The notes under the pieces are model-generated. The model made no database searches and was not told the DNA's origin. It was given only the letters and a program-made list of their open reading frames with translations. A stretch of DNA of 60,188 nt from Promethearchaeota archaeon (GTDB lineage Archaea > Asgardarchaeota > Lokiarchaeia > Sigyniarchaeales > SOKP01). Shown here piece by piece: positions 1 through 60,188 of this stretch. The stretch lies in the NCBI GenBank assembly GCA_016839765.1, contig JAEOTP010000077.1:1-60188 (forward strand), in the 5' to 3' direction. Within the stretch, counting starts at the first letter, position 1. The number at the start of each line of letters is the position of its first letter. The position numbers and the translations under genes were made by a program.

Positions 1-93
1 TTTTAATTAGAAAAGCAAATATTAAAGCCATAACTAATATTTATTTATCCCGATTTTATAGTTATATTAATTATAATACAATAAATTAAAATC

Positions 94-1632
94 ATGAAGC
101 TAAAAGTAAAAAAAGTAAATTATGAAACTGGAAATACTAAAGACGTTGTTTTAAATATTAAAGATGCTCAAGAACTCGGTCAAAAAGCGGGAGAACGAAT
201 CTACATAAGAAATAAAGAATCAAAGTCAATTGAGAGTGAATTTTGGGTTGCAATAATCCAGATAGATTATTCTAATTCTATTGTAGAATCAGGTGAAATA
301 GGGATTTTTCTTGATATTTTAAAGGAAAAGAAAAATCTAAAAGATGGAACAATTATTTCAGTAAAACCCGCAGATCCCCCTGATTCTTTTAGATTTATAC
401 AAAAAAAGATAAAAGGGAAAAAACTTAACAGTGAAGAAATAAATAATTTTATTTCAGATGCTGTTTCAGGATCGTTATCCCGAATAGATTTAGCTGCTTT
501 TATAACTGGGGTTCAAATAAATGGAATGGATAATGAGGAAATGACGTCATTAACGTTAGCAGAAGTTAGAAGTGGAGATATCTTTTATTTTGGTATGGAT
601 GTCTATGACAAACATAGTACAGGGGGAGTACCAGGGAATAAAGTATCTTTAATTATTGTTCCAATTGTAGCTGCTGCGGGCTTAACGATCCCAAAATCAT
701 CTACAAGAGCTATTACTTCACCATCAGGAACAGCTGATTCAATGGAAGTATTAGCTCCTGTTACTTTTAAATCAGATGAATTAAAAGAGATTGTTTCAAA
801 AGAAAAAGCTTGCATTATTTGGGGTGGTGCATTAGATATTGCGCCTGCTGATAATATTTTAATTGAAATTGAACGTCCTCTTCATATGGATCCTATCGGT
901 TTAATGATTCCCTCTATACTCACTAAAAAACTTAGCATGGGCGTAAAAAAGCTTGTTTTAGATATTCCTGTTGGTGAGGGTACTAAATTCCAAACCCCTG
1001 ATAAAGGTAAACAATTTGCTTATTTATTTAAAGAAATTGCTGCCAATGTAGGAATTGAAGCAGAATGTGCGCTGACCTTAGCACATCAACCAATAGGCCA
1101 TGCAATTGGACCGGCTCTCGAAGCAAAAGAAGCTTTAACTTTACTGCGAGATTATTCTGCAGGTCCAAATTCTTTAATCGAAAAATCTACTGATTTAGCA
1201 GGTATGCTGCTTGAAATGGCTGGTAAAGCTCAAAAGGGGTCAGGTCAAGTTTTGGCAAAAGAAATACTACGATCTGGTAAAGCTTATGAAAAAATGAAAA
1301 GCATTATTGAAATTCAAGGTGGAAGTTCTGAGATAAAACCTGCTGATATTGAGGTTGGCCCATATCTAAAAGAGTTTTTTGCAACCAAAGAAGGATACAT
1401 TGTTGAGGTTAAAAATACAATAATAAATCAAATGGCAAAAGCTTTAGGGTGCCCTAATTCAAAAAGTTCGGGTGTAGAAATTATAAAAAAACAAGGTGCA
1501 AGATTGAAGAAAGGAGATCTTATTTGCCGAGTTTATTCTCATAGTCAATCTAAATTGAAAAAAGCAGAAAAAATATATAATGCATCAGGAGGACCAGTAA
1601 CTCTGGGCGGTATGGTAATGGAGAAAATTTAA
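94..1632 (+). CDS. deoA: AMP phosphorylase (archaeal thymidine/AMP phosphorylase family)
   Basis: 512 aa; DKHSTGGVPGNK and KSSTRAITSPSGTAD motifs, plus the N-terminal extension typical of the archaeal AMP phosphorylase type. Confidence 0.9.
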   Translation: MKLKVKKVNYETGNTKDVVLNIKDAQELGQKAGERIYIRNKESKSIESEFWVAIIQIDYSNSIVESGEIGIFLDILKEKKNLKDGTIISVKPADPPDSFRFIQKKIKGKKLNSEEINNFISDAVSGSLSRIDLAAFITGVQINGMDNEEMTSLTLAEVRSGDIFYFGMDVYDKHSTGGVPGNKVSLIIVPIVAAAGLTIPKSSTRAITSPSGTADSMEVLAPVTFKSDELKEIVSKEKACIIWGGALDIAPADNILIEIERPLHMDPIGLMIPSILTKKLSMGVKKLVLDIPVGEGTKFQTPDKGKQFAYLFKEIAANVGIEAECALTLAHQPIGHAIGPALEAKEALTLLRDYSAGPNSLIEKSTDLAGMLLEMAGKAQKGSGQVLAKEILRSGKAYEKMKSIIEIQGGSSEIKPADIEVGPYLKEFFATKEGYIVEVKNTIINQMAKALGCPNSKSSGVEIIKKQGARLKKGDLICRVYSHSQSKLKKAEKIYNASGGPVTLGGMVMEKI

Positions 1633-1659
1633 AGAAAATATAAATACATTAAAAAAAGT

Positions 1660-3162
1660 ATGCCTTTAACTCCTAGAGCAATTTATAATGATGTAAAAAA
1701 CAATGATCTAGATAAAACTTCAGCCTTAGAACTAATAATTATTTTAATTGAGAATACTGAAGATGTCAAAACTAGATTAGAATGTATAGATATATTAGAA
1801 AAAATTAATATAACAAATAAAAGAGTCTTTAAATTCCTAGAGAATCTTTTGATATCTGATTCTAATGAAAGAATTCGAAGTTTATCAGCAAAACTTCTGA
1901 AAAATTTGTTTTTAGAAGATGCCATACCGCCAATGAAATGGGCTCTGAAGAATGAAACCTCACTTAATACTTTGATATTTATTATTACTTATTTAAGTGA
2001 GATTGAAAGCATCAAAGCCAGAACATTTTTAATTAAAAAAATGAATGAAATTAATAAAAAGAAATATAAATATAATCTAAAAGATATTATTGAAGGATTA
2101 GATATTCAAAATCTCTCAAATAAAGAGTTAGCTGAAATTTTAATAAATTATTATATAATCTCTTCATTAAAACTAAAATTTGGCTACGTTAAGTTCGATA
2201 AAAATGAAAGCGGTGCAATAATTAATTTAGATTTATCCAACGTTGAATATCAAGGCCTGGGTTTAAACAAATTAAATGAATCTCTTGAGTCTATATTATC
2301 ATTAACTTTCCTCAAAAAGCTTGATTTGAGCAATAATCATTTAAAACTATTACCTGACAATATCAATCAACTTAATTCACTAGAACAGCTTGATTTAAGC
2401 TTTAATAGCCTAACATTCCTCCCTGAATCAATTGCAGCATTCTCTAGTCTTAAAATCTTAAATTTAAAATCTAATCATATAAAATTTTTACCAGAATCAT
2501 TAGGTTCTTTATCTAATCTTGAAACACTAATTTTAAGAGACAATTTTCTAAGAGAGTTACCAGAATCGTGTAGTAGTTTAAATTCATTAAGAATTTTGGA
2601 TCTTCATCATAATAAGTTATCTGAAATTAATAATAATTTATCTCGTCTCACTAACCTAAAGGAACTTGAACTAGGATGGAATAACTTAAAAGAAGTCCCT
2701 AATATTATAAAGGGTTTAAAATCTATTACGAAATTAAGTCTTGGTCGAAATGATTTAAATATCATACCAGATTGGATAAAATCTTCGGAATCTCTTAAAA
2801 TGTTACATTTATATGATAATCTATTAACGAGGCTTCCCGATAGTTTTCACTTTTTAAACAATTTGGAAGAATTAAATCTTAGGAATAATAAATTTACTGA
2901 ATTACCTCATTGTATTTCAAAATTAACATCACTTAAAATTCTAAATTTAAGTTGGAATAATATAGATTTCATTCCAAATTGGATTGATTCTCTTAAATCT
3001 CTTGAATTATTAAATCTTTGGGGGAATAACTTAAAAGAAATTCCTGATTCAATAGAATCCCTTCAAAATCTAAAAACCTTATATTTAAATTTCAATAAAA
3101 TAGATGATTTATCTAAATCTTTGCGAGTTTTAAAGGAAAGAGGGGTAACAATTAAAATTTAA
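1660..3162 (+). CDS. HEAT-like N-terminal domain + 12 leucine-rich repeats (paralog 1)
   Basis: N-terminal LENLLISDSNERIR helical repeats; 12 LxLxxNxL 23-aa repeats; C-terminus LKERGVTIKI. Confidence 0.9.
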   Translation: MPLTPRAIYNDVKNNDLDKTSALELIIILIENTEDVKTRLECIDILEKINITNKRVFKFLENLLISDSNERIRSLSAKLLKNLFLEDAIPPMKWALKNETSLNTLIFIITYLSEIESIKARTFLIKKMNEINKKKYKYNLKDIIEGLDIQNLSNKELAEILINYYIISSLKLKFGYVKFDKNESGAIINLDLSNVEYQGLGLNKLNESLESILSLTFLKKLDLSNNHLKLLPDNINQLNSLEQLDLSFNSLTFLPESIAAFSSLKILNLKSNHIKFLPESLGSLSNLETLILRDNFLRELPESCSSLNSLRILDLHHNKLSEINNNLSRLTNLKELELGWNNLKEVPNIIKGLKSITKLSLGRNDLNIIPDWIKSSESLKMLHLYDNLLTRLPDSFHFLNNLEELNLRNNKFTELPHCISKLTSLKILNLSWNNIDFIPNWIDSLKSLELLNLWGNNLKEIPDSIESLQNLKTLYLNFNKIDDLSKSLRVLKERGVTIKI

Positions 3163-3285
3163 ATATACGACTTACATTTCACCTCAAGATAAATAGTAAA
3201 AGTCAATAATTAAAACCACTTCATATTATTGTCCCTTCGGATTAAAAATAAAAAATTTAAAAATTATTGCAAATTTCGAGACTTA

Positions 3286-4785
3286 ATGGAATTACCTCCA
3301 AATATAGTTTATGATAGCTATCTTAATAATGAAATAGACAAGTCTTCAGCTATAAATCAATTAATTTCACTAATAGATAATAGTGAAAATATAAATGATA
3401 GAGTCAAAAGTATAGTTGTTCTGGGAAAAATATCGGCGGTAAATCCTCGCGTTTTCAAACTCTTAGAAAATTTATTAATATCTGACAACCATGAAATAAT
3501 TAGATTTAACGCATTAAATATACTGAGAAAAAATTTTAAAGATAAAATACTTGAACCATTTGCTTTTGCGCTTAATCATGAGAAATCATTGAGATGTCTA
3601 TTAACTATAACAAATACTTTAGGTGAAATAGATAACCATCAGTCAAGAATGATACTTATTAATAAACTAAATACAATAGAAATCAGTGATTTTAAAAGCC
3701 ATTATAGTAATCTATTTAAAAGAATAAATATACTAAATTTTTCTATTAATGATCTTGCTGAAGTTCTTAAGAATTATTTAATCATTTATCATTTAGAAAA
3801 AAAATACGGTAAATTAGATTTTAAATTAAGTAAAGGGGTAATTACAGAATTAGATTTATCCGAATTAAGTAGTAGTGTATATGGATGGAGCATTTTAAAA
3901 AAAATCCCCGAATTCATAACAGAATTAAACGCATTGAAAGTACTTGATTTAAAGTTTAATCGATTAAGCTTCATTCCACAATCCATAAGTATATTAACTT
4001 CATTAATTCATCTTGATTTAAGCTATAATAAAGTTAGTGAGCTTCCAAATGAAATAGGAAACTTAAAAGCATTAAAACATCTCAATCTAAGATATAATCA
4101 ATTGACACATGTTCCAGATTCAATAGGGAATCTTAAATTTCTTAAAATCCTAGATTTAAGATCGAATAAATTAAATTCCTTACCAAAATCATTAAATCGG
4201 CTTTCGAGTTTAGAAGTTTTAGATTTATATGGAAATCAGTTGAAAAATATCATTATTTCATTAAAACGATTATTATCACTAAAATATTTAGAGCTTGGCT
4301 TAAATAAATTGGAAAAGTTCCCGACTTGGATAAAATCTTTAAAATCGATTACAAAATTGGGATTAGGGGGAAATAAATTAAAACAATTACCGAATTGGAT
4401 TAGTTCACTGAGATCACTTAAAACTCTTCATTTATACGACAATGAATTAATAAATCTTCCAAAATCTATTGGGTCATTATCATCTTTAGAAGAACTTACA
4501 TTATGGAATAACAGATTAACTACATTACCTAAATCATTTAGTTCATTAAAATCTCTTAAAAAATTAAATTTAAGCTGGAACAATTTTGAAGAATTACCAG
4601 AATGGTTTGGCTCTCTCCATTCATTAGAAACATTAAGTTTATGGGGTAATAAATTAAATGAACTCCCTCAATCTATATCTGATTTATCTTCACTTAAAAT
4701 ATTAGATTTAAATTTTAATTATATAGCTGAAATTCCAGACTTTTTGAAAAATTTAGAGAAACGAGGATTAATTATCTATAAATAA
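3286..4785 (+). CDS. HEAT-like + 12 LRR protein (paralog 2)
   Basis: Start moved from TTG 3229 to ATG 3286 because MELPPNIVY aligns with paralog starts MPLTPRAIY/MNLTPQKIY; 12 LRRs; C-terminus LEKRGLIIYK. Confidence 0.88.
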   Translation: MELPPNIVYDSYLNNEIDKSSAINQLISLIDNSENINDRVKSIVVLGKISAVNPRVFKLLENLLISDNHEIIRFNALNILRKNFKDKILEPFAFALNHEKSLRCLLTITNTLGEIDNHQSRMILINKLNTIEISDFKSHYSNLFKRINILNFSINDLAEVLKNYLIIYHLEKKYGKLDFKLSKGVITELDLSELSSSVYGWSILKKIPEFITELNALKVLDLKFNRLSFIPQSISILTSLIHLDLSYNKVSELPNEIGNLKALKHLNLRYNQLTHVPDSIGNLKFLKILDLRSNKLNSLPKSLNRLSSLEVLDLYGNQLKNIIISLKRLLSLKYLELGLNKLEKFPTWIKSLKSITKLGLGGNKLKQLPNWISSLRSLKTLHLYDNELINLPKSIGSLSSLEELTLWNNRLTTLPKSFSSLKSLKKLNLSWNNFEELPEWFGSLHSLETLSLWGNKLNELPQSISDLSSLKILDLNFNYIAEIPDFLKNLEKRGLIIYK

Positions 4786-4811
4786 TAATTGCTAAAAAAT
4801 CGTCAAATAAA

Positions 4812-6194
4812 ATGATAGATTTAGACCCAAATAAGATTTATGAAGATCTCCTTGATAAAAGGATTGATAAATCATCAGCAATTAATAAATTAATTATCCT
4901 AATAGAAAATAGTAATAGCATCCCAATTAGATTTAACAGTATTCAAATTTTGGCAAAAATCGGGGAAAATTTTGAAAATAAAGGAATTTCTAAAAAAAAA
5001 ATATTCAAACTATTTGAAAATTTAATGCTCTCTGATTCTAATGAGAAAATAAGAAATAGTGCTGCAAAAATCTTAGGGGCCAAATTTTTAGAAGATTCCT
5101 TAAATCCTATGAAATGGGCACTTCAACATGAACAGTCTCCTCTCTGTTTAGACACGATCTTTCAAACGCTTCTTAAAATAGTGAAAAATCTGGGAAAAAT
5201 TGAGAATCGGTTCTCAAAATTTATTTTAATTCATGAATTAAAACAAATGTCTGATAAGGATTTTAAAATTGGCTTTGAGAATATATTAGAAAAGAGAAGA
5301 TTTAATAACTTAACTAATTATGAATTATCTTTAATTTTACTAAATTATTTTTCGATAACGTATTTGAGAAAAACGATTTGGCGTTTAAATTATACTATAG
5401 AAAATTGTAAAGTTATTCAATTAGATTTTCAGTTTAAAGGTCTAATAACAGTTCCTGAGGCAGTTCAAAATCTAGATTCTCTTAAAATTTTAAGCTTAAG
5501 GTACAATCAAATTACACATATACCTGAATGGATTACAAAATTGAAATATTTAGAAAGTATTAATTTAAATGTAAACACCATAAATCAATTACCTGAAACA
5601 ATTGGTTCACTTTCCAATTTAAAACAGCTTACTTTATGGAAAAATGATCTTGAGGTACTTCCCGATTCAATATGTAATTTAAAAGCTTTAAAAATCTTAA
5701 ATTTAAGGTTAAATCAATTAAAAGAATTGCCTCATAACATTGGTAATTTAAAGCATCTTCGTGAATTAAATCTTCATGATAATAAATTAAATACCTTACC
5801 GAATTCGATTTCAGAACTTACTTCTTTAGAAAAATTGAATTTAAGTTGGAATCTATTCCAGACCATCCCAAATTCACTTAGTTCACTTTCTAAGTTAAAA
5901 ATTCTCGATCTTGAAAGAAATGAATTAAGTTATATTCCAGAAACAATTGGTAAATTAGAAAAGCTGCAAATGATGAATTTGAGTGATAATAAATTATCAA
6001 CAATTCCAAAAACAATTGGTTTGCTTAATAGCTTAAGATATTTAAATTTGTCTAGAAATAATATCGAACATCTCCCAGAATCATTACTTTCTATTACATC
6101 TTTAAAGGAATTAAATTTAACAGATAATAAATTGAAAGAAGTGCCAGTAGGTTTAAAAAAGTTAGAAGAAAAGGGCTTAATTATTTATATTTAA
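4812..6194 (+). CDS. HEAT-like + 10 LRR protein (paralog 3)
   Basis: Same N-terminal module (FENLMLSDSNEKIR, PMKWALQHE); 10 LRRs; C-terminus LEEKGLIIYI. Confidence 0.9.
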   Translation: MIDLDPNKIYEDLLDKRIDKSSAINKLIILIENSNSIPIRFNSIQILAKIGENFENKGISKKKIFKLFENLMLSDSNEKIRNSAAKILGAKFLEDSLNPMKWALQHEQSPLCLDTIFQTLLKIVKNLGKIENRFSKFILIHELKQMSDKDFKIGFENILEKRRFNNLTNYELSLILLNYFSITYLRKTIWRLNYTIENCKVIQLDFQFKGLITVPEAVQNLDSLKILSLRYNQITHIPEWITKLKYLESINLNVNTINQLPETIGSLSNLKQLTLWKNDLEVLPDSICNLKALKILNLRLNQLKELPHNIGNLKHLRELNLHDNKLNTLPNSISELTSLEKLNLSWNLFQTIPNSLSSLSKLKILDLERNELSYIPETIGKLEKLQMMNLSDNKLSTIPKTIGLLNSLRYLNLSRNNIEHLPESLLSITSLKELNLTDNKLKEVPVGLKKLEEKGLIIYI

Positions 6195-6199
6195 TATTA

Positions 6200-7957
6200 T
6201 TATTGAGTTTCATATAAGCTTTTTATTTCCTCAACAGTTGTTACATCTTTTGGACCCTTTTCTGGACGAATTCTTTGAAATACAGGAAATCTCATAGAAT
6301 AACCCAAAGAAGAAAATTTATCACTAACAGTAATTTCATCACCAAATATTTCAATAACAATTTCTGGTATTAACCACTGATCTGGTTTATCATCACATAT
6401 AACATCACTTGGTTTTTTTTCGACTTCATACTTCTTCACCTCACTCTTTAGTGTTTCCATTATTTCGTCAGTCCAACCTGATGCTATACGAGTAAAAGCT
6501 TCAAATTTGTCATTTAAAGGATCATAGACTGCTCCAATATAGGTTCCATACCATCCCTTTCTGCGTCCTCTACCATAAAATGCTCCAACTAGAACCACAT
6601 CAACTGTATCAGCTAACTTTCCACCTTCTAGTCCTTTTAACTTTATCCAGAGAAAACCACGATTTCCTGCTTGATAAAAAGAGTCATTCTTTATAGATTT
6701 GATAATTATACCCTCGGTTCCTGCATTTCTTGCTTCATTAAAGAAATCTAGCATCTCTTCTGTGGAATTGATTTGTTTTGAGTCAACTAAGCGGATTTCA
6801 TCTTTCTGTTCTACAATTTCTTCAAGCTTTTTCCTACGTTCAGGATAGATTCTATCTATATATGACTCATCCCCAATCATTAATATGTCAAATAAAAATA
6901 TGCTTACGGGTATTTCTTTAGAAATGTCTTCAATATCATATTTTCTTCGCCTTCTACTTAACACTTGGAATGGAAGCATTTTTTCATAAAAGTGATCCAT
7001 TGCTACTACTTCTCCTTCAAGAATAACCCTTTTTGCTTTAATTTTATCCCTAATAACTTGACAAACATCAGGATACTGTTCAGAAATTTCAAGTAATCTT
7101 CTTGAAAATAACAAAATCTTCTCTCCCATTTTGTGAATTTGTAATCTTTCACCATCTAATTTATATTCAGCAACACATGGTTTTCCTAACTTATCAATAA
7201 TTTCTGAATAAGAAACACGAGATGCAAGCATATTTCGAACAGGTGTACCGTAAGAGATTTTAATCTTTTTTACTTCTTCTATTCCCTTTTTCGCTAAAAT
7301 TAGAGTAACGTCTCCCAAATCAGGATGTTGATTGTATGCCTTCTCAATAAAATCTCTTGCTTTTTTATCCCCTATAAATCCTTGTGCTAAACCATCAATG
7401 ATTGTTAAAGTTGATACTCCCACTCTTAAGGTCGATGTTATTATTCTTAATAGATATTTTGTTTCAATAGGAGAACATTTTCTCATCAAACTACGTAGAA
7501 TTCCTAATTTGATATCTTGAGAACCAGAACCTTCAGTTTTAGCTATTTTTTGTAACGCAGAATATAATTCGGATATCTCTAAAGATGATTCTGATGCTTC
7601 CATATCTTTATCAAAATCAAATAAAGATTTTTGTTTTTTCTTCTTAGAAAGAATTAGTTCTGCTGTAGCACCTATATCTCCTTCTTTTAATAAAATATTT
7701 TTTATTTCTTTTCCATTAATACCTGAATGGAGCGATAAAGCCTCAATTATCATCTTTTCAGCAAGTCCTAATTTGGGAAATTGCTTAATATTGGAAACAA
7801 GTTGGCCTTGCAGTAAGTAGATGATTTTATCTAAATCAGAAAAATCGTTTGTAGTTTTAATATCTAGAAAAAAATTTGAGAGAATATCAATCATTTCAAG
7901 TCTTTTTGATGTGCTCTCTAACTTAGAAAATAAATCTGCTAACTTTTTGAATTGCAT
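6200..7957 (-). CDS. lig: ATP-dependent DNA ligase
   Basis: 585 aa; EYKLDGERLQIH (motif I), EGIIIK, WIKLK, MRFPVFQRIRPEK. Confidence 0.96.
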   Translation of the reverse strand: MQFKKLADLFSKLESTSKRLEMIDILSNFFLDIKTTNDFSDLDKIIYLLQGQLVSNIKQFPKLGLAEKMIIEALSLHSGINGKEIKNILLKEGDIGATAELILSKKKKQKSLFDFDKDMEASESSLEISELYSALQKIAKTEGSGSQDIKLGILRSLMRKCSPIETKYLLRIITSTLRVGVSTLTIIDGLAQGFIGDKKARDFIEKAYNQHPDLGDVTLILAKKGIEEVKKIKISYGTPVRNMLASRVSYSEIIDKLGKPCVAEYKLDGERLQIHKMGEKILLFSRRLLEISEQYPDVCQVIRDKIKAKRVILEGEVVAMDHFYEKMLPFQVLSRRRRKYDIEDISKEIPVSIFLFDILMIGDESYIDRIYPERRKKLEEIVEQKDEIRLVDSKQINSTEEMLDFFNEARNAGTEGIIIKSIKNDSFYQAGNRGFLWIKLKGLEGGKLADTVDVVLVGAFYGRGRRKGWYGTYIGAVYDPLNDKFEAFTRIASGWTDEIMETLKSEVKKYEVEKKPSDVICDDKPDQWLIPEIVIEIFGDEITVSDKFSSLGYSMRFPVFQRIRPEKGPKDVTTVEEIKSLYETQ

Positions 7958-8070
7958 AAGATTCTCTATGTATTTTTCGATTAGAAATTAAGAATAATTA
8001 CTCTATTATTATTAAATAAATATCACTATAAATTTAAATAACAATATTAAAAAAATTTAGAAAAAAAAGA

Positions 8071-8940
8071 TTATAATAATTTTGAAAGCTCAACAAACTT
8101 CTTTTGAATTTCAATTTTAATATTAGTAGAGATTCCAGAAAATGAGTCTGACGTGAATCTTATTTTCCCTTCGGATATTGAAAATTCACATACTTTCCCA
8201 TCCATGTGTTCTACTGAATAATTACCATCATCCTTTTTAGATACCCAGATATCGTTAAAGAATTCAGTTATAGCTATTAAAACAAATCCTATTTTTGCTT
8301 GAACGTCAAGATCTAGTACCTTTTCTGGTGCGATATCTACTTTAGGTACTGTTTCAGTTTTTACTGATACTTCTGGTTTAGCATTATATTCAGAAGCATG
8401 TCTTATAGCAGGTGAGGCTACAACTGGTGCTTCCTGCTTAATAACCGGAGCAGATTCAAATTTAACTTCTGGAACTGGCGCGGGTTTAGGTTTTACTGGG
8501 GTAAATTTGGGTTCTGGTTTCGAAACAGCTTTAATAGGAACTTGCTTAGCTCCCTCAATATCAAAAGTGATGATAAAATTATCCAAATCCTTAAATTCTC
8601 TATTTAATATATTTTGTAGTTCCTCATTTAATTTTGTAGTTTCAGGGTCTCTTCCGATCTTCCTTTGATCTATTTCTTTCAAAAGTTTTATATCTCTACC
8701 AATTATACTCTTTCCTGCTACATATCCATGACCTTTTAAAGATTCAGCCTGTCTAAGAGCAGTTCTTCTAGCCACCAATCCCTGTCTTGATCCATGCCAT
8801 AAATACAAAGAAGAGGATCCTTCATCAAGAATTATTATATTTTTATCTGGTGAAAGATTATCGATATTCCATTTAATAGGTTCACTTACACCACCTTCTA
8901 GCACTTCAAACATTAGTGCGAAATCCATTTTTAACTCCAC
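8071..8940 (-). CDS. Gelsolin-like domain protein with Pro-rich linker and C-terminal domain
   Basis: IIILDEGSSSLYLWHGSRQGLVARRTALRQAESL matches the gelsolin repeat core (ILD..lylW.G......A...A..l); Pro/Lys-rich linker; start may be the slightly downstream ATG (MDFALMF). Confidence 0.7.
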   Translation of the reverse strand: MELKMDFALMFEVLEGGVSEPIKWNIDNLSPDKNIIILDEGSSSLYLWHGSRQGLVARRTALRQAESLKGHGYVAGKSIIGRDIKLLKEIDQRKIGRDPETTKLNEELQNILNREFKDLDNFIITFDIEGAKQVPIKAVSKPEPKFTPVKPKPAPVPEVKFESAPVIKQEAPVVASPAIRHASEYNAKPEVSVKTETVPKVDIAPEKVLDLDVQAKIGFVLIAITEFFNDIWVSKKDDGNYSVEHMDGKVCEFSISEGKIRFTSDSFSGISTNIKIEIQKKFVELSKLL

Positions 8941-9071
8941 ATAAAATGATTATAATTATGCTAACAATAGTATTATAAGTTTAATATTTTTAGGAAATTA
9001 AAAAATTAAGTTTTCAAAAATGATTTATTTTTTTAAGATAATAAACACAATTATCATATTAATTAATATCT

Positions 9072-9292
9072 AGTGATATTCTGCTGGGACTAATCATATC
9101 CTTCCTACTTGTGGAAATGCAAAAAGGTATTCTGGGCTGAGCATTTATCACTTTTTAAATATTATTGATATATTAAGATCTACTAAAGAGAGATTGAAAA
9201 TCTTATGTAAATCAGCAATTAGAATTGCTCAATTTGAATGTTTTCAAGCATATAAAAAATCTATTGAAGAAAGATTAAAAGAAAAAAATTAA
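9072..9292 (+). pseudogene. hisD: C-terminal remnant of histidinol dehydrogenase
   Basis: Frame from 9077 reads YSAGTNHILPTCGNAKRYSGLSIYHFLN...AIRIAQFECFQAYKKSIEERLKEKN*, matching the HisD C-terminal GDY.aGtNHvLPT.G.Ar..SgL motif; no start codon, in-frame TAG TGA just upstream; directly 5' of hisC. Confidence 0.8.
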
Positions 9293-9377
9293 AATATATA
9301 AAGAAATAACATATTTATTAAATTACTTGATTAAAGCATTATTCAGATATTTATATAATCGAACTAGGTTATAAATT

Positions 9378-10469
9378 ATGGATATACCAGATTTATTTAA
9401 AAATAGTCTTAAGAAATATAGTCCTTACGAACCAGGAGAACAACCCGATGAAGATGGATGGATTTTATTAAATACTAACGAAAATCCATACCCTCCTGTT
9501 CCTGAAATTGTGGAAGATATAAAAGATGCTATTGGAAATGGTGAAGTGCTAAGAAAGTATCCTGATTCTCTAGCACTTGAAGTAAGAAAAGCTGTTCTTA
9601 ACCAACTTTTAAGAGATAAAGATACTCTTACAAATAGAAATAGTATTTTCATTGGTAATGGTTCAGATGAGATTTTTGATATTATATTTAAGGTTTTTAT
9701 AAATCCTGGAGATGAAATTGTTGTCTTTTATCCCACTTATGGATTTTATAAAGTATTAGCTAATCTTTATGATGCCAAAATAAATGAAATAAAACTAAAT
9801 GATGATTTTACCGTACCAGAATCTGCTTTTAATGTAAAAGGAAAATTAATGTTTATTAATTCACCAAATAATCCTAATGGTAAATCATTTCAAAATTCAA
9901 CCATTTTGAAATTATGTGAACATTTTTCTGGAATAGTAGTTGTAGATGAGGCTTATGCTGATTTCTCGGATTTTACCTGTTTATCATTATTAAAAACCAT
10001 AAACAATTTAATAGTATGTAGAACCTTCTCCAAAACATTTTCCGTTGCCTCAATGAGAATTGGTTATGCCTTAGCTGACTCAATAATAATAAAAGAGATG
10101 AATAGAGTCAAATTACCATACAATACAAGTTATCTCGCACAAATCACAGCATTGTTATGTATAAAATATAGAAGGAAAATTTTTGAGCAAAACAAAGAAA
10201 TTATTTCAGAAAGAAAGAGATTGACTGAAGAACTGAATAAATATAATGGTATAAGTGTAGTTCCTTCAGATGCTAATTTTATATTTATAAAATTTGATGA
10301 TAAATCAACCACCCTTAAATTTTTATGGGATTTGAAAGATATGAAAATCCTAGTACGCCACTTTAGTCAACCTGGATTATATAATTATATTAGGTTAACA
10401 ATAGGGACAGAAGAACAGAATAACAAATTTCTGGCTGCTTTCAATGGAATTGCAAACAAATACTTATAA
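9378..10469 (+). CDS. hisC: Histidinol-phosphate aminotransferase
   Basis: LNTNENPYPP, GNGSDE, SPNNPNG, VDEAY, RTFSK(PLP Lys)...RIGY. Confidence 0.93.
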   Translation: MDIPDLFKNSLKKYSPYEPGEQPDEDGWILLNTNENPYPPVPEIVEDIKDAIGNGEVLRKYPDSLALEVRKAVLNQLLRDKDTLTNRNSIFIGNGSDEIFDIIFKVFINPGDEIVVFYPTYGFYKVLANLYDAKINEIKLNDDFTVPESAFNVKGKLMFINSPNNPNGKSFQNSTILKLCEHFSGIVVVDEAYADFSDFTCLSLLKTINNLIVCRTFSKTFSVASMRIGYALADSIIIKEMNRVKLPYNTSYLAQITALLCIKYRRKIFEQNKEIISERKRLTEELNKYNGISVVPSDANFIFIKFDDKSTTLKFLWDLKDMKILVRHFSQPGLYNYIRLTIGTEEQNNKFLAAFNGIANKYL

Positions 10470-10601
10470 TCTCATTACAGAGAAAATTTCATATATTGAC
10501 TGATCAAAATATTTATTATCAAAATAGTATTTATATCACTAATCTACTACTTTTAGCAGAGTTGATTAAAAATCCCAATATTTCCCTTTAAAGTAGATGA
10601 A

Positions 10602-11744
10602 TTGAAATGTCAATATTGTGAATATATTATTGTAAAACCCTATCCTAAGGATCAACTCTGCCCTAAATGTAGGAAATTTCTTCCTGAATTATATCAATAT
10701 GTAAATAATTCTGAAGCAGAAGTAAAGCCAGAACCCAAAGAGTTTGAGACTAAAACTTCAACTCTTAGTTCAAAATTTGAAGGAAAAATTAAAGTTAAAA
10801 CAAAAACAGATTCATTTTCGGTTTATGATGAGATAATTTATTTAAAAAATAAAGAGGAATATGTTAAATTTTTAGGTATTACCTCTGTAGAAAGAACTCC
10901 TTTATTTAATAATAATCATCGATATAATTATCTTTTAGAATTGACAAATAACTTAGATTACATTGCAACAAGTATTCTAGGTGGAGAATTAGATAAAATG
11001 CTTCTTACTACTGATAAAAAAATTGAAGAAAAATGTCAATTCTATGTTAAGGATAACATTATCTATATTGTATATGGAATCTTTCCTGATAAAAAAGGTA
11101 AATGGATACTAGAGCAAATGGCAAAAAATTATTCTGGATTAATTCGTGGTAAGGATGTAGATAATTTTACAAAACTTGATAAGTATGAAATTGATAATAA
11201 GTTTAAGGGCTTTCTTAACTCCATGTTAAATGAATATCTAAGTTTACAGGAAGTATTTACAGACCAAGAGATCCCTTATGTAGAAGATTGGATTCGAGTT
11301 GATTATTTAGGACTATCTTCAATGTCGATAGGCGTAATATCACTTCTTTTAGATGAACAAGGAAATCTAAATGTGGATGTACCTGGTGAATATGATAATC
11401 CTGCTGAAGAAATTGAAATGAAGGAATCTTTATTAACAGCTAAGATTGAAGCTATCGCAGCTAATACGTTAGGTAATACTGGCTCTTACCCTAGATGGAT
11501 AGCTGTGAAGTTAGGTTTTCAAAAATACCGATTTTTAACGTTTAAAAAGTATCAACACGACTATTTTCTCTCATTTTTATCTGAAGGAAATTTAAAGAAG
11601 ATTGAGTTAGTTGAGAAGAAAATTGAGCCCTATTTATATCATGGAATAGATACACCCTTTGCTGGTAATTTACGGCCTTTTAATAAATTAAAAGCTTCTG
11701 TAAAAGATGTAATTAATCACGTTCCCGGAAGAAAGTTTATATAA
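10602..11744 (+). CDS. Zn-ribbon protein with probable tandem longin-like domains
   Basis: N-terminal CQYC...CPKC; two beta-beta-helix segments (FYVKDNIIYIVYG...ILEQMAKNY; FKKYQHDYFLSFLSEG...) resembling longin folds. The fold call is inference. Confidence 0.5.
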   Translation: MKCQYCEYIIVKPYPKDQLCPKCRKFLPELYQYVNNSEAEVKPEPKEFETKTSTLSSKFEGKIKVKTKTDSFSVYDEIIYLKNKEEYVKFLGITSVERTPLFNNNHRYNYLLELTNNLDYIATSILGGELDKMLLTTDKKIEEKCQFYVKDNIIYIVYGIFPDKKGKWILEQMAKNYSGLIRGKDVDNFTKLDKYEIDNKFKGFLNSMLNEYLSLQEVFTDQEIPYVEDWIRVDYLGLSSMSIGVISLLLDEQGNLNVDVPGEYDNPAEEIEMKESLLTAKIEAIAANTLGNTGSYPRWIAVKLGFQKYRFLTFKKYQHDYFLSFLSEGNLKKIELVEKKIEPYLYHGIDTPFAGNLRPFNKLKASVKDVINHVPGRKFI

Positions 11745-11820
11745 TTATCTTAACTCTTTTATTTTTTAAAATCTTTTATTATTTGTAATTAATACGATTT
11801 ATACTTCAAATATTTAAATC

Positions 11821-12789
11821 ATGAATCTTACGCCTCAAAAAATCTATGAGAAGCTAAATAATAACGATTTAGATAAAAAATCTTCAATTGATCTATTATT
11901 ATCAATTATTGAAAATTCTGATGAGGATCAATCGAGATTAGAGTCTATTGAAGTATTGAATAAAATTAGAGTCAAAGATGAAAAAATCTTTAAAATAATT
12001 GAAAATTTATTGGTTTCTGATTCAAATCCGGAGTTAAGAAATTCTGCTCTAAATTATCTCTTCCTCAATTATCAAGAGAGAGTGTTACCGCCTATAAAAT
12101 GGGCAGTTAAACATGAAACCTCTTATAAATGTTTAGTAGCTTTAATAAAAACTTTAGCAATGGTTGAAAATACTGAATCTAAAAAAATTTTGATAGAAGA
12201 GTTAAAAAAAATAAGAAAAGTCAAATACCTTAGTATTGAGAGGAGATATGAAAATAAAAAGTTTAAAAAGGGTATAAAAAGGATACTTAAAACGAGTTAC
12301 TTAGAAAGTTTTTCCCATAGTCATATCTCAGAAATAATTATTAATTTTTTAACGGTAAAACATTTATCAGAGAAGCTTCCTAATGTATATTTTGAACTAA
12401 ATCCAAAAAATTTATTAGTAGAAGAATTAGATTTATCAGATTATTTAGAATACGAGGTTAAGGGAACACCTTGGGGATGGAAAAATAATATTTCTAGTAT
12501 ATTTGAAATAAAAGGATTAAATCTTTTGAGAAACCTCAAGAAATTGGATCTCTCAAATAATCAAATTGAAGATATAAAAGAATTAAAAGATCTTAAATCG
12601 TTGACTCATTTAATCATATCAAATAATAAACTTAAGGATTTGAAAAATCTCAGTTTTCTTCAAAGTTTTCCTTATTTAGAATATCTAGATCTATGCGGTA
12701 ATAAAATTGTTAATTATATAAAACCAACTGACTTTAAACCTGAAATAAAAGTGGTCTTAAAAAGATATCTGGTTGAGAGATTTGAATAA
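11821..12789 (+). CDS. HEAT-like + short LRR protein (paralog 4)
   Basis: Same N-terminal module (IENLLVSDSNPELR, PPIKWAVKHE); only about 3 shorter SDS22-like LRRs. Confidence 0.85.
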   Translation: MNLTPQKIYEKLNNNDLDKKSSIDLLLSIIENSDEDQSRLESIEVLNKIRVKDEKIFKIIENLLVSDSNPELRNSALNYLFLNYQERVLPPIKWAVKHETSYKCLVALIKTLAMVENTESKKILIEELKKIRKVKYLSIERRYENKKFKKGIKRILKTSYLESFSHSHISEIIINFLTVKHLSEKLPNVYFELNPKNLLVEELDLSDYLEYEVKGTPWGWKNNISSIFEIKGLNLLRNLKKLDLSNNQIEDIKELKDLKSLTHLIISNNKLKDLKNLSFLQSFPYLEYLDLCGNKIVNYIKPTDFKPEIKVVLKRYLVERFE

Positions 12790-12837
12790 ATTAAAAAAAG
12801 AAGAAAATAAAAAATAAATTAATATTTGAATTTCACA

Positions 12838-14208
12838 TTATACTGACGTAAATTCAGTCTTTTTACCAACACCAAACAAACCTAGTGCAGTACCTAATTC
12901 TTTATGTTCTTTACCATAATCTCTTACAGAAATACCATTCATTACAGCATCAATCGCTTGTCTAAATGCTTTTGCCCCTGCAATAGGACCATCTGGGTGA
13001 GCGTGAATTGCACCACCACTACCAATCATAATATTTGTCCCTAAATCTTGAACACATTTTTCAACCAAACTAGGGGTAATGCCACCAGATGGCATTGGTA
13101 GGGTTCTTTTAATATGTGGAGCATTACGCATTGGCATAACCATTTGTCGAGCAGTTTCCTTGAACCTATCTGCCATTGTAGGTGCTTTACCATATGGTGC
13201 TGGATGTACTATTGTATCACACCCAGCTAATCTTCCAAATTTACCAAGGATTAAGGGACTTGAAATACCACTGAGAGGATCTTGGTAAAAAGCTCCTGCA
13301 AGATCCATGTGTCCTAAAATAGGGACCTTAACAGAAGGATCTTCGGCTAATTTCCTCATGGCAGAATATCCTGTTGAAATATGATTAACCATTAAAGCAT
13401 TTGCTCCATGTTCTTGTACGATGTCTGCTAACTCAAACATTCTTTCGACTCTGTCAGTTATGTTAACTGTATAGAGAGTTTTTTCACCTTTTTCGGAATC
13501 TGCTCTATCTAAAGCTTCCATAAAAGCAGTTACTCTTTCAGTGATAGGATTAAACGCGACATCTGCGATTAATTCATCATCTTTTATAATATCACAGCCA
13601 CCTACCGCCGCTTGGTAAGCAAGTTCAGCACCAATTTTTGGACCAGAATATACGCAAGGTTTAATCATGTTGTTTAGTAGTGGGCGTTCTTTAACTCCTA
13701 AAATCTTCCTAATTCCCACATCTCCAAATTTGGGTCCCTTAAATTCCTTTAAAAATGCTCTGGGAAATCGAACATCAACCATCTTTAATGGACCTCCCAT
13801 TGAAATATTTCCATATATGGTCGTAAAGAGCATAGGAAATTGGGGCTTAAAGTTTAAAGGAAATGCTATTTGTACAACATATTGATGCATTTTAGGGTTA
13901 CCAAAAAAATCTTCTACACCTTCATATTCAAAATCTGGAATTCTCCACCATCCAATTACTTTTGCTACATGTTTTCTTCGTTGTTCTGGAGTTTCAGCGG
14001 GAACAGGAACAAAAGTACCTGTTGATTGTTCAATGCAAACAGCTTGCATCATATAAAACGCATCCATTTTTCTATGAAGCATTGCACTATAAGTAGCAAC
14101 GATATGATTCTCGTAATCAATATCTTCTGGAAGAGCATTAGGTTTGGAAAGATTTTCTAAATCAAAATCATCAAATTCTGAGGGAATTTTTTCATCCAAA
14201 TTTATCAC
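12838..14208 (-). CDS. RuBisCO-like protein (form IV)
   Basis: EQSTGT, GNIS, IKP, GCDIIKDDE, PMPSGG, GGAIHAHPDG present; the KPK second Lys is replaced (KPC) and HRA becomes HMD. Confidence 0.85.
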   Translation of the reverse strand: MINLDEKIPSEFDDFDLENLSKPNALPEDIDYENHIVATYSAMLHRKMDAFYMMQAVCIEQSTGTFVPVPAETPEQRRKHVAKVIGWWRIPDFEYEGVEDFFGNPKMHQYVVQIAFPLNFKPQFPMLFTTIYGNISMGGPLKMVDVRFPRAFLKEFKGPKFGDVGIRKILGVKERPLLNNMIKPCVYSGPKIGAELAYQAAVGGCDIIKDDELIADVAFNPITERVTAFMEALDRADSEKGEKTLYTVNITDRVERMFELADIVQEHGANALMVNHISTGYSAMRKLAEDPSVKVPILGHMDLAGAFYQDPLSGISSPLILGKFGRLAGCDTIVHPAPYGKAPTMADRFKETARQMVMPMRNAPHIKRTLPMPSGGITPSLVEKCVQDLGTNIMIGSGGAIHAHPDGPIAGAKAFRQAIDAVMNGISVRDYGKEHKELGTALGLFGVGKKTEFTSV

Positions 14209-14361
14209 AATTTTAAATTTTTAATATAGTAAATGAAATAATCCATGGAAAAATAATATTTTTATGGAAAACCTAAATAAAAAACTGGAAAAAATTTATA
14301 GTTAATAAATTACGTATTTAGATTTTAAAAGTAGAAAGAAAAAAAAATAAATAAAATTAAG

Positions 14362-15465
14362 TTAATCTTTTGATTTTGCTGTAGATTTTAGGTCTAAGTA
14401 AGAATTCTCAAGTACACTTAAATATTCAATTAATACTTGGCTAGCTTTTGACTTTTTCTCATACTCTTCTTTGATAACATTTAGTAAATATTTAGGAAAG
14501 ATAAGATCAACATAGAAATCAGAAAGTAGGGCGTAATACTCATTGTTCCGTTCATCTTGAAACACTTGAATCATTTTGCTTTCCCAAAGCATCTTTAATA
14601 CCTCATCAACGTCATCTACACCTTTCTTTTTAAGCTTTTCAAGATCATTTCGAGTAACTATTGCGGTTCTTAATAAACGGAGAGTTTCATATACTTGAGG
14701 ATTAATTATAACATCAATTATAGTAAGATTGTCTTGTTCCGAAGGACGATAGTTTTGAAAAAATCTCTTAGATTCGGTACGATAATCTTCTGCTAATTGA
14801 GCTGGCAATCCTCTGTCAGCAGGATCCTTTAAAAGTTGTACAGGAGGTACTCTCATCATTATAATATCATTTGTAAGGAAAATAAGTTCTGAAGGCATCC
14901 CTTTTACAGATGCTTCTTTTATAATGTCACGTTTTATCAATTCAATTAAAACTCCTTCTAAATCAACGAAACCTTGTTTATACTTGTCTTTAAGCCAAAC
15001 CATGAGTTCTGATTTAGACACTACACCTTCTTCTCTTAAACGATTAATGATCATTCTCTTTATTTCATCTTGATAAGTAATTGCTAAGCGCTGCTCATCG
15101 TTTAATGTAGGATAAACAGATAACCTTTGAAATAGTGAAGGAATTAATCGAAGATAAGCATCCTCGTCAAGATTCTGTAAGATTATTCTGGAAACATCCA
15201 CTAACCCACTTTCATAAGCATCAGGATCATCATCTAGATTTAATAGAAGAAGGATATAATATCCCTTATCAGGACCGGTATAATACGAAGCGATATTAAG
15301 GGATCCTACCATTAGACTAATCATACCCGATTCTCCGCTATATTCATGTGTACTATATACTTGCATCAAAGTTTTATCTGAAATATTAATTTCTTCTGGA
15401 TATTTGGCTAAGATTTCTGTACCTACTCTTTCATCCCATTTCATAACAACTAAACCTACTGGCAT
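14362..15465 (-). CDS. Cytoplasmic protein with uDENN/longin-like N-terminus and probable winged-helix C-terminal part
   Basis: 367 aa; N-terminus GLVVMKWDERVGTEILAKYP resembles the uDENN/longin start motif of DENN/AVL9/NPRL2; ATG directly follows the upstream TAA, with GGAGGTG SD inside the upstream gene. The domain call is inference. Confidence 0.6.
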   Translation of the reverse strand: MPVGLVVMKWDERVGTEILAKYPEEINISDKTLMQVYSTHEYSGESGMISLMVGSLNIASYYTGPDKGYYILLLLNLDDDPDAYESGLVDVSRIILQNLDEDAYLRLIPSLFQRLSVYPTLNDEQRLAITYQDEIKRMIINRLREEGVVSKSELMVWLKDKYKQGFVDLEGVLIELIKRDIIKEASVKGMPSELIFLTNDIIMMRVPPVQLLKDPADRGLPAQLAEDYRTESKRFFQNYRPSEQDNLTIIDVIINPQVYETLRLLRTAIVTRNDLEKLKKKGVDDVDEVLKMLWESKMIQVFQDERNNEYYALLSDFYVDLIFPKYLLNVIKEEYEKKSKASQVLIEYLSVLENSYLDLKSTAKSKD

Positions 15466-18400
15466 TTATAATCCACCTCCTTCAAATTCACTTGGCTCAG
15501 GGAGTTGTTTACCCTTCTTTCTTTCAACACCTAAAATATCTCCTAATGATAATCCTAGCATTTCCCATTTATCTCCTACCTTTTTCACCACATATTCTTC
15601 TTTGGAGGGATATAAAAGAGATTCAGAAACAGTTTTCTTACTTTTTATATCACTTCTCATTTCTCTAGCTCTTTTTACAAAAGTTGGAATCCTTGCCTTC
15701 TGAATAGCGCGATATGCTACTAGGCTTCCTACAACAGCCACAACACCGATTACAATCATCAAGAAGTAAAACATGGGGAAACCAGGAAAGATTTCAGTCA
15801 TTTTTACATCAATAAATATGCTTCTAGTAGTATCACTATAGTTTGCTTTCTCAATGTGAAGGGTGGTTGTTAGTCTTTCATTAGCAAAAAATGCATCTGG
15901 TAATATCGCATCTGGAACAATCACAGTATATGATCCATCTCCATTATCAGTAAAATTATATCTAGTTCCACTTACCATTAAATAAACTGTTGCATTAGTT
16001 ATAGGTATAGTATCAATTGGATCAGTTAGGGAGATATCAAAACTTAAAGCATTACCAGATACTACTGACACTATATCTGTATATCCAATCTCGAAATCTC
16101 TTGGAATGATGTTAAGAAAGATGATAGCATCCCTTCTAACGTAATTAGTTTCGCTAAAAGTGACTATTAAGGTATAAGTTGCTATTTCTAAATTTTCTGT
16201 ATTAAAATCTAGTTCAAAGTACCCATTGCCCAAGTCATTCAACTCAACAATTCCATTGTCAACAACGACTCCACCAATTTCCTTCTCCCATGCACATTCC
16301 TTCACGTCAATATTTGACAAACCAGTTCCACTTTGTTCCACAGTATATTCAAAGTAAAATATCTGAGGTATACCAATAAAAACATCGTAAGTATCATATA
16401 AAGCTGCCGTTCCATTCAATCGAGTATTGATTTCAAAGATCTTTAATGGGAGTATAACCGATTTAGTCTCATAGTTCTGTTTGGATGCAGATATTTGAAT
16501 TAAATAATCACCATAAATAGGAAATTGTGAACTACTTAATTCCAATCTATATAAACCTCCTGTTCCATATGGAATAAGCGATCCTGTGACCCCACTTACT
16601 CCAAGACCATAATATTCAACATCAGCTCCATCTATATCCTGATCAGGGTCAGCATATATATCAGAATAGTGAACATCTAATGTAATGAGATCATTCCAAT
16701 AAACTTGAATTTGACTAGCATTAGGAGTTAGACTAGAAGGTCTGTCTAAAAGTGTGAAAGTTATCGAAGTAATATTAGTGATATAACCTGGCTTTGAAGC
16801 AATTATTTCCATTGTATAAGTCACTCCTGCTACCCAACTGGTACCCCCTGGTTCAATGGGATTAGAGGTATCAGCTAGTAGACTATATACACCATTTCCA
16901 GCCTCACTAAAAGATAAAGTAGCTGTATTAATCTTAGTAGTTCCTATCTTAATGTTATAATTCACTATACCATTAGTTATTGGATTACCGTATACTGGTA
17001 AGCCATTTTGAGTGTATGTATAATTTACCCAAACATTAAAAGTATCACCAACGATTGCAGCATCTGTTCCAGAAGAATCTAAATAAAGGAATGATTTAAA
17101 AGTATCTCCAGTAGTGACATTAACTATTGTTTCGAGATATTGATCAAATAACAGAGTGATTACTCCATCATTTGGAGTTGGATCTAAATCATCATCACAA
17201 ACTAAATTCATATACTGAGTACCATGCCATGTCACTGTTAAACTCATATTACCAATATTGGTGATATTATTCCAATGGAATATAAGATTTCCTAAAGAAT
17301 CAGTATATTCAGAGCCTAATAATGTTGGTCCAGATCCATCATCAACAGTAAATGTAATATTTGCTCCTACAACATATTCTTGGAATAAACCAGAATCAAC
17401 TCTGTGAAATGATAAATTTAAAGATGTCAATTCTGTATTTATAAATGCTAAATTATAAATCCCATAGGTATCTACTGTGGTTTCATTGAGTTCTATGGTT
17501 TGTGGGCTTGTTATGGTTAATTCTTGGCCATAACGTATATAAGATGCATTTACGATGTAAGTTCCATTTGCTAAACGATCAAAAACAGTTTTGCCAAACT
17601 CGTCAGTTTGTTGAGACCAAGAAATCGTTGGATTGGTAGCATTCCAAACTGTAATTGTTGTTTCAGGTACTAATCTATCATCAATATCCGTTACATTTAC
17701 CTCTAAAGTGTAGAAGAAACTATCTTGCTTATAGAGATAAACATTTAAAGGTTCTCTTAATGTGGAAAGCATATCATCAAAATGCTGAATCATACCAGCA
17801 TTATCTAAAGTTCCAGTTTCATTTACTCCATCAATTAATTCCCAGAAATAAAGATATAGCTTATAATCTTCACCACCTACATTATTATCTAAATCATTAA
17901 TAGATCCTGGAACAAATTCTACTACACCATCGTTATAAATAACATCTCCTCTTAAATAATTAATATCCATAGAAAAAATGTCTGATAATTCATACCCTTC
18001 GATAAAAATTCCTAGAGCATCTTTTGAGGGATCTGGACCGTTATGAATAATAGTATAGTTTTCAGCAACAAAGTTAGAAGTTCTTATGTCTTTTTGTAGA
18101 GTTCCATCATAGACATACAAAAATTCATTATGATCGTTTAATCCTGTAAGATCATAATAAGTATTAAGTGCAAACATTCTATCTAGTGTTGAATTGAACT
18201 CATTATCAAAGTATATACTACGATTAACGCTCCAAAGATTATAATCATAATAAAAGGTACAAGTATCCTCTACATGCATATCAAAAGCAGTTGTCCAATC
18301 AATCTTGTAACGAGAAAATACTTGACCATTTTGGCCATTTCCCAATGGACTAATAGTTTGAATGCTAGAAGGCATAGAACCAAATTTATAATCTTCAACC

Positions 18401-19755
18401 TCTTGATCAGTTAAAAATGTATTGTATACTGCAACTTCATCAATGATACCCTTAAAGTATTGATTAATATGCTCTGAAGCTCCTATAGTGAAAGGACTTC
18501 CTTCTGCTTGGTCTATATCTGTCGCTCCAGCCCAGGTAGTTGAATCTGGATACCACGTATCTTGAATAAAAACTTCAACGAGACCATTTCTATATCGTAC
18601 AGCGACAAAGTACCATCCACCTGTAGTGGTGATTTTACCAGCAGGTCCGAAATCAGCATATCTATCATCAGTTTCAGTATCAAGATAAACGTGAACATTA
18701 CCCTCGTTGTTAACACCTATTTCAAAATTATCATTATACGAATCACTTGCTTTCGCAAGGAATACATTTTCTGTTTGATGATTAGTTGCTCCACCAGAAA
18801 TCTGACTTGGATTTATCCAAGCACATGCCGTAAATTCATTACTTAAATCGTCAAATGGATCTCCAACATCTTGTAATCCACTAGCATAGCTTACAAAATC
18901 ATTTCCATCAAATTCCATACCATATTGTACTCTTCCGTTTACATATTGCGGATCTCCATTAAGTGAGCCCTCAGGTTCATTACCAGTTGAATCAGAAACA
19001 GAATTTTCAAAATGGGCTAAAAATTTTAGACTTGGATCACTTAATTGTTTTTCAGGTGATAATGATTTATTCAAATGAAAATTGTATCCTAACCTTTCAC
19101 ATTTCGTTACTGATAATCCTTGTTCAAGTTCTAATTCATAATCAGTACCAACCGTTACTGTGAGAGTACCACCTGCTAATAAACTAGAAAAACCAGTATT
19201 ATAATCTAGCTGATTAATACCCTCTGAATTTTCATTATAATATAGAAAATATGTTTTATTTGTTCCTGCTGGAACATCAGCAATAAAGGTTATCGTACAT
19301 GATTTTATGAAATTTGCATCATATTTTGTAATATTCCACATTTGCATTGGAATAGGATTGCTCCATTCATCATTACCCGTCACATTAAATGTTACTAATC
19401 TTTCAGTGTTTTCATAATGTTCATTTTCTCGAAAGGTGAAATATATATCAATTGGCTGATATCTATCAACATAATCCTCTTCTTCTAAGATAAAACCAAC
19501 ACGAAATCGGAAAGTTTTATTCCACCATAATGCTAAATCATATTTATCATTTTGATGAATAACATCAGAAGTTTTTGGAGAAAAAATGGTTCCACCAAAA
19601 TCATCACCCCTACTGACGTTATCATCTGTAGGTGAATCTATACTTTCTTTAACATTAGTTGTATCCGTTAAGAATGTAGCAATAAAAGCTGGTGTTAAAA
19701 GTATTAGTAAAAATATAAGAGAGTATATCGATTTTCGTTTTCTTTTTGTATTCAT
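15466..19755 (-). CDS. Large membrane-anchored cell-surface protein (DUF2341-like, LamG/ConA-like, Ig-like repeats, TM helix, cytoplasmic tail)
   Basis: 1429 aa; N-terminal basic+hydrophobic signal; LamG motifs FTACAWINP, WYFVAV, FKGIIDEVAVYN; repeated GNG.Y.L beta-sandwiches; many N-x-S/T sequons; TM FPMFYFLMIVIGVVAVVGSLVAY followed by an about 80-aa tail. Confidence 0.85.
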   Translation of the reverse strand: MNTKRKRKSIYSLIFLLILLTPAFIATFLTDTTNVKESIDSPTDDNVSRGDDFGGTIFSPKTSDVIHQNDKYDLALWWNKTFRFRVGFILEEEDYVDRYQPIDIYFTFRENEHYENTERLVTFNVTGNDEWSNPIPMQMWNITKYDANFIKSCTITFIADVPAGTNKTYFLYYNENSEGINQLDYNTGFSSLLAGGTLTVTVGTDYELELEQGLSVTKCERLGYNFHLNKSLSPEKQLSDPSLKFLAHFENSVSDSTGNEPEGSLNGDPQYVNGRVQYGMEFDGNDFVSYASGLQDVGDPFDDLSNEFTACAWINPSQISGGATNHQTENVFLAKASDSYNDNFEIGVNNEGNVHVYLDTETDDRYADFGPAGKITTTGGWYFVAVRYRNGLVEVFIQDTWYPDSTTWAGATDIDQAEGSPFTIGASEHINQYFKGIIDEVAVYNTFLTDQEVEDYKFGSMPSSIQTISPLGNGQNGQVFSRYKIDWTTAFDMHVEDTCTFYYDYNLWSVNRSIYFDNEFNSTLDRMFALNTYYDLTGLNDHNEFLYVYDGTLQKDIRTSNFVAENYTIIHNGPDPSKDALGIFIEGYELSDIFSMDINYLRGDVIYNDGVVEFVPGSINDLDNNVGGEDYKLYLYFWELIDGVNETGTLDNAGMIQHFDDMLSTLREPLNVYLYKQDSFFYTLEVNVTDIDDRLVPETTITVWNATNPTISWSQQTDEFGKTVFDRLANGTYIVNASYIRYGQELTITSPQTIELNETTVDTYGIYNLAFINTELTSLNLSFHRVDSGLFQEYVVGANITFTVDDGSGPTLLGSEYTDSLGNLIFHWNNITNIGNMSLTVTWHGTQYMNLVCDDDLDPTPNDGVITLLFDQYLETIVNVTTGDTFKSFLYLDSSGTDAAIVGDTFNVWVNYTYTQNGLPVYGNPITNGIVNYNIKIGTTKINTATLSFSEAGNGVYSLLADTSNPIEPGGTSWVAGVTYTMEIIASKPGYITNITSITFTLLDRPSSLTPNASQIQVYWNDLITLDVHYSDIYADPDQDIDGADVEYYGLGVSGVTGSLIPYGTGGLYRLELSSSQFPIYGDYLIQISASKQNYETKSVILPLKIFEINTRLNGTAALYDTYDVFIGIPQIFYFEYTVEQSGTGLSNIDVKECAWEKEIGGVVVDNGIVELNDLGNGYFELDFNTENLEIATYTLIVTFSETNYVRRDAIIFLNIIPRDFEIGYTDIVSVVSGNALSFDISLTDPIDTIPITNATVYLMVSGTRYNFTDNGDGSYTVIVPDAILPDAFFANERLTTTLHIEKANYSDTTRSIFIDVKMTEIFPGFPMFYFLMIVIGVVAVVGSLVAYRAIQKARIPTFVKRAREMRSDIKSKKTVSESLLYPSKEEYVVKKVGDKWEMLGLSLGDILGVERKKGKQLPEPSEFEGGGL

Positions 19756-20028
19756 GTGTTCATTACCATTTTTTTCAAAATTATTTCTAATTATTCTTAT
19801 AATTTAGATTTTTTAACTTTATTAATACCACTTTTCATATTTAACTTTTTATCATACAAAAGATATATATATAAAATTTGTACGAAAAAGAAGCGTCTTA
19901 CATCAAACAAAAACTAAAGAAATTAATATTTAGAGAGTACAAATTAAATGTAATTTGTAAAATATGATTTTTTGAAATGAAGCCCTTTTAATCATTTTTG
20001 ATTACAAAATGATAATTTGTATGTAATT

Positions 20029-20661
20029 CTATTCTTTTTTTAATAAAAGAAAGATTTTCCGTTTTTTAGCATTGTTTGGATTATCAATTATGAAATTACC
20101 TTTAAAATTGGTGTTACTGATAAAGAGATTTCCAATTTTTTCCATAATTTCATTATTTTTAGGATAAAATTGAATGACTGCTTTGCTATTATTTTTTAAA
20201 GTTTTATAGAATGATTTGGTGAGTTTAATCAGCAAAGCTTCCATTTTTTTGTTGTAAATATCTCGAAAAATCCATTGTAATGCTGATATTGAAATAATAG
20301 CATCGAAGCTATTAGGCTTAAACGGAAGATAACACATATCTGCCACTAAAGGATTAACTTCAGTAAGATTGTAGCATATCAAGAAATCTGAAATAATATC
20401 AAGGGCAACAATTTCAAAGCCAATTTCTTTTAAATACAAAGCAGCAAATCCAGGACCACAACCCGCATCTAAAATTCTAATTTTTGACGATCTTATTTCT
20501 AATAATTCTAAAGCTCTCATCGTTATTTTCTCCTGAATTCTCATCATACTTTTTGACTTTGCATATTTTTTAATGTTTTCTGAGTTGAAATAATCCTTAA
20601 CATTCTCAAAAAGCTCTTCAGGTCTCTTTGTTTTTATATCAAAATAGAATCTTTCTTTCAA
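20029..20661 (-). CDS. Bud23/WBSCR22-like SAM-dependent rRNA methyltransferase
   Basis: RPEE..., IQEKITMRALELL, ILDAGCGPG, FDAIISISALQW, QFYPKN, DNPNNAKKRKIFLLL parallel the Bud23 motifs in order. Confidence 0.8.
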   Translation of the reverse strand: MKERFYFDIKTKRPEELFENVKDYFNSENIKKYAKSKSMMRIQEKITMRALELLEIRSSKIRILDAGCGPGFAALYLKEIGFEIVALDIISDFLICYNLTEVNPLVADMCYLPFKPNSFDAIISISALQWIFRDIYNKKMEALLIKLTKSFYKTLKNNSKAVIQFYPKNNEIMEKIGNLFISNTNFKGNFIIDNPNNAKKRKIFLLLKKE

Positions 20662-20806
20662 ATTCGTTTAACTCTATAGAGTAATGTTTTGACATGAAAA
20701 AAACTAAGGCTTCAATATTAAAACAAAAATTTTATTAAATTTTAAATATTTCATATCCTAATCAGCTTTTTATTTTCACAAGATACAATTTAGTGCGTGG
20801 TAAATA

Positions 20807-21106
20807 TTGTCTGAAAAAGAAGAAAAAACACTGGTAAGAAAAGCTACCTTAAGTTTAAGAAGAAAATACGGAAGAACTAAGCAAATTGATATTCTTGAGA
20901 GAGATGCTTTCATACCTAGCTCATTGGAAAAAGAAATAAGGAAATCAATTACAAAAAAAAAGACAATTTTAGCTTCAGATATAGCATTAAAGTATGATAT
21001 TAGATTATCTACAGCAAAATTACTATTGAAGCAATATCAAGAGGAAGGTTTAATAGAACTATACGATCCTTCTTTAAAATTGAAAATTTATGTACCAAAA
21101 TCTTAG
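20807..21106 (+). CDS. rps25e: Ribosomal protein eS25 (S25e)
   Basis: 99 aa, basic; EIRKSITKKKTILASDIALKYDIRLSTAKLLLKQYQEEGLI winged-helix pattern of eS25. Confidence 0.75.
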   Translation: MSEKEEKTLVRKATLSLRRKYGRTKQIDILERDAFIPSSLEKEIRKSITKKKTILASDIALKYDIRLSTAKLLLKQYQEEGLIELYDPSLKLKIYVPKS

Positions 21107-21206
21107 TTTTTATAACCTTATTGGAAAAGATTTTATATTTTTTGTCATTAGTTTTTCATAGATATAATAACTACAACTTATTCAATCAGACCTTTAATTT
21201 AATTAA

Positions 21207-21307
21207 GCAGATGTAGCCTAGCTGGTAAGACGCCGGCCTCGAGTGGTTAAATCACCAAGAGAGCCGGTGCGCGTAAGCGCACGAGGGTTCGAGTCCCTCC
21301 ATCTGCG
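21207..21307 (+). tRNA. tRNA-Ser(CGA) with 18-nt intron at 37/38 (21244-21261)
   Basis: Acceptor GCAGATG/CATCTGC, discriminator G; anticodon stem CCGGC/GCCGG with CT-CGA-G; long variable arm TGCGC-GTAA-GCGCA; T arm GAGGG-TTCGAGT-CCCTC; CCA not encoded. Confidence 0.93.
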
Positions 21308-21328
21308 TTAATTTGTTTTGATGATAGG

Positions 21329-22405
21329 GTGATAATTATAGGAAAGAAAAATTTGATTGTTTTAGGAGAATTACATCAAGATTTGTATTATGAAAGTGTT
21401 TTTTATGAACAATTAGTAGAGAAAATTGTAGCTAATTTATTGAATTTTACTAAATATAATCCAGATGATTTAAATACAAAAGTTTTAGAAAAAATTGTAA
21501 AGAGAGGCTTTTCAGAAACGTCAAAAAAAATTGTAGGACATTGTTTTTTCAAACGCGGAGGTAATGGTAATAACTCATCTGAGTACATCATAAAACTTGG
21601 AATACCCACAAGGTTGATCTCTGTTATTGGAAGAGGAAGTGAGTGGATGATTTCTGAACTGAATGAACAAGGAATTGATACACGCTATATATTTCAAATC
21701 GATGAAATCACTCCCGTAAGCACAATTATCAAATCGAACTTTACTACTAAAATTCACTTAGCTCCAAATTTAAAGAATAAAATGAATTTTGAGGGAATTT
21801 CTATTAATGAGACTGCTTTTAAAGATGGCAAAATAATACTTTCAACTCCTATAGCATACAAATTCATAAATTTATTTAAAAAAGCCTCAAAATTAGGATT
21901 AATAACCGCATTTAATATTGAAACACAAAAAATTCAAAACCTTGAGCAATTAACTGAGCTGATTCAAGAGAAACAGGATATTTTCTTCTTAAATTTAAGA
22001 GATGCTTATTTCATTCTAGATAATAAACTCCCCATAGATGAAATTGATCAAAATTTTGAAAAATTCGCTAAAATTAGAATTTATACTGCAGGGAAGGATG
22101 GATCTTATGTAAAAACAGATAATTTTACTATTGCTTTTCCAGGCATAGAAGTTTCTGCAATCATCGATAGAACAGGAGCCGGAGATTGCTATGCTGCAGG
22201 ATTTTTATCTAAGCTATATGAATTAGTAGAAAATAAAAAGGCATTAGAAGGTTTAATCACATCAAATAATTCATCAAAATTAAAGGAAATCTTGCAGAAA
22301 TGTACAAAGTATGCTACTTTTGCTGCTATCTATAAAATTACAAAACAAACAGCTCCAGTTAAAGAGGAAATGGAAAATTTTATCCAAAAATTTAAATTTA
22401 CATAA
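21329..22405 (+). CDS. PfkB/ribokinase-family carbohydrate kinase
   Basis: GGNGNN, YTAGKDGS, IDRTGAGDCYAAGFL. Confidence 0.88.
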   Translation: MIIIGKKNLIVLGELHQDLYYESVFYEQLVEKIVANLLNFTKYNPDDLNTKVLEKIVKRGFSETSKKIVGHCFFKRGGNGNNSSEYIIKLGIPTRLISVIGRGSEWMISELNEQGIDTRYIFQIDEITPVSTIIKSNFTTKIHLAPNLKNKMNFEGISINETAFKDGKIILSTPIAYKFINLFKKASKLGLITAFNIETQKIQNLEQLTELIQEKQDIFFLNLRDAYFILDNKLPIDEIDQNFEKFAKIRIYTAGKDGSYVKTDNFTIAFPGIEVSAIIDRTGAGDCYAAGFLSKLYELVENKKALEGLITSNNSSKLKEILQKCTKYATFAAIYKITKQTAPVKEEMENFIQKFKFT

Positions 22406-22407
22406 TT

Positions 22408-23343
22408 TTATTGTATAATTTGCATAATAATATTTTTCATTTGGGGTCTTGCGGCTTCAATTTTATCTAATAGTTCTATTGTTTTATTCAAATTATTTTC
22501 ATCCTCTTCGATTATAAACAATAAATAAAAATCCATCTTTCCAAATTTTAACACCTCGACTATTCCAGAATATCTATCTCCATTATTAAATTTATCAGAG
22601 AACTCTAACAAAGTTCTGTTTTCGGCCATAACTTTCTTTTGTGCTTCAAGATACTTATCATAGATTCTTATTTTTTCTCTTAACTGCAAATGTGGGCGAT
22701 AATATTCACCAATGGTTATTCCTTTAACATCAAATAGGGCAATTAAAATAGCATTATAATTTTTGCATATTTCAGAAAATAAATTTGAGACCATTTCTAT
22801 TTTTTCAAATAATAAGGAAAGTCCACTCGAAAATGCATCCATTATCGACTTTATATCAAAAATAGTTGTTTCAAAGAAAAATATATTAAAATCAAGACTA
22901 TATCTTATCAAAGCTTGCTTCAAAGTTAAAACCCTTGAATTAATCACTTTATCTTTAATTAATTGGGGATCAAATTTATGGAATAAAACGCAAATTGGTG
23001 GATACTCTTGTTCTTCTTTAAGAAACAATAAAATCTGATCCAAATAATCTATCGATTCTACATAACGATCGAAATCTTGTGCATCAATAATATAAAAGAT
23101 AATATCAGATCCGCTGATATATTTAGTTGGTTTTCTTAAATACTCTTCTCTATACTGAAGTTGGCCACCAAAATCCATCCTTATGAATTCAATCCCTAAA
23201 AATTTAAATGCATCTCTTGCTATTTTCCTTGTTGGCATTAATTTTGATACTTCTTCTTCAAAACCAAATCTCTTTGTAATTGCAGTAATTATGGATGTTT
23301 TTCCGGCATTATCAAGTCCCATAAAACTAACTTTGCGGGGCAT
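22408..23343 (-). CDS. Arf/Rag-like small GTPase with C-terminal roadblock/longin-like domain
   Basis: G1 GLDNAGKTS, G2 PT, G3 DFGGQ, G4 HKFD, G5 ETTI; about 130-aa C-terminal domain (AILIALFDVKGITIGEYY). Confidence 0.82.
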   Translation of the reverse strand: MPRKVSFMGLDNAGKTSIITAITKRFGFEEEVSKLMPTRKIARDAFKFLGIEFIRMDFGGQLQYREEYLRKPTKYISGSDIIFYIIDAQDFDRYVESIDYLDQILLFLKEEQEYPPICVLFHKFDPQLIKDKVINSRVLTLKQALIRYSLDFNIFFFETTIFDIKSIMDAFSSGLSLLFEKIEMVSNLFSEICKNYNAILIALFDVKGITIGEYYRPHLQLREKIRIYDKYLEAQKKVMAENRTLLEFSDKFNNGDRYSGIVEVLKFGKMDFYLLFIIEEDENNLNKTIELLDKIEAARPQMKNIIMQIIQ

Positions 23344-23502
23344 AACTTCCCATCAAATTGCTTTTTTTTTAGAGTTAATATAGTCTACCAATATCTACTT
23401 TAAAATAATAATTGTGATTGGTCTTATTATATTTATTTGATTTTCCTAGGAAAAATTAGAATTTTTTTTTAAATAGTCTAAATAGAGGAAAATTTTAAAA
23501 AA

Positions 23503-23784
23503 TTAACCTCCGGAGATTGGAAAGGATAAATAAAGTTTATCTCCATCGTTTAATTCTGTTTTATAATTTTTCAGGTATGTAATATTTTTACCATTAAGAA
23601 GTATCACCATTATAGGATTAAGCTTTTTTTTATTTTTACTTAGGATGCTTCCATTTAATTTTTCTCTATATTCCGCTAAAAATTGAGAAATTATTTCACC
23701 GACAGTTCTACCTTCATATTCGATGGTGTTCTTTTTAATTTTTAAGGCGAACATGTTCAATAAATTTAATGTAACTTTAGCCAT
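23503..23784 (-). CDS. MoaD/SAMP-like ubiquitin-fold protein
   Basis: 93 aa; LLNGKNI, TELNDGDKL, C-terminal diglycine PISGG. Confidence 0.88.
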   Translation of the reverse strand: MAKVTLNLLNMFALKIKKNTIEYEGRTVGEIISQFLAEYREKLNGSILSKNKKKLNPIMVILLNGKNITYLKNYKTELNDGDKLYLSFPISGG

Positions 23785-23895
23785 AAAATTTCACCAGCTT
23801 TTCTTGGTAAGAATTGCTTATTTTATTAATGTTTATTCTATTTCTTATAAAACTTAATTCATTTTTAATATTTTTTCTAATAAAAAGTAAATATG

Positions 23896-25110
23896 TTAAA
23901 AGATTTTAATATGCTCAATATTTTGAAGATTTTGTTGAATTAAATCATTTAATTCTAAGGATTGATATAATTCTTTTAATCTTTTTAAATCAAATTCTTG
24001 ATTTTTAGGTTTAAAATCACAATAGTCGAATTCTTTTAGATTAGGTGAAATTTTTTTGTGTAAATCATCAATTTCATTCAAGTCTAATCCAATTATTGGA
24101 GTAAAAATTGGATAAATTGAAAACAAGTAATTTAATGCAATTGAATTAAAATCAACATAATCAGGACATAGTGTTGAATTATTCAAACTAACTCCATCAG
24201 TAATAGCTCTGATATTAGTATTAGAACTTAAAGTTTCTATTAATTTTGATAAAATTTCAAGTCTTATTAACTTACAAATTCCACAAAGATACTTCTTACT
24301 TTGGATTTTTCTTTCCACAAATTGTATAATATTAACAATATTGATTTTTTTTAACGAAAATTTGAAAAGTGGAACATATTGGGCTAACTCTTTCCAATTT
24401 GATTTCCAAATATTAAAGGCCTTCTTATTATGCGTTATTTCAAATAAAACTGGATAAATTACACAGCCTCTTTTCATTAATAGAAAACTAGAAATTAGAT
24501 CGTTCAACCTTCCAATATCCATTACTACGACTTTTTTTTGATTTTCAATAGGTAAACCTCCCCAATTACTTTTGATAATATCAGTAAATATATATGAAAA
24601 ATCATCTCGAATTTCTACAAAAATAACTTTTTTGGGAGATGTTAAATTTACTTTTAACTCTAAATTCGAAAAAGTATCAAGAATTGTTTTTCCAACAATT
24701 TTTGCCACGTCCATAGAAGTATAATCATGTTTCCCAGACCTTTTAACTCGTATGGCAAATTTATCACCTTTTTTCAATATATATCTACCTACTTCAATAG
24801 CTCTTTCACATATGTTTTCCAGTCGATTCGATGTTCGTAAAGCAGGACTAGCGGAATAAATTCCAAAAACATTTTTTATTACTTCTAGTGCTCTAGGTAT
24901 ATCCTCATTTTTGAAGAAAAAGAGAACACGAGAAGAATCCTTACTTAACTGATATTTATGAAAGGGGATATTTCTCTTTTTTAACATTTTTCTAATGTTA
25001 TTTATTAAAATTTTTAGCATTCGTATCTTTACTTTCTGGGATTTTAGCCAAATCTCCCCATAACGAATAAGAATCAAGTTATATTGTTTTAGAATATATG
25101 AATTTTCCAT
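23896..25110 (-). CDS. THUMP-domain ThiI-like protein with degenerate PP-loop
   Basis: ILIRYGEIWLKS, THUMP (VNLTSPKKVIFVEIR), GGLP, LMKRG and CGIC present, but SGGxDS is replaced by DIGRLND. Confidence 0.8.
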   Translation of the reverse strand: MENSYILKQYNLILIRYGEIWLKSQKVKIRMLKILINNIRKMLKKRNIPFHKYQLSKDSSRVLFFFKNEDIPRALEVIKNVFGIYSASPALRTSNRLENICERAIEVGRYILKKGDKFAIRVKRSGKHDYTSMDVAKIVGKTILDTFSNLELKVNLTSPKKVIFVEIRDDFSYIFTDIIKSNWGGLPIENQKKVVVMDIGRLNDLISSFLLMKRGCVIYPVLFEITHNKKAFNIWKSNWKELAQYVPLFKFSLKKINIVNIIQFVERKIQSKKYLCGICKLIRLEILSKLIETLSSNTNIRAITDGVSLNNSTLCPDYVDFNSIALNYLFSIYPIFTPIIGLDLNEIDDLHKKISPNLKEFDYCDFKPKNQEFDLKRLKELYQSLELNDLIQQNLQNIEHIKIF

Positions 25111-25178
25111 ATTATGATAATAAATTTCTACTAATCTTTATAAATTCTGATTTGAGAAATACCTGACATTAACGAATA

Positions 25179-26780
25179 TCAAATTATAACTGAAATATAG
25201 TAGTTTCCTATAAGTTTTATTTCTCCAGTTTTTAAATTGTGTTGTTTCAATACAACTAAGCCCTTTTCAAAGATTTCTATTTCAATAAAAACAGGATCAA
25301 AATGTTTAGAACCAATATTTCCTCCATTTGAAAATACGGTATTCTCAATTTTAACATTAAATGATATACTTGGAGAACTATTTAAAACTAAATCTAATTG
25401 AGAACGGGCAAATTGAGATAAAACATCTCCCGAATCTATCAATTCAGTCCTCCAAACGCTTAATGGGGTAGGAATTAAGGTATGGAAACAACAAACTCCA
25501 AATATTTTCTCATGACTTAAAGAGAGTACCTTCTCAATAAAATTATTTAATCGTTTTCGTCCAATAAAGCCATCAGTAGAATCGATTCTAGTTGAATTAA
25601 GCCCCTGAAAATACAATTTATCATTTTCATACAATGGATCAAATTCACCGATATATTGACTCCAATATTCCCATGCTGGAGGTTTTGAATCAGTATACCC
25701 TGGAACAACTAAATATGGGTGCTTTAATTGATTTAATTTTTCTTTTGCAATTTTAAATTCTTCCTTGTAGCTATTTTGAGTCAAATTTCCAGTGTGAACT
25801 ACTAAATCGACATCAGCAAGTTTATTTATATTTTCAATAGCTTTATCAAAAACAATTGGGTTCTCTTGAGAAGTTTCTGAAACTAATGAATTTGATAATT
25901 GCACAAACCTACATTTAGGTTTTTTACTTTTTTTAAGCTCTAATGGAACATAATAATTAATCTCCCGAAAAATTTCTTTTTTGGAATTTGAATCTAAAAC
26001 AGGTATTATCTTAAAACGAATATTATTTTCTTCTATGTCAATAATAGAATAAGAAAATAAATCTCTATATCTAGTTTTGTTACAACAGAAAGTTCCCGAA
26101 TTAAATATTAATAAATCTTTTTCGCTACTACTAACGGTATATAAATTAGCAATATGTCGATGACCATTTAAAACTAAATCAGCTTTTGCATCTAATAACA
26201 TTTTAAGCATATCTCCTGAATCATCTATTGCTGATCTTTCTTTTCCTGTATGGGGTATTGGGATAAGCTGGTGGTGAAAACAGACAATTTTAAATTTATC
26301 TTCCCTTTCTGGCGCTACTAATCTTTTCCGAACTGCTTCTCGAACATTATGATGGATTATACCTCCTGGTAGATCTGGTTTCGTGCTATCTATTCCGATG
26401 ACATACATCTCTTCATCTTCGTATTCATAATGCCTCCTACCAATCATTTCCTCGAATAATAAATATCCAACATTAAGACTATCATGGTTACCAATTATTC
26501 GCATAAAAGGGGCATCTGATATAGGTTTAAACTTCTTGAATTGTTCCATTGCGTATTCATACTCTAATAAAGTCCCTGTATGGGTTATATCACCTAAATG
26601 AAGGAAAAGAGATACATCTTTAATTTTATTAATTTGTTCAATACCTATATTATACGCATGAAGGTTAAAAGCTCCTTCCCAACGGGTTATATGAGTGTCT
26701 GAAACAATTACAAGTCTTTTCTTTTTATTAACCTTCTCTGAAATTTCCACCTTTAAACTTTTTTCTGTTATCATAATCAT
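25179..26780 (-). CDS. Tandem calcineurin-like metallophosphoesterase (second domain degenerate)
   Basis: Domain 1: SDTH, GD, GNHD, HH, GHRH; domain 2 equivalents: SNS, GN, GYTD, HT, SSP. Confidence 0.85.
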   Translation of the reverse strand: MIMITEKSLKVEISEKVNKKKRLVIVSDTHITRWEGAFNLHAYNIGIEQINKIKDVSLFLHLGDITHTGTLLEYEYAMEQFKKFKPISDAPFMRIIGNHDSLNVGYLLFEEMIGRRHYEYEDEEMYVIGIDSTKPDLPGGIIHHNVREAVRKRLVAPEREDKFKIVCFHHQLIPIPHTGKERSAIDDSGDMLKMLLDAKADLVLNGHRHIANLYTVSSSEKDLLIFNSGTFCCNKTRYRDLFSYSIIDIEENNIRFKIIPVLDSNSKKEIFREINYYVPLELKKSKKPKCRFVQLSNSLVSETSQENPIVFDKAIENINKLADVDLVVHTGNLTQNSYKEEFKIAKEKLNQLKHPYLVVPGYTDSKPPAWEYWSQYIGEFDPLYENDKLYFQGLNSTRIDSTDGFIGRKRLNNFIEKVLSLSHEKIFGVCCFHTLIPTPLSVWRTELIDSGDVLSQFARSQLDLVLNSSPSISFNVKIENTVFSNGGNIGSKHFDPVFIEIEIFEKGLVVLKQHNLKTGEIKLIGNYYISVII

Positions 26781-27518
26781 TCAAACGTTCTTCAATTTCG
26801 CAGGATGTCCCGAATAAATTAAATTTTCTTCTAAAACATCATCATAATTAGTATAAGAATGCGCTGATAATTTAGCATTCTTTTTAATTAAGGTACCAGG
26901 TAAAAGCACACATTTGGCTCCAATTAGAACATCATCTTCAACTACGATTTTCTTAAGAATAAAGTGGTCTTGTTCAATTCCAAAAGTAATCATTGTTGAA
27001 TTCATACCAATTATTACGTTTTTACCGATAGATACAAATTCAGATGATATCCAACTGTTATCACATATAACTTTTCTCCCAATTTTTACTCCAAAAAATC
27101 TGAGAGTAAATCTATTCTTAAACCAAGGAAAAGGATTCGTTGCTGTTATATATAATGGCCACTTTTTAATGATATTTCTTATGTTCCAATAAAGATAGTC
27201 TTTATCTTTTATATCTCTCTTAAATAAGCCTTCTTTTGGATAATGTAATAAATTAATTAATCTCAAAAAAAGACTGGAAAATAAAACTGCACTAAATTGA
27301 AGCAAGTAGATTAAAAGTAAGAAATTAAATGGTAAAAATAGGAAAAAGATTAAAAATAATCCATTTCCCCAAATATAAATAAAATAATAATATTCAAAAA
27401 TAGAACACGGAAAGAAACTTGCGATAATTATTAGAATATATAAGATTAAATACTTATTTCTAATCCTCTCATCAATTGGAGTTGGCGAGTCTCCTTTCAG
27501 ACTAGCAGGTTGGAACAT
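26781..27518 (-). CDS. Membrane-anchored hexapeptide-repeat (LbH) acyltransferase-like protein
   Basis: N-terminal TM helices; FFGVKIGRKV, VSIGKNVIIG, VEDDVLIGAKCVLLPG, YSGHPAK. Confidence 0.8.
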   Translation of the reverse strand: MFQPASLKGDSPTPIDERIRNKYLILYILIIIASFFPCSIFEYYYFIYIWGNGLFLIFFLFLPFNFLLLIYLLQFSAVLFSSLFLRLINLLHYPKEGLFKRDIKDKDYLYWNIRNIIKKWPLYITATNPFPWFKNRFTLRFFGVKIGRKVICDNSWISSEFVSIGKNVIIGMNSTMITFGIEQDHFILKKIVVEDDVLIGAKCVLLPGTLIKKNAKLSAHSYTNYDDVLEENLIYSGHPAKLKNV

Positions 27519-27521
27519 TAA

Positions 27522-28373
27522 TTAATCCTCCTCCTTATTAGAATTATTTATCTTCTCCTTTATTTTTTCAGCTTTTTCCCGAGATTCTTCCAAACTTTGA
27601 ATTGGAAGGTTAATACTTACAGGAGTACCAACGTGAATTAAATCACTTTCTAATTCCTGTCCTATCCATGTATAACTATTTACCCCTAGTATAGCTCTAT
27701 CTTGCATAATTGTCCCTGGAGCTACTATAGTATGTGGACCTACAACGCACGCCTCTCCTATTTTTACTCTTTTAATGAGTATTTTATCATGATAGATTAA
27801 GTGTGAAAAAATGCATATATTTAAAGAAGTCATCGTAAAGTTCCCTATTTCAACAAATAATGGATCCACATATCCTTCATATAACACTACATTCTTTCCT
27901 ACCTTAATGCCAAATAATCGATAAAAAATTATGTCCATCCATGGTAAGGGTAAAGCTCTAGCTAACCATAATGGAAAATAAGCAGTCCAAAATTTTCTGT
28001 GCGTATACTTCCATTGTTTACTCCTTCTTTCAAAAACACCCTCTTGAGGTGGCGATAACTTATTTAATATTTTAAAAATTACTGCTGAAAACACAATCAC
28101 TGTAAATGTAAACAGAAAAATATTTCCATATATATTCAAAGGAACTAATAACCAATAATACCAAGCCGGTGTTGGTTCAAGCGAATAAAACTCAGATCCT
28201 GTTAGGAGGTAATAAAGGCTGTTAAGAAACCAGAGATTTACTAAAATTAAAACAATCCCTCCTATAAATAATTGCAAAATAATAATCAATGTAAATGGAG
28301 TTTTATACACTCCTGAACTTGATAAGAATTCAATTTCAGTATTAGTTTCGGACCCCTCTTCCATTTTTTTCAC
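27522..28373 (-). CDS. Membrane-anchored hexapeptide-repeat (LbH) acyltransferase-like protein (paralog)
   Basis: TM helices; LFGIKVGKNV, VKIGEACVVG, HVGTP. Confidence 0.8.
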   Translation of the reverse strand: MKKMEEGSETNTEIEFLSSSGVYKTPFTLIIILQLFIGGIVLILVNLWFLNSLYYLLTGSEFYSLEPTPAWYYWLLVPLNIYGNIFLFTFTVIVFSAVIFKILNKLSPPQEGVFERRSKQWKYTHRKFWTAYFPLWLARALPLPWMDIIFYRLFGIKVGKNVVLYEGYVDPLFVEIGNFTMTSLNICIFSHLIYHDKILIKRVKIGEACVVGPHTIVAPGTIMQDRAILGVNSYTWIGQELESDLIHVGTPVSINLPIQSLEESREKAEKIKEKINNSNKEED

Positions 28374-28582
28374 TTAGTTTCTATAAGGATAGTTTATAAT
28401 ATTTTAGTTACCACAAGATAAATAATATTTTATATTATAGTTATATTTTCCATATACCATAATTTAAATATTTAATACCTCATAAAAGAAATAAATAAAA
28501 AACAGATACCTTATATAATACTTAAAGTCTAAAAAATTGTATAATAAAAAAAAATTCAAAAATTAAGATTTGGTGAATTAGA

Positions 28583-29461
28583 GTGACAATAGATTGGGCT
28601 AAAGCTGAAGAGCATCCTGATAAAAGTCAAAAGGTTGAAGGACGCTTCTTATTAGATTTAAGAGCAAAAGTTAATGATTTAGAAAAACAATTAAGCGAAA
28701 ATAAAAGTGAATTAAGCCGTACTCAAACCGATCTCAATTCAACTAAAGATGCTCTTGAAAAAACTGTTAATGAGCTTAATACGACTAAAGAAACATTAGA
28801 TAATGCAAATTCTGAGTTGAATGAGACAAAGGCAGCATTAGAAAATGAAAGAGCTCTTAGTAAAGAAAAAGATGATACCATCAGCAATTTGACCTCTGAA
28901 AAAGAAAATTTAGGATCTGATCTTAATGATGCCAGCTCTAAAGTAAGTGAGCTGGAAGAAAAACTATCTGAATTAGATTCTGCTAACTCTAGAATTGCTG
29001 AACTAGAAAGTCAATTGACTGAGGCTCAAAATAGTGGAGCATCAAGTCAAGATCAAATTAGCCAATTAACGTCGGAAGTTCAAGATTTAAATTCTAAGCT
29101 TACAACACTTCAAGAAGAAAATAATAATTTAAACGGACAATTAAGTGAATTAAATAATATGCTACTTCAGAAAGATAGTCAAATTCAAGACCTTTCAAGT
29201 GGTTTGGTAGAAAAGGATAAATTAGTTCAAGCTCAAACTGCTCATATAGAGGAGGTTGAAGGTGAACTTCAAGATTTGAAACCACCTGAGATGGGTGCGG
29301 GAGGATTTGCTAGCGAGGAAAGGATTACTTGTCCGATGTGCGGAGCAGTTGGCGGGAATATTAAAACTGTAGAAGATAAGTCAAAAGTCTTGTCGTATGT
29401 AGGCCACATTCCTATGTATGCAAAGAAGCACGTTTGTAAAAAGTGTGGCTACGAATTTTAA
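28583..29461 (+). CDS. Long coiled-coil protein with C-terminal Zn ribbon (copy A)
   Basis: Heptad-rich helix; CPMCG...CKKCGYEF; GGTGA SD before the GTG start. Confidence 0.85.
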   Translation: MTIDWAKAEEHPDKSQKVEGRFLLDLRAKVNDLEKQLSENKSELSRTQTDLNSTKDALEKTVNELNTTKETLDNANSELNETKAALENERALSKEKDDTISNLTSEKENLGSDLNDASSKVSELEEKLSELDSANSRIAELESQLTEAQNSGASSQDQISQLTSEVQDLNSKLTTLQEENNNLNGQLSELNNMLLQKDSQIQDLSSGLVEKDKLVQAQTAHIEEVEGELQDLKPPEMGAGGFASEERITCPMCGAVGGNIKTVEDKSKVLSYVGHIPMYAKKHVCKKCGYEF

Positions 29462-30531
29462 GCAGATCTGAAATTTTTTTTAATTATTTATTTTTAATAT
29501 TTACTTTTTAGGAAGTTATTCCGAAAATTTTGTGTTTTTGGTTTTTAAATTCTTAATTAAACATTAATTCACTTCTTATTTTTACTATGAAAATAAATTA
29601 AATATAATAAGAATAAATTTCACTATTATTTCAAAGTATATTTTAGTAGATTATATTAATTGAAGGATAAAAAGCAGTTTGGTGATTTTATATGCCTCGC
29701 AAAGTTAGTTTAATGGAACTTGATGATCTAGAAAAACAACTAAGAGAACATAAAAGTGAATTAAGCCTTACTCAAGCCGATCTCAATTCAACTAAGGATG
29801 CTCTTGAAAAGGCAGTTAAAGAGCTTAATACAACTAAAGAGACAGTAGATAATACAAAATCTGAGTTGAAAGAGATAAAGACAGTATTGGATGATGAAAA
29901 AACTCTCAGTAAAGATAAAGATGATACCATCAGCAATTTGACCTCTGAAAAAGAAAACTTAAAATCTGATCTTATTAAAGCCAACTCTAAAGTAAGTGAG
30001 CTGGAAGAAAAATTATCTAAAGTAGAACCAGATTTAGAATCTGCTAATTCAAGAATTTCTGATTTAGAAACTCAATTAACTGAGGCTCAAAATAGTTTAG
30101 CATCGAGTAAAGATCAAATTAGTAATTTAACTTCAGAAGTTCAAGAAATTCAAGAATTAAATTCTAAACTCACAAGACTTCAAGAAGAAAATAATGATTT
30201 AAACGGACAAATAGGTGAATTAAATAATCTTATACTCAAAAAAGATAATCAAATTCAAGAACTTTCAAGTAGTCTGGAAGAAAAGGATAAATTAGTTCAA
30301 GCTCAAATTGCTCATATAGAAGAAATCGAAGGTGAACTTCAAGAATTGAAACCACCTGAAATTGGTGCGGGAGAATTTGTTAGCGAGGAAAGGATTACTT
30401 GTCCGATGTGCGGAGCAGTTGGTGGGAATATTAAGAATATTGAAGATAAGTCAAAAATCTTATCCTATGTAGGCCACATCCCAATGTACGCGAAGAAGCA
30501 CGTTTGTAAAAAATGTGGCTACGAATTCTGA
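28673..30531 (+). repeat. Direct tandem gene duplication (about 28673-29461 vs 29722-30531)
   Basis: Long identical DNA blocks, e.g. gatgataccatcagcaatttgacctctgaaaaagaaaa and tagcgaggaaaggattacttgtccgatgtgcggagcagttgg, in both copies. Confidence 0.9.
29692..30531 (+). CDS. Long coiled-coil protein with C-terminal Zn ribbon (copy B)
   Basis: Near-colinear paralog of copy A with a different N-terminus; GGTGA SD. Confidence 0.85.
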   Translation: MPRKVSLMELDDLEKQLREHKSELSLTQADLNSTKDALEKAVKELNTTKETVDNTKSELKEIKTVLDDEKTLSKDKDDTISNLTSEKENLKSDLIKANSKVSELEEKLSKVEPDLESANSRISDLETQLTEAQNSLASSKDQISNLTSEVQEIQELNSKLTRLQEENNDLNGQIGELNNLILKKDNQIQELSSSLEEKDKLVQAQIAHIEEIEGELQELKPPEIGAGEFVSEERITCPMCGAVGGNIKNIEDKSKILSYVGHIPMYAKKHVCKKCGYEF

Positions 30532-30607
30532 AAATGTTTTATTCTTTTTTTTTTAAATTTTATTCGTTCTTAAACTTTTATTAGCATTGAAAGTTATTAA
30601 TACAATC

Positions 30608-31912
30608 ATGGATAATAAAAAAAAATATATTGGGTCATTACCCCAAAAAGAATTACTCAAGTTATATGCGAAACATGTTAATGGTCCAAAAGTTCGATTT
30701 TTCAAGGCTGCTGGTTTAGGAGTAATCCCTGGTGAAAGAAAAGGTATTATGCTTAAAACTTTAGCTGGTCCAAGACAAACAGATCCTCCATTAGAAATTT
30801 ATAATTGTCGTTCTTCAGGAGGAGTTTTTAATCTGGGGCATTGTAATCCAACGATAGTTAGAACTCTTAAAGAAGCCTTAGATGCTGGGTTAGATCTTGG
30901 TGATCACCAATTATTATCAGAACAGAGGGCTCTTTTGGGTAAAAAAATGGCAGAATTATTACCCGGAGATATTAGCAAAACTACATTTGGGGTAAGTGGA
31001 GGTGAAGCAATAGATTGTGCCATAAAATTTTCGAGAGCATATACCAAAAGAAAAGAATGCGTTTCCACTATAGGAGGATATCATGGTCATACTGGGTTTG
31101 CTTTAGCTACCGGAGATCCAAATTTCAGAGATAATTTTTTATGGAGTTTCCCTGAATTTAAACAAGTCCCTTTTGGAGATGCAGAAGCTATGAGAAATGC
31201 TGTAGGAGAAAATACAGCCTGCGTTATATTCGAGACAATTCCAGCAACAGCTGGTGTCTTACTTGCATCAAAAGGTTATTTTTCAGAAGTGCGAGAAATA
31301 TGCAATGAAACAGGCGCTATGATGATTATTGATGAGGTCCAAGCTGGCCTGGGGAGAACAGGCCATATGTGGGCCATTTATGGAGGGGTATATCCAGATG
31401 AAAAGGTAATTCCCGATTTTATGGTTTTAAGTAAAGGAATGAGTGCGGGAATCTATCCCTTATCTACTTGTAGTTATAAACCATTCATAGAAAAAGCCGT
31501 ATTCAAGGATGACCCTTTCATTCATATTTCCACGACAGGAGGTGCTGAGTTAGGATGCGTTGTTGCGCTAAAAATGTTAGAAATTCAATCAGATCCAAAG
31601 TTTTTAGATCACGTAAGAAAAATGGGAACAATTTTTGGTGAAGGGCTTGAGAAAATCAAACAGGAGTATTCTGATTTAATTAAAGAAGTGAGAGGAAGAG
31701 GTCTGATGTGGGGTGTTGAATTCTATGAAGAAGAAGATAGTCTATTAGCGATGATTTCTATTATAAAAGAGGGTGTATTATTGAACTACTGTGGAAATAA
31801 AAAAGATACATTAATTATTATGCCCCCCTTAATAGTAGAGAAGGGTGATTTAGAAGAAATTTTAATAAGAATTAGTAGAGGGGTCTTAAAATTAAAAAAT
31901 TTAAAGAAATGA
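30608..31912 (+). CDS. Class III PLP-dependent aminotransferase
   Basis: SGGEA, GYHG, IDEVQAGLGRTG, LSKG, RGRGLM; ATG 30608 preferred over TTG 30587. Confidence 0.9.
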   Translation: MDNKKKYIGSLPQKELLKLYAKHVNGPKVRFFKAAGLGVIPGERKGIMLKTLAGPRQTDPPLEIYNCRSSGGVFNLGHCNPTIVRTLKEALDAGLDLGDHQLLSEQRALLGKKMAELLPGDISKTTFGVSGGEAIDCAIKFSRAYTKRKECVSTIGGYHGHTGFALATGDPNFRDNFLWSFPEFKQVPFGDAEAMRNAVGENTACVIFETIPATAGVLLASKGYFSEVREICNETGAMMIIDEVQAGLGRTGHMWAIYGGVYPDEKVIPDFMVLSKGMSAGIYPLSTCSYKPFIEKAVFKDDPFIHISTTGGAELGCVVALKMLEIQSDPKFLDHVRKMGTIFGEGLEKIKQEYSDLIKEVRGRGLMWGVEFYEEEDSLLAMISIIKEGVLLNYCGNKKDTLIIMPPLIVEKGDLEEILIRISRGVLKLKNLKK

Positions 31913-31973
31913 TACTTTAAATAATTCTTTAAATTTTTTTATAAAAAAAATTAAGTGGAGTTTAAAAAATATC

Positions 31974-33392
31974 TTACATTTTTGATTTTTTTTCTTGATG
32001 AATTTTTTCTCGTTGTGCTTTTACCTGCTTTAATCTCTCGCCATCTAAGGGATAAAAGTATATCGCTATAATCGCAATTACTAAAGCTATTGCGGGATAA
32101 ATAAACATTAAACTAAGAAGACCAAATTCAATTTCAGGAGTAATACTTCCTGTAAAATATTGATAATCAGCAATTAGAAAGACAGGACCTATAATAAGGA
32201 ATACAAAAACAGTAGCAAATCGTTGAAAGAAAATATTCACACCATAATACCCACCTTCTCTACGTACTCCCGTCTTTACCTCGTCCTCATCAATTATATC
32301 TGCTATAATTATGTCAATGATATATAATGAACCCGATAAACCAATCCCTATCAAGAAAAATACAATAAATGCAATTACTTCTAAAAATGGCATAGTTGAA
32401 TTAAGGAAAAATAACGGAGCAAGAGAAATAATCCATACACTCATTGATATTAGCCATGATTTTCTTGGACCTAATCTTTGAACTAATGGTTTCCATAAGA
32501 GGGTCATAAAAAGTGCTGCTGATAAGAATGTTGCGCCCAATAATAAAGAAATCATTAATGGGTTTTCAAATCCTAAAATAAATTCACCATATAAAGGGAC
32601 TATCACAGGTAGCATCCCATATACAAACCAATTTGCTATTTCTGCAGGGATATATCTCATAAAGCTTTTACTTTTGACACAAATTTTAAGCGTATTAAAA
32701 AAATTTGGAGCTTTTTTATAATCCTCGCGAAATTCAACCCTTTCTTTTGGAGAAAATTTTATAAAGAGCAACCCCGGTATTATAACCACAATTGCTACGA
32801 TTATTCCATAAAGAGGATATTCTCCTGGTTGTGGACTTGTATAACTTGAAATAAATAGCCCAGGCATAATAAAAGCGGCGATTAATCCAAAGATTGCAAA
32901 TAATTGCCTAACATTATTACCCTTTGTTCTTTCTTCCTCAGTAATGAAAATTTCAGGATATAAAGCAGTATAATTAATGTCATACATCGTAAAAAATAGT
33001 TCAAAAACAATGATAATGACAAGAAAGTATATATAATTCACGATAATATCGGTAAATCCCCAACTAGCTGGTGGTGTGAATAGCAAGAACAATATTAATG
33101 CAATAGGGAACAGAGAAACCATTATCCAAGGAAAGCGACGCCCATATTTGGTATGAGTTCTATCTGAAAAATGTCCAATAAATGTATCATTGAAGCTATT
33201 CCAAATTGACCATATAATAAAACCAAAAGATATCCAAAAAATTTCGATTCTAACGACAGCAAAATAAAATGTGAATGTAAGAAATATAAATGATTGATAA
33301 GATGCAATATCTGATAATTGTCCAATTCCGTATGCAGCTGCCCGTTTATATGAGAATTTTTTCAGTTCTAATTTCGAATTTTCATTAACCAT
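31974..33392 (-). CDS. GPH-family (MelB-like) MFS transporter
   Basis: About 12 TM; SDRTHTKYGRRFPW, ADIIDEDEVKTGVRREGGYYG, YPL. Confidence 0.9.
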   Translation of the reverse strand: MVNENSKLELKKFSYKRAAAYGIGQLSDIASYQSFIFLTFTFYFAVVRIEIFWISFGFIIWSIWNSFNDTFIGHFSDRTHTKYGRRFPWIMVSLFPIALILFLLFTPPASWGFTDIIVNYIYFLVIIIVFELFFTMYDINYTALYPEIFITEEERTKGNNVRQLFAIFGLIAAFIMPGLFISSYTSPQPGEYPLYGIIVAIVVIIPGLLFIKFSPKERVEFREDYKKAPNFFNTLKICVKSKSFMRYIPAEIANWFVYGMLPVIVPLYGEFILGFENPLMISLLLGATFLSAALFMTLLWKPLVQRLGPRKSWLISMSVWIISLAPLFFLNSTMPFLEVIAFIVFFLIGIGLSGSLYIIDIIIADIIDEDEVKTGVRREGGYYGVNIFFQRFATVFVFLIIGPVFLIADYQYFTGSITPEIEFGLLSLMFIYPAIALVIAIIAIYFYPLDGERLKQVKAQREKIHQEKKSKM

Positions 33393-33545
33393 AAAATTTC
33401 ACAATAATTTTTTTATAGGATGATATTATTTCTCTTATCTCTTAATAAATTTTTTATTATTATTTAAGATATTATACAACAATTGTTATAGAATAAGATT
33501 AATCATAAAGAAATCTTGAATTGTAATGATCTCTAATCAATTTCG

Positions 33546-34994
33546 ATGGTTAAAATGGATTTAGAAAAATTATTCAAACCTAAGTCAATGGCAGTCGTTG
33601 GTATTTCAAAAAAAAATCCCTTAAGTCCCGGAAGAATCGTTTTACTAAAAAATGAATTCGAAATGAATGTTAAAGTTTACGGAATCTATCCAACTGGAGG
33701 AGATATAGAGGGAGTTCAATTATATGAAAATTTAGAAAAATTGCCTGAAATTCCTGATCTTCTTGTAATCGCCGTAGGACCTGATGATACTTTAGGATAC
33801 ATTCAAAACTGCGCTGATCTAAATATTCCAGCAGCTGTTATAATAGGTGGAGGTTTTGCAGAAATAGGTATAAAAGGTAAGAAAAGACAAGACAAGTTAG
33901 AAAAAGTTGCATTTGATAATAATATTGCGGTGCTTGGTCCTAATTGTCTTGGAGTGTACGCTCCTCCATTGGTTGATACAATATTCTTACCTACAGAACG
34001 TATTACGCGCCCACCAAAAGGTTCCGTGGCATTGATTAGCCAGAGTGGGGGTGTGTTAGTTGATCAATTCTTTGTGAAGTTTAATGAAAGAAATATAGGT
34101 GTTTCCACAGCAGTTTCGATTGGGAATCGGGCTGTTGTTGATGAAGTTATGTTACTTGATTATTTTAGTAAGGTTGATCCTGATACGTCTAATATCGCAT
34201 TCTATTTAGAAGGTTTTAAGGAGGGTCGGGCAAGGGAATTTTTAAGACTTGCAAGGGAATCTGAAGATACGGTTATTGTATTTTTTGGAGGAAAAACACG
34301 GGAAGGAAAAGTAGCTACGCTTTCTCATACAGCTAGTTTAGCCGGGGATTTCAAGATTATGTATTCCGCTTTAAGACAGAATATGGTTATTTTGCCGCAT
34401 TCTGAGAGAGAATTATTAACTTCTCTGAAAGTGTATGATGTTCTCTCTCATCGAAAAAATCCTTTCGGTGATAACGTTATCACCTATGGTAATGTTGCAA
34501 TCGTTTCAGTATCTGGTGGTCATGGAGTACTTGCAGCAGATATGTTAAGAACATACGGGTTAAACCGTGTTGATTTTAATAAGGAAGAAAAAAATCAAAT
34601 GAAAGCGTTGATGAATCCTGTAGCACGAGAAATCGCATCATTCAACAATCCAATAGATTTAACCGGATCTGTTTTAGATACTGATATTGAAAATATAATT
34701 AGATATTTATCTGATATTGAAAGAATAGAGTGCATTATCCTCCTATTACTACCCTATCCACCAAATATATCTTTCCAAATCGGGAGGAGAATCGCAAATA
34801 TTATATCAACAAAGAGAAAACCCGTTGTTTGTTTTGTTCCCTATGTACCAAAATATTCCTTGATAATTGAATCATTGGAATTAGCTTACATTCCAGTTTT
34901 TCATTCCATAAAAGAGGCAGTTCAAGCTGTTTCTGCCCTAAAACAACGTACAAGAATTGATAGCGTTAAGAAAGGAAATGTTTATTGGGACTGA
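33546..34994 (+). CDS. ADP-forming acyl-CoA synthetase, alpha-type subunit
   Basis: LFKPKSMAVVG, GGFAE, GPNCLG, SQSGG, SHTASLAG (phospho-His), NPIDLTG. Confidence 0.88.
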   Translation: MVKMDLEKLFKPKSMAVVGISKKNPLSPGRIVLLKNEFEMNVKVYGIYPTGGDIEGVQLYENLEKLPEIPDLLVIAVGPDDTLGYIQNCADLNIPAAVIIGGGFAEIGIKGKKRQDKLEKVAFDNNIAVLGPNCLGVYAPPLVDTIFLPTERITRPPKGSVALISQSGGVLVDQFFVKFNERNIGVSTAVSIGNRAVVDEVMLLDYFSKVDPDTSNIAFYLEGFKEGRAREFLRLARESEDTVIVFFGGKTREGKVATLSHTASLAGDFKIMYSALRQNMVILPHSERELLTSLKVYDVLSHRKNPFGDNVITYGNVAIVSVSGGHGVLAADMLRTYGLNRVDFNKEEKNQMKALMNPVAREIASFNNPIDLTGSVLDTDIENIIRYLSDIERIECIILLLLPYPPNISFQIGRRIANIISTKRKPVVCFVPYVPKYSLIIESLELAYIPVFHSIKEAVQAVSALKQRTRIDSVKKGNVYWD

Positions 34995-35100
34995 ATTTTC
35001 TATTTTTTTTATTAGAATAACTTTTAGTAATTTATGTGTATTATGATAAACAATTTCATAAAATTATTTTTATATAATTAGTCAAAAAAGGTAAGCTATT

Positions 35101-35985
35101 ATGAATGAAAAAATTGGGTGGATAGGTACAGGTGTTATGGGAAAGTCAATGTGTATGCATATTTTAAAAGCGGGATATGAAATATTTGTGTATAATCGGA
35201 CAAAAGAAAAAGCAAGAGAATTGATTAAGGCGGGTGCTAAGTGGTGTTCTAGTCCTAAAGAAGTAGCTAAACAATGTGATATTATTTTCACAATTGTAGG
35301 ATTTCCCCAAGATGTAAAGGAAGTATATCTTGGTGAAAATGGAATTTTAGGTGGTATTGAAAAGGGGTCAATAATTGTGGATATGACTACTTCGGAACCC
35401 ACATTAGCTCAAACAATCTACGAAAAGGCAAGGAAATTAGCTGTTTCTTCTATAGATGCTCCTGTATCAGGTGGGGATGTTGGAGCTCGCGAAGCTACTT
35501 TAGCAATTATGGCAGGCGGAGATAATGAAACTTATGATAAAATTTTACCCTTTTTTAAATTGATGGGAAAAAATATTGCATACATGGGTAAGGCAGGAGC
35601 AGGGCAGCATACTAAAATGAGCAACCAAATTCTTATTGCTACAACTATGATAGGTGTTGTCGAATCTTTATTATATGCATATAGAGCTGGAAATGATTTA
35701 AATGAAGTAATTAATGTAATTGGAAAAGGTGCTGCTGGATGTTGGTCAATCAACAATTTGGGCCCAAGAATTGTGGATGGTAATTTTGATCCGGGATTTT
35801 ATATAAAGCATTTTATCAAAGATATGGGGATAGCGCTACAAGAAGCCAAACAAATGAATTTATCTTTGCCAGGACTAGCCCTTGCTTATCAATTTTATAT
35901 TTCAGCTACAGCTATGGGATTAGAGAACCTCGGAACTCAAGGTCTTTATAAGGTATTTGTTAAAATGAACGGAATAGAGATATAA
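35101..35985 (+). CDS. Beta-hydroxyacid dehydrogenase (3-hydroxyisobutyrate/GarR family)
   Basis: IGWIGTGVMG, YNRT, DAPVSGG, GAGQHTKMSNQ, FIKDM. Confidence 0.92.
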   Translation: MNEKIGWIGTGVMGKSMCMHILKAGYEIFVYNRTKEKARELIKAGAKWCSSPKEVAKQCDIIFTIVGFPQDVKEVYLGENGILGGIEKGSIIVDMTTSEPTLAQTIYEKARKLAVSSIDAPVSGGDVGAREATLAIMAGGDNETYDKILPFFKLMGKNIAYMGKAGAGQHTKMSNQILIATTMIGVVESLLYAYRAGNDLNEVINVIGKGAAGCWSINNLGPRIVDGNFDPGFYIKHFIKDMGIALQEAKQMNLSLPGLALAYQFYISATAMGLENLGTQGLYKVFVKMNGIEI

Positions 35986-36004
35986 ATAATAAATGTTCTC
36001 TAGA

Positions 36005-36820
36005 TTAAGAGACATCAATTACTTTTTCAATTTGTTTAATTGATTTTAGCACAAAATTTTTCTCTTTTATTGTAAGTTTAATAGCATTCTGAGGACATAC
36101 ATCGACACATCGTCCGCATCCGCGACATTCTAAACTAATTTCTGCACGATTGTTATTTATATGAATTGCATCGACAAAACATATATCTTTTAAACAGGTA
36201 CCACAGCCAATGCAAGCATCTGTCACTTTTACTTCTACTCCCGGCATTTTCTGTATTTTTGAACCGATCATTGGTGCTAGAACGGGTGAAACTCTCCATA
36301 AACAACAACAAGGATCACAATTACAAATTGAAAGTAGTTTATTACCTGGATTTACTCCTAACCATTGCTTATCCAATAAATTTCGCCCTATCATATGAAC
36401 TAAACCTGCTTCTCTGCATTTTTTTATATGCCCAAGAGCTTCTTCTTTTGTTACTAGCCTTCCTAATTGAGGATTAATTCCTAAGACAGCCTCTCCTAAG
36501 AATAAACAGCCTAGATCACGGGGATAATTTTCACATTGCATAGATTCCCTACAAATACAAAAATTCATTATCCAATGGTATTTAGATTTATGAATAAAAT
36601 ATTCTAAAACTTGAGATGGGAGAACTATGTCTGATTGCTTTTCAATCTCTTTATTTATAGCAATAACCTTATCTAATGGTAAATAAATGATATCATCCCC
36701 TTTGAATAACAAGAAATCGAATAAATTACCAAGAATCGGAATCCTAGTTAGTTTGGCTATAAATTTTATATTAGGAAATACTTTTTTTAGTAATTTAACA
36801 AACCATAGAGGCCTTGCCAT
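36005..36820 (-). CDS. Cys-rich 4Fe-4S ferredoxin-domain protein
   Basis: CICR, GCLFLG, ICNCDPCCC, plus CIGCGTC...C and CRGCGRCVDVCP. Confidence 0.85.
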   Translation of the reverse strand: MARPLWFVKLLKKVFPNIKFIAKLTRIPILGNLFDFLLFKGDDIIYLPLDKVIAINKEIEKQSDIVLPSQVLEYFIHKSKYHWIMNFCICRESMQCENYPRDLGCLFLGEAVLGINPQLGRLVTKEEALGHIKKCREAGLVHMIGRNLLDKQWLGVNPGNKLLSICNCDPCCCLWRVSPVLAPMIGSKIQKMPGVEVKVTDACIGCGTCLKDICFVDAIHINNNRAEISLECRGCGRCVDVCPQNAIKLTIKEKNFVLKSIKQIEKVIDVS

Positions 36821-37001
36821 AAAAATTTCACAAGGTTTATCTTCAATTTAATGATAAAATTGAATATCTTTTATTAGATTTTAAATTTTTTATATATTCC
36901 ATTAAATCTGCTCTTTATTTATATTTTAAAATAAACAGTGAGTGTATCGTCTTGATAATAATGTATAAATTAAGAATTCAATAGTTTATCGTGTAATATC
37001 T

Positions 37002-38411
37002 TTAATCAATAGAATTACTGAATTTATCATCATATAATATTTTAATCTCTTTCTTCAACTTTTTTAATTTCTCACCTTTTAATGGATAGAAATACATAAG
37101 AATTATCGAAATTGCTACAAAAATTAATGGAACCAAGGCAGCTCCCAAACGTATACCCAAAATTGCATTTTGCGATTGAATAGGTTTACTACCATCATAC
37201 CCAAAATAGTCTAAAAATAGGGTAAAAATGAAGATTAAAATAGACTTAGAAAGAGCTACACAAATAGCATTGATTCCAAAAAATATTCCTTCATTTCTTG
37301 AATTTGTTCTTAATTCATATTCATCAGCAATATTACCAATTAAGGGCATTATTAAAATCCAATGAGCGTTCGTTCCTACTATTATAAATATGTAGCTCAT
37401 AACCATTAACCAATAGTTTTTAATGATCAATAAGCTAAGACATCCTAATAAAGTTAGACTCAAAAAAATAATAAGCGTTTGGTTAACACCTATCCTTTTA
37501 CTTGTTAATCTTACAACAAGATAAGCAATAAAGGCTGCTGGAAGTGAAATAGCTCCTGCTAAAGTAGCTAATAAACCTGATACCTGAATAACATCATCAA
37601 TGTAATAAAATAAGAAAGTCAAATATGTTTGAGCCACACCGCTCATTAGAAATGTGTAACAAATAAAAATAATAAAAGCCCGTGATTTAAAAGTCTCTTT
37701 AATGATATGTTTTAGATTAAGGAAATCTCTATCTTTATAAATTCCTAAAGGTTCTTTTAAACCCTTTATTCCATAGATTAAAAAAAAAGTACTAGTAAGA
37801 CCTAAACCACTAAACATTAGAAGAATAGCTATAATTGGAGTATCTTTAGTTAAAAAATATAATGGGAGAAGGTAAGAAAGAACTCCTAAAAGAGTTTGAA
37901 ATATCATACTAACAATTACGATTGAAGACCTTTCATTATCATCATCTGTAATTGACACTAATAAACTATTTCTGTTAATCATAAAAATGGTTAATCCAGT
38001 ATCAAAAAGAAATAAACCTGTTAATAATATGAAAAAAATAAGAATCTGATCCCATGTTGGATTTACTAAATACAACAAAAAAAATCCCCCTATTAGAAAG
38101 GGTAATGATTTCCACATCCAGTGAAGTCTTTTTCCTTTACCTTCTATCGGTCTCTTTTTATCTGAATAATAACCAAAAAGGGGATCATTTATAGCATTCC
38201 AAAAACCGTATAACAAATATACAATTCCAAATAAAACCTCGGGAAATAAAATAAAATCAGTATAATAGGTTAGTAGTGAAAAATCAATCAGACTTTGTGC
38301 TAATGTAGCACCTGCAATTGAAATTCCAAAATATGATTTTTGATTAAAGGAGACTTTATGACTAGATATAGTAATTTCACTTTTTACCTTCTTCCTTCTT
38401 CCAAGAACCAT
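37002..38411 (-). CDS. GPH-family MFS transporter
   Basis: WNAINDPLFGYYSD, IADEYELRTNSRNEGIFFG, YPL. Confidence 0.9.
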   Translation of the reverse strand: MVLGRRKKVKSEITISSHKVSFNQKSYFGISIAGATLAQSLIDFSLLTYYTDFILFPEVLFGIVYLLYGFWNAINDPLFGYYSDKKRPIEGKGKRLHWMWKSLPFLIGGFFLLYLVNPTWDQILIFFILLTGLFLFDTGLTIFMINRNSLLVSITDDDNERSSIVIVSMIFQTLLGVLSYLLPLYFLTKDTPIIAILLMFSGLGLTSTFFLIYGIKGLKEPLGIYKDRDFLNLKHIIKETFKSRAFIIFICYTFLMSGVAQTYLTFLFYYIDDVIQVSGLLATLAGAISLPAAFIAYLVVRLTSKRIGVNQTLIIFLSLTLLGCLSLLIIKNYWLMVMSYIFIIVGTNAHWILIMPLIGNIADEYELRTNSRNEGIFFGINAICVALSKSILIFIFTLFLDYFGYDGSKPIQSQNAILGIRLGAALVPLIFVAISIILMYFYPLKGEKLKKLKKEIKILYDDKFSNSID

Positions 38412-38502
38412 TAAATATAATATTATTTCTTTCGGTTAAATAGATTAATATAAAGAGGAGAATAAATGAATTAAATAAAATCCTTAATATTTACTTTTAA
38501 TA

Positions 38503-39078
38503 TTATTGTTTCCATTTTGGGTTATCTATTATTTCTGGTTTTCCATCTCTTTCAATTATTAATTTTCGAAAACCTTTTGTTTCAATAGTTTTATAATCAT
38601 GTCCTGCATCTGCTCTAAATGCAAAAAACATAATTAATGGTTCATTATTATCAATATTAATACTTCTATGAGCAAATCTGGGAGGTACATAAACAGAAAG
38701 TCCTGGCTTCATTTCCTGGAATTCAACTTCACCCTCAGGATTTTCCATCAATAAGTATCCATGACCTTTAATACAGTAATATATTTCAGCAGTATCAATT
38801 TTCGCATGAAAATGTCCTTTTGTCATGAAATATTCATTACCTACTTTACCAGGATAAAGAATAGTGGTTCCATACGCTAATTCTCCAGGATTTTCTGGCA
38901 TTCCTAAATCATAAAACTCATATACTACAATATCACCCGAATTTAGCATTTCTTTTAATTTACTATTATCAAGATACATTCCTTCCATATCAGACAGAAT
39001 TCTTTTTATTGAATTTCTATCAGGTGATAATCCATTATCAAGACTAAACTTTATAATGAAGGATTTTTCATTTTTCAC
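38503..39078 (-). CDS. Cupin-type glucose-6-phosphate isomerase family protein
   Basis: TILYPGKVGNEYFMTKGHFH, EIYYC, YVPPRFAHRSIN, AGHDY. Confidence 0.88.
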   Translation of the reverse strand: MKNEKSFIIKFSLDNGLSPDRNSIKRILSDMEGMYLDNSKLKEMLNSGDIVVYEFYDLGMPENPGELAYGTTILYPGKVGNEYFMTKGHFHAKIDTAEIYYCIKGHGYLLMENPEGEVEFQEMKPGLSVYVPPRFAHRSINIDNNEPLIMFFAFRADAGHDYKTIETKGFRKLIIERDGKPEIIDNPKWKQ

Positions 39079-39305
39079 TTTTTCCGCCTCATTTCTTATC
39101 TTGCTTCTGCAACAATTCTATATATTTCACCAAATTTTGGTTCGTTAGTTAGTATCCCCATGGCGTCCATGAAAAAAAAACCCTTTAAAAATAAAAAGTT
39201 AACTAAACAGTACTTAAAATTGTTATCAATTCAATGATATCACAAGATAATTTTATATAGATTAGAAATGTAAATTTTATTTACTTACATCGGATTAAAA
39301 AAAAC

Positions 39306-40268
39306 ATGAAAATCAATATTGACCTTTTAAGAGAGTTAGAACAATCTATTGACATATTTCATCCAGAAAAAGGAAAAATCCCTATAAAAATGTTAGGTTT
39401 TGGAGAAATAAGTTTAGTTTTTAAAATATTAGATGATTCTGAACATTTAGCTTATAAAAGAATCCCAATATTTGATAATGAGCACCAAGTAAAACGCCAT
39501 ATATGGGCTTATAGAGAATATAATAAACTCCTTAAGGAGAGAGTTGGGTTAAACCTTCCGGATTATGATGTTGCGTGGTTTAAAGATCAGGAAGGAAAAA
39601 TTCAGTTTTATTGTGTTCAAAAGAAAATCAACTCAGATTCTGTTGGAAATAGAGTTATCCATGTTTTAAAGAATGATGAAATTAAAACTTTAGTGCTTTT
39701 GGTGATGAGAGAGTTAAAAAAAGTATGGGGATTTAGTAAGAAAAATAGCGTTATAGATTTAGGTCTTGATGGGCAAATTTCTAACTTTGCCATAATTAAC
39801 TATGACCCGAACAACCCCAAAGTGAATTTAGATACAAAATTATATTATTTAGATACGAGCACTCCAATGATAAGAGTTAATGGAATAGAAGCAATGGAAG
39901 CGGTACTTTTTCTAAAAAGTGCCCCTTCTTTTTTGAGATGGCTACTAAAAGCCCTTTTTCTTGAAGAAACAGTTGGAAGATATTATGAATGGAGAAAAGT
40001 TACCATAGATCTTATTGCAAATTTCTTTAAAGAACAAAGACCTGAATTAATACCTAGTTTAATTAGACTGGTAAATAAATTTTTTAGAGAAGAAGCTCCT
40101 GAATTTGAAATAGAGCCTATAACCTTTGAAGAAGTTCAGAAATACTACAAAAGTGATAAGAATATATGGGTTATCTTCCAAAGTGTAAGGAAATTTGATC
40201 GATATCTTAAAACAAAAGTATTTAAGAAAAAATATGACTTCTATCTTCCAGAGAAAATAAAAAGATGA
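39306..40268 (+). CDS. Uncharacterised protein with protein-kinase-like motifs (DUF6206-like)
   Basis: LGFGEISLVF (Gly loop), AYKR, LDGQISNF (catalytic loop), YLDTS. Confidence 0.6.
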   Translation: MKINIDLLRELEQSIDIFHPEKGKIPIKMLGFGEISLVFKILDDSEHLAYKRIPIFDNEHQVKRHIWAYREYNKLLKERVGLNLPDYDVAWFKDQEGKIQFYCVQKKINSDSVGNRVIHVLKNDEIKTLVLLVMRELKKVWGFSKKNSVIDLGLDGQISNFAIINYDPNNPKVNLDTKLYYLDTSTPMIRVNGIEAMEAVLFLKSAPSFLRWLLKALFLEETVGRYYEWRKVTIDLIANFFKEQRPELIPSLIRLVNKFFREEAPEFEIEPITFEEVQKYYKSDKNIWVIFQSVRKFDRYLKTKVFKKKYDFYLPEKIKR

Positions 40269-40302
40269 AGTTTTTACTCCTTTTCATTTAAAACTTAAAC
40301 TA

Positions 40303-41442
40303 GTGATGAATATGGGTTTTAAACCAAAAGTATACTTCACTTCAAATGTCTTTACTCCTTCTGAAATTGGTTCTAACGATAAGATTAATCAAAAAATTAG
40401 AGATAATATAAAAAAATTGTGGAATATGCTAAGCAATATTGCTGAATTAAAAATTTTTAACGGTAGGTTTCCGACAGAAGCGGAATCTCAAAAGGATATT
40501 GAAGAATTTAACCCTGATATGATAGGATGTCATCTAAGCCATAAAATCTCTGCAAATATTCTAGAAGAATCCAATGTTTTTGTGATATGTACTTCAACTG
40601 CAGGGTATAATCATATCCAAAAAACTCAAAATGATGATATCCTTATCACACACACTCCTGGTGTGCTTCACAAGACTGTTGCGGATTATACCATAGCATT
40701 AATTATGGCAAATTTAAGGAACTTAATTGATCTCCACAATGATCTTTGGAATGGAAACTGGTCTACTAATAATAAATGGGACATTGATCAAAATTTATCT
40801 TCAGTAATTTCCAATAAAATTCTTGGCATTGTTGGTCTAGGAGAAATTGGAAAAGAAGTCATAAAAAGATTGTACCCTTGGGGTGTAAAAATTTTGTACC
40901 ATGATATTATTCGGATCAAAGAATTTGAGAAGATATATCCTAATATCGGATTTAAGGATAAAATAGAAGAAATCTTTCAAGAATCAGATATAATAAGTCT
41001 CCATATTCCATTGAACAAATTTACTAAAAAAATTATCAATAGAGATTTATTGAAATTAATGAAAAAAAATGCACTTCTAGTGAATACTGCTCGTGGGCTT
41101 GTACTTGATTTCGACGCTCTATTAGATCTTTTAGAAAAAAAGGAAATCCAAATTAATCTCGCAATTGATGTCTTTCCCATCGAACCAATCGATATTGAAA
41201 CACTCAAAAGGTTAAATAAAATTAAAAAAATCCAACCAGAAATAAGAATATTATTATTGCCACATAATGCGAGTGCAGACGCAGATACTCGAGGAAAAAT
41301 GATTACTATGTTTTTAAATGACATTATTAAAATAATAGAATCAAAATCATTAGAGGATCTTAGAGAAATTCATTTAATACCAGAACAAAAAAGTGAAATA
41401 TCTAAGAAAAATTGGAGAATATATAATTATTGGGAAAATTGA
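40303..41442 (+). CDS. D-isomer-specific 2-hydroxyacid dehydrogenase
   Basis: GIVGLGEIG, SDIISLHIP, VNTARG, DVFPIEP, LLPHNAS. Confidence 0.9.
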   Translation: MMNMGFKPKVYFTSNVFTPSEIGSNDKINQKIRDNIKKLWNMLSNIAELKIFNGRFPTEAESQKDIEEFNPDMIGCHLSHKISANILEESNVFVICTSTAGYNHIQKTQNDDILITHTPGVLHKTVADYTIALIMANLRNLIDLHNDLWNGNWSTNNKWDIDQNLSSVISNKILGIVGLGEIGKEVIKRLYPWGVKILYHDIIRIKEFEKIYPNIGFKDKIEEIFQESDIISLHIPLNKFTKKIINRDLLKLMKKNALLVNTARGLVLDFDALLDLLEKKEIQINLAIDVFPIEPIDIETLKRLNKIKKIQPEIRILLLPHNASADADTRGKMITMFLNDIIKIIESKSLEDLREIHLIPEQKSEISKKNWRIYNYWEN

Positions 41443-41448
41443 ATTTTT

Positions 41449-42021
41449 ATGATTCGCACGTTTATTGCTATAGAATTAAAAGATAAAGATACAATTGAAA
41501 AAATAACTTCATTTTCTTCAAGGTTAAAACAAAATCAACCAAAAATTAAACTAGTGGAACCAATAAATCTTCATATTACATTAAAATTCTTAGGAAATAT
41601 TCCTGAATCTATAGCACCAAAAATCTATAAAATTTTAAAAGAAGATATAAATGGATCGATCTTCCAAGGAAAAACACTTGAATTTAAAATGAAGGGTGTT
41701 GGCCAGTTTAATAGATATTCAGTATTGTGGATAAAACTTATTGGCAATATACAGTTCTTACAAAATGTTAAAGAGAAAGTCGAACAATTGTTATATGAGA
41801 AATTAGACATTAAATATGATAAAAGAAAAGAATTTAAAGCACATTTAACTATTGGAAGGTTAAAATCCAAAAATATTAACTACAATAATTTTAATATATT
41901 TAAAAAATTAATTCAAGAAAACAGGAATTTAGAGTTCGGCACTTTTAAAATAAATGAAGTCAAATTAAAAAGGTCAGTCTTAACTCCAAAAGGTCCAACA
42001 TATTCTGATTTGGTTTACTAA
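41449..42021 (+). CDS. thpR: RNA 2',3'-cyclic phosphodiesterase (2H family)
   Basis: RTFIAI, two HxT motifs (LHITLKFLG, AHLTIGR), SVLTPKGPTY. Confidence 0.9.
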   Translation: MIRTFIAIELKDKDTIEKITSFSSRLKQNQPKIKLVEPINLHITLKFLGNIPESIAPKIYKILKEDINGSIFQGKTLEFKMKGVGQFNRYSVLWIKLIGNIQFLQNVKEKVEQLLYEKLDIKYDKRKEFKAHLTIGRLKSKNINYNNFNIFKKLIQENRNLEFGTFKINEVKLKRSVLTPKGPTYSDLVY

Positions 42022-42741
42022 ATGTCAATATCTCCTATTAAAGCAATTGTTTGGGATTTGGATGGAACATTAATTCATTTTAAAATCGATTTTATAAAAG
42101 CAAGAAAAGAAGCAATTAAAATTTTTCAACAAAACGGAGTTCCTGAAAATTTACTTTCTCTAAAAACTAAAACATTGGATAATGCTAAAATTGCCAGAAA
42201 TTTTTTTGAAATAATGGGAATTTCAGAAAGTAAAATAAATGAAATAATGGATGACGCAAATTCAGCTATAGCTAAAGTAGAGTATGAAGCAGCTATAAAT
42301 CCGACTATGGTGAAGGGCATTGACAAAGTACTGGAATTTGCTAAGAATCATGATCTTAAACAAGCAATTTTTACATATAATACTCAAGAAAATGCCCAGG
42401 TTTCTTTAGCAAATATTAATCTCTTACATTATTTTGAATTCATAGTAGGTCGGGATAATATAAAAAACCCTAAACCACATCCAGATCATTTAAAGCTAAT
42501 ATGTGATAAATTCTCAGTAAAAACTCAAGAAGTAGTAGTTATTGGAGATATGGGAAGAGATATCGAAGCCGCACTAAATGTTGGGGCACATTCAATCCTA
42601 ATATATACTAAATTATCAAAATATTTTAAATCAAATGCTTATAAAAAGGCAGATCTTATAATTAAACCAAAAGAAATTCCGTTTAAATTAATAGAGGCAC
42701 TTAAAAAATTATTGGAGATAAATAAAAAAAATTATAAATAG
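42022..42741 (+). CDS. HAD-family hydrolase (phosphoglycolate phosphatase-like)
   Basis: WDLDGTL, KPHP, IGDMGRD. Confidence 0.9.
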   Translation: MSISPIKAIVWDLDGTLIHFKIDFIKARKEAIKIFQQNGVPENLLSLKTKTLDNAKIARNFFEIMGISESKINEIMDDANSAIAKVEYEAAINPTMVKGIDKVLEFAKNHDLKQAIFTYNTQENAQVSLANINLLHYFEFIVGRDNIKNPKPHPDHLKLICDKFSVKTQEVVVIGDMGRDIEAALNVGAHSILIYTKLSKYFKSNAYKKADLIIKPKEIPFKLIEALKKLLEINKKNYK

Positions 42742-42815
42742 AATTTATACTATTAATGACATAAATCTAATTTAATAATAGAATTTTATTATAAAAAAAG
42801 GGTTTAATTTTTAAA

Positions 42816-43076
42816 ATGGGAAGAATAGAGTTTGACCTTGATGTCCTTAAACCGCACCAACCTGACAATTTTGACTTAGCAAAAGCTTTAGAAGAGATCC
42901 CTGGAGTAAAATTTGTCCAAATAAAAGTTGACGAAATTGACCAGAAGACAACCTCTGTTTTTATTACTATAAAAGGAACGGATGAACTTTCGCTGGATAC
43001 TCTTAAATCGGCTTTAGAAGATATGAACTGTGCTCTACATAGTGTAGATAGAGTCCAAATCGATAAAAGGACCTAA
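42816..43076 (+). CDS. DUF211-like archaeal protein
   Basis: LDVLKPHQP, EIDQKT, ALHSVDRV. Confidence 0.75.
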   Translation: MGRIEFDLDVLKPHQPDNFDLAKALEEIPGVKFVQIKVDEIDQKTTSVFITIKGTDELSLDTLKSALEDMNCALHSVDRVQIDKRT

Positions 43077-43118
43077 TTTATTATATCATTTTTTTAATAT
43101 AAATTAATTATTCCAAAA

Positions 43119-43481
43119 ATGTCTCAACAAACAGCTCCAAAAGTATTTAAAGTAATAGAAGAAGATGGAGAAATTGATGATGAATTAGATTATGCTTTAA
43201 TGAATTATTTAATACGAAATAGAGGGCCAGGATATACTGCTTGTCAACCTAAACTTGTTGAATTAGAAAGTGGTAAAAAAGCGATAAGGATGGGTATCGA
43301 TAATACCTTTATTGATAAAGATAATAAAATAATGGGACTAGGGATCGTAGGAAATTTAATTATTGATTATGATACTTTACAAGTCCTCTATTGTACCCCA
43401 ACCGAAGAACTTGAACAAAATGTTGATAAATTAAAAAAAGCAGGGGTTCAACCACAACCTAGACCTAAAGGAAAATATTGA
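43119..43481 (+). CDS. Hypothetical protein
   Basis: 120-aa ORF with ATG start, co-oriented within a gene run; no recognisable motif. Confidence 0.7.
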   Translation: MSQQTAPKVFKVIEEDGEIDDELDYALMNYLIRNRGPGYTACQPKLVELESGKKAIRMGIDNTFIDKDNKIMGLGIVGNLIIDYDTLQVLYCTPTEELEQNVDKLKKAGVQPQPRPKGKY

Positions 43482-43581
43482 ATTTTGCAAAATTAATGTG
43501 TACTTTCCTTTATAAAAGATTCATTATTTCTTATTATAGAAAAGATTTATTTTTAATCACATTCTAAACAGTACAAAGAAA

Positions 43582-44112
43582 ATGTCAATTAAAGAAAGTA
43601 AAATCACACATTTAATAAGAGAATACTTAATTCAAGAAGGTTTATTAAGGCAAAATTTACCTGATAGTGAAAAAAAACTTGAGTTTGGATTTCAATTCGC
43701 TTTTCCCCCTGGACCTGTTGGCCAGAATATGTTTGTATTAAAACCAAAACAAAAAAACCTAATAGTAATATCCTGCCGAATTCAAATATCACCTCAACAC
43801 GTTAGTGCTTTAAATTCTTTAAAGGATAATAAGAAAATGCGATTCTTTATGGATTTGCGAAAGTTTTTCTTATTAAAGGATATCTTTTTTAGAATAGATA
43901 TTCAAAATAATAGATATGAGATAAGTGATCAGATTTTTCTTAAGAAAAATGATACAATTTCAAAAAATTCTTTTTTTAGGAGCGTACGTAAAGTTTTTAC
44001 ATGTGCAGCATATTCAAACATGATATTAAGCGATTATTGTTCAACTAAAATAAAACCAGAAGATTTCTCTAAAACTAAAGATTTTAACTCAGATTTTTCT
44101 CTCTATTCATAA
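43582..44112 (+). CDS. DUF2299-like hypothetical protein
   Basis: IREYLIQEGL, ISPQHVSAL...FFMDLR pattern. Confidence 0.6.
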   Translation: MSIKESKITHLIREYLIQEGLLRQNLPDSEKKLEFGFQFAFPPGPVGQNMFVLKPKQKNLIVISCRIQISPQHVSALNSLKDNKKMRFFMDLRKFFLLKDIFFRIDIQNNRYEISDQIFLKKNDTISKNSFFRSVRKVFTCAAYSNMILSDYCSTKIKPEDFSKTKDFNSDFSLYS

Positions 44113-44155
44113 TGAGTAATCCTATTAATGGTGTATTACAATTTTTCAAAAATGG

Positions 44156-44659
44156 TTGCGTGCTTTAGGAAAACTTGATTATGTTCAAGGAAATGCAAGA
44201 CCAGACGTAAAATGTATATTATGTTCTGTGAGAGATAATGATGAGAGAGTAGTCTCGTTAAAAATTTATCATGATAATATGCTTTTCATTTCTTTAAATC
44301 TCTATCCGTATAATCCAGGTCATCTTATGATTGTTCCAAATAAACATCTCACTAAATTTACAGATCTTACAAGAGAGGAATTAATCCATATAACAAGGAC
44401 AATACAAGGAGTACAAATGCTTTTGGATGATCTCTATAACCCAAAAGGATATAATATTGGAATAAATCAAGGAAAAATTGCTGGTGGTAGTATAGAACAT
44501 ATCCATATCCATATTGTACCTCGATATAGTTCTGAATTAGGTTATATTGATATTGTGGGTAAAACAAGGGTAGTTCCAGAGGGTTTAAATTCAGTGAAGA
44601 AGAAATTAGGAGAAAGAATTGATAAGTATCTAAATAATGAATTTTTTAAAAATTTTTAA
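44156..44659 (+). CDS. HIT-family nucleotide hydrolase
   Basis: CILC, NLYPYNPGHLMIVP, GYNIGINQG, HIHIHIVPR. Confidence 0.92.
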   Translation: MRALGKLDYVQGNARPDVKCILCSVRDNDERVVSLKIYHDNMLFISLNLYPYNPGHLMIVPNKHLTKFTDLTREELIHITRTIQGVQMLLDDLYNPKGYNIGINQGKIAGGSIEHIHIHIVPRYSSELGYIDIVGKTRVVPEGLNSVKKKLGERIDKYLNNEFFKNF

Positions 44660-44712
44660 ATTAAAATAAGAAAAATTAAAAAAAAATCTATAAGTTTTAA
44701 AAATTAACCAAG

Positions 44713-44952
44713 TTATCGAGTAGCGTTTCTTACATCTGCTGCAGTAACTCGCTTTCTTTTGTCAGCTTTACAAATCTTTAAAGCGTCCTTTGTCGCGTCT
44801 GCGGCTTTATTTTCTAAGAAGCCAATTAGCTTATCTAAAGCTTCAGCAGCAACTAAATCAGCGCCTTCTTTTTTCATCAAACGTCTGATTGGTGCTTTTG
44901 CTATGTAAGTCTCTCCCTTCTTAGCTTTTGGAGCAGGTTTCTTTTTAGCCAT
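44713..44952 (-). CDS. Archaeal histone with Lys-rich N-terminal tail
   Basis: Histone fold IAKAPIRRLMK...RKRVTAADV; tail MAKKKPAPKAKKG; GGAGG SD upstream. Confidence 0.9.
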   Translation of the reverse strand: MAKKKPAPKAKKGETYIAKAPIRRLMKKEGADLVAAEALDKLIGFLENKAADATKDALKICKADKRKRVTAADVRNATR

Positions 44953-45628
44953 AATTACATTCCTCCACTTATTTTTTTATTATATTCTTGTTTTTTTTTG
45001 ATTGATAATTAATATTAACTACTCATTTCTATTATATAAATGTTATGTTTCGAAATGATACTTTAAGGAAGTTTCATCAATAGAATTTTTTAGATCTGAA
45101 ATGTGCTAAATATATTTAGACCGACAAAATGCCACTATTAAAATAAATTTTTAATTTTTATTAAATAGCAAATAAATTTTTTTCGATTTCATTTATTTAC
45201 TAGATATTAATTTCAACAAGAGATATTAAATATATAATATAATAGTTGATATAAGATGAAATTTTGAAGTTAGTGAAAAAATGAAAAATTGCAATATTTG
45301 AATACGTAGGGGTTATTTTTATTCACACTTATTAAATTAATTGAAATACAAATATTATTGATAAAATTAGAGTTATGAAAATTTATATAAAATTTTTCTA
45401 ATTTATGGCTCAACTAAAGGTAGAATTAAAAAAATTAACTCAAATTATATTTCTAGTGTCTCAATCTAAGAGAACTTTAATACCATAATAGTTTATAGAA
45501 AAAATATTTAAAAATTATTATGATCTAAGAATAGTTGAGATTATTTGAAAAAGATTCGAACTTTTTTCTAAATATAAAAATTAAAATATAAAATGTTAAA
45601 TAAGTTATTTAAAAGAATATAAAGCAAT

Positions 45629-46495
45629 TTGATAGGAGAATTGACACTTAGTCAAAATATCGAGGAACTTGAAGAATCTGAGATTGAAGACGCTTTACAA
45701 ACTCTTGGTTTTACTAAAAACGATTCAAAGGTATTACTCACTCTCGCTAAATATAAAATCCTTAGTCCTGCAGATATTGCAAAATTTTCTGGAGTAGATC
45801 GTGCAAGAGTCTATGATAGTCTTAATAGGTTAATCGAAAAGGGATACATTCAGAAAGAACCAATAAAACGTGGTGCAAATTATCAAATTATTCCTATTGG
45901 AAAGATATTTAAAGCAATCCGAGAGGAGTATAAACAAAAAATTAATGAAACTCTTATTATTGAAAAAGCGATAAGTGAGTTAGAGGTCAAATCAGATGAA
46001 TTTGAACCACGAGTATGGGCTATAGGTGATAGAGATAAAATTAGAAAAAAGATTAAAGAACTTATTGAAACATCACAAAATCGAATTTACTTCATTATAA
46101 CTCCCGATTTACTTATGGAAGAATTAGGAGGATATGAATGGATACTCAAACTATTATGGAACAAAAAATTCTCCTCAAATACTCAGATAATTTTAGCGTT
46201 AAAATATTTTGAAGGTCTTAAAGAAGAAATTAAAAAATTATTGAAAATATCCGTAAAAATTCATTCAATAGAGGGTGATAGTGTAATACCCTTTGGATTA
46301 TTAATTACAGATAATGATTTCCTACTTACAACTTTAGATCAAGTAAGCGAAGCCCCAGAATACACCTCAGGTCTATGGTTAGAAAATGGACATCAAAAAC
46401 AGATTATGGGCTATGAGCACCTTTTTAAACATTTTATAACCTCAGAATGTAAAGAGATCAAATTAACGACTAAAAAAGGGGCACTGGAAGCATAA
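45629..46495 (+). CDS. TrmB-family transcriptional regulator
   Basis: LGFTKNDSKV, SGVDRARVYDSLNRLIEKG wHTH plus C-terminal effector domain; true start may be TTG 45641. Confidence 0.88.
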   Translation: MIGELTLSQNIEELEESEIEDALQTLGFTKNDSKVLLTLAKYKILSPADIAKFSGVDRARVYDSLNRLIEKGYIQKEPIKRGANYQIIPIGKIFKAIREEYKQKINETLIIEKAISELEVKSDEFEPRVWAIGDRDKIRKKIKELIETSQNRIYFIITPDLLMEELGGYEWILKLLWNKKFSSNTQIILALKYFEGLKEEIKKLLKISVKIHSIEGDSVIPFGLLITDNDFLLTTLDQVSEAPEYTSGLWLENGHQKQIMGYEHLFKHFITSECKEIKLTTKKGALEA

Positions 46496-46606
46496 AATTC
46501 TAAAAATACATTTTAAAATATGGATAATATAAAAAAAATATATATAAAACCAATATTAATTTATTAACCAATTCTTTGCAGATATTGTGAATTAGAAAAA
46601 TCTAGG

Positions 46607-47173
46607 GTGATAGGAATAAGCTATCGAGGAAAAGCATTGATGGTTGGCTCTCCTAATGTTGGGAAAACTAGTCTCCTAGCTCGTTATGTGGACAATAAAT
46701 TCAGTGAAGAATACCATCAAACTATAGGAGCAAATTTTTTGATAAAAGAAATTGATCTAAACGAGATTATTGATAAAATTAATATAGGTAATCCTGAATT
46801 AAAGAAAGATATTAAAGATAAAGGGTTTAAATTATACTTCTGGGATGTAGGAGGTCAACAAGACAAGCTTTTCGCAAATGAATATTACTTTGTTCAAGCT
46901 GTTGGAGCTATGGTCGTTTTTAGTTTAAGTTCTTATGATACATTTAAAGATCTCGATTTTTGGGTCTCTAAATTAAAAGAACTAAGTGGAGAAGTACCAT
47001 ATATCCTTGTTGGCAATAAGACAGATTTAAGAAGGGAAGTTGCTAAAAGCATGGCTGAAAAAAAGGCTAAAGAATTAGGGGTTGAATATTATGAAACTTC
47101 TGCAAAATTAAACCAAAATGTTGATATGGCTTTTGAAAGGCTATCAATTCAAATTTTGAATAATTTAAAATAA
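46607..47173 (+). CDS. Rab/Ras-like small GTPase
   Basis: GSPNVGKTS, TIGANF, WDVGGQ, GNKTD, ETSAK; no C-terminal Cys prenylation motif. Confidence 0.92.
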   Translation: MIGISYRGKALMVGSPNVGKTSLLARYVDNKFSEEYHQTIGANFLIKEIDLNEIIDKINIGNPELKKDIKDKGFKLYFWDVGGQQDKLFANEYYFVQAVGAMVVFSLSSYDTFKDLDFWVSKLKELSGEVPYILVGNKTDLRREVAKSMAEKKAKELGVEYYETSAKLNQNVDMAFERLSIQILNNLK

Positions 47174-47244
47174 TTTCTTATTATCCTTATTTATAACTTA
47201 AATTAAATTTAGCTGAATATTAAAATTTTAAATATTAGAGTTCA

Positions 47245-47976
47245 ATGAGTTTTCTATTAATCCCTATAGCTCCATTATCAAGAACAAAATCTCGTCTTAG
47301 AGATTGCTTTTCCAAAGAGCAACTTAAAGATTTAACCCTTGCTATGTTTAAAGATTTAGCTAATAAACTGGAAAAGGTTGACATTTTTGATCAAAAAATT
47401 GTATATTGCAACAGTTCAGAAATATTAGAACTCGCGGATGAATATGGATTAAGAGGTATCAAAGAAGATTTGACTACCCCTAGAAAAAATTTTGATGCTG
47501 TAATCAGAGATCTTAACGAAATAGCTATTTCAAAGTTCAAAGCTAAAGAAACTATATTTATCTTTTTAGACACTATTTTGATTTCAGTAAATAACTTTTA
47601 TGAGCTTTATTCTCTTATAAAAGATCATCAATTAATTGTATGTCCTGCAATACATTCTGCAGGAATTTCAGTTCTTGGGAGAAACCCGCCTGATATAATA
47701 ACCACTTTCTTTTCAGAACCAGATACTCCTTCACTTCTGGCTCTCTTAAATAAAGCAAATGATTTAAATTTAAAAATAGCAGTTTATGATTCTTTTCGTG
47801 CGGGTTTTGATATTGATATTAAACAAGATTTAGTTTTAGCATATGAATATTTAAAAATCCTTAATTTAACAAACACAGAAACTTATAAATTCTTAAAACA
47901 AAATTTAAAAATATCTTTACTTAAAAGAAATTTAAGAGATAATAGAGATTTTGAATTGAGGGAGTTAGAATTATAG
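47245..47976 (+). CDS. cofC: CofC-like 2-phospho-L-lactate/PEP guanylyltransferase (F420 biosynthesis)
   Basis: LIPIAPLSRTKSRL, AMFKD, FDIDIKQDL. Confidence 0.7.
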   Translation: MSFLLIPIAPLSRTKSRLRDCFSKEQLKDLTLAMFKDLANKLEKVDIFDQKIVYCNSSEILELADEYGLRGIKEDLTTPRKNFDAVIRDLNEIAISKFKAKETIFIFLDTILISVNNFYELYSLIKDHQLIVCPAIHSAGISVLGRNPPDIITTFFSEPDTPSLLALLNKANDLNLKIAVYDSFRAGFDIDIKQDLVLAYEYLKILNLTNTETYKFLKQNLKISLLKRNLRDNRDFELRELEL

Positions 47977-47980
47977 ATAC

Positions 47981-49240
47981 TTAAAAAGAAAAGGTTATAT
48001 TTATCTTTATATCTTCATTTAATATACTTTTTACTGCATTCTGGAACTCTTCTCTTTCATTTTTTAATGCAGCCAAATATCTCATATAATCCTTATTCTT
48101 TCTATCTAGATCATTTTGAATATGCTCTAATCTCACAGAATTTGTTGAAATTTGATTTTTAACATCTTCTAATTCTTCAGATAATCCCGCATCTTTTACT
48201 TTTGCTTCTAATAACTTAGTTTCTTGCTTTAATTCATTTAATTCATCAATAAAGTTAAAAATCTTTTTTTCTTCGAAAATAGAATTAATATGCTCAATCG
48301 TTTTTTCCTTTGTATCAGTCTTTAGATCTAACTTATTCTCTTCTAAAACATGGCGTAATTGGACTAATAAATTTGAAAAATTTGGTAAATCTTGTCTTTC
48401 ATTACGAAGAGTTTTTATTGGATCTTTAAGGAAGTTTTTTAAGAAATTCATATTAAGATTTGATATATAAATCGTTTCTTTTACCAATTCATGTTTCAAC
48501 TTTTTTAATGCTTTTTTAAAACCTAATTGATCATTGATTTTCATTCTTAATTTAAATCGTTTCTCTTTTTTTTTTTCTAAATCTGAAAATAATGTATTTT
48601 TTTCTAGCTCCATTAATTTATTACTTAATTCTTCCTGATGGGTTTGATGCTCTTCTAATTGGTTTTCAAATTCTTCTAAATCTACTTTTGCATGTTCAAT
48701 ATTTTCTCGCAAACTAAAAAGTTTCGGTAATTTTTTAAGCAAGGATTCAGCATCTCTAAGATCCTCATATTTTTTTCTTAAGAATTGATCCAATACCGCT
48801 TGTTTTTTTTGAATTTTACGTGTGATATAATTAAGTTCTTTTATTTCAGGTTGTACTTCTTTTTGAAACTTAGGTAATGCTTTTCTTGCGATTTCATTTA
48901 TGTTAGTGAATAACTTTTTAATTGAATTTAATAAACTCATGATGCTATCATAGTTTAATTCTTCTTCTGGAATTTCTATCTCATCAATTTCTTTCCTGAT
49001 GCGATCAGAGAAAAAGTGTAAAGATTTTAAAGCTTTTTCTTCTATTTTTCCCTCTCCCGCTTCTAAAAAATGATCCATACAAACTTTGATCTCTATTAAA
49101 CCATCTCTTATTTCTGATATAAGTTTCTGAACCGCTTTTTTTACTTTTACAAATCGAGAGTCTAATCGACTCTTATAAAAATCTTCAAATTCCTCTAATA
49201 TTACTTCAATCATTTTATATCTATTTTTTTCTAGATTCAA
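47981..49240 (-). CDS. Coiled-coil hypothetical protein
   Basis: 419 aa, E/K/L-rich heptads, no Walker motifs; overlaps the serS 3' end. Confidence 0.75.
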   Translation of the reverse strand: MNLEKNRYKMIEVILEEFEDFYKSRLDSRFVKVKKAVQKLISEIRDGLIEIKVCMDHFLEAGEGKIEEKALKSLHFFSDRIRKEIDEIEIPEEELNYDSIMSLLNSIKKLFTNINEIARKALPKFQKEVQPEIKELNYITRKIQKKQAVLDQFLRKKYEDLRDAESLLKKLPKLFSLRENIEHAKVDLEEFENQLEEHQTHQEELSNKLMELEKNTLFSDLEKKKEKRFKLRMKINDQLGFKKALKKLKHELVKETIYISNLNMNFLKNFLKDPIKTLRNERQDLPNFSNLLVQLRHVLEENKLDLKTDTKEKTIEHINSIFEEKKIFNFIDELNELKQETKLLEAKVKDAGLSEELEDVKNQISTNSVRLEHIQNDLDRKNKDYMRYLAALKNEREEFQNAVKSILNEDIKINITFSF

Positions 49241-50540
49241 TTAATTTTTTATTATTCATATATTTCTGTAAAACTCTGGGAATTCTTACAGAATGATCTT
49301 CATTTTGATAATTTTCTAATAAACAGCAAATTGTACGTTCCGTGGCGATTGCTGTGGAATTTAATGTGTGTACAATCTGCTTCTTTTCTTGAGTACCAAC
49401 TTTTCCCATTCTAATTTTTAATTTTCTTGCTTGATAATCAAGACAATTACTGCAAGAAACTAATTCTCTATACGCCTGCGAACTTGGGAACCATCCTTCA
49501 AGATCGAATTTCTTAGCAGCATTATCATTTAACGCTCCTGAAGCTATATTAACAATTCTATAAGGAATTTCTAATTCTTTAAAGATTTCTTCTGTGTTAG
49601 CTAATAATTCCTCGTGAAATATCCAAGAATTATCAGGTTTACAGAATATATACTGTTCTACTTTTTCAAACTGATGAACTCTAAATATTCCTAAAGTATC
49701 TTTGCCGTGAGATCCTGCTTCTCGTCTAAAACACGTAGAAACTCCAGCATACTTAATTGGTAAATTTTTAGGTTCGATTATTTCGTTAAAATGATAAGCT
49801 GCCATAGTTTGTTCTGCTGTGGCAATCATATAGAGATCTTCATCTTGAATTTTATACAATTGTTCTTCAAAATCTGCCAATTCCGCAGCTGCTTTAATTA
49901 CATCGTATTTAATAAAAAATGGGGGCCACATGGGAGTATAACCCTTGGAAATTAATTTGTCTAATGCATATCTCAATAGTGCAAAATTTAAGGATACGAT
50001 ATCACCTTTTAAATAATAAAATCTCGAACCAACTACTTCAGCTGCTTTCTTTGTATCTGCTCCATCAATTTCGGAGATTAAATCAACATGAGATAATGGG
50101 TTAAACTTAAACTTAGGTATATCTCCCACAACTCTCACAATTTCATTATTTTCTTCAGTTTCTCCAATTGGAACGGACTGATGCAAAATATTTCCAACAA
50201 TATAACGAAACTTTTCCCTTTGTTCTAAATATTCCACCTTATTTTTTTCTAACTCATCAATTCTTTCCTTAATTTTTATTGAGTTTAATTTAGCCTCTTC
50301 AACTTTATTAATTTCTCCGGATTTCTTAAATTGGCCAATCAGAATTGAGATTTCGTTTCTTTGTCTTTTTAATTCTTGAAGCTCTTTTAATACTTCTCTC
50401 CATTTTTTATCATAATCTAAAACTTTTCTCGCATTAGATGGGTCTTTAAATCTTTTTTCTTCCGAACCAATTATCTTTTCCAAATCATTTCGATATAATT
50501 CAATGTCGAGCAAATAAAATTCCCTCGAAATTTTATTCAT
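49221..50540 (-). CDS. serS: Serine--tRNA ligase (canonical type)
   Basis: ATAEQ, CFRREAGSHGKDTLGIFRVHQFEKVE, ELVSCSNC, HTLNST; start may be TTG 50513 (MLDIELYR). Confidence 0.95.
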   Translation of the reverse strand: MNKISREFYLLDIELYRNDLEKIIGSEEKRFKDPSNARKVLDYDKKWREVLKELQELKRQRNEISILIGQFKKSGEINKVEEAKLNSIKIKERIDELEKNKVEYLEQREKFRYIVGNILHQSVPIGETEENNEIVRVVGDIPKFKFNPLSHVDLISEIDGADTKKAAEVVGSRFYYLKGDIVSLNFALLRYALDKLISKGYTPMWPPFFIKYDVIKAAAELADFEEQLYKIQDEDLYMIATAEQTMAAYHFNEIIEPKNLPIKYAGVSTCFRREAGSHGKDTLGIFRVHQFEKVEQYIFCKPDNSWIFHEELLANTEEIFKELEIPYRIVNIASGALNDNAAKKFDLEGWFPSSQAYRELVSCSNCLDYQARKLKIRMGKVGTQEKKQIVHTLNSTAIATERTICCLLENYQNEDHSVRIPRVLQKYMNNKKLIESRKK

Positions 50541-50718
50541 GCTGAATCCGTTCAGCTATTGTTGAGCGAAGAAGAGCCGTTTTTATTTTTATTTTATCGT
50601 AACCTACTTTGTCAATAATTTTCATTATTTTTATTCTCCTGGCTTTACCTTTCAAGCCTTCCTCAAGCATAAATTGCTTAGCAAATTCCTCTTTCTTATT
50701 CTCTTCTGATTCAGACAT
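50533..50718 (-). CDS. Small hypothetical protein
   Basis: 61 aa, co-oriented between mvhD and serS. Confidence 0.6.
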   Translation of the reverse strand: MSESEENKKEEFAKQFMLEEGLKGKARRIKIMKIIDKVGYDKIKIKTALLRSTIAERIQHE

Positions 50719-50762
50719 TACTTAAAAATATTCTTGGTAATAAAAAAATTTAATCAGAATTT

Positions 50763-51197
50763 TTACTTTCGTAAAGGGCCCAATTCCTTTATTTCACTAG
50801 TAAAATCAGTGATTACCTTGGCAAACCTTTTTCCTTCGGAAGCACTTACCCATTCTAACTTGACGCGTTTTTCATTAACACCTAACTGCTTTATAATTAT
50901 GTTATACAACCTTTCAAAACGGTCTCTTGTATATTCATTTCCAGAGATGTAATGGCAATCACCAATATGGCATCCACTAATAAGAACACCATCAGCACGA
51001 TTTTTTAAAGCCCTTAGGACAAAAGCAGGATCCACTCTTCCAGAGCACATAACTCTTATTATTCTAACATTTGGTGGATATTGGAATCTAGAAACTCCTG
51101 CTAAATCAGCCCCAGCATAACTACACCAATTACAACAAAAAACCAAAATATAGGGCTCAAAATCTTCCTTCTCAACTTGTGATACTGCTTTTGTCAT
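50763..51197 (-). CDS. mvhD: Hydrogenase/Hdr-associated [2Fe-2S] subunit, Cys form
   Basis: FCCNWCSYAGADLAG, RVMCSGRVD, GCHIGDCHY, WVSASEG. Confidence 0.95.
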   Translation of the reverse strand: MTKAVSQVEKEDFEPYILVFCCNWCSYAGADLAGVSRFQYPPNVRIIRVMCSGRVDPAFVLRALKNRADGVLISGCHIGDCHYISGNEYTRDRFERLYNIIIKQLGVNEKRVKLEWVSASEGKRFAKVITDFTSEIKELGPLRK

Positions 51198-51198
51198 T

Positions 51199-54100
51199 TT
51201 ATAATTCCTCTAACGATTTAGTTTTCTCTAGCAAATATGAATCTATCATCACACCTATTTGGTCAAAATCATAATGCTTTACAGATATTGCACCGACTGG
51301 ACAGGTGGCAGCGCAAGTCCCACAACCTTTGCATAATGCCGAATTTATATATGATTGCTTTATATTCAAATCCAAATCTTCAAATTCCATTTTAGTATCC
51401 AAAAGCTCAATAGCATTATAAGGACAAGTTTCTACACATTTTCCACATCCAATACATTTATCTGGATTAACTTCAGATATTAAACCGGAAGTCTTAATCT
51501 GTTTTGCGCTTAAAAATCGACTAGCTCTACCAGCTGCACCACTTGCTTGTGAAATTGAATCCTGAATATTTTTCGGCCATTGGGCGCATCCACACAAGAA
51601 GATGCCATCAGTTGCAAAATCTAAAGGTCTTAATTTGACATGCGCTTCCAAGAAAAAACCGTTTTTGTCTATTGGTACTTTTAACATTTTTGCTAATTCT
51701 TCTAAATTATCTGCTGGAATCATTGGAGTTGATAATATTATTAAATCGGTTTGAAATTCTATTTCCTCTTGAAGATTCGTGTCAAAAACCTTTATTTCGT
51801 AATTTTCTCTGGCTCCCCTTTTTCTAGTAATTTCTGGTATATTAGTTAAATCATATCTCAAAAAAATTGCATCTTTTCTTCTTTGGCGATAATAATCTTC
51901 GAACTCCTTCTTAGCCATTTGCAAATCTCTATATAATACCGTAATTTCAAGTTCAGGCTTGATTTCTTTAAGTATATTAATATTCTTAATTGCTGTTGCA
52001 CAACAAATATTTGAGCAATAGGTAATCCCTTCTTTTTGTCTTGAATTCACACACAAAATGGTAGTTATTCGATTTATATTTTTTAACCATGCACCATTTT
52101 GATCTTTTAATTTTTGTTCTAGTTCTAGTTGAGTTATGACATTTTGATTTTTACCGTTATATTGGAATAAACCATTTGGTTTTAATTCCTTCCCTCCAGT
52201 AGCAACTATTATTGTACCAACTTTAAAATCATGAATTACTTTTTCTTTATCGCCTACAGCAATATCATAATTTCCTATGTAACCCTTAATATTCTCAAGT
52301 TTAGATTCTAAGAAAATTTTGATATTTTTATTCTTTTTTACTTTTTCAATTATTTCATTTAGAAAAATTGATCCTTTTTCTTGAATTGGAGATAGAATGT
52401 TAAGATAATTTAGAATACCTCCTAATTTATTCTCTGTTTCTACGAGGTATGTTTCAAATCCTTGTTCTGCGATGTTTAGCGCGGCACTCATTCCTGCAAC
52501 CCCTCCACCAATGACTAATGCTGAGGGAATAATATTAAGGGTTTCTTCTTTTTGTGGCTTTAAGAGTCTGGCTTTCGCTACAGCCATTTTTACAAGGTCT
52601 ATAGATTTTTCGGTAGCTGCTTCCCTCTCTGTCATATGAACCCAAGAACATTGATCTCGAATATTAACCATTTCAAAAAGATATTTGTTTAATCCTGCCT
52701 CTTGACAAGTAACCTGAAACAAGGTTTCATGTGTTCTAGGAGTGCACGAAGCTACTATGAACCTATTTAAATCATTTTCTTTAATAACTTCCTTTATTCT
52801 TTCCTGAGAATCACTAGAACATGAATATAAATTTGCTTCACAGTGAACTACATTTGGTAATTTTTTAATTTCTTCAACAACGTCTGGAACATCTACATAT
52901 TTTCCAATATTAATCCCACAATGACAAATTAAAACTCCAATTCTCGATTCTTCAGATGTTTTTACTTCCTTTTCTGGTTCTTCAAACTCCTTTTCTTTGA
53001 TCTGGGTAAATTTAACTGAGTTTAATAATGTTGCAACTTGTGATGCTACACCACTCGCATCTGCTACAGTCTCAGGGATATCCATTGGACCTTGACAAAA
53101 ACCGCATAAAAATATACCATCTTTTGAAGATTGTAATTTATTAAAGTAAGAACGTTCCTTGAAAAAATTATATTGATCAAGTTCAATCCCTAAAATCTCT
53201 GCTAATTCGTTTGTGCCTCTTGATGCTACTAAGGGTGATGCTAATACTACTAAATTTGCTTTAAAATCTTTAAATTCTCCAGTTTTTAAATCCTCATAAT
53301 GTATAAGTAAATCATTAGTTTCAGGATCTTCCCTAATTTGACTGATCTTCGTTTGGTAGTATTTTACTCCATATTCTTGCTGAGCCCGCTGAGTGAATTC
53401 ATAAAAATTCTTACCATAAGCTCTAATATCGTGTCTAAATACATAGCATTCTGATTTCTCGGAATGTTCTTTTGTTATAATTGCTTCTTTTGCTGTATAT
53501 GTACAACATACACTTGAACAATACGGTACTCCCTCATGTAAATCTCTTGAACCAGCACATTGAATAAAAGCAATTTTTTCAGGTTCTTCATGATCACTTG
53601 GTCTTAAGACATGTCCCCCGAAAGGTCCTGAAGCACATAAAATTCTCTCATATTCAAGAGCACTTACTACATTTTCATATTGGTACCCCCATCTTAAAGA
53701 TAATTTTTCAGCAGGCATCTCAAAACCAGTTGCTACTACAATAGCTCCTATATTGAGTTGAATATCTTGAGGTTTTTGTTCATAATCAATTGCTTCAGCT
53801 TCACAAACTTTTTCACAAACTCCACATACTCCTTTTGTTAATTTCAAACACAACTTAGGATCAATTAAATAGACGGGAGGGACTGCTTGAGGGAAGGGTA
53901 TATAAATGGATTTTCTTTTCCCTAGATTCATATCAAATAAGTTTGGAACTTCAATTTTTGGGCATTTTGTAGCACAATCTCCACAGCCTTTGCATTTTGT
54001 TTCATCAATATAGCGTGGCTTTTTAAGAATTGTGATAGTAAAATCTCCTGCCGCTCCAGTAATTTCTTTAACTTCGTGATAAGTTAATAATTCAATATTA

Positions 54101-54306
54101 GGATTTCTAAAAACCTCGACCATTTTAGGTGCGAGAATACATAAACTGCAATCATTTGTAGGGAATGTCTTATCAAGTTGAGCCATTCGGCCTCCAATTG
54201 AGGGAGTCCTTTCAACTAAAAATACTTTATAACCTAATTCGGTCAAATCTAAAGAACATTGGATACCAGCAATTCCTCCACCAATTACTAATACAGATCC
54301 TTCCAT
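51199..54306 (-). CDS. hdrA: Large two-FAD-module heterodisulfide reductase subunit A, Cys form
   Basis: 1035 aa; two GGGxAG FAD motifs, LDKTFPTNDCSLC, CSSVCC, internal CHCGINI domain, several 4Fe-4S motifs. Confidence 0.92.
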   Translation of the reverse strand: MEGSVLVIGGGIAGIQCSLDLTELGYKVFLVERTPSIGGRMAQLDKTFPTNDCSLCILAPKMVEVFRNPNIELLTYHEVKEITGAAGDFTITILKKPRYIDETKCKGCGDCATKCPKIEVPNLFDMNLGKRKSIYIPFPQAVPPVYLIDPKLCLKLTKGVCGVCEKVCEAEAIDYEQKPQDIQLNIGAIVVATGFEMPAEKLSLRWGYQYENVVSALEYERILCASGPFGGHVLRPSDHEEPEKIAFIQCAGSRDLHEGVPYCSSVCCTYTAKEAIITKEHSEKSECYVFRHDIRAYGKNFYEFTQRAQQEYGVKYYQTKISQIREDPETNDLLIHYEDLKTGEFKDFKANLVVLASPLVASRGTNELAEILGIELDQYNFFKERSYFNKLQSSKDGIFLCGFCQGPMDIPETVADASGVASQVATLLNSVKFTQIKEKEFEEPEKEVKTSEESRIGVLICHCGINIGKYVDVPDVVEEIKKLPNVVHCEANLYSCSSDSQERIKEVIKENDLNRFIVASCTPRTHETLFQVTCQEAGLNKYLFEMVNIRDQCSWVHMTEREAATEKSIDLVKMAVAKARLLKPQKEETLNIIPSALVIGGGVAGMSAALNIAEQGFETYLVETENKLGGILNYLNILSPIQEKGSIFLNEIIEKVKKNKNIKIFLESKLENIKGYIGNYDIAVGDKEKVIHDFKVGTIIVATGGKELKPNGLFQYNGKNQNVITQLELEQKLKDQNGAWLKNINRITTILCVNSRQKEGITYCSNICCATAIKNINILKEIKPELEITVLYRDLQMAKKEFEDYYRQRRKDAIFLRYDLTNIPEITRKRGARENYEIKVFDTNLQEEIEFQTDLIILSTPMIPADNLEELAKMLKVPIDKNGFFLEAHVKLRPLDFATDGIFLCGCAQWPKNIQDSISQASGAAGRASRFLSAKQIKTSGLISEVNPDKCIGCGKCVETCPYNAIELLDTKMEFEDLDLNIKQSYINSALCKGCGTCAATCPVGAISVKHYDFDQIGVMIDSYLLEKTKSLEEL

Positions 54307-55586
54307 TATGATTTAACTTCTCCATTATTTTCTGAATCAATTACATGAATTAAATTTACTAAAAACTCAGAAAAATCTTTAATTTCTATAGAAGATAAAT
54401 CGTCATAATCCTTTTGAAGGCACGAGAGGTGCATAATACATTTTGGACACGATGTAACCAAAGTTGTACCTGCTTCTTTAGCTTCTAAAAGACGACTATA
54501 TCTTAGAGCTTTGGATCGCGTATTACAATTCATCCATGAACTAACACCGCAACATAATGCATTCTCTTTATTGTGTGTCATTTCTTTGAAAGAATAACCT
54601 AATCCCTCTAAAATGTTAAAAATTTCCCTTAATTTTTCTAAAAGGTTATTAGATTTTGGTAAAAATCTGCTCAACCTGCAAGGATCGTGATAAGTAAACT
54701 GAATATTAATATCGCTTTCATCTGGAGCTTTTAACTCTACTTTGCCTTGTTTTAACTTTTCATATACGTACTCAATTATATGTTTCACTTCAAATTTTTT
54801 ATCAAAATCTTCAAATAGTTTTGGATACTCCACTTTAAAAGTCCTATAACCTTCTGCGCAAGATGTAATAATTGTTGAAACGCTGGACTTTTCAAATAAG
54901 TCATAATTTTTCTTTGCTAATTTGATAAAAGCCTCAAAATTCCCTAATCCCCAGTATAAGTCGTGTCCACAACAGACCTCATCTTTAAGAACAACTATTG
55001 GACGATTCTCAATTTGACACATTATTTTAAGTGAGCTTATGGGAATTGGATCTACTTCTTGGAATTCAAATTTAAAATATGGTATGCAACCTACGAAATA
55101 TAGAATATCCCCTTTATCTGAAATTTTACATTCTTTTGGGACCCAATCAAGATTTTTATTCGGTTGGATATAAGGCTCGCTCAATATTTCTGATATAGTA
55201 GTATAAATACCTTTATGTGCAACGAATTGCTCTGGGTTTTGTTTATAATAATTTTTCATTTTATATTTTGCATTTCTTACAATATCAGCAAAATTTATAT
55301 CTTCGGGGCAATTTTGAAGGCAGCTATTGCATGTTAAACAATCCCATAAAACCCCACTACTGATTACTTTATCTTCAGACCCTTCTAATATTCTTTGAAT
55401 AATTACGCTAGGTACAAAACTTTGAACTTTACTAAGTTGGCATACGCCGCTACAACGAACACATTGATAACATTTACTCAATAGTTTTCTTAAATTTGGT
55501 TCGTAAATCTTGTCTAGATATAACTCTGAATCCTCTATGGATTGTTCAGAATTATCTTTTTGATTGATTTCTGTTATAAGCTTCAC
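54306..55586 (-). CDS. HdrD/GlpC-like Fe-S oxidoreductase (ferredoxin + CCG domains)
   Basis: CYQCVRCSGVC, CLTCNSCLQNCP, CCG, YHDPCRL, CCG, TSCPKC; stop overlaps the hdrA ATG. Confidence 0.88.
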   Translation of the reverse strand: MKLITEINQKDNSEQSIEDSELYLDKIYEPNLRKLLSKCYQCVRCSGVCQLSKVQSFVPSVIIQRILEGSEDKVISSGVLWDCLTCNSCLQNCPEDINFADIVRNAKYKMKNYYKQNPEQFVAHKGIYTTISEILSEPYIQPNKNLDWVPKECKISDKGDILYFVGCIPYFKFEFQEVDPIPISSLKIMCQIENRPIVVLKDEVCCGHDLYWGLGNFEAFIKLAKKNYDLFEKSSVSTIITSCAEGYRTFKVEYPKLFEDFDKKFEVKHIIEYVYEKLKQGKVELKAPDESDINIQFTYHDPCRLSRFLPKSNNLLEKLREIFNILEGLGYSFKEMTHNKENALCCGVSSWMNCNTRSKALRYSRLLEAKEAGTTLVTSCPKCIMHLSCLQKDYDDLSSIEIKDFSEFLVNLIHVIDSENNGEVKS

Positions 55587-55724
55587 TAAAATATTTTAAT
55601 TCTTACTTCATATTATATTGAATCACTTTGAATATGATAAAAAGGGAATGAATTTATTTTTTCTGATTAGTTTTAATAATGGTAGTTCGGTATGAAAATA
55701 AATGTAATAAGCGCAGAGTTCTAG

Positions 55725-55777
55725 GGAAAATTTTAATATAGAGAGTACTGAGCTCTATTATTAAATATTTCTTTTCC
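55725..55777. promoter_or_regulatory. Imperfect inverted repeat in the divergent hdr intergenic region
   Basis: TTTAATA-TAGAG (55732-55743) / CTCTA-t-TATTAAA (55753-55765), flanked by GGAAAA/TTTTCC. Confidence 0.4.
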
Positions 55778-55971
55778 ATTGTTGTCATCATTAAAAAATT
55801 AAAAACCAATAGGAAAAATTGTAGTTTTAAGAGTTTTTCTTATTTAATATTGGAATTATATAGTCTAATCAGAAAGAATAAATTATTTCCTTTTTTTACT
55901 TAATCATTATATTTAAATCGTTAAATTTAAAACCAAATAAATCAAGGTGAAAGAATACAAGGGTGACATAA

Positions 55972-57969
55972 ATGTCTGATAAGCAGACCATTGTTAGAAT
56001 AGGCGTTTATGTATGCAGGTGAGGAGTAAATATTGGAGCTACGGTAGATTGTGATGCTGTGAAAGATGCTGTTGAACATCTCTCAAATGTCGCAATTACT
56101 AGAGTAAATGACTTTACTTGTAGTGATCCTGGACAGAAAATCATCAAAAATGATATTTTAGAGTTAGATTTAAATCGCATTGTTGTTGCTGCTTGTACTC
56201 CAAAAATTCATGAATCCACTTATCGTGCTGTCTTAATTGAAGCTGGATTAAGCCCTTATTATTTTCAGATGGTTAATTTACGTGAACATTGTTCATTTGT
56301 ACACGGAGATGACAAGAGAGGTGCCACTGAAAAGGCGATAAGACTAGTTATAGCAGGAATAAACCGTGTTCGTGAGTTAGAGAGTATTCCCCGGAAAGTT
56401 ATACCAGTAGAGAGGGCAGCTTTAGTAATTGGTGCTGGAATTGCTGGAATGAATGCTGCGTTAGATTTAGCAAACCAGGGAATAAATGTTTATTTAGTTG
56501 AAAAAGAACCTACTATTGGTGGAAAAATGGCACAATTAGATAGGATTTATCCAACGGATGATTGTGGAATATGAGTACTTGCTCCAATAATGGTTAATGC
56601 TTCGAAACAACCAAATATAAATTTATATACTTATAGCGATATCGTCGAATTTAGCGGAATTCCTGGTAATTATAAAGTTAAAATAAGAAAAAATCCTCGT
56701 TATATTGATGAAAGTAAGTGTACTGGTTGTGGCTTATGCACATCCAAATGTCCTATAAAAATACCCGATGAATTTAATAGAGGGATCGGTGATAGGTGTG
56801 CTGTTTACATTCCCTTCCCTCAAGCTGTACCAAAATATGCTGTAATTGACAAGTCTGTTTGTATTGACTGCAAAAACTGCCAAAGAATATGCCCAGCCGA
56901 AGCAGTTGATTTTGAACAAGAACCACAATATATTGATATAAATGTGGGAGCTGTAATAGTCGCTACAGGTTATGATGAATACCCAATTATCGAAACTAAT
57001 GAGTACAACTATGGATTATATCCTGATGTAATCACTCAAATAGAACTAGAACGGATGTTAAGTCCTATTGGTCCAACCGATGGTCATGTGTATAGAATTT
57101 CTAATGGAGAAATCCCAAATACGATTGTTATGATTCAATGTGTCGGTTCAAGATCAGTAAAAGAACTTCCCTATTGCTCTGGAGTGTGTTGCAATGTGGC
57201 TCTTAAAAATGCACAATTATTAAAGCAAGAGTATCCTGACATGGATGTTGTTTTGTTTTACATTGATATTAGGACAACAGATAAAGGAAACGAGGAATAT
57301 TATAGAAGAATAAGAGATACGGGGATTAGAATGATTCGAGGAAAAGTCGGAGAAGTATTGGAAGACCCTGAAACGAAAATGCTAAAAATTCGGGCATTTT
57401 CATCTTTAACAGGTGATATTATTAAACTTAACGCTGATTTAGTTGTATTGTCTACAGGTATGATACCTTCAAAAGGTACTATTGAAATTATAGACTTAAT
57501 GGGTTTAGCTAAAGGTCCAAATGGATTTTTAACTGAAATTCATGGATGTCTAAGCCCTCAAGAAACGAATAATATGGGAATTTATATTTGTGGGGCTGCA
57601 GCTGGACCAAAGAACATCCCTTATTCCGTATCAACAGCTTTAGCGGCAGCAAGCAAGGCTGCTACTCTGCTATCGCACGATACTATAAACCAAGAATTAT
57701 TGATTGCAGAAGTGAAAGAAGAACTTTGTATGGGATGCCATAGATGTGAAAAATTGTGTTATTATGAAGCAATAAAAGTAGGTGAAAACAATATTGCAAT
57801 TGTAGATGATTTAAAATGCAAAGGTTGTGGCGTGTGCGCTACATCGTGTCCCGCGAGAGCGATTGACCTAAAATACTATAGAGACAAACAATTCATCGAA
57901 GAAATTAAAGGAATCAGTAGTAGCGAAATTGAATCCATCCAAGAAGCACCAAAAATTGAGGAAGAGTAA
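55972..57969 (+). CDS. hdrA: Selenocysteine-containing heterodisulfide reductase subunit A (665 aa, Sec17 and Sec201)
   Basis: Single frame from ATG 55972 (SD GGGTGA) to TAA 57969; TGA at 56020-56022 (GVYVCR-U-GVNIG) and 56572-56574 (PTDDCGI-U-VLAP), both aligning with Cys in the paralog (CHCGINIG; PTNDCSLCILAP). Confidence 0.92.
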
Positions 57970-57990
57970 ATAATTTAGAGGTTAATTCAT

Positions 57991-58425
57991 ATGGTTGATT
58001 CAGAAAATAAGAATTTTAGAAAAATTATTGCTTTTGGATGCGATAAATGAGGTTATTCTGCTGCGGATTTAACTGGAACTACGAGAAAAACATACTCAAC
58101 TGATTTTCACTTAATTCGAGTTAGATGTACAGGAAGAGTTGGTATTCATTTAATTATGGAATGTTTTTTGAATGGTGCTGATGGAGTAGCTATTATATCA
58201 TGAAAAGAAGGAGAATGTGAATATGGTAGTGGTAACCTTAATACCTATGAGCATATTAAGCTCTTGAAACGGTTATTTAAACATCTAGGGATTTCCGAAA
58301 ACAGGATTCAACAATATTTCTGTTCAGCAGCAGAGGTGGAAAAATTCATCCAATCAGTAGAAGACATAACAACCAAAATTTATGAACTCCCACCTATACC
58401 TAAACAAAAACTTAATCCGAAGTAG
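57991..58425 (+). CDS. mvhD: Selenocysteine-containing MvhD/VhuD (144 aa, Sec20 and Sec71); absent from the ORF track
   Basis: MVDSENKNFRKIIAFGCDK-U-GYSAADLTG...RVRCTGRV...GADGVAIIS-U-KEGECEYGSGN...FCSAAE; TGA at 58048-58050 and 58201-58203 align with Cys of CNWC and GCHIGDC in the Cys paralog; SD GAGGT at 57978. Confidence 0.92.
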
Positions 58426-58486
58426 GATGATCCTACCAAAAAAATTATAGTTGGGAGGAAACTAACTCATAGCCTGAGCTTTCGGA
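58416..58486 (+). ncRNA. Structured RNA element: SECIS candidate or C/D-box-like K-turn RNA
   Basis: Closing stem TCCGAAGT/GCTTTCGGA encloses AGGATGA (58424-58430, includes ATGA), an A7 run, and CTGA (58474-58477); internal pairings TCCTACCAA/TTGGGAGGA or AGTTGG/CTAACT; lies right after the last Sec gene. Confidence 0.5.
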
Positions 58487-58520
58487 ATTAAAAATTAGAT
58501 TAATTATTAATATTATAAAG

Positions 58521-60014
58521 ATGGAATCAAAAGGAACTATTTCATGGAACTTTTTAAAGGATATAGCAGATACTTTAGATTCATATAGGATACGCCTCTT
58601 AATAGATGCTAAAAATGAAATTATTAGTTCTGCTATTTATGATGAAGAACAATATTATCAAATACTTCTTCAGATGATTGACGTAGAAAGAATGAAATAT
58701 TCCCTATTTAATTATTTAAATACCGAAGAAAATCACAATTTTAAATCCCTAAAACAATTTTCTAAACAAAATTCAATTGATATTAAAAAAACTCTAAGCT
58801 TTTTAGAGTTATTGAGAAATGAGAGACTAATCAAGGTAGAATATATTCATAACAATAATGATACTACTGAAGGAAATTCTAGCGATTTAACCATTAAGGA
58901 TTTATCAATTAGAAGTTTACAACTAATTCCTTCTGAAGTTAAATCTATCTACGAACCAGTAAAAGTTGTTTATGAGACTAACAATTGTTCTGGGTGTGGA
59001 TTGTGTGCTGGTATCTGTCCAGTTAATTGTATAAATATCTATAATGGGTTTGGAAAACTTGATGAAGATAAATGTATAAGATGCGGATTATGTTATTATT
59101 TTTGCCCAAGGACCTACTTACCTGTAAATTTATTAAATATGACCCAAAAAGATACTTCTAAATTAGAAAATTTTCCTAAAATAGGTTATTACCTAGAGGT
59201 ATATTCGGCTAGATCTAAAATAAAGGAAATCTCTAAAGTATGTCAAGATGGTGGAATTTCAAGTACGTGTCTCTATTTTTTGTTTGAAAGAAATGAGATA
59301 GATATTGCATTGGGAGCAAAAATGAGTCGAACTCCGTGGCGACCAGAACCAATATTAATTAAAAATAAAGAAGATATATTGAAAACTGCCGGAACAAAAT
59401 ATGTAAATAATCCTACTCTCAGCTTGTTAAATGAATTGAATAAAAATTCCAGCAAAATAGCTGTTGTTGGAGTTCCTTGTATGATGCAAGCTTTATTAAA
59501 ATCAGAAATTTATAATATCGGAATCCCCTCATTAAATCAGGTAGAATATAGAATCGGTATTTTTTGCATGGAATCATTTTCTTATGAATCCCTATTAAAA
59601 ATCTGCGAAACTTTAAGTGTAGATATTAACAATGTCCGGAAAACTGATATTAATAAAGGTAAATTTTTTGTATATACTCATAAGGGAGAAGATTTATCAA
59701 TTCCAATTAAAGAAATATCTCATTTAGCAAGAGAAGATTGTGAGATTTGCTTTGATTTAACTTCTGAGTCGGCTGACATATCAATTGGTTCAATTGGAGC
59801 ACCATCAGGTTGGAATACTGTTATAGTACGAACACCAAAAGGAAAACAATTATTTGATGGATTGGTAAAAAATAATTTGATTGAATTTAAAAAGATTACA
59901 GAAGTTCAACCCGGATTACCAATGGTTGAAAAAATTGCCAATTCAAAGAGAAATAAGTGCTCTAAACATATCGCTAAAAAAGAAGGCGAAAACAAGAGAA
60001 CTCCTAATTATTAA
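58521..60014 (+). CDS. FrhB/FdhB-family F420-interacting subunit with ferredoxin and an N-terminal helical/HTH extension
   Basis: CSGCGLCAGICP, CIRCGLCYYFCP, QDGG, AGTKY, VGVPCM, IGIFCMESF, CEICFD, ADISIGSIG. Confidence 0.88.
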   Translation: MESKGTISWNFLKDIADTLDSYRIRLLIDAKNEIISSAIYDEEQYYQILLQMIDVERMKYSLFNYLNTEENHNFKSLKQFSKQNSIDIKKTLSFLELLRNERLIKVEYIHNNNDTTEGNSSDLTIKDLSIRSLQLIPSEVKSIYEPVKVVYETNNCSGCGLCAGICPVNCINIYNGFGKLDEDKCIRCGLCYYFCPRTYLPVNLLNMTQKDTSKLENFPKIGYYLEVYSARSKIKEISKVCQDGGISSTCLYFLFERNEIDIALGAKMSRTPWRPEPILIKNKEDILKTAGTKYVNNPTLSLLNELNKNSSKIAVVGVPCMMQALLKSEIYNIGIPSLNQVEYRIGIFCMESFSYESLLKICETLSVDINNVRKTDINKGKFFVYTHKGEDLSIPIKEISHLAREDCEICFDLTSESADISIGSIGAPSGWNTVIVRTPKGKQLFDGLVKNNLIEFKKITEVQPGLPMVEKIANSKRNKCSKHIAKKEGENKRTPNY

Positions 60015-60128
60015 AAATATATGATATTTGAAATTATCTCGAAATCTTCTTTCTTCTATTCTAAACCATAAAATTAATATTAAATTTCACATTAAAAAGT
60101 ATATCATTAATATTTATTTGGAATTAAA

Positions 60129-60188
60129 ATGAGTTCTATATCTCCAATTAGACCCAAAAACTTTCGTGAAAAAGTATTTTTCAGAAAA
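60129..60188 (+). CDS. 5' part of a gene running off the window
   Basis: ATG 60129, open to the window end (MSSISPIRPKNFREKVFFRK); too short to identify. Confidence 0.4.
   Translation, partial: MSSISPIRPKNFREKVFFRK

Follow-up and report, generated by a model that had tools for sequence, protein, structure and literature searches.

Introduction

Does the giant surface protein of an Asgard archaeon hold, through the soluble protein encoded directly behind it, a platform for a small GTPase? The question is raised by two genes in a window of 60,188 nucleotides, the whole stretch of DNA that was analysed, which encode a 1429-residue surface protein and a 367-residue protein that we call the adaptor. 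Genes for longins, roadblock proteins and small GTPases number in the hundreds in Asgard genomes, and the gene order of the cultured strain gives no clue to their pairing (PMC10933270). In MK-D1, GTPase genes lie generally outside operons with longin genes, and because they rarely share operons the pairs are hard to assign; Asgard small GTPases fused to longin or roadblock domains have also been published (Tran et al., 2024, PMC10933270). Lokiarchaeal cells are covered by complex surface proteins, which sit on protrusions believed to serve syntrophic contacts. Since these cells are free of an S-layer and their surface proteins sit on contact protrusions, a link from such proteins to eukaryote-type switches bears on models of eukaryogenesis.

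Results and Discussion

The Surface-Protein and Adaptor Genes Form a Coupled Pair

The two genes are encoded on the minus strand (Table 1). The TAA of the surface-protein gene (15466-15468) is followed immediately by the ATG of the adaptor gene (15463-15465), the junction reading GAAGGAGGTGGATTA-TAA-ATG, which confirms the coupling claimed in the preliminary description of this DNA. The strong Shine-Dalgarno sequence placed there by the same description is GGAGGTG, in the layout GGAGGTG-N6-TAA-ATG; it is carried by the codons of the G-G-G-L that terminates the upstream protein. Judged from the sequence, the AT-rich region upstream of the surface-protein gene is a putative promoter region, and the T-rich tract behind the adaptor gene is likely the archaeal terminator of a two-gene unit. 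There were no repeats of note in the DNA of the region.

Table 1. Features of the locus, with positions in the window
Feature	Position	Strand	Basis
Surface-protein gene (P0001), 1429 aa, single-pass, N-out/C-in	15466..19755	(-)	ORF and TM scan
N-terminal basic region and hydrophobic segment, residues 1-30	19666..19755	(-)	hydropathy peak at residues 10-28
LamG / concanavalin-A-like domain, residues 303-453	18397..18849	(-)	Pfam PF13385
CarboxypepD_reg-like beta-sandwich repeat, residues 683-746	17518..17709	(-)	Pfam PF13620, sub-threshold
C-terminal transmembrane helix, single, residues 1328-1346	15718..15774	(-)	hydropathy 2.64
Juxtamembrane motif R-I-P-T-F-V-K-R-A-R-E-M..., residues 1355-1371	15643..15693	(-)	alignment; model
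Second conserved tail element LLYPSKEEY..G.KWE.LGLSL..ILG, residues 1380-1409	15529..15618	(-)	alignment; model
Flexible tail end, basic then acidic, terminating G-G-G-L	15469..15528	(-)	pLDDT 33
Shine-Dalgarno-like GGAGGTG, within upstream gene	15474..15480	(-)	8 nt 5' of adaptor ATG
Adaptor gene (P0002), 367 aa, soluble, acidic	14362..15465	(-)	ORF; AlphaFold
Longin domain, residues 1-100, beta-beta-alpha-beta-beta-beta-alpha	15166..15465	(-)	DSSP; VIA-align
First winged-helix domain, residues 134-206	14848..15066	(-)	DSSP; weak Mnd1 and eWH matches
Second winged-helix domain, residues 243-322	14500..14739	(-)	DSSP; PH1932 profile match
AT-rich intergenic region, putative promoter, TATA-like tracts	19756..20028	(-)	sequence reading
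T-rich tract immediately 3' of adaptor stop codon	14331..14357	(-)	sequence reading
Rag/Gtr1-like GTPase with C-terminal extension, outside operon	22408..23343	(-)	Pfam PF04670, E 1e-23

The pairing was found in 76/76 orthologous loci: in each, the end of a large upstream TM gene and the start of the adaptor gene are -1 to +3 nt apart, and an SD-like pentamer precedes the second start by 11-16 nt in 75 of the 76. This gene arrangement goes far beyond chance. Only 17/76 loci have the pair in frame, the others showing an overlap of 1 nt or a gap of 1-3 nt; programmed read-through of the TAA was rejected on this ground, and termination-reinitiation fits the gene pair better. On contig C96 of the same genome, paralogous modules comprise three surface-protein genes and two adaptor genes. 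The pair also recurs in distant Asgard families, with the surface-protein gene or the adaptor gene first, and some distant adaptor genes stand without either partner nearby. In at least seven genomes the two proteins are a single ORF of 1957-2670 aa, which contains ectodomain, TM helix, a homologous tail and the adaptor. Conservation of the pair and its tail across Asgard genomes, which the preliminary description proposed to test, is borne out by the orthologous loci, the distant families and the natural fusions.

We found 819 adaptor homologues, and the family is present in 310/400 sampled genomes of the phylum. Median identities to this window are highest in the adaptor (84%), lower in the tail (66%) and lowest in the ectodomain (24%). 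The adaptor is better conserved than every neighbour gene and is probably of importance to the cell.

A Variable Ectodomain Is Joined to a Conserved Tail

The surface protein matches Laminin_G_3 (PF13385) with E 1e-17 and 65.1 bits against a gathering cut-off of 27.6, which predicts a LamG / concanavalin-A-like lectin fold. The same region matches the arabinanase 5hon in the PDB (E 1e-5) and, weakly, TafC in NCBIfam. The LamG domain had been described as standing on an Ig-like stalk; the domain is upheld, and for the stalk the sole piece that is weakly recognisable is residues 683-746, where the PF13620 match (E 2.6e-5, 24.9 bits) falls below the gathering score of 32.3 and the ESM Atlas gives a weak lead for CarboxypepD_reg (score 0.77). 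The N-terminal segment may be a signal peptide or signal anchor. The ectodomain contains 27 N-x-S/T sequons, or 2.1 per 100 aa versus 1.3 expected. A single C-terminal TM helix with a tail of about 80 residues was anticipated correctly, and in orthologues the helix keeps its position about 83 aa from the C-terminal end.

The tail comprises 83 aa after the TM helix and starts AYRAIQKARIPTFVKRAREM. Its juxtamembrane R-I-P-x-x-V-K-K motif is common to every partner tail, distant partners included, and the general form [RK]-[IVYF]-P-x-x-[IV]-[KR]-[KQ] occurs in all partner proteins, from about nine families; the flexible tail end varies in length among orthologues. Over its first 40 aa the tail has a charge of +7, and the longin domain of the adaptor has one of -10. 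We modelled tail and adaptor joined as a read-through chain, which gave an overall pTM of 0.84, with pLDDT values of 91-95 for tail residues 11-60 and 33 for the linker. In this model, the juxtamembrane motif forms a helix at tail residues 12-25 (pLDDT 94-95), the second conserved element forms helices at residues 39-52 and 58-62 (pLDDT 91-92), and residues 67-80 drop to 33. The tail is therefore predicted to be confidently ordered in the presence of the adaptor, and from these confidence values we infer that it docks there.

The Predicted Adaptor Fold Resembles NPRL2 and NPRL3

Pfam, NCBIfam and PDB sequence searches gave no annotation for the adaptor, a PDB profile search returned winged-helix matches only, and the ESM Atlas returned only unnamed Asgard clusters. 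The AlphaFold model (pLDDT 93.5, pTM 0.87) predicts a longin domain, a helical linker and two winged helices. DSSP places the longin elements at E2-11, E15-22, H30-43, E47-53, E56-62, E69-75 and H81-97, and the predicted fold agrees with the definition of the longin superfamily (beta-beta-alpha-beta-beta-beta-alpha(-alpha), about 100-120 residues). VIA-align superposed the domain on the longins of VAMP7, NPRL2, FNIP2, DENND1, Ykt6, Lst4 and Sec22b with Z 10-11.7 and an rmsd of about 3 A across 107-119 residues. The second winged helix has a profile match to the wHTH protein PH1932 (E 2e-4), and several members of the adaptor family have HTH Pfam matches. For the full-length adaptor, the best Foldseek matches were NPRL2/NPRL3 chains (9o5d_D, E 1.2e-4; 9v0j; 7t3b), at E 1e-4 to 1e-3 and probability up to 1.00, followed by Mon1-Ccz1 and many longins.

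NPRL2 and NPRL3 (Npr2 and Npr3 in yeast) are longin subunits of the RagA/Gtr1 GAP complex GATOR1/SEACIT. Both consist of an N-terminal longin and repeated winged HTH domains (PMC3747258), and the adaptor model has the corresponding predicted layout of an N-terminal longin with two winged helices, at a similar size (about 370-400 aa); the longins superpose with Z about 11.5 and rmsd 2.8-3.0 over 119 residues. AlphaFold, Foldseek and VIA-align thus agree with the NPRL2/NPRL3-like layout suggested earlier. The start of the protein had been called uDENN/longin-like, of which the longin part stands; past residue 120 the adaptor has its linker and two winged helices in place of the cDENN and dDENN that follow a uDENN, and DENND1A/B structures align to residues 1-120 only. 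As the adaptor lacks a DENN core, 'uDENN' says nothing beyond 'longin'.

There are also clear differences from NPRL2/NPRL3. Domain orientation differs, so that the TM-score over the whole protein to NPRL2 is as low as about 0.26, and in a search at E <= 1 the Pfam NPR2/NPR3, longin and DENN models matched none of 58 adaptor-family members; P0002 itself likewise gave no such match. A DEPDC5-like partner is not known for the adaptor, whose partner would be the surface-protein tail, and the GTPase that neighbours it in other lineages is Arf-like rather than Rag.

We then counted residues in alignment columns over the same 58 members. The first longin hairpin of the adaptor carries W10-D11-x3-G15, with W10 in 53/58, D11 in 46/58 and G15 in 54/58. 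This spacing equals that of W33-D34...G38-P39 in the C9orf72 longin, where these residues are essential; G-P before the second strand defines the GAP-type longins of NPRL2, FLCN, SMCR8 and C9orf72 (PMC12290439). The adaptor has its conserved glycine where those longins have G-P, but proline follows it in only 7/58 members, and A, T or V in the others. An arginine finger such as NPRL2 Arg78 was not found, as no Arg is near-invariant in the sequence columns of residues 1-100. The beta4-beta5 loop, S60-Y-Y-T-G64-x-E, is without a conserved basic residue, and at R13 in the first hairpin 30/58 members have R and 8 have K. In C9orf72-SMCR8 and FLCN-FNIP a DENN module follows the longin, whereas the adaptor has winged helices there. 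Arf GTPases are the targets of C9orf72-SMCR8, and the GTPase that neighbours the adaptor in other lineages is likewise Arf-like.

'NPRL2-like longin domain' asCOGs of Asgards have been published (Liu et al., 2021, bioRxiv 10.1101/2020.10.19.343400; PMC9834061). As far as the accessible portions of these papers describe them, some have an NPRL2-type C-terminal part, the set is expanded in Lokiarchaeia, and the fusions reported are to two-component domains; the adaptor family very probably belongs to this set. The same portions contain no coupling or fusion to a giant single-pass surface protein, no tail motif and no adjoining Arf-like GTPase. A full-text literature search, not exhaustive, found no paper on the coupling of an NPRL2-like longin to a surface protein. 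The earlier view that the pair is undescribed accordingly holds in the literature searched, with the qualification that NPRL2-like Asgard longins alone were already published.

An Arf-like GTPase Adjoins the Adaptor in Other Lineages

The link to small GTPases drawn in the preliminary description finds its support outside this window. In 15/35 distant loci, an Arf-like GTPase that is extended at its N terminus by about 125 aa is encoded no more than two genes away from the adaptor, and at six distant loci the surface-protein, adaptor and GTPase genes are all present. The neighbour GTPase has intact GxGGVGKT, DxxGQ and NKxD motifs, in agreement with the G1 (GxxxxGK[ST]), G3 (DxxGQ) and G4 (NKxD) signature of the Arf family, and G..VGK, GQ and N(K)QD are invariant in our alignment A4. 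Its best matches are Arf/Arl proteins (Arf1 profile, E 4e-26; Pfam Arf, E 2e-12 to 1.7e-23). With its N-terminal extension and Arf/Rag-like G domain it has an architecture already described (PMC10933270); in contrast to MK-D1 in that study, the adjacency of adaptor and GTPase in other Asgard families supplies a pairing. Shared homology between the GTPase extension and the adaptor longin was rejected, as hhalign gave no significant match (E 0.07, probability 0.8%).

In this window, and next to the paralogous modules of this genome, no GTPase gene adjoins the pair; the homologues of the extended Arf-like GTPase that this genome encodes are located elsewhere. The nearest GTPase gene in the window, 2.6 kb from the pair, is Rag-like. 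It is syntenic in the 16 loci with enough flank, unrelated neighbours equally so, and tblastn with its protein gave no relative in the vicinity of any paralogous or distant module. We set it aside as the preferred client of the adaptor, and it remains a mere candidate.

A Membrane-Spanning Unit as a Candidate GTPase Platform

We favour, with a probability of roughly 0.6, the reading that surface protein and adaptor form one membrane-spanning unit in which a small GTPase uses the adaptor longin as its platform. The giant, fast-diversifying, probably glycosylated and LamG-bearing surface protein would present its conserved basic tail to the cytoplasm, where the acidic adaptor would bind it. Termination-reinitiation would co-translate both genes, so that one adaptor is made per tail. 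The likeliest client of the longin would be the N-terminally extended, reportedly longin-fused Arf-like GTPase that adjoins the adaptor in many other Asgard lineages, and the surface protein would mark the membrane site where this switch is recruited or regulated. Binding of tail to adaptor and of adaptor to GTPase, as well as the direction and purpose of any signal, are what we infer for such a unit. The extracellular adhesion or glycan sensing that the preliminary description put at its outer end is conjectural, as would be a GAP or GEF activity of the adaptor. The unit would amount to testable wiring, in which abundant surface proteins hold a defined NPRL2/3-like adaptor by a defined motif in their tails, and this adaptor is paired in other lineages with one defined Arf-like GTPase.

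By analogy only, a variable ectodomain, a short conserved tail and a conserved cytosolic adaptor recall the logic of integrin and talin, and a longin/roadblock platform that recruits a GTPase at a membrane recalls Rag-Ragulator; tail and surface protein are, however, without homology to eukaryotic adhesion receptors.

An alternative, which we regard as unlikely although it is the most serious competitor, is that the adaptor is structural and has no role with GTPases. It would link the tail to the cytoskeleton, to ESCRT-type machinery by way of its tandem winged helices, or to further copies of the adaptor, and so gather the surface protein into clusters or fix its place, on protrusions for instance. 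The pairing, the fusions and the tail fit this equally well, as do the modules of this genome, with no GTPase adjoining them. Tandem winged helices also build ESCRT-II (Vps22/25/36; full-length Foldseek match 2zme_A, E 6.7e-3), where they make up the whole core and an N-terminal longin is foreign. A 667-aa TrmB-wH/coiled-coil protein follows the C96 module, and Lokiarchaeal cells are described as bearing complex surface proteins without an S-layer (PMC9834061). However, GTPase platforms are the typical role of longins (PMC3747258), the adaptor shares its WD...G hairpin with GTPase-regulating longins, and the Arf-like GTPase recurs near the adaptor across many families.

The GTPase platform that we prefer can be extended to a three-part module of receptor, longin adaptor and longin-fused Arf-like GTPase, in which surface contact with a partner cell or polymer controls the GTPase switch. 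This extension is doubtful at present. If true, eukaryotic receptor-to-GTPase signalling and lysosomal longin-GAP signalling would have a prokaryotic forerunner in this module, which would also provide the first assignable regulator-GTPase pair in Asgard archaea.

It is very improbable that the adaptor is a membrane-tethered transcription regulator, whose winged helices bind DNA and which the tail sequesters, or the fusion anchors, in a ToxR/CadC-type one-component logic by which an outside cue alters expression. Two wHTH-like domains with weak ArsR, MarR and TrmB-type matches, and a TrmB-domain protein adjoining one paralogous module, would suit such a role, but the adaptor is strongly acidic (net charge -15, family median -11). 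Its winged helices are neutral to acidic (wH1 +1, family median 0; wH2 -6, family median -2), unlike the basic, DNA-binding winged helices of ToxR/CadC-like regulators as far as charge computed from sequence can tell. Its layout is like that of the protein-binding NPRL2/3 and unlike that of DNA binders, and the neighbouring genes are GTPases, not target promoters.

Least likely of all is a biogenesis factor (targeting, insertion or a quality-control chaperone) needed only during synthesis, for which the tight translational coupling and the analogy to the SRP receptor speak, its alpha and beta subunits being a pair of longin (SRX) and Arf-like GTPase at the membrane (PMC3747258), with SRP-SR chain 7obq_y in both the Foldseek and VIA-align lists (Z 9.7). 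Against it, the tail motif lies C-terminal to the TM helix and so comes out when the ectodomain has already been dealt with, the adaptor is better conserved than its neighbours, and the lasting covalent fusion in several genomes speaks for a durable complex rather than a transient helper.

Anatomy of the Gene Pair

The two abutting open reading frames proposed in the preliminary description, encoding a 1429-aa surface protein (P0001) and a 367-aa soluble adaptor (P0002), are present and lie on the minus strand, with the junction reading GAAGGAGGTGGATTA-TAA-ATG. The window has ~30% GC. Upstream of the P0001 gene lies an AT-rich spacer of 273 nt and a T-rich tract follows immediately after the P0002 stop, an arrangement that fits a two-gene transcription unit, which we infer here. 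P0001 has a basic-hydrophobic N terminus, a Laminin_G_3 domain at residues 303-453 (Pfam, E 1e-17), 27 N-glycosylation sequons in its ectodomain and a single C-terminal transmembrane (TM) helix at 1328-1346 followed by an 83-aa tail. The LamG domain, the TM helix and the tail of ~80 aa proposed earlier were therefore all found, whereas the "Ig-like stalk" is represented by one sub-threshold beta-sandwich match.

Features of the gene pair, the adaptor and the nearby GTPase gene (nucleotide positions refer to the window)
Feature	Position	Strand	Basis
P0001 gene, 1429 aa	15466-19755	minus	ORF reading
P0002 gene, 367 aa	14362-15465	minus	ORF reading
Gtr1/RagA-like GTPase, 311 aa, ~100-aa C-terminal extension	22408-23343	minus	Pfam
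Longin domain, beta-beta-alpha-beta-beta-beta-alpha	P0002 residues 2-97		AlphaFold
Helical linker	P0002, between longin and first winged helix		AlphaFold
First winged helix	P0002 residues 134-206		AlphaFold
Second winged helix	P0002 residues 243-322		AlphaFold
Long C-terminal helix	P0002		AlphaFold

The Pair Is Maintained across Asgard Genomes

Conservation of the pair was examined in 76 orthologous loci from species-representative genomes. In all 76, the adaptor start lies -1 to +3 nt from the end of a large gene on the same strand, whose product, when complete, is usually 1220-2284 aa long, with a single TM helix ~83 aa from the end and a strongly conserved tail. The Shine-Dalgarno sequence noted upstream of the adaptor also recurs, as an SD-like pentamer 11-16 nt before the start in 75/76 loci, coded by conserved terminal Gly-Gly codons of the upstream gene. 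General synteny is also kept among these close orthologues, so adjacency there is by itself weak evidence, and the argument for the pair is carried by paralogues, changes of gene order and fusions.

Contig C96 of the same genome carries an array of genes for proteins of 956, 948, 374, 1353 and 375 aa (locus L009 1304-15529, minus strand). The three large proteins share the topology of P0001 and a related juxtamembrane motif, with no Pfam domain in any of them, and the two smaller ones (374 and 375 aa) share 28-32% identity with P0002. A 667-aa protein combining a TrmB-wHTH with an apolipoprotein-like coiled coil is encoded 24 nt downstream of this array. Among 35 distant loci, which represent ~20 further families of the phylum, 13 have a giant single-pass protein encoded directly beside the adaptor, and both gene orders were seen, surface protein to adaptor and adaptor to surface protein. 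Finally, the representative search returned fusions 1330-2548 aa long that carry the adaptor C-terminally, in the order ectodomain, TM helix, homologous tail, 20-30-aa linker and adaptor; at least seven genomes contain uninterrupted DNA frames, 1957-2670 aa in length, and several fusion-bearing genomes also have a split copy. These independent lines of evidence establish that the pair is real.

At E <= 1e-5 the adaptor family was detected in 310 of the 400 genomes sampled from the phylum. All genomes of the window's own family, order and class have it, mostly as multiple copies, and it also occurs in many other families. With this query it was not found in families f13-f16, f18 and f28 except for three isolated matches, two of which (genomes G039 and G073) show a suspiciously high identity of 65-81%. 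They look similar to the case of L025 (DATKTW010000037.1), a contig with an adaptor of 85% identity and its partner surface protein that is filed as bacterial (Candidatus Nanopelagicaceae). Other MAGs bear class labels (Hod-, Odin-, Thor- and Hermodarchaeota) that likewise conflict with the near-identity of their sequences, and misbinning or mislabelling of L025 and such MAGs is likely.

The Adaptor Has a Longin Domain Followed by Winged Helices

P0002 gave no match in Pfam, NCBIfam or a PDB sequence search. A large protein collection contains 819 homologues, the best 120 of which are nearly all 367 aa long with 79-97% identity. The AlphaFold model, built from a 58-sequence alignment, has a pLDDT of 93.5 and a pTM of 0.87 and contains both the longin-like start and the winged helices that had been proposed, the second of which is backed by a PDB profile search (PH1932, E 2e-4). 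NPRL2 and NPRL3 consist of a longin domain and repeated winged HTH (PMC3747258), and the suggested likeness to this layout was borne out by Foldseek, which placed the NPRL2/NPRL3 chains of GATOR1 first (E 1.2e-4, probability 1.00), ahead of Mon1-Ccz1, the SEA complex, Fuzzy-Inturned and many isolated longins. In VIA-align, the P0002 longin scored Z 10-11.7 against VAMP7, NPRL2, FNIP2, DENND1A/B, Ykt6, Lst4 and a Lokiarchaeal longin; since these scores are all tied, the longin fold is certain, but the affinity to NPRL2 may not be specific. P0002 shares the NPRL2/NPRL3 architecture but does not belong with these proteins by sequence, and we refrain from calling it an orthologue of NPRL2/3. "NPRL2-like" longin proteins form a category of Asgard proteins in two publications (bioRxiv 10.1101/2020.10.19.343400; PMC9834061), to which the adaptor family very probably belongs.

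The first hairpin carries the motif W10-D11-x3-G15 (W10 in 53/58, D11 in 46/58 and G15 in 54/58 members), with the same spacing as the essential residues W33-D34 and G38-P39 of C9orf72 (PMC12290439), but a proline follows the glycine in only 7/58 adaptors. No conserved arginine usable as a finger was found among the 58 members.

A Conserved Tail Motif Is Predicted to Hold the Adaptor

Conservation along the pair is graded: the adaptor has a median identity to the window of 84% and the ectodomain one of 24%, and the first 62 residues of the tail lie between them at 66%. The residues following the TM helix match [RK]-[IVYF]-P-x-x-[IV]-[KR]-[KQ]-x-[DRN] in all partner proteins, the most distant included (RIPTFVKRAR in the window; RIPFVIKKID, RIPYEIKQIN and KYPPLVRKIR elsewhere), and closer relatives have a second element, G-x-x-W-x-x-LGL, in common. 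The tail is basic and the adaptor longin domain acidic, so that their charges are complementary.

For modelling, tail, TAA (as Q) and adaptor were translated as a single chain, the TAA and ATG being in frame here, and aligned with 17 in-frame loci, eight natural fusions and 45 adaptors. The model has a pLDDT of 88.6 and a pTM of 0.84; tail residues 11-60, with helices at 12-25, 39-52 and 58-62, reach a pLDDT of 91-95, which drops to 33 at residues 67-80. The high confidence in non-helical stretches and the almost unchanged pTM suggest that the tail packs on the adaptor via a flexible linker.

An Arf-like GTPase Recurs Beside the Adaptor in Other Asgard Families

The preliminary description linked the pair to small-GTPase regulation. 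Within the window, the pair has a single GTPase gene nearby, the Rag/Gtr1-like one, which lies 2.6 kb upstream and is separated from the pair by three genes, two on the opposite strand. The adaptor exceeds all other genes of the neighbourhood in conservation, the Rag-like GTPase (78%) included; identity of the latter is 67-81% across the 16 loci whose flanks are long enough. The Rag-like gene accompanies the module only where the whole neighbourhood does, and no relative of it was found near paralogous or distant modules; as a candidate client, it is linked to the adaptor by general synteny only. The proposed link gains from a different GTPase, which in 15/35 distant loci is no more than two genes away from the adaptor, often at a distance of 8-30 nt or overlapping it. 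This protein, of 275-320 aa and sometimes longer, has a ~125-aa N-terminal extension and a G domain that best matches Arf1 (profile E 4e-26), with intact G1, DxxGQ and NKQD motifs. Surface protein, adaptor and Arf-like GTPase are all present in six loci (L094, L096, L102, L103, L109 and L122).

Asgard GTPases fused to longin or roadblock domains have been published, and in strain MK-D1 GTPase genes generally lie outside operons with longin genes, so that pairs are unreadable from the genome (PMC10933270). The present genome is alike, its two homologues of the Arf-like GTPase being on other contigs, at C61:23142-24002 and C23:24911-25594, away from adaptors. The N-terminal extension of the GTPase may be a longin that pairs with the longin of the adaptor, but an hhalign comparison of the two was not significant (E 0.07).

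Stand-alone proteins of 125-150 aa matching the adaptor longin only (L102 4945-5325, L103 5830-6219, L104 4299-4688 and, in the window's own genome, C93:12936-13304) adjoin 525-573-aa Arf-like GTPases in one Asgard family, near adaptor/surface-protein pairs, and may represent a second longin partner. Some adaptor homologues reach 580-604 aa and have ~160-200 additional residues at the C terminus (L093 7843-9585, minus strand; G128:C10, G126:C128 and G123:C4); the L093 gene directly follows that of the Arf-like GTPase, and no giant gene adjoins it.

Possible Role of the Pair

We propose, with a probability of roughly 0.6, a lasting complex of surface protein and adaptor in which the adaptor longin domain would provide a small GTPase, in all likelihood the Arf-like protein with the extension, with a platform. 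The two proteins would be produced together through termination-reinitiation, the fast-evolving surface protein would hold the conserved adaptor by its juxtamembrane tail motif, and a GTPase switch could thereby be placed or regulated at sites that the surface protein marks. The contacts of tail with adaptor and of adaptor with GTPase are predicted from these patterns, and any enzymatic effect on the GTPase or information flow across the membrane would be a further step.

A purely structural or clustering adaptor, which would share the conserved tail motif and the fusions with the proposed complex, is the most credible alternative, if a distinctly less probable one; the recurrent Arf-like neighbour speaks for the GTPase platform. 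The two winged helices might also point to a membrane-tethered transcription regulator, but P0002 has a net charge of -15, with winged helices that range from neutral to acidic, which argues against DNA binding, and we consider this role improbable. Slightly less probable still is a biogenesis helper, a role that would fit joint production but that the fusions, in which the adaptor stays attached, speak against.

The literature searched describes neither the coupling or fusion of the adaptor to giant surface proteins, nor the shared juxtamembrane tail motif, nor the recurrent Arf-like GTPase neighbour, and within that scope the earlier remark that no description of the pair was known holds. 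The module is relevant to Asgard cell biology and eukaryogenesis.

Neighbouring Genes

The neighbours of the pair in the window comprise a RuBisCO-like gene, a SAM methyltransferase, a PfkB kinase, the Gtr1/RagA-like GTPase, ThiI and an LRR/HEAT protein. A 380-aa protein (10602-11744, plus strand), labelled in the preliminary description as a putative Zn-ribbon and double longin, gave no Pfam or NCBIfam match and is syntenic with the module in 55/76 orthologous loci (median identity 63%). The RuBisCO large-subunit-like gene (12838-14208, minus strand) lies directly downstream of the module and keeps this position in 65/76 loci; its orthologues fall into two identity classes, ~54% and ~90%, which suggests two forms, or a replacement, at this position.

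Follow-up and report, generated by a model that had tools for sequence, protein, structure and literature searches.

A very probable selenocysteine-encoding hdrA-vhuD pair in a Promethearchaeota genome, with one proposed shared RNA signal behind vhuD

The window, by which we mean the whole 60,188-nt stretch of DNA that was analysed, is contig 59 of a genome assembly of 3.32 Mb in 96 contigs with 30% G+C. The organism is a Promethearchaeota archaeon, this being the current NCBI phylum name. The genes considered here are the following.

50763-55586, minus strand: divergent Cys-type unit, made up of an hdrB/C-like gene (54306-55586), a double HdrA-like gene of 1035 aa (51199-54306) and a Cys-type mvhD (50763-51197)
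55972-57969, plus strand: hdrA, 665 codons with TGA read as U, stop codon TAA
56020-56022, plus strand: hdrA codon 17, predicted Sec codon U17, within the N-terminal Cys-rich motif C-R-U-G
56572-56574, plus strand: hdrA codon 201, predicted Sec codon U201, the canonical HdrA Sec site, within the motif C-G-I-U
57970-57990, plus strand: hdrA-vhuD spacer, 21 nt, with a GAGGU Shine-Dalgarno motif at 57978-57982
57991-58425, plus strand: vhuD/mvhD (FlpD family), 144 codons, stop codon TAG
58048-58050, plus strand: vhuD codon 20, predicted Sec codon U20
58201-58203, plus strand: vhuD codon 71, predicted Sec codon U71
58521-60014, plus strand: gene for an FrhB/FdhB-like Fe-S protein, 497 codons, with Pfam domains FrhB_FdhB_N and FrhB_FdhB_C, starting 34 nt past the SECIS element described below

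A preliminary description of this DNA had read hdrA as a single frame broken only by the TGA codons at 56020 and 56572, followed by an uncalled mvhD with TGA at 58048 and 58201, and both readings held. Read-through of the first two codons gives a frame of 665 codons with FAD/NAD and Fe-S domains (Pfam Pyr_redox_2, FAD and the 4Fe-4S domain Fer4), while the second frame runs for 144 codons and carries the FlpD/MvhD domain PF02662 at an E-value of 1.5e-37 (128.8 bits, against a cut-off of 22.3). The closest solved relatives of HdrA belong to methanogen Hdr complexes, namely 9sfi_A (E 9e-219, over residues 9-650) and 5odc_A (E 6e-207). By homology and Pfam assignment the two proteins thus belong to HdrA and VhuD/MvhD, known archaeal selenoprotein families, as the preliminary description had stated. 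The stop codons are TAA for hdrA and TAG for vhuD, neither of them UGA, and the intergenic gap is the 21 nt originally given. It has no space for a 3' SECIS specific to hdrA and is likewise too small for a promoter.

The preliminary description had also placed all four TGAs opposite cysteines of paralogs within the window, which alignment confirmed. U17 and U201 of HdrA lie opposite Cys in the 1035-aa HdrA-like paralog (51199-54306), and U20 and U71 of VhuD, two Cys positions about 50 codons apart within a protein of the FlpD family, lie opposite Cys in the Cys-type mvhD (50763-51197). The divergent minus-strand unit is thus the source of the cysteines aligned with all four Sec codons, and it has no SECIS of its own. 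In the alignment with 9sfi_A, residue X197 (Sec) pairs with U201 and Cys13 with U17. Sec197 of Methanococcus maripaludis HdrA has been seen experimentally, in a structure (PMC13518236).

For comparison we used the 27 closest vhuD loci in a species-level genome collection. They come from different MAGs labelled Promethearchaeota/Promethearchaeia or with other Asgard names, with protein identity of up to 97%. The vhuD codons are TGA in 27 of 27 loci at U20 and in 26 of 27 at U71; in hdrA, counting only the rows that span the column concerned, U17 is TGA in 19 of 19 and U201 in 27 of 27. This conservation is far beyond chance. Five Sec positions in all (17, 50, 75, 201 and 303) occur in hdrA across the set. 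The hdrA stop is TAA and never TGA in all 27 relatives, in the window copy and in two other hdrA-vhuD pairs of the genome, a preference that has been explained by selection against read-through of a UGA stop (PMC4989117). Between the hdrA stop and the start of the vhuD match there are 12-49 nt in the related loci, and in 25 of the 27 an FrhB/FdhB-like gene follows on the same strand just past vhuD. In some public annotations, related selenoprotein genes have W in place of TGA, which reflects no more than the use of code 4.

UGA had been described as a normal stop elsewhere, and this is the case both in the window, where seven other ORFs of at least 150 codons end in TGA (including those ending at 30531 and 34994), and genome-wide, where TGA closes 277 of the 2088 ORFs with 200 codons or more. 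Genome-wide reassignment of UGA was therefore ruled out by stop-codon usage. The preliminary description had named the Sec machinery as the first thing to look for, and most of it was found. A tRNA-Sec (62.1 bits, above the Rfam cut-off) adjoins the gene for SepSecS (474.9 bits) on contig 34, and the gene for SelD (185 bits) carries an in-frame TGA of its own, one in number. The gene for archaeal SelB/EFSec is cut by contig ends, with an N-terminal stub of 37 residues on contig 34 (positions 1-123) and the remainder on contig 75 (positions 2-1114); among PDB entries the contig 75 fragment matches SelB of M. maripaludis best (4ac9, 7e-49), with human eEFSec next. For PSTK there is a PSTK-like kinase (contig 67, 160092-160856) with a full-length match to TIGR03574. 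Its score of 167 bits is under the NCBIfam cut-off of 290.5, but no family fits this protein better. A 519-aa ORF on contig 67 was also considered as SelB and was rejected, as NCBIfam assigns it to aIF2-gamma.

These observations leave very little room for the view that the UGAs do not encode selenocysteine, whether through pseudogenes, assembly errors, reassignment throughout the genome or reading as Cys or Trp. Independent MAGs have TGA at these four sites, many ordinary genes end in UGA, the Sec pathway is present (tRNA-Sec, SepSecS, SelD and SelB), and U201 matches the experimentally seen Sec197 of the M. maripaludis protein. Nothing specific speaks for this alternative, and we consider it highly improbable.

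Directly behind vhuD lies a candidate SECIS element of the lokiSECIS or Asgard type I eSECIS-like kind, with the following parts.

58416-58486, plus strand: whole element, 71 nt, predicted three-way junction
58427-58430 and 58460-58461, plus strand: K-turn core, AUGA opposite AA
58431-58439 with 58451-58459, plus strand: main helix of 9 bp, comprising 8 standard pairs and one central A.G mismatch
58440-58450, plus strand: apical loop of 11 nt, AAAAAUUAUAG (AAAAA...AG)

The stretch 58427-58461 reads, in order, AUGA, UCCUACCAA, AAAAAUUAUAG, UUGGGAGGA and AA, with the first nucleotide of the AUGA just 1 nt past the TAG of vhuD. The published lokiSECIS is defined by an AUGA right before a 9-bp stem, an 11-nt loop whose first five nucleotides are mostly A and which ends in AG, and a GA after the stem that is replaced by AA in some genes (PMC4989117). 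Every one of these features is present here. The nucleotides after the stem are AA in 22 and GA in 5 of the 27 aligned elements, and the AUGA_AA core variant has been reported for hdrA/frhD of Lokiarchaeia (PMC11227280). When the strict lokiSECIS pattern was run over the 3.32-Mb genome it gave 11 matches, one of them behind the vhuD of the window; six of the 11 follow TGA-containing ORFs whose products are recognisable or conserved, namely hdrA, two vhuD, a vhuU-like gene and two unknowns.

Comparative evidence for the fold is considerable. In the 27-copy alignment, seven of the nine pairs of the main helix show compensatory changes, and pairing is retained in 93% of cells, against at most 64% with a slid partner; none of 500 shuffles equalled the observed values. 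A covariance model built from the aligned vhuD-associated copies, with one locus (L035) left out of training, scored 69.7 bits at the window element (E 2e-14) and 65.5 bits at L035, and in each of the 27 related loci it found exactly one match, which in every case follows closely on vhuD. When the 3' spacer was simply folded by minimum free energy (MFE), no significant structure resulted (z -0.39), and the element emerged only by comparative analysis. An Rfam search returned no matching family, with four weak matches elsewhere in 55500-58700, all far under their gathering scores.

The K-turn-like look of this RNA, with GGAUGA and CUGA about 50 nt apart, might suggest a box C/D sRNA, and a hairpin in this position could in principle be a terminator. 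We rejected the former reading, as there is no RUGAUGA box C, nor even a UGAUGA, and the CUGA that would serve as box D is found only in the window copy and one relative among the 27 loci, its place being taken elsewhere by AUGA, AUGG, CCGG and others. This lack of conservation arises because the CUGA is the 3' strand of a covarying third arm, described below. A terminator is opposed by the absence of any run of at least five T downstream, and against both readings the element is found only behind UGA-containing genes. We give them almost no weight, and take the RNA at 58416-58486 to be a SECIS.

The window has a single SECIS behind vhuD and none in or before hdrA. The two hdrA UGAs lie 2407 and 1855 nt upstream of its AUGA core, and the two vhuD UGAs 379 and 226 nt. 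The preliminary description had proposed that one downstream element may serve four UGAs in two cistrons, up to about 2.4 kb away, and our computations support it. The competing explanation is that the element behind vhuD serves vhuD only, with the hdrA UGAs recoded by another, unrecognised signal in the hdrA coding sequence, in the 5' leader or in trans. Such a reading would avoid action over some 2.4 kb across a cistron boundary, which is unprecedented outside these archaea (PMC4989117). However, with filters off, the covariance model gave no second match above 13 bits in the 60-kb window, the best inside hdrA scoring 8.7 bits (E 8.4), and no second match in the 27 related loci. Rfam offered no candidate either, and no convincing bacterial-type hairpin was found 3' of any UGA: the z-scores were +0.33 and +0.29 in hdrA and +0.19 and -2.02 in vhuD, where the hairpin after the second UGA is marginal only.

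Paralogs within the genome are informative on this point. There are four Sec-type hdrA genes, on contigs 59, 33, 43 and 35, with 2, 2, 4 and 2 TGAs respectively, and several other hdrA genes without TGA. Using the covariance model with filters off, exactly one SECIS match was found at the 3' end of each of the four Sec-type units and none in the four Cys-type units tested, which were the window's own minus-strand unit and those on contigs 13, 58 and 6. The hdrA paralog on contig 33 is 74% identical to the window hdrA and is not followed by vhuD, yet the same SECIS stands directly behind it, 11 nt past the hdrA stop. Its final 25 or so codons and its SECIS align with the 3' end of vhuD, so vhuD was deleted here and the signal kept for hdrA. 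This arrangement fits hdrA itself needing a SECIS in cis, and it argues against a separate hdrA signal, which we regard as unlikely.

The reading we prefer is therefore that of a genuine Asgard (Promethearchaeota, Loki-type) Sec-encoding hdrA-vhuD pair that is likely to be co-transcribed and whose UGAs are likely to be decoded via one shared SECIS; we hold this with good confidence. The two genes most likely share a transcript, on which the archaeal SelB/EFSec most likely brings Sec-tRNA(Sec) to all four UGAs under the direction of one eukaryote-like K-turn SECIS, starting 1 nt past the vhuD stop. We infer both Sec insertion itself and the action of the element on the upstream cistron hdrA. 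With the FrhB/FdhB-like gene only 34 nt further on, the SECIS may sit between cistrons rather than at the end of the transcript. Several points count against this explanation, namely that an internal vhuD promoter may lie inside hdrA, that the core is AUGA_AA instead of AUGA_GA, that the stem has its central A.G mismatch, that a competing hairpin has a lower energy, that a lokiarchaeal SECIS was inactive in M. maripaludis (PMC11881835), that the PSTK-like kinase scores under its cut-off and that the SelB gene is interrupted by contig ends.

The comparative alignment suggested that the element extends beyond the published hairpin on both sides, through three further helices.

58416-58421 with 58481-58486, plus strand: predicted basal helix, its 5' strand formed by the last vhuD codons
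58423-58425 with 58462-58464, plus strand: predicted C-stem, in which the vhuD TAG stop pairs with the invariant CUA of an ACUAAC motif
58466-58469 with 58475-58478, plus strand: predicted third arm, a small hairpin separating C-stem and basal helix

A K-turn needs a short C-stem, and the three pairs made with the stop codon could provide it. All four pairs of the third arm show compensatory changes across the 27 loci. The basal helix is almost invariant among the loci, its nucleotides being kept despite a shift in the register of the C-terminal peptide (...NPK stop versus ...ISE stop), and in the contig 33 paralog it shows the compensatory change CUGAA/UUCAG. Of the genome's seven SECIS elements, five take on the same three-arm layout when folded by MFE, including those of the vhuU-like gene and one unknown gene. 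Single-sequence MFE folding of the window copy instead favours the competing hairpin, at 58422-58436, which sequesters the AUGA; the energies are -13.4 kcal/mol for the proposed fold and -18.6 kcal/mol for the MFE structure, under a nearest-neighbour model that ignores K-turn pairs. We give this hairpin little weight because it is possible in the window copy and its five nearest relatives and is not conserved in more distant loci.

Neither of the two papers that describe the lokiSECIS (PMC4989117 and PMC11227280) mentions the third arm, the basal helix or the stop-codon C-stem in its main text, although the 2016 supplement may hold extended SECIS alignments, and a full-text literature search returned no description of the third arm. 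The third arm, basal helix and stop-codon C-stem are probably a modest refinement of the published lokiSECIS and not a new kind of system. Only tentatively, and as the less favoured possibility, do we suggest that the recoding signal is a 71-nt K-junction, with a basal helix of vhuD codons, a stop-codon C-stem and a covarying third arm, in place of the simple published hairpin. Were this so, a ribosome terminating on vhuD would have to melt the signal, and how available the SECIS is to the upstream UGAs would depend on translation of the two genes. It may also be the extra helices that let one element serve two cistrons, or they may bind a putative Asgard SECIS-binding factor.

The locus combines conserved TGA codons, the machinery genes, a covarying RNA element and the strict association of that element with Sec-type units, and selenocysteine is very probably the reading of all four UGAs, helped by a single folded RNA signal that follows vhuD. 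It is one well-documented further instance of its kind and brings no new principle; the one addition to the published model is the predicted 71-nt three-way junction fold with its covarying third arm. In practical terms, gene callers still split or miss hdrA and vhuD in Asgard MAGs, and the annotation of both should include Sec; the selenoproteome of a genome like this one can be recovered with a simple covariance model. A single element acting on UGAs of two cistrons, over as much as 2.4 kb, would have no counterpart in biology; after ten years the idea is still purely computational. The paralog that lost vhuD and kept its SECIS, with the presence of the SECIS in four of four Sec-type and none of four Cys-type units, offers concrete constructs for a first experimental test of sharing. 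Any such work should allow for the failure of a lokiarchaeal SECIS to function with the machinery of M. maripaludis (PMC11881835).

The hdrA-vhuD pair with one shared lokiSECIS has already been published. Mariotti et al. 2016 concluded that one downstream signal serves the UGAs of both HdrA and VhuD (PMC4989117), and Huang et al. 2024 extended the same arrangement to 227 Sec-using Asgard genomes (PMC11227280). The two genes always stand in tandem in Lokiarchaeota, separated by a very short spacer, with multiple Sec in HdrA, at five possible positions, and two in VhuD; the multi-Sec selenoproteins mentioned in the preliminary description are a matter of record (PMC4989117). The window copy resembles this tandem in gene order, short spacer, multi-Sec HdrA including the canonical site, two-Sec VhuD and non-UGA HdrA stop, and in having a single element of AUGA, 9-bp stem and 11-nt A-rich loop right past the vhuD stop, in the AUGA_AA variant. 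The differences are that it has two plus two Sec, against up to six in the published tandem, and a purine-purine mismatch in mid-stem, neither of which is essential.

Methanogens provide the nearest parallel at the protein level. HdrA (Sec197) and VhuD (two Sec) of Methanococcales and Methanopyrus are orthologous proteins with the same Sec positions (PMC13518236), and hdrA and vhuD are neighbours there too. The methanogen VhuD SECIS also has AUGA and AAC/GAC motifs. However, methanogens use the archaeal SECIS with a GAA_A bulge and have a one-Sec HdrA, whereas the window has a eukaryote-like element that is apparently shared.

At the RNA level the likeness is to eukaryotic type I SECIS elements such as that of SelenoP, which have the same K-turn core (AUGA ... 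GA/AA) and A-rich apical loop. From their 3' position these reach UGAs at a distance, and more than one UGA can be served; SelenoP has many UGAs and uses two SECIS elements. They differ in belonging to a monocistronic mRNA, having a longer helix II and binding SBP2, whereas in the window one element would serve two cistrons. SBP2 was not detected in Loki (PMC4989117). Finally, in k-junction RNAs a K-turn is extended to form a three-way junction (Wang et al. 2014, as cited in PMC11227280), and the window element shares with them, in drawn secondary structure only, a G.A/A.A K-turn core and a third helix on the non-bulged strand beside a very short C-stem.

The SECIS (the lokiSECIS element that begins 1 nt past the vhuD stop) is enclosed by a conserved three-way junction, which was seen at window positions 58416-58486 and in the 27 related vhuD loci from Promethearchaeota/Asgard MAGs (L021-L047), where it reaches from ~10 nt upstream to ~60 nt downstream of the respective vhuD stop. 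The final vhuD codons form one strand of the basal helix of this junction, and in its C-stem the vhuD stop codon UAG pairs with an invariant CUA. Compensatory pairs were found in the third arm (4/4). The basal helix, stop-codon C-stem and third arm around the SECIS are absent from the main texts of PMC4989117 and PMC11227280.

MFE folding of the window copy favours an alternative structure over the SECIS fold:

Window 58422-58436: alternative hairpin, GUAGGA / UGA / UCCUAC

This hairpin sequesters the AUGA core together with the stop codon and is mutually exclusive with the SECIS fold. It is possible in the five nearest relatives; the more distant loci cannot form it.

In 25 of the 27 loci the next gene after vhuD is FrhB/FdhB-like and lies on the same strand, starting ~35-60 nt past the SECIS (window copy 58521-60014), and no T-run was found between the two in the window or the related loci. 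Based on this, the SECIS may be intercistronic within a three-gene transcript.

Further features lie on other contigs (C) of the same genome (G000):

G000:C33:15236-17324 (L048): hdrA paralog, 74% identical, with 2 Sec
G000:C34:1-123 and G000:C75:2-1114: SelB/EFSec gene, split by two contig ends
G000:C20:10478-10871 (L050:479-872): 116-codon ORF with two consecutive in-frame TGAs (G-C-U-U)
G000:C12:3643-3881 (L049:644-882): 63-codon single-pass membrane protein with an in-frame TGA in G-G-G-U-P-C
G000:C46:about 21300-21560 (L051): vhuU/hydrogenase large-subunit C-terminal piece, motif D-C-U-L-S-C-A-A-H

The contig-33 hdrA has no vhuD, and its SECIS lies 11 nt past the hdrA stop. The 3' end of vhuD aligns with the C-terminal ~25 codons of this hdrA together with the SECIS; the locus is a natural vhuD deletion in which the signal has been retained. 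The N-terminal stub of SelB/EFSec on contig 34 adjoins tRNA-Sec and SepSecS, and thus the Sec machinery genes are clustered.

The contig-20 ORF carries a lokiSECIS 8 nt past its TAA, has no Pfam match, and belongs to a family that is not among the seven of PMC11227280. It has 81 homologs, the majority being metagenome calls without an organism label and all organism-labelled ones coming from Asgard MAGs. Most of these gene calls end at the TGAs and full-length calls have WW at these positions; the 33 residues past the TGAs are conserved. The contig-12 membrane protein, for which no Pfam family was found, terminates on the UGA that lies within AUGA of a strong, 48-bit lokiSECIS, and is possibly a small new selenoprotein. 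In the vhuU piece on contig 46, too, the AUGA motif supplies the stop (UGA); the SECIS there combines an AUGA_AA core with the three-arm layout.

Six related loci (L026, L029, L031, L038, L042 and L047; about 980-1280) have a TAA/TAG-free hdrA frame of only ~565 codons up to the stop. Some 100 codons at the start of hdrA, among them the Sec17 site (HdrA U17), fall outside this frame; these loci could encode a shorter HdrA, carry a frameshift or hold a separate gene. The second vhuD Sec is replaced by Cys in L045. In this locus and in L026, L028, L036 and L038, no TAA or TAG occurs in the vhuD frame ahead of the SECIS, and the stop is the UGA within the AUGA core, as in the published VhuU.1.
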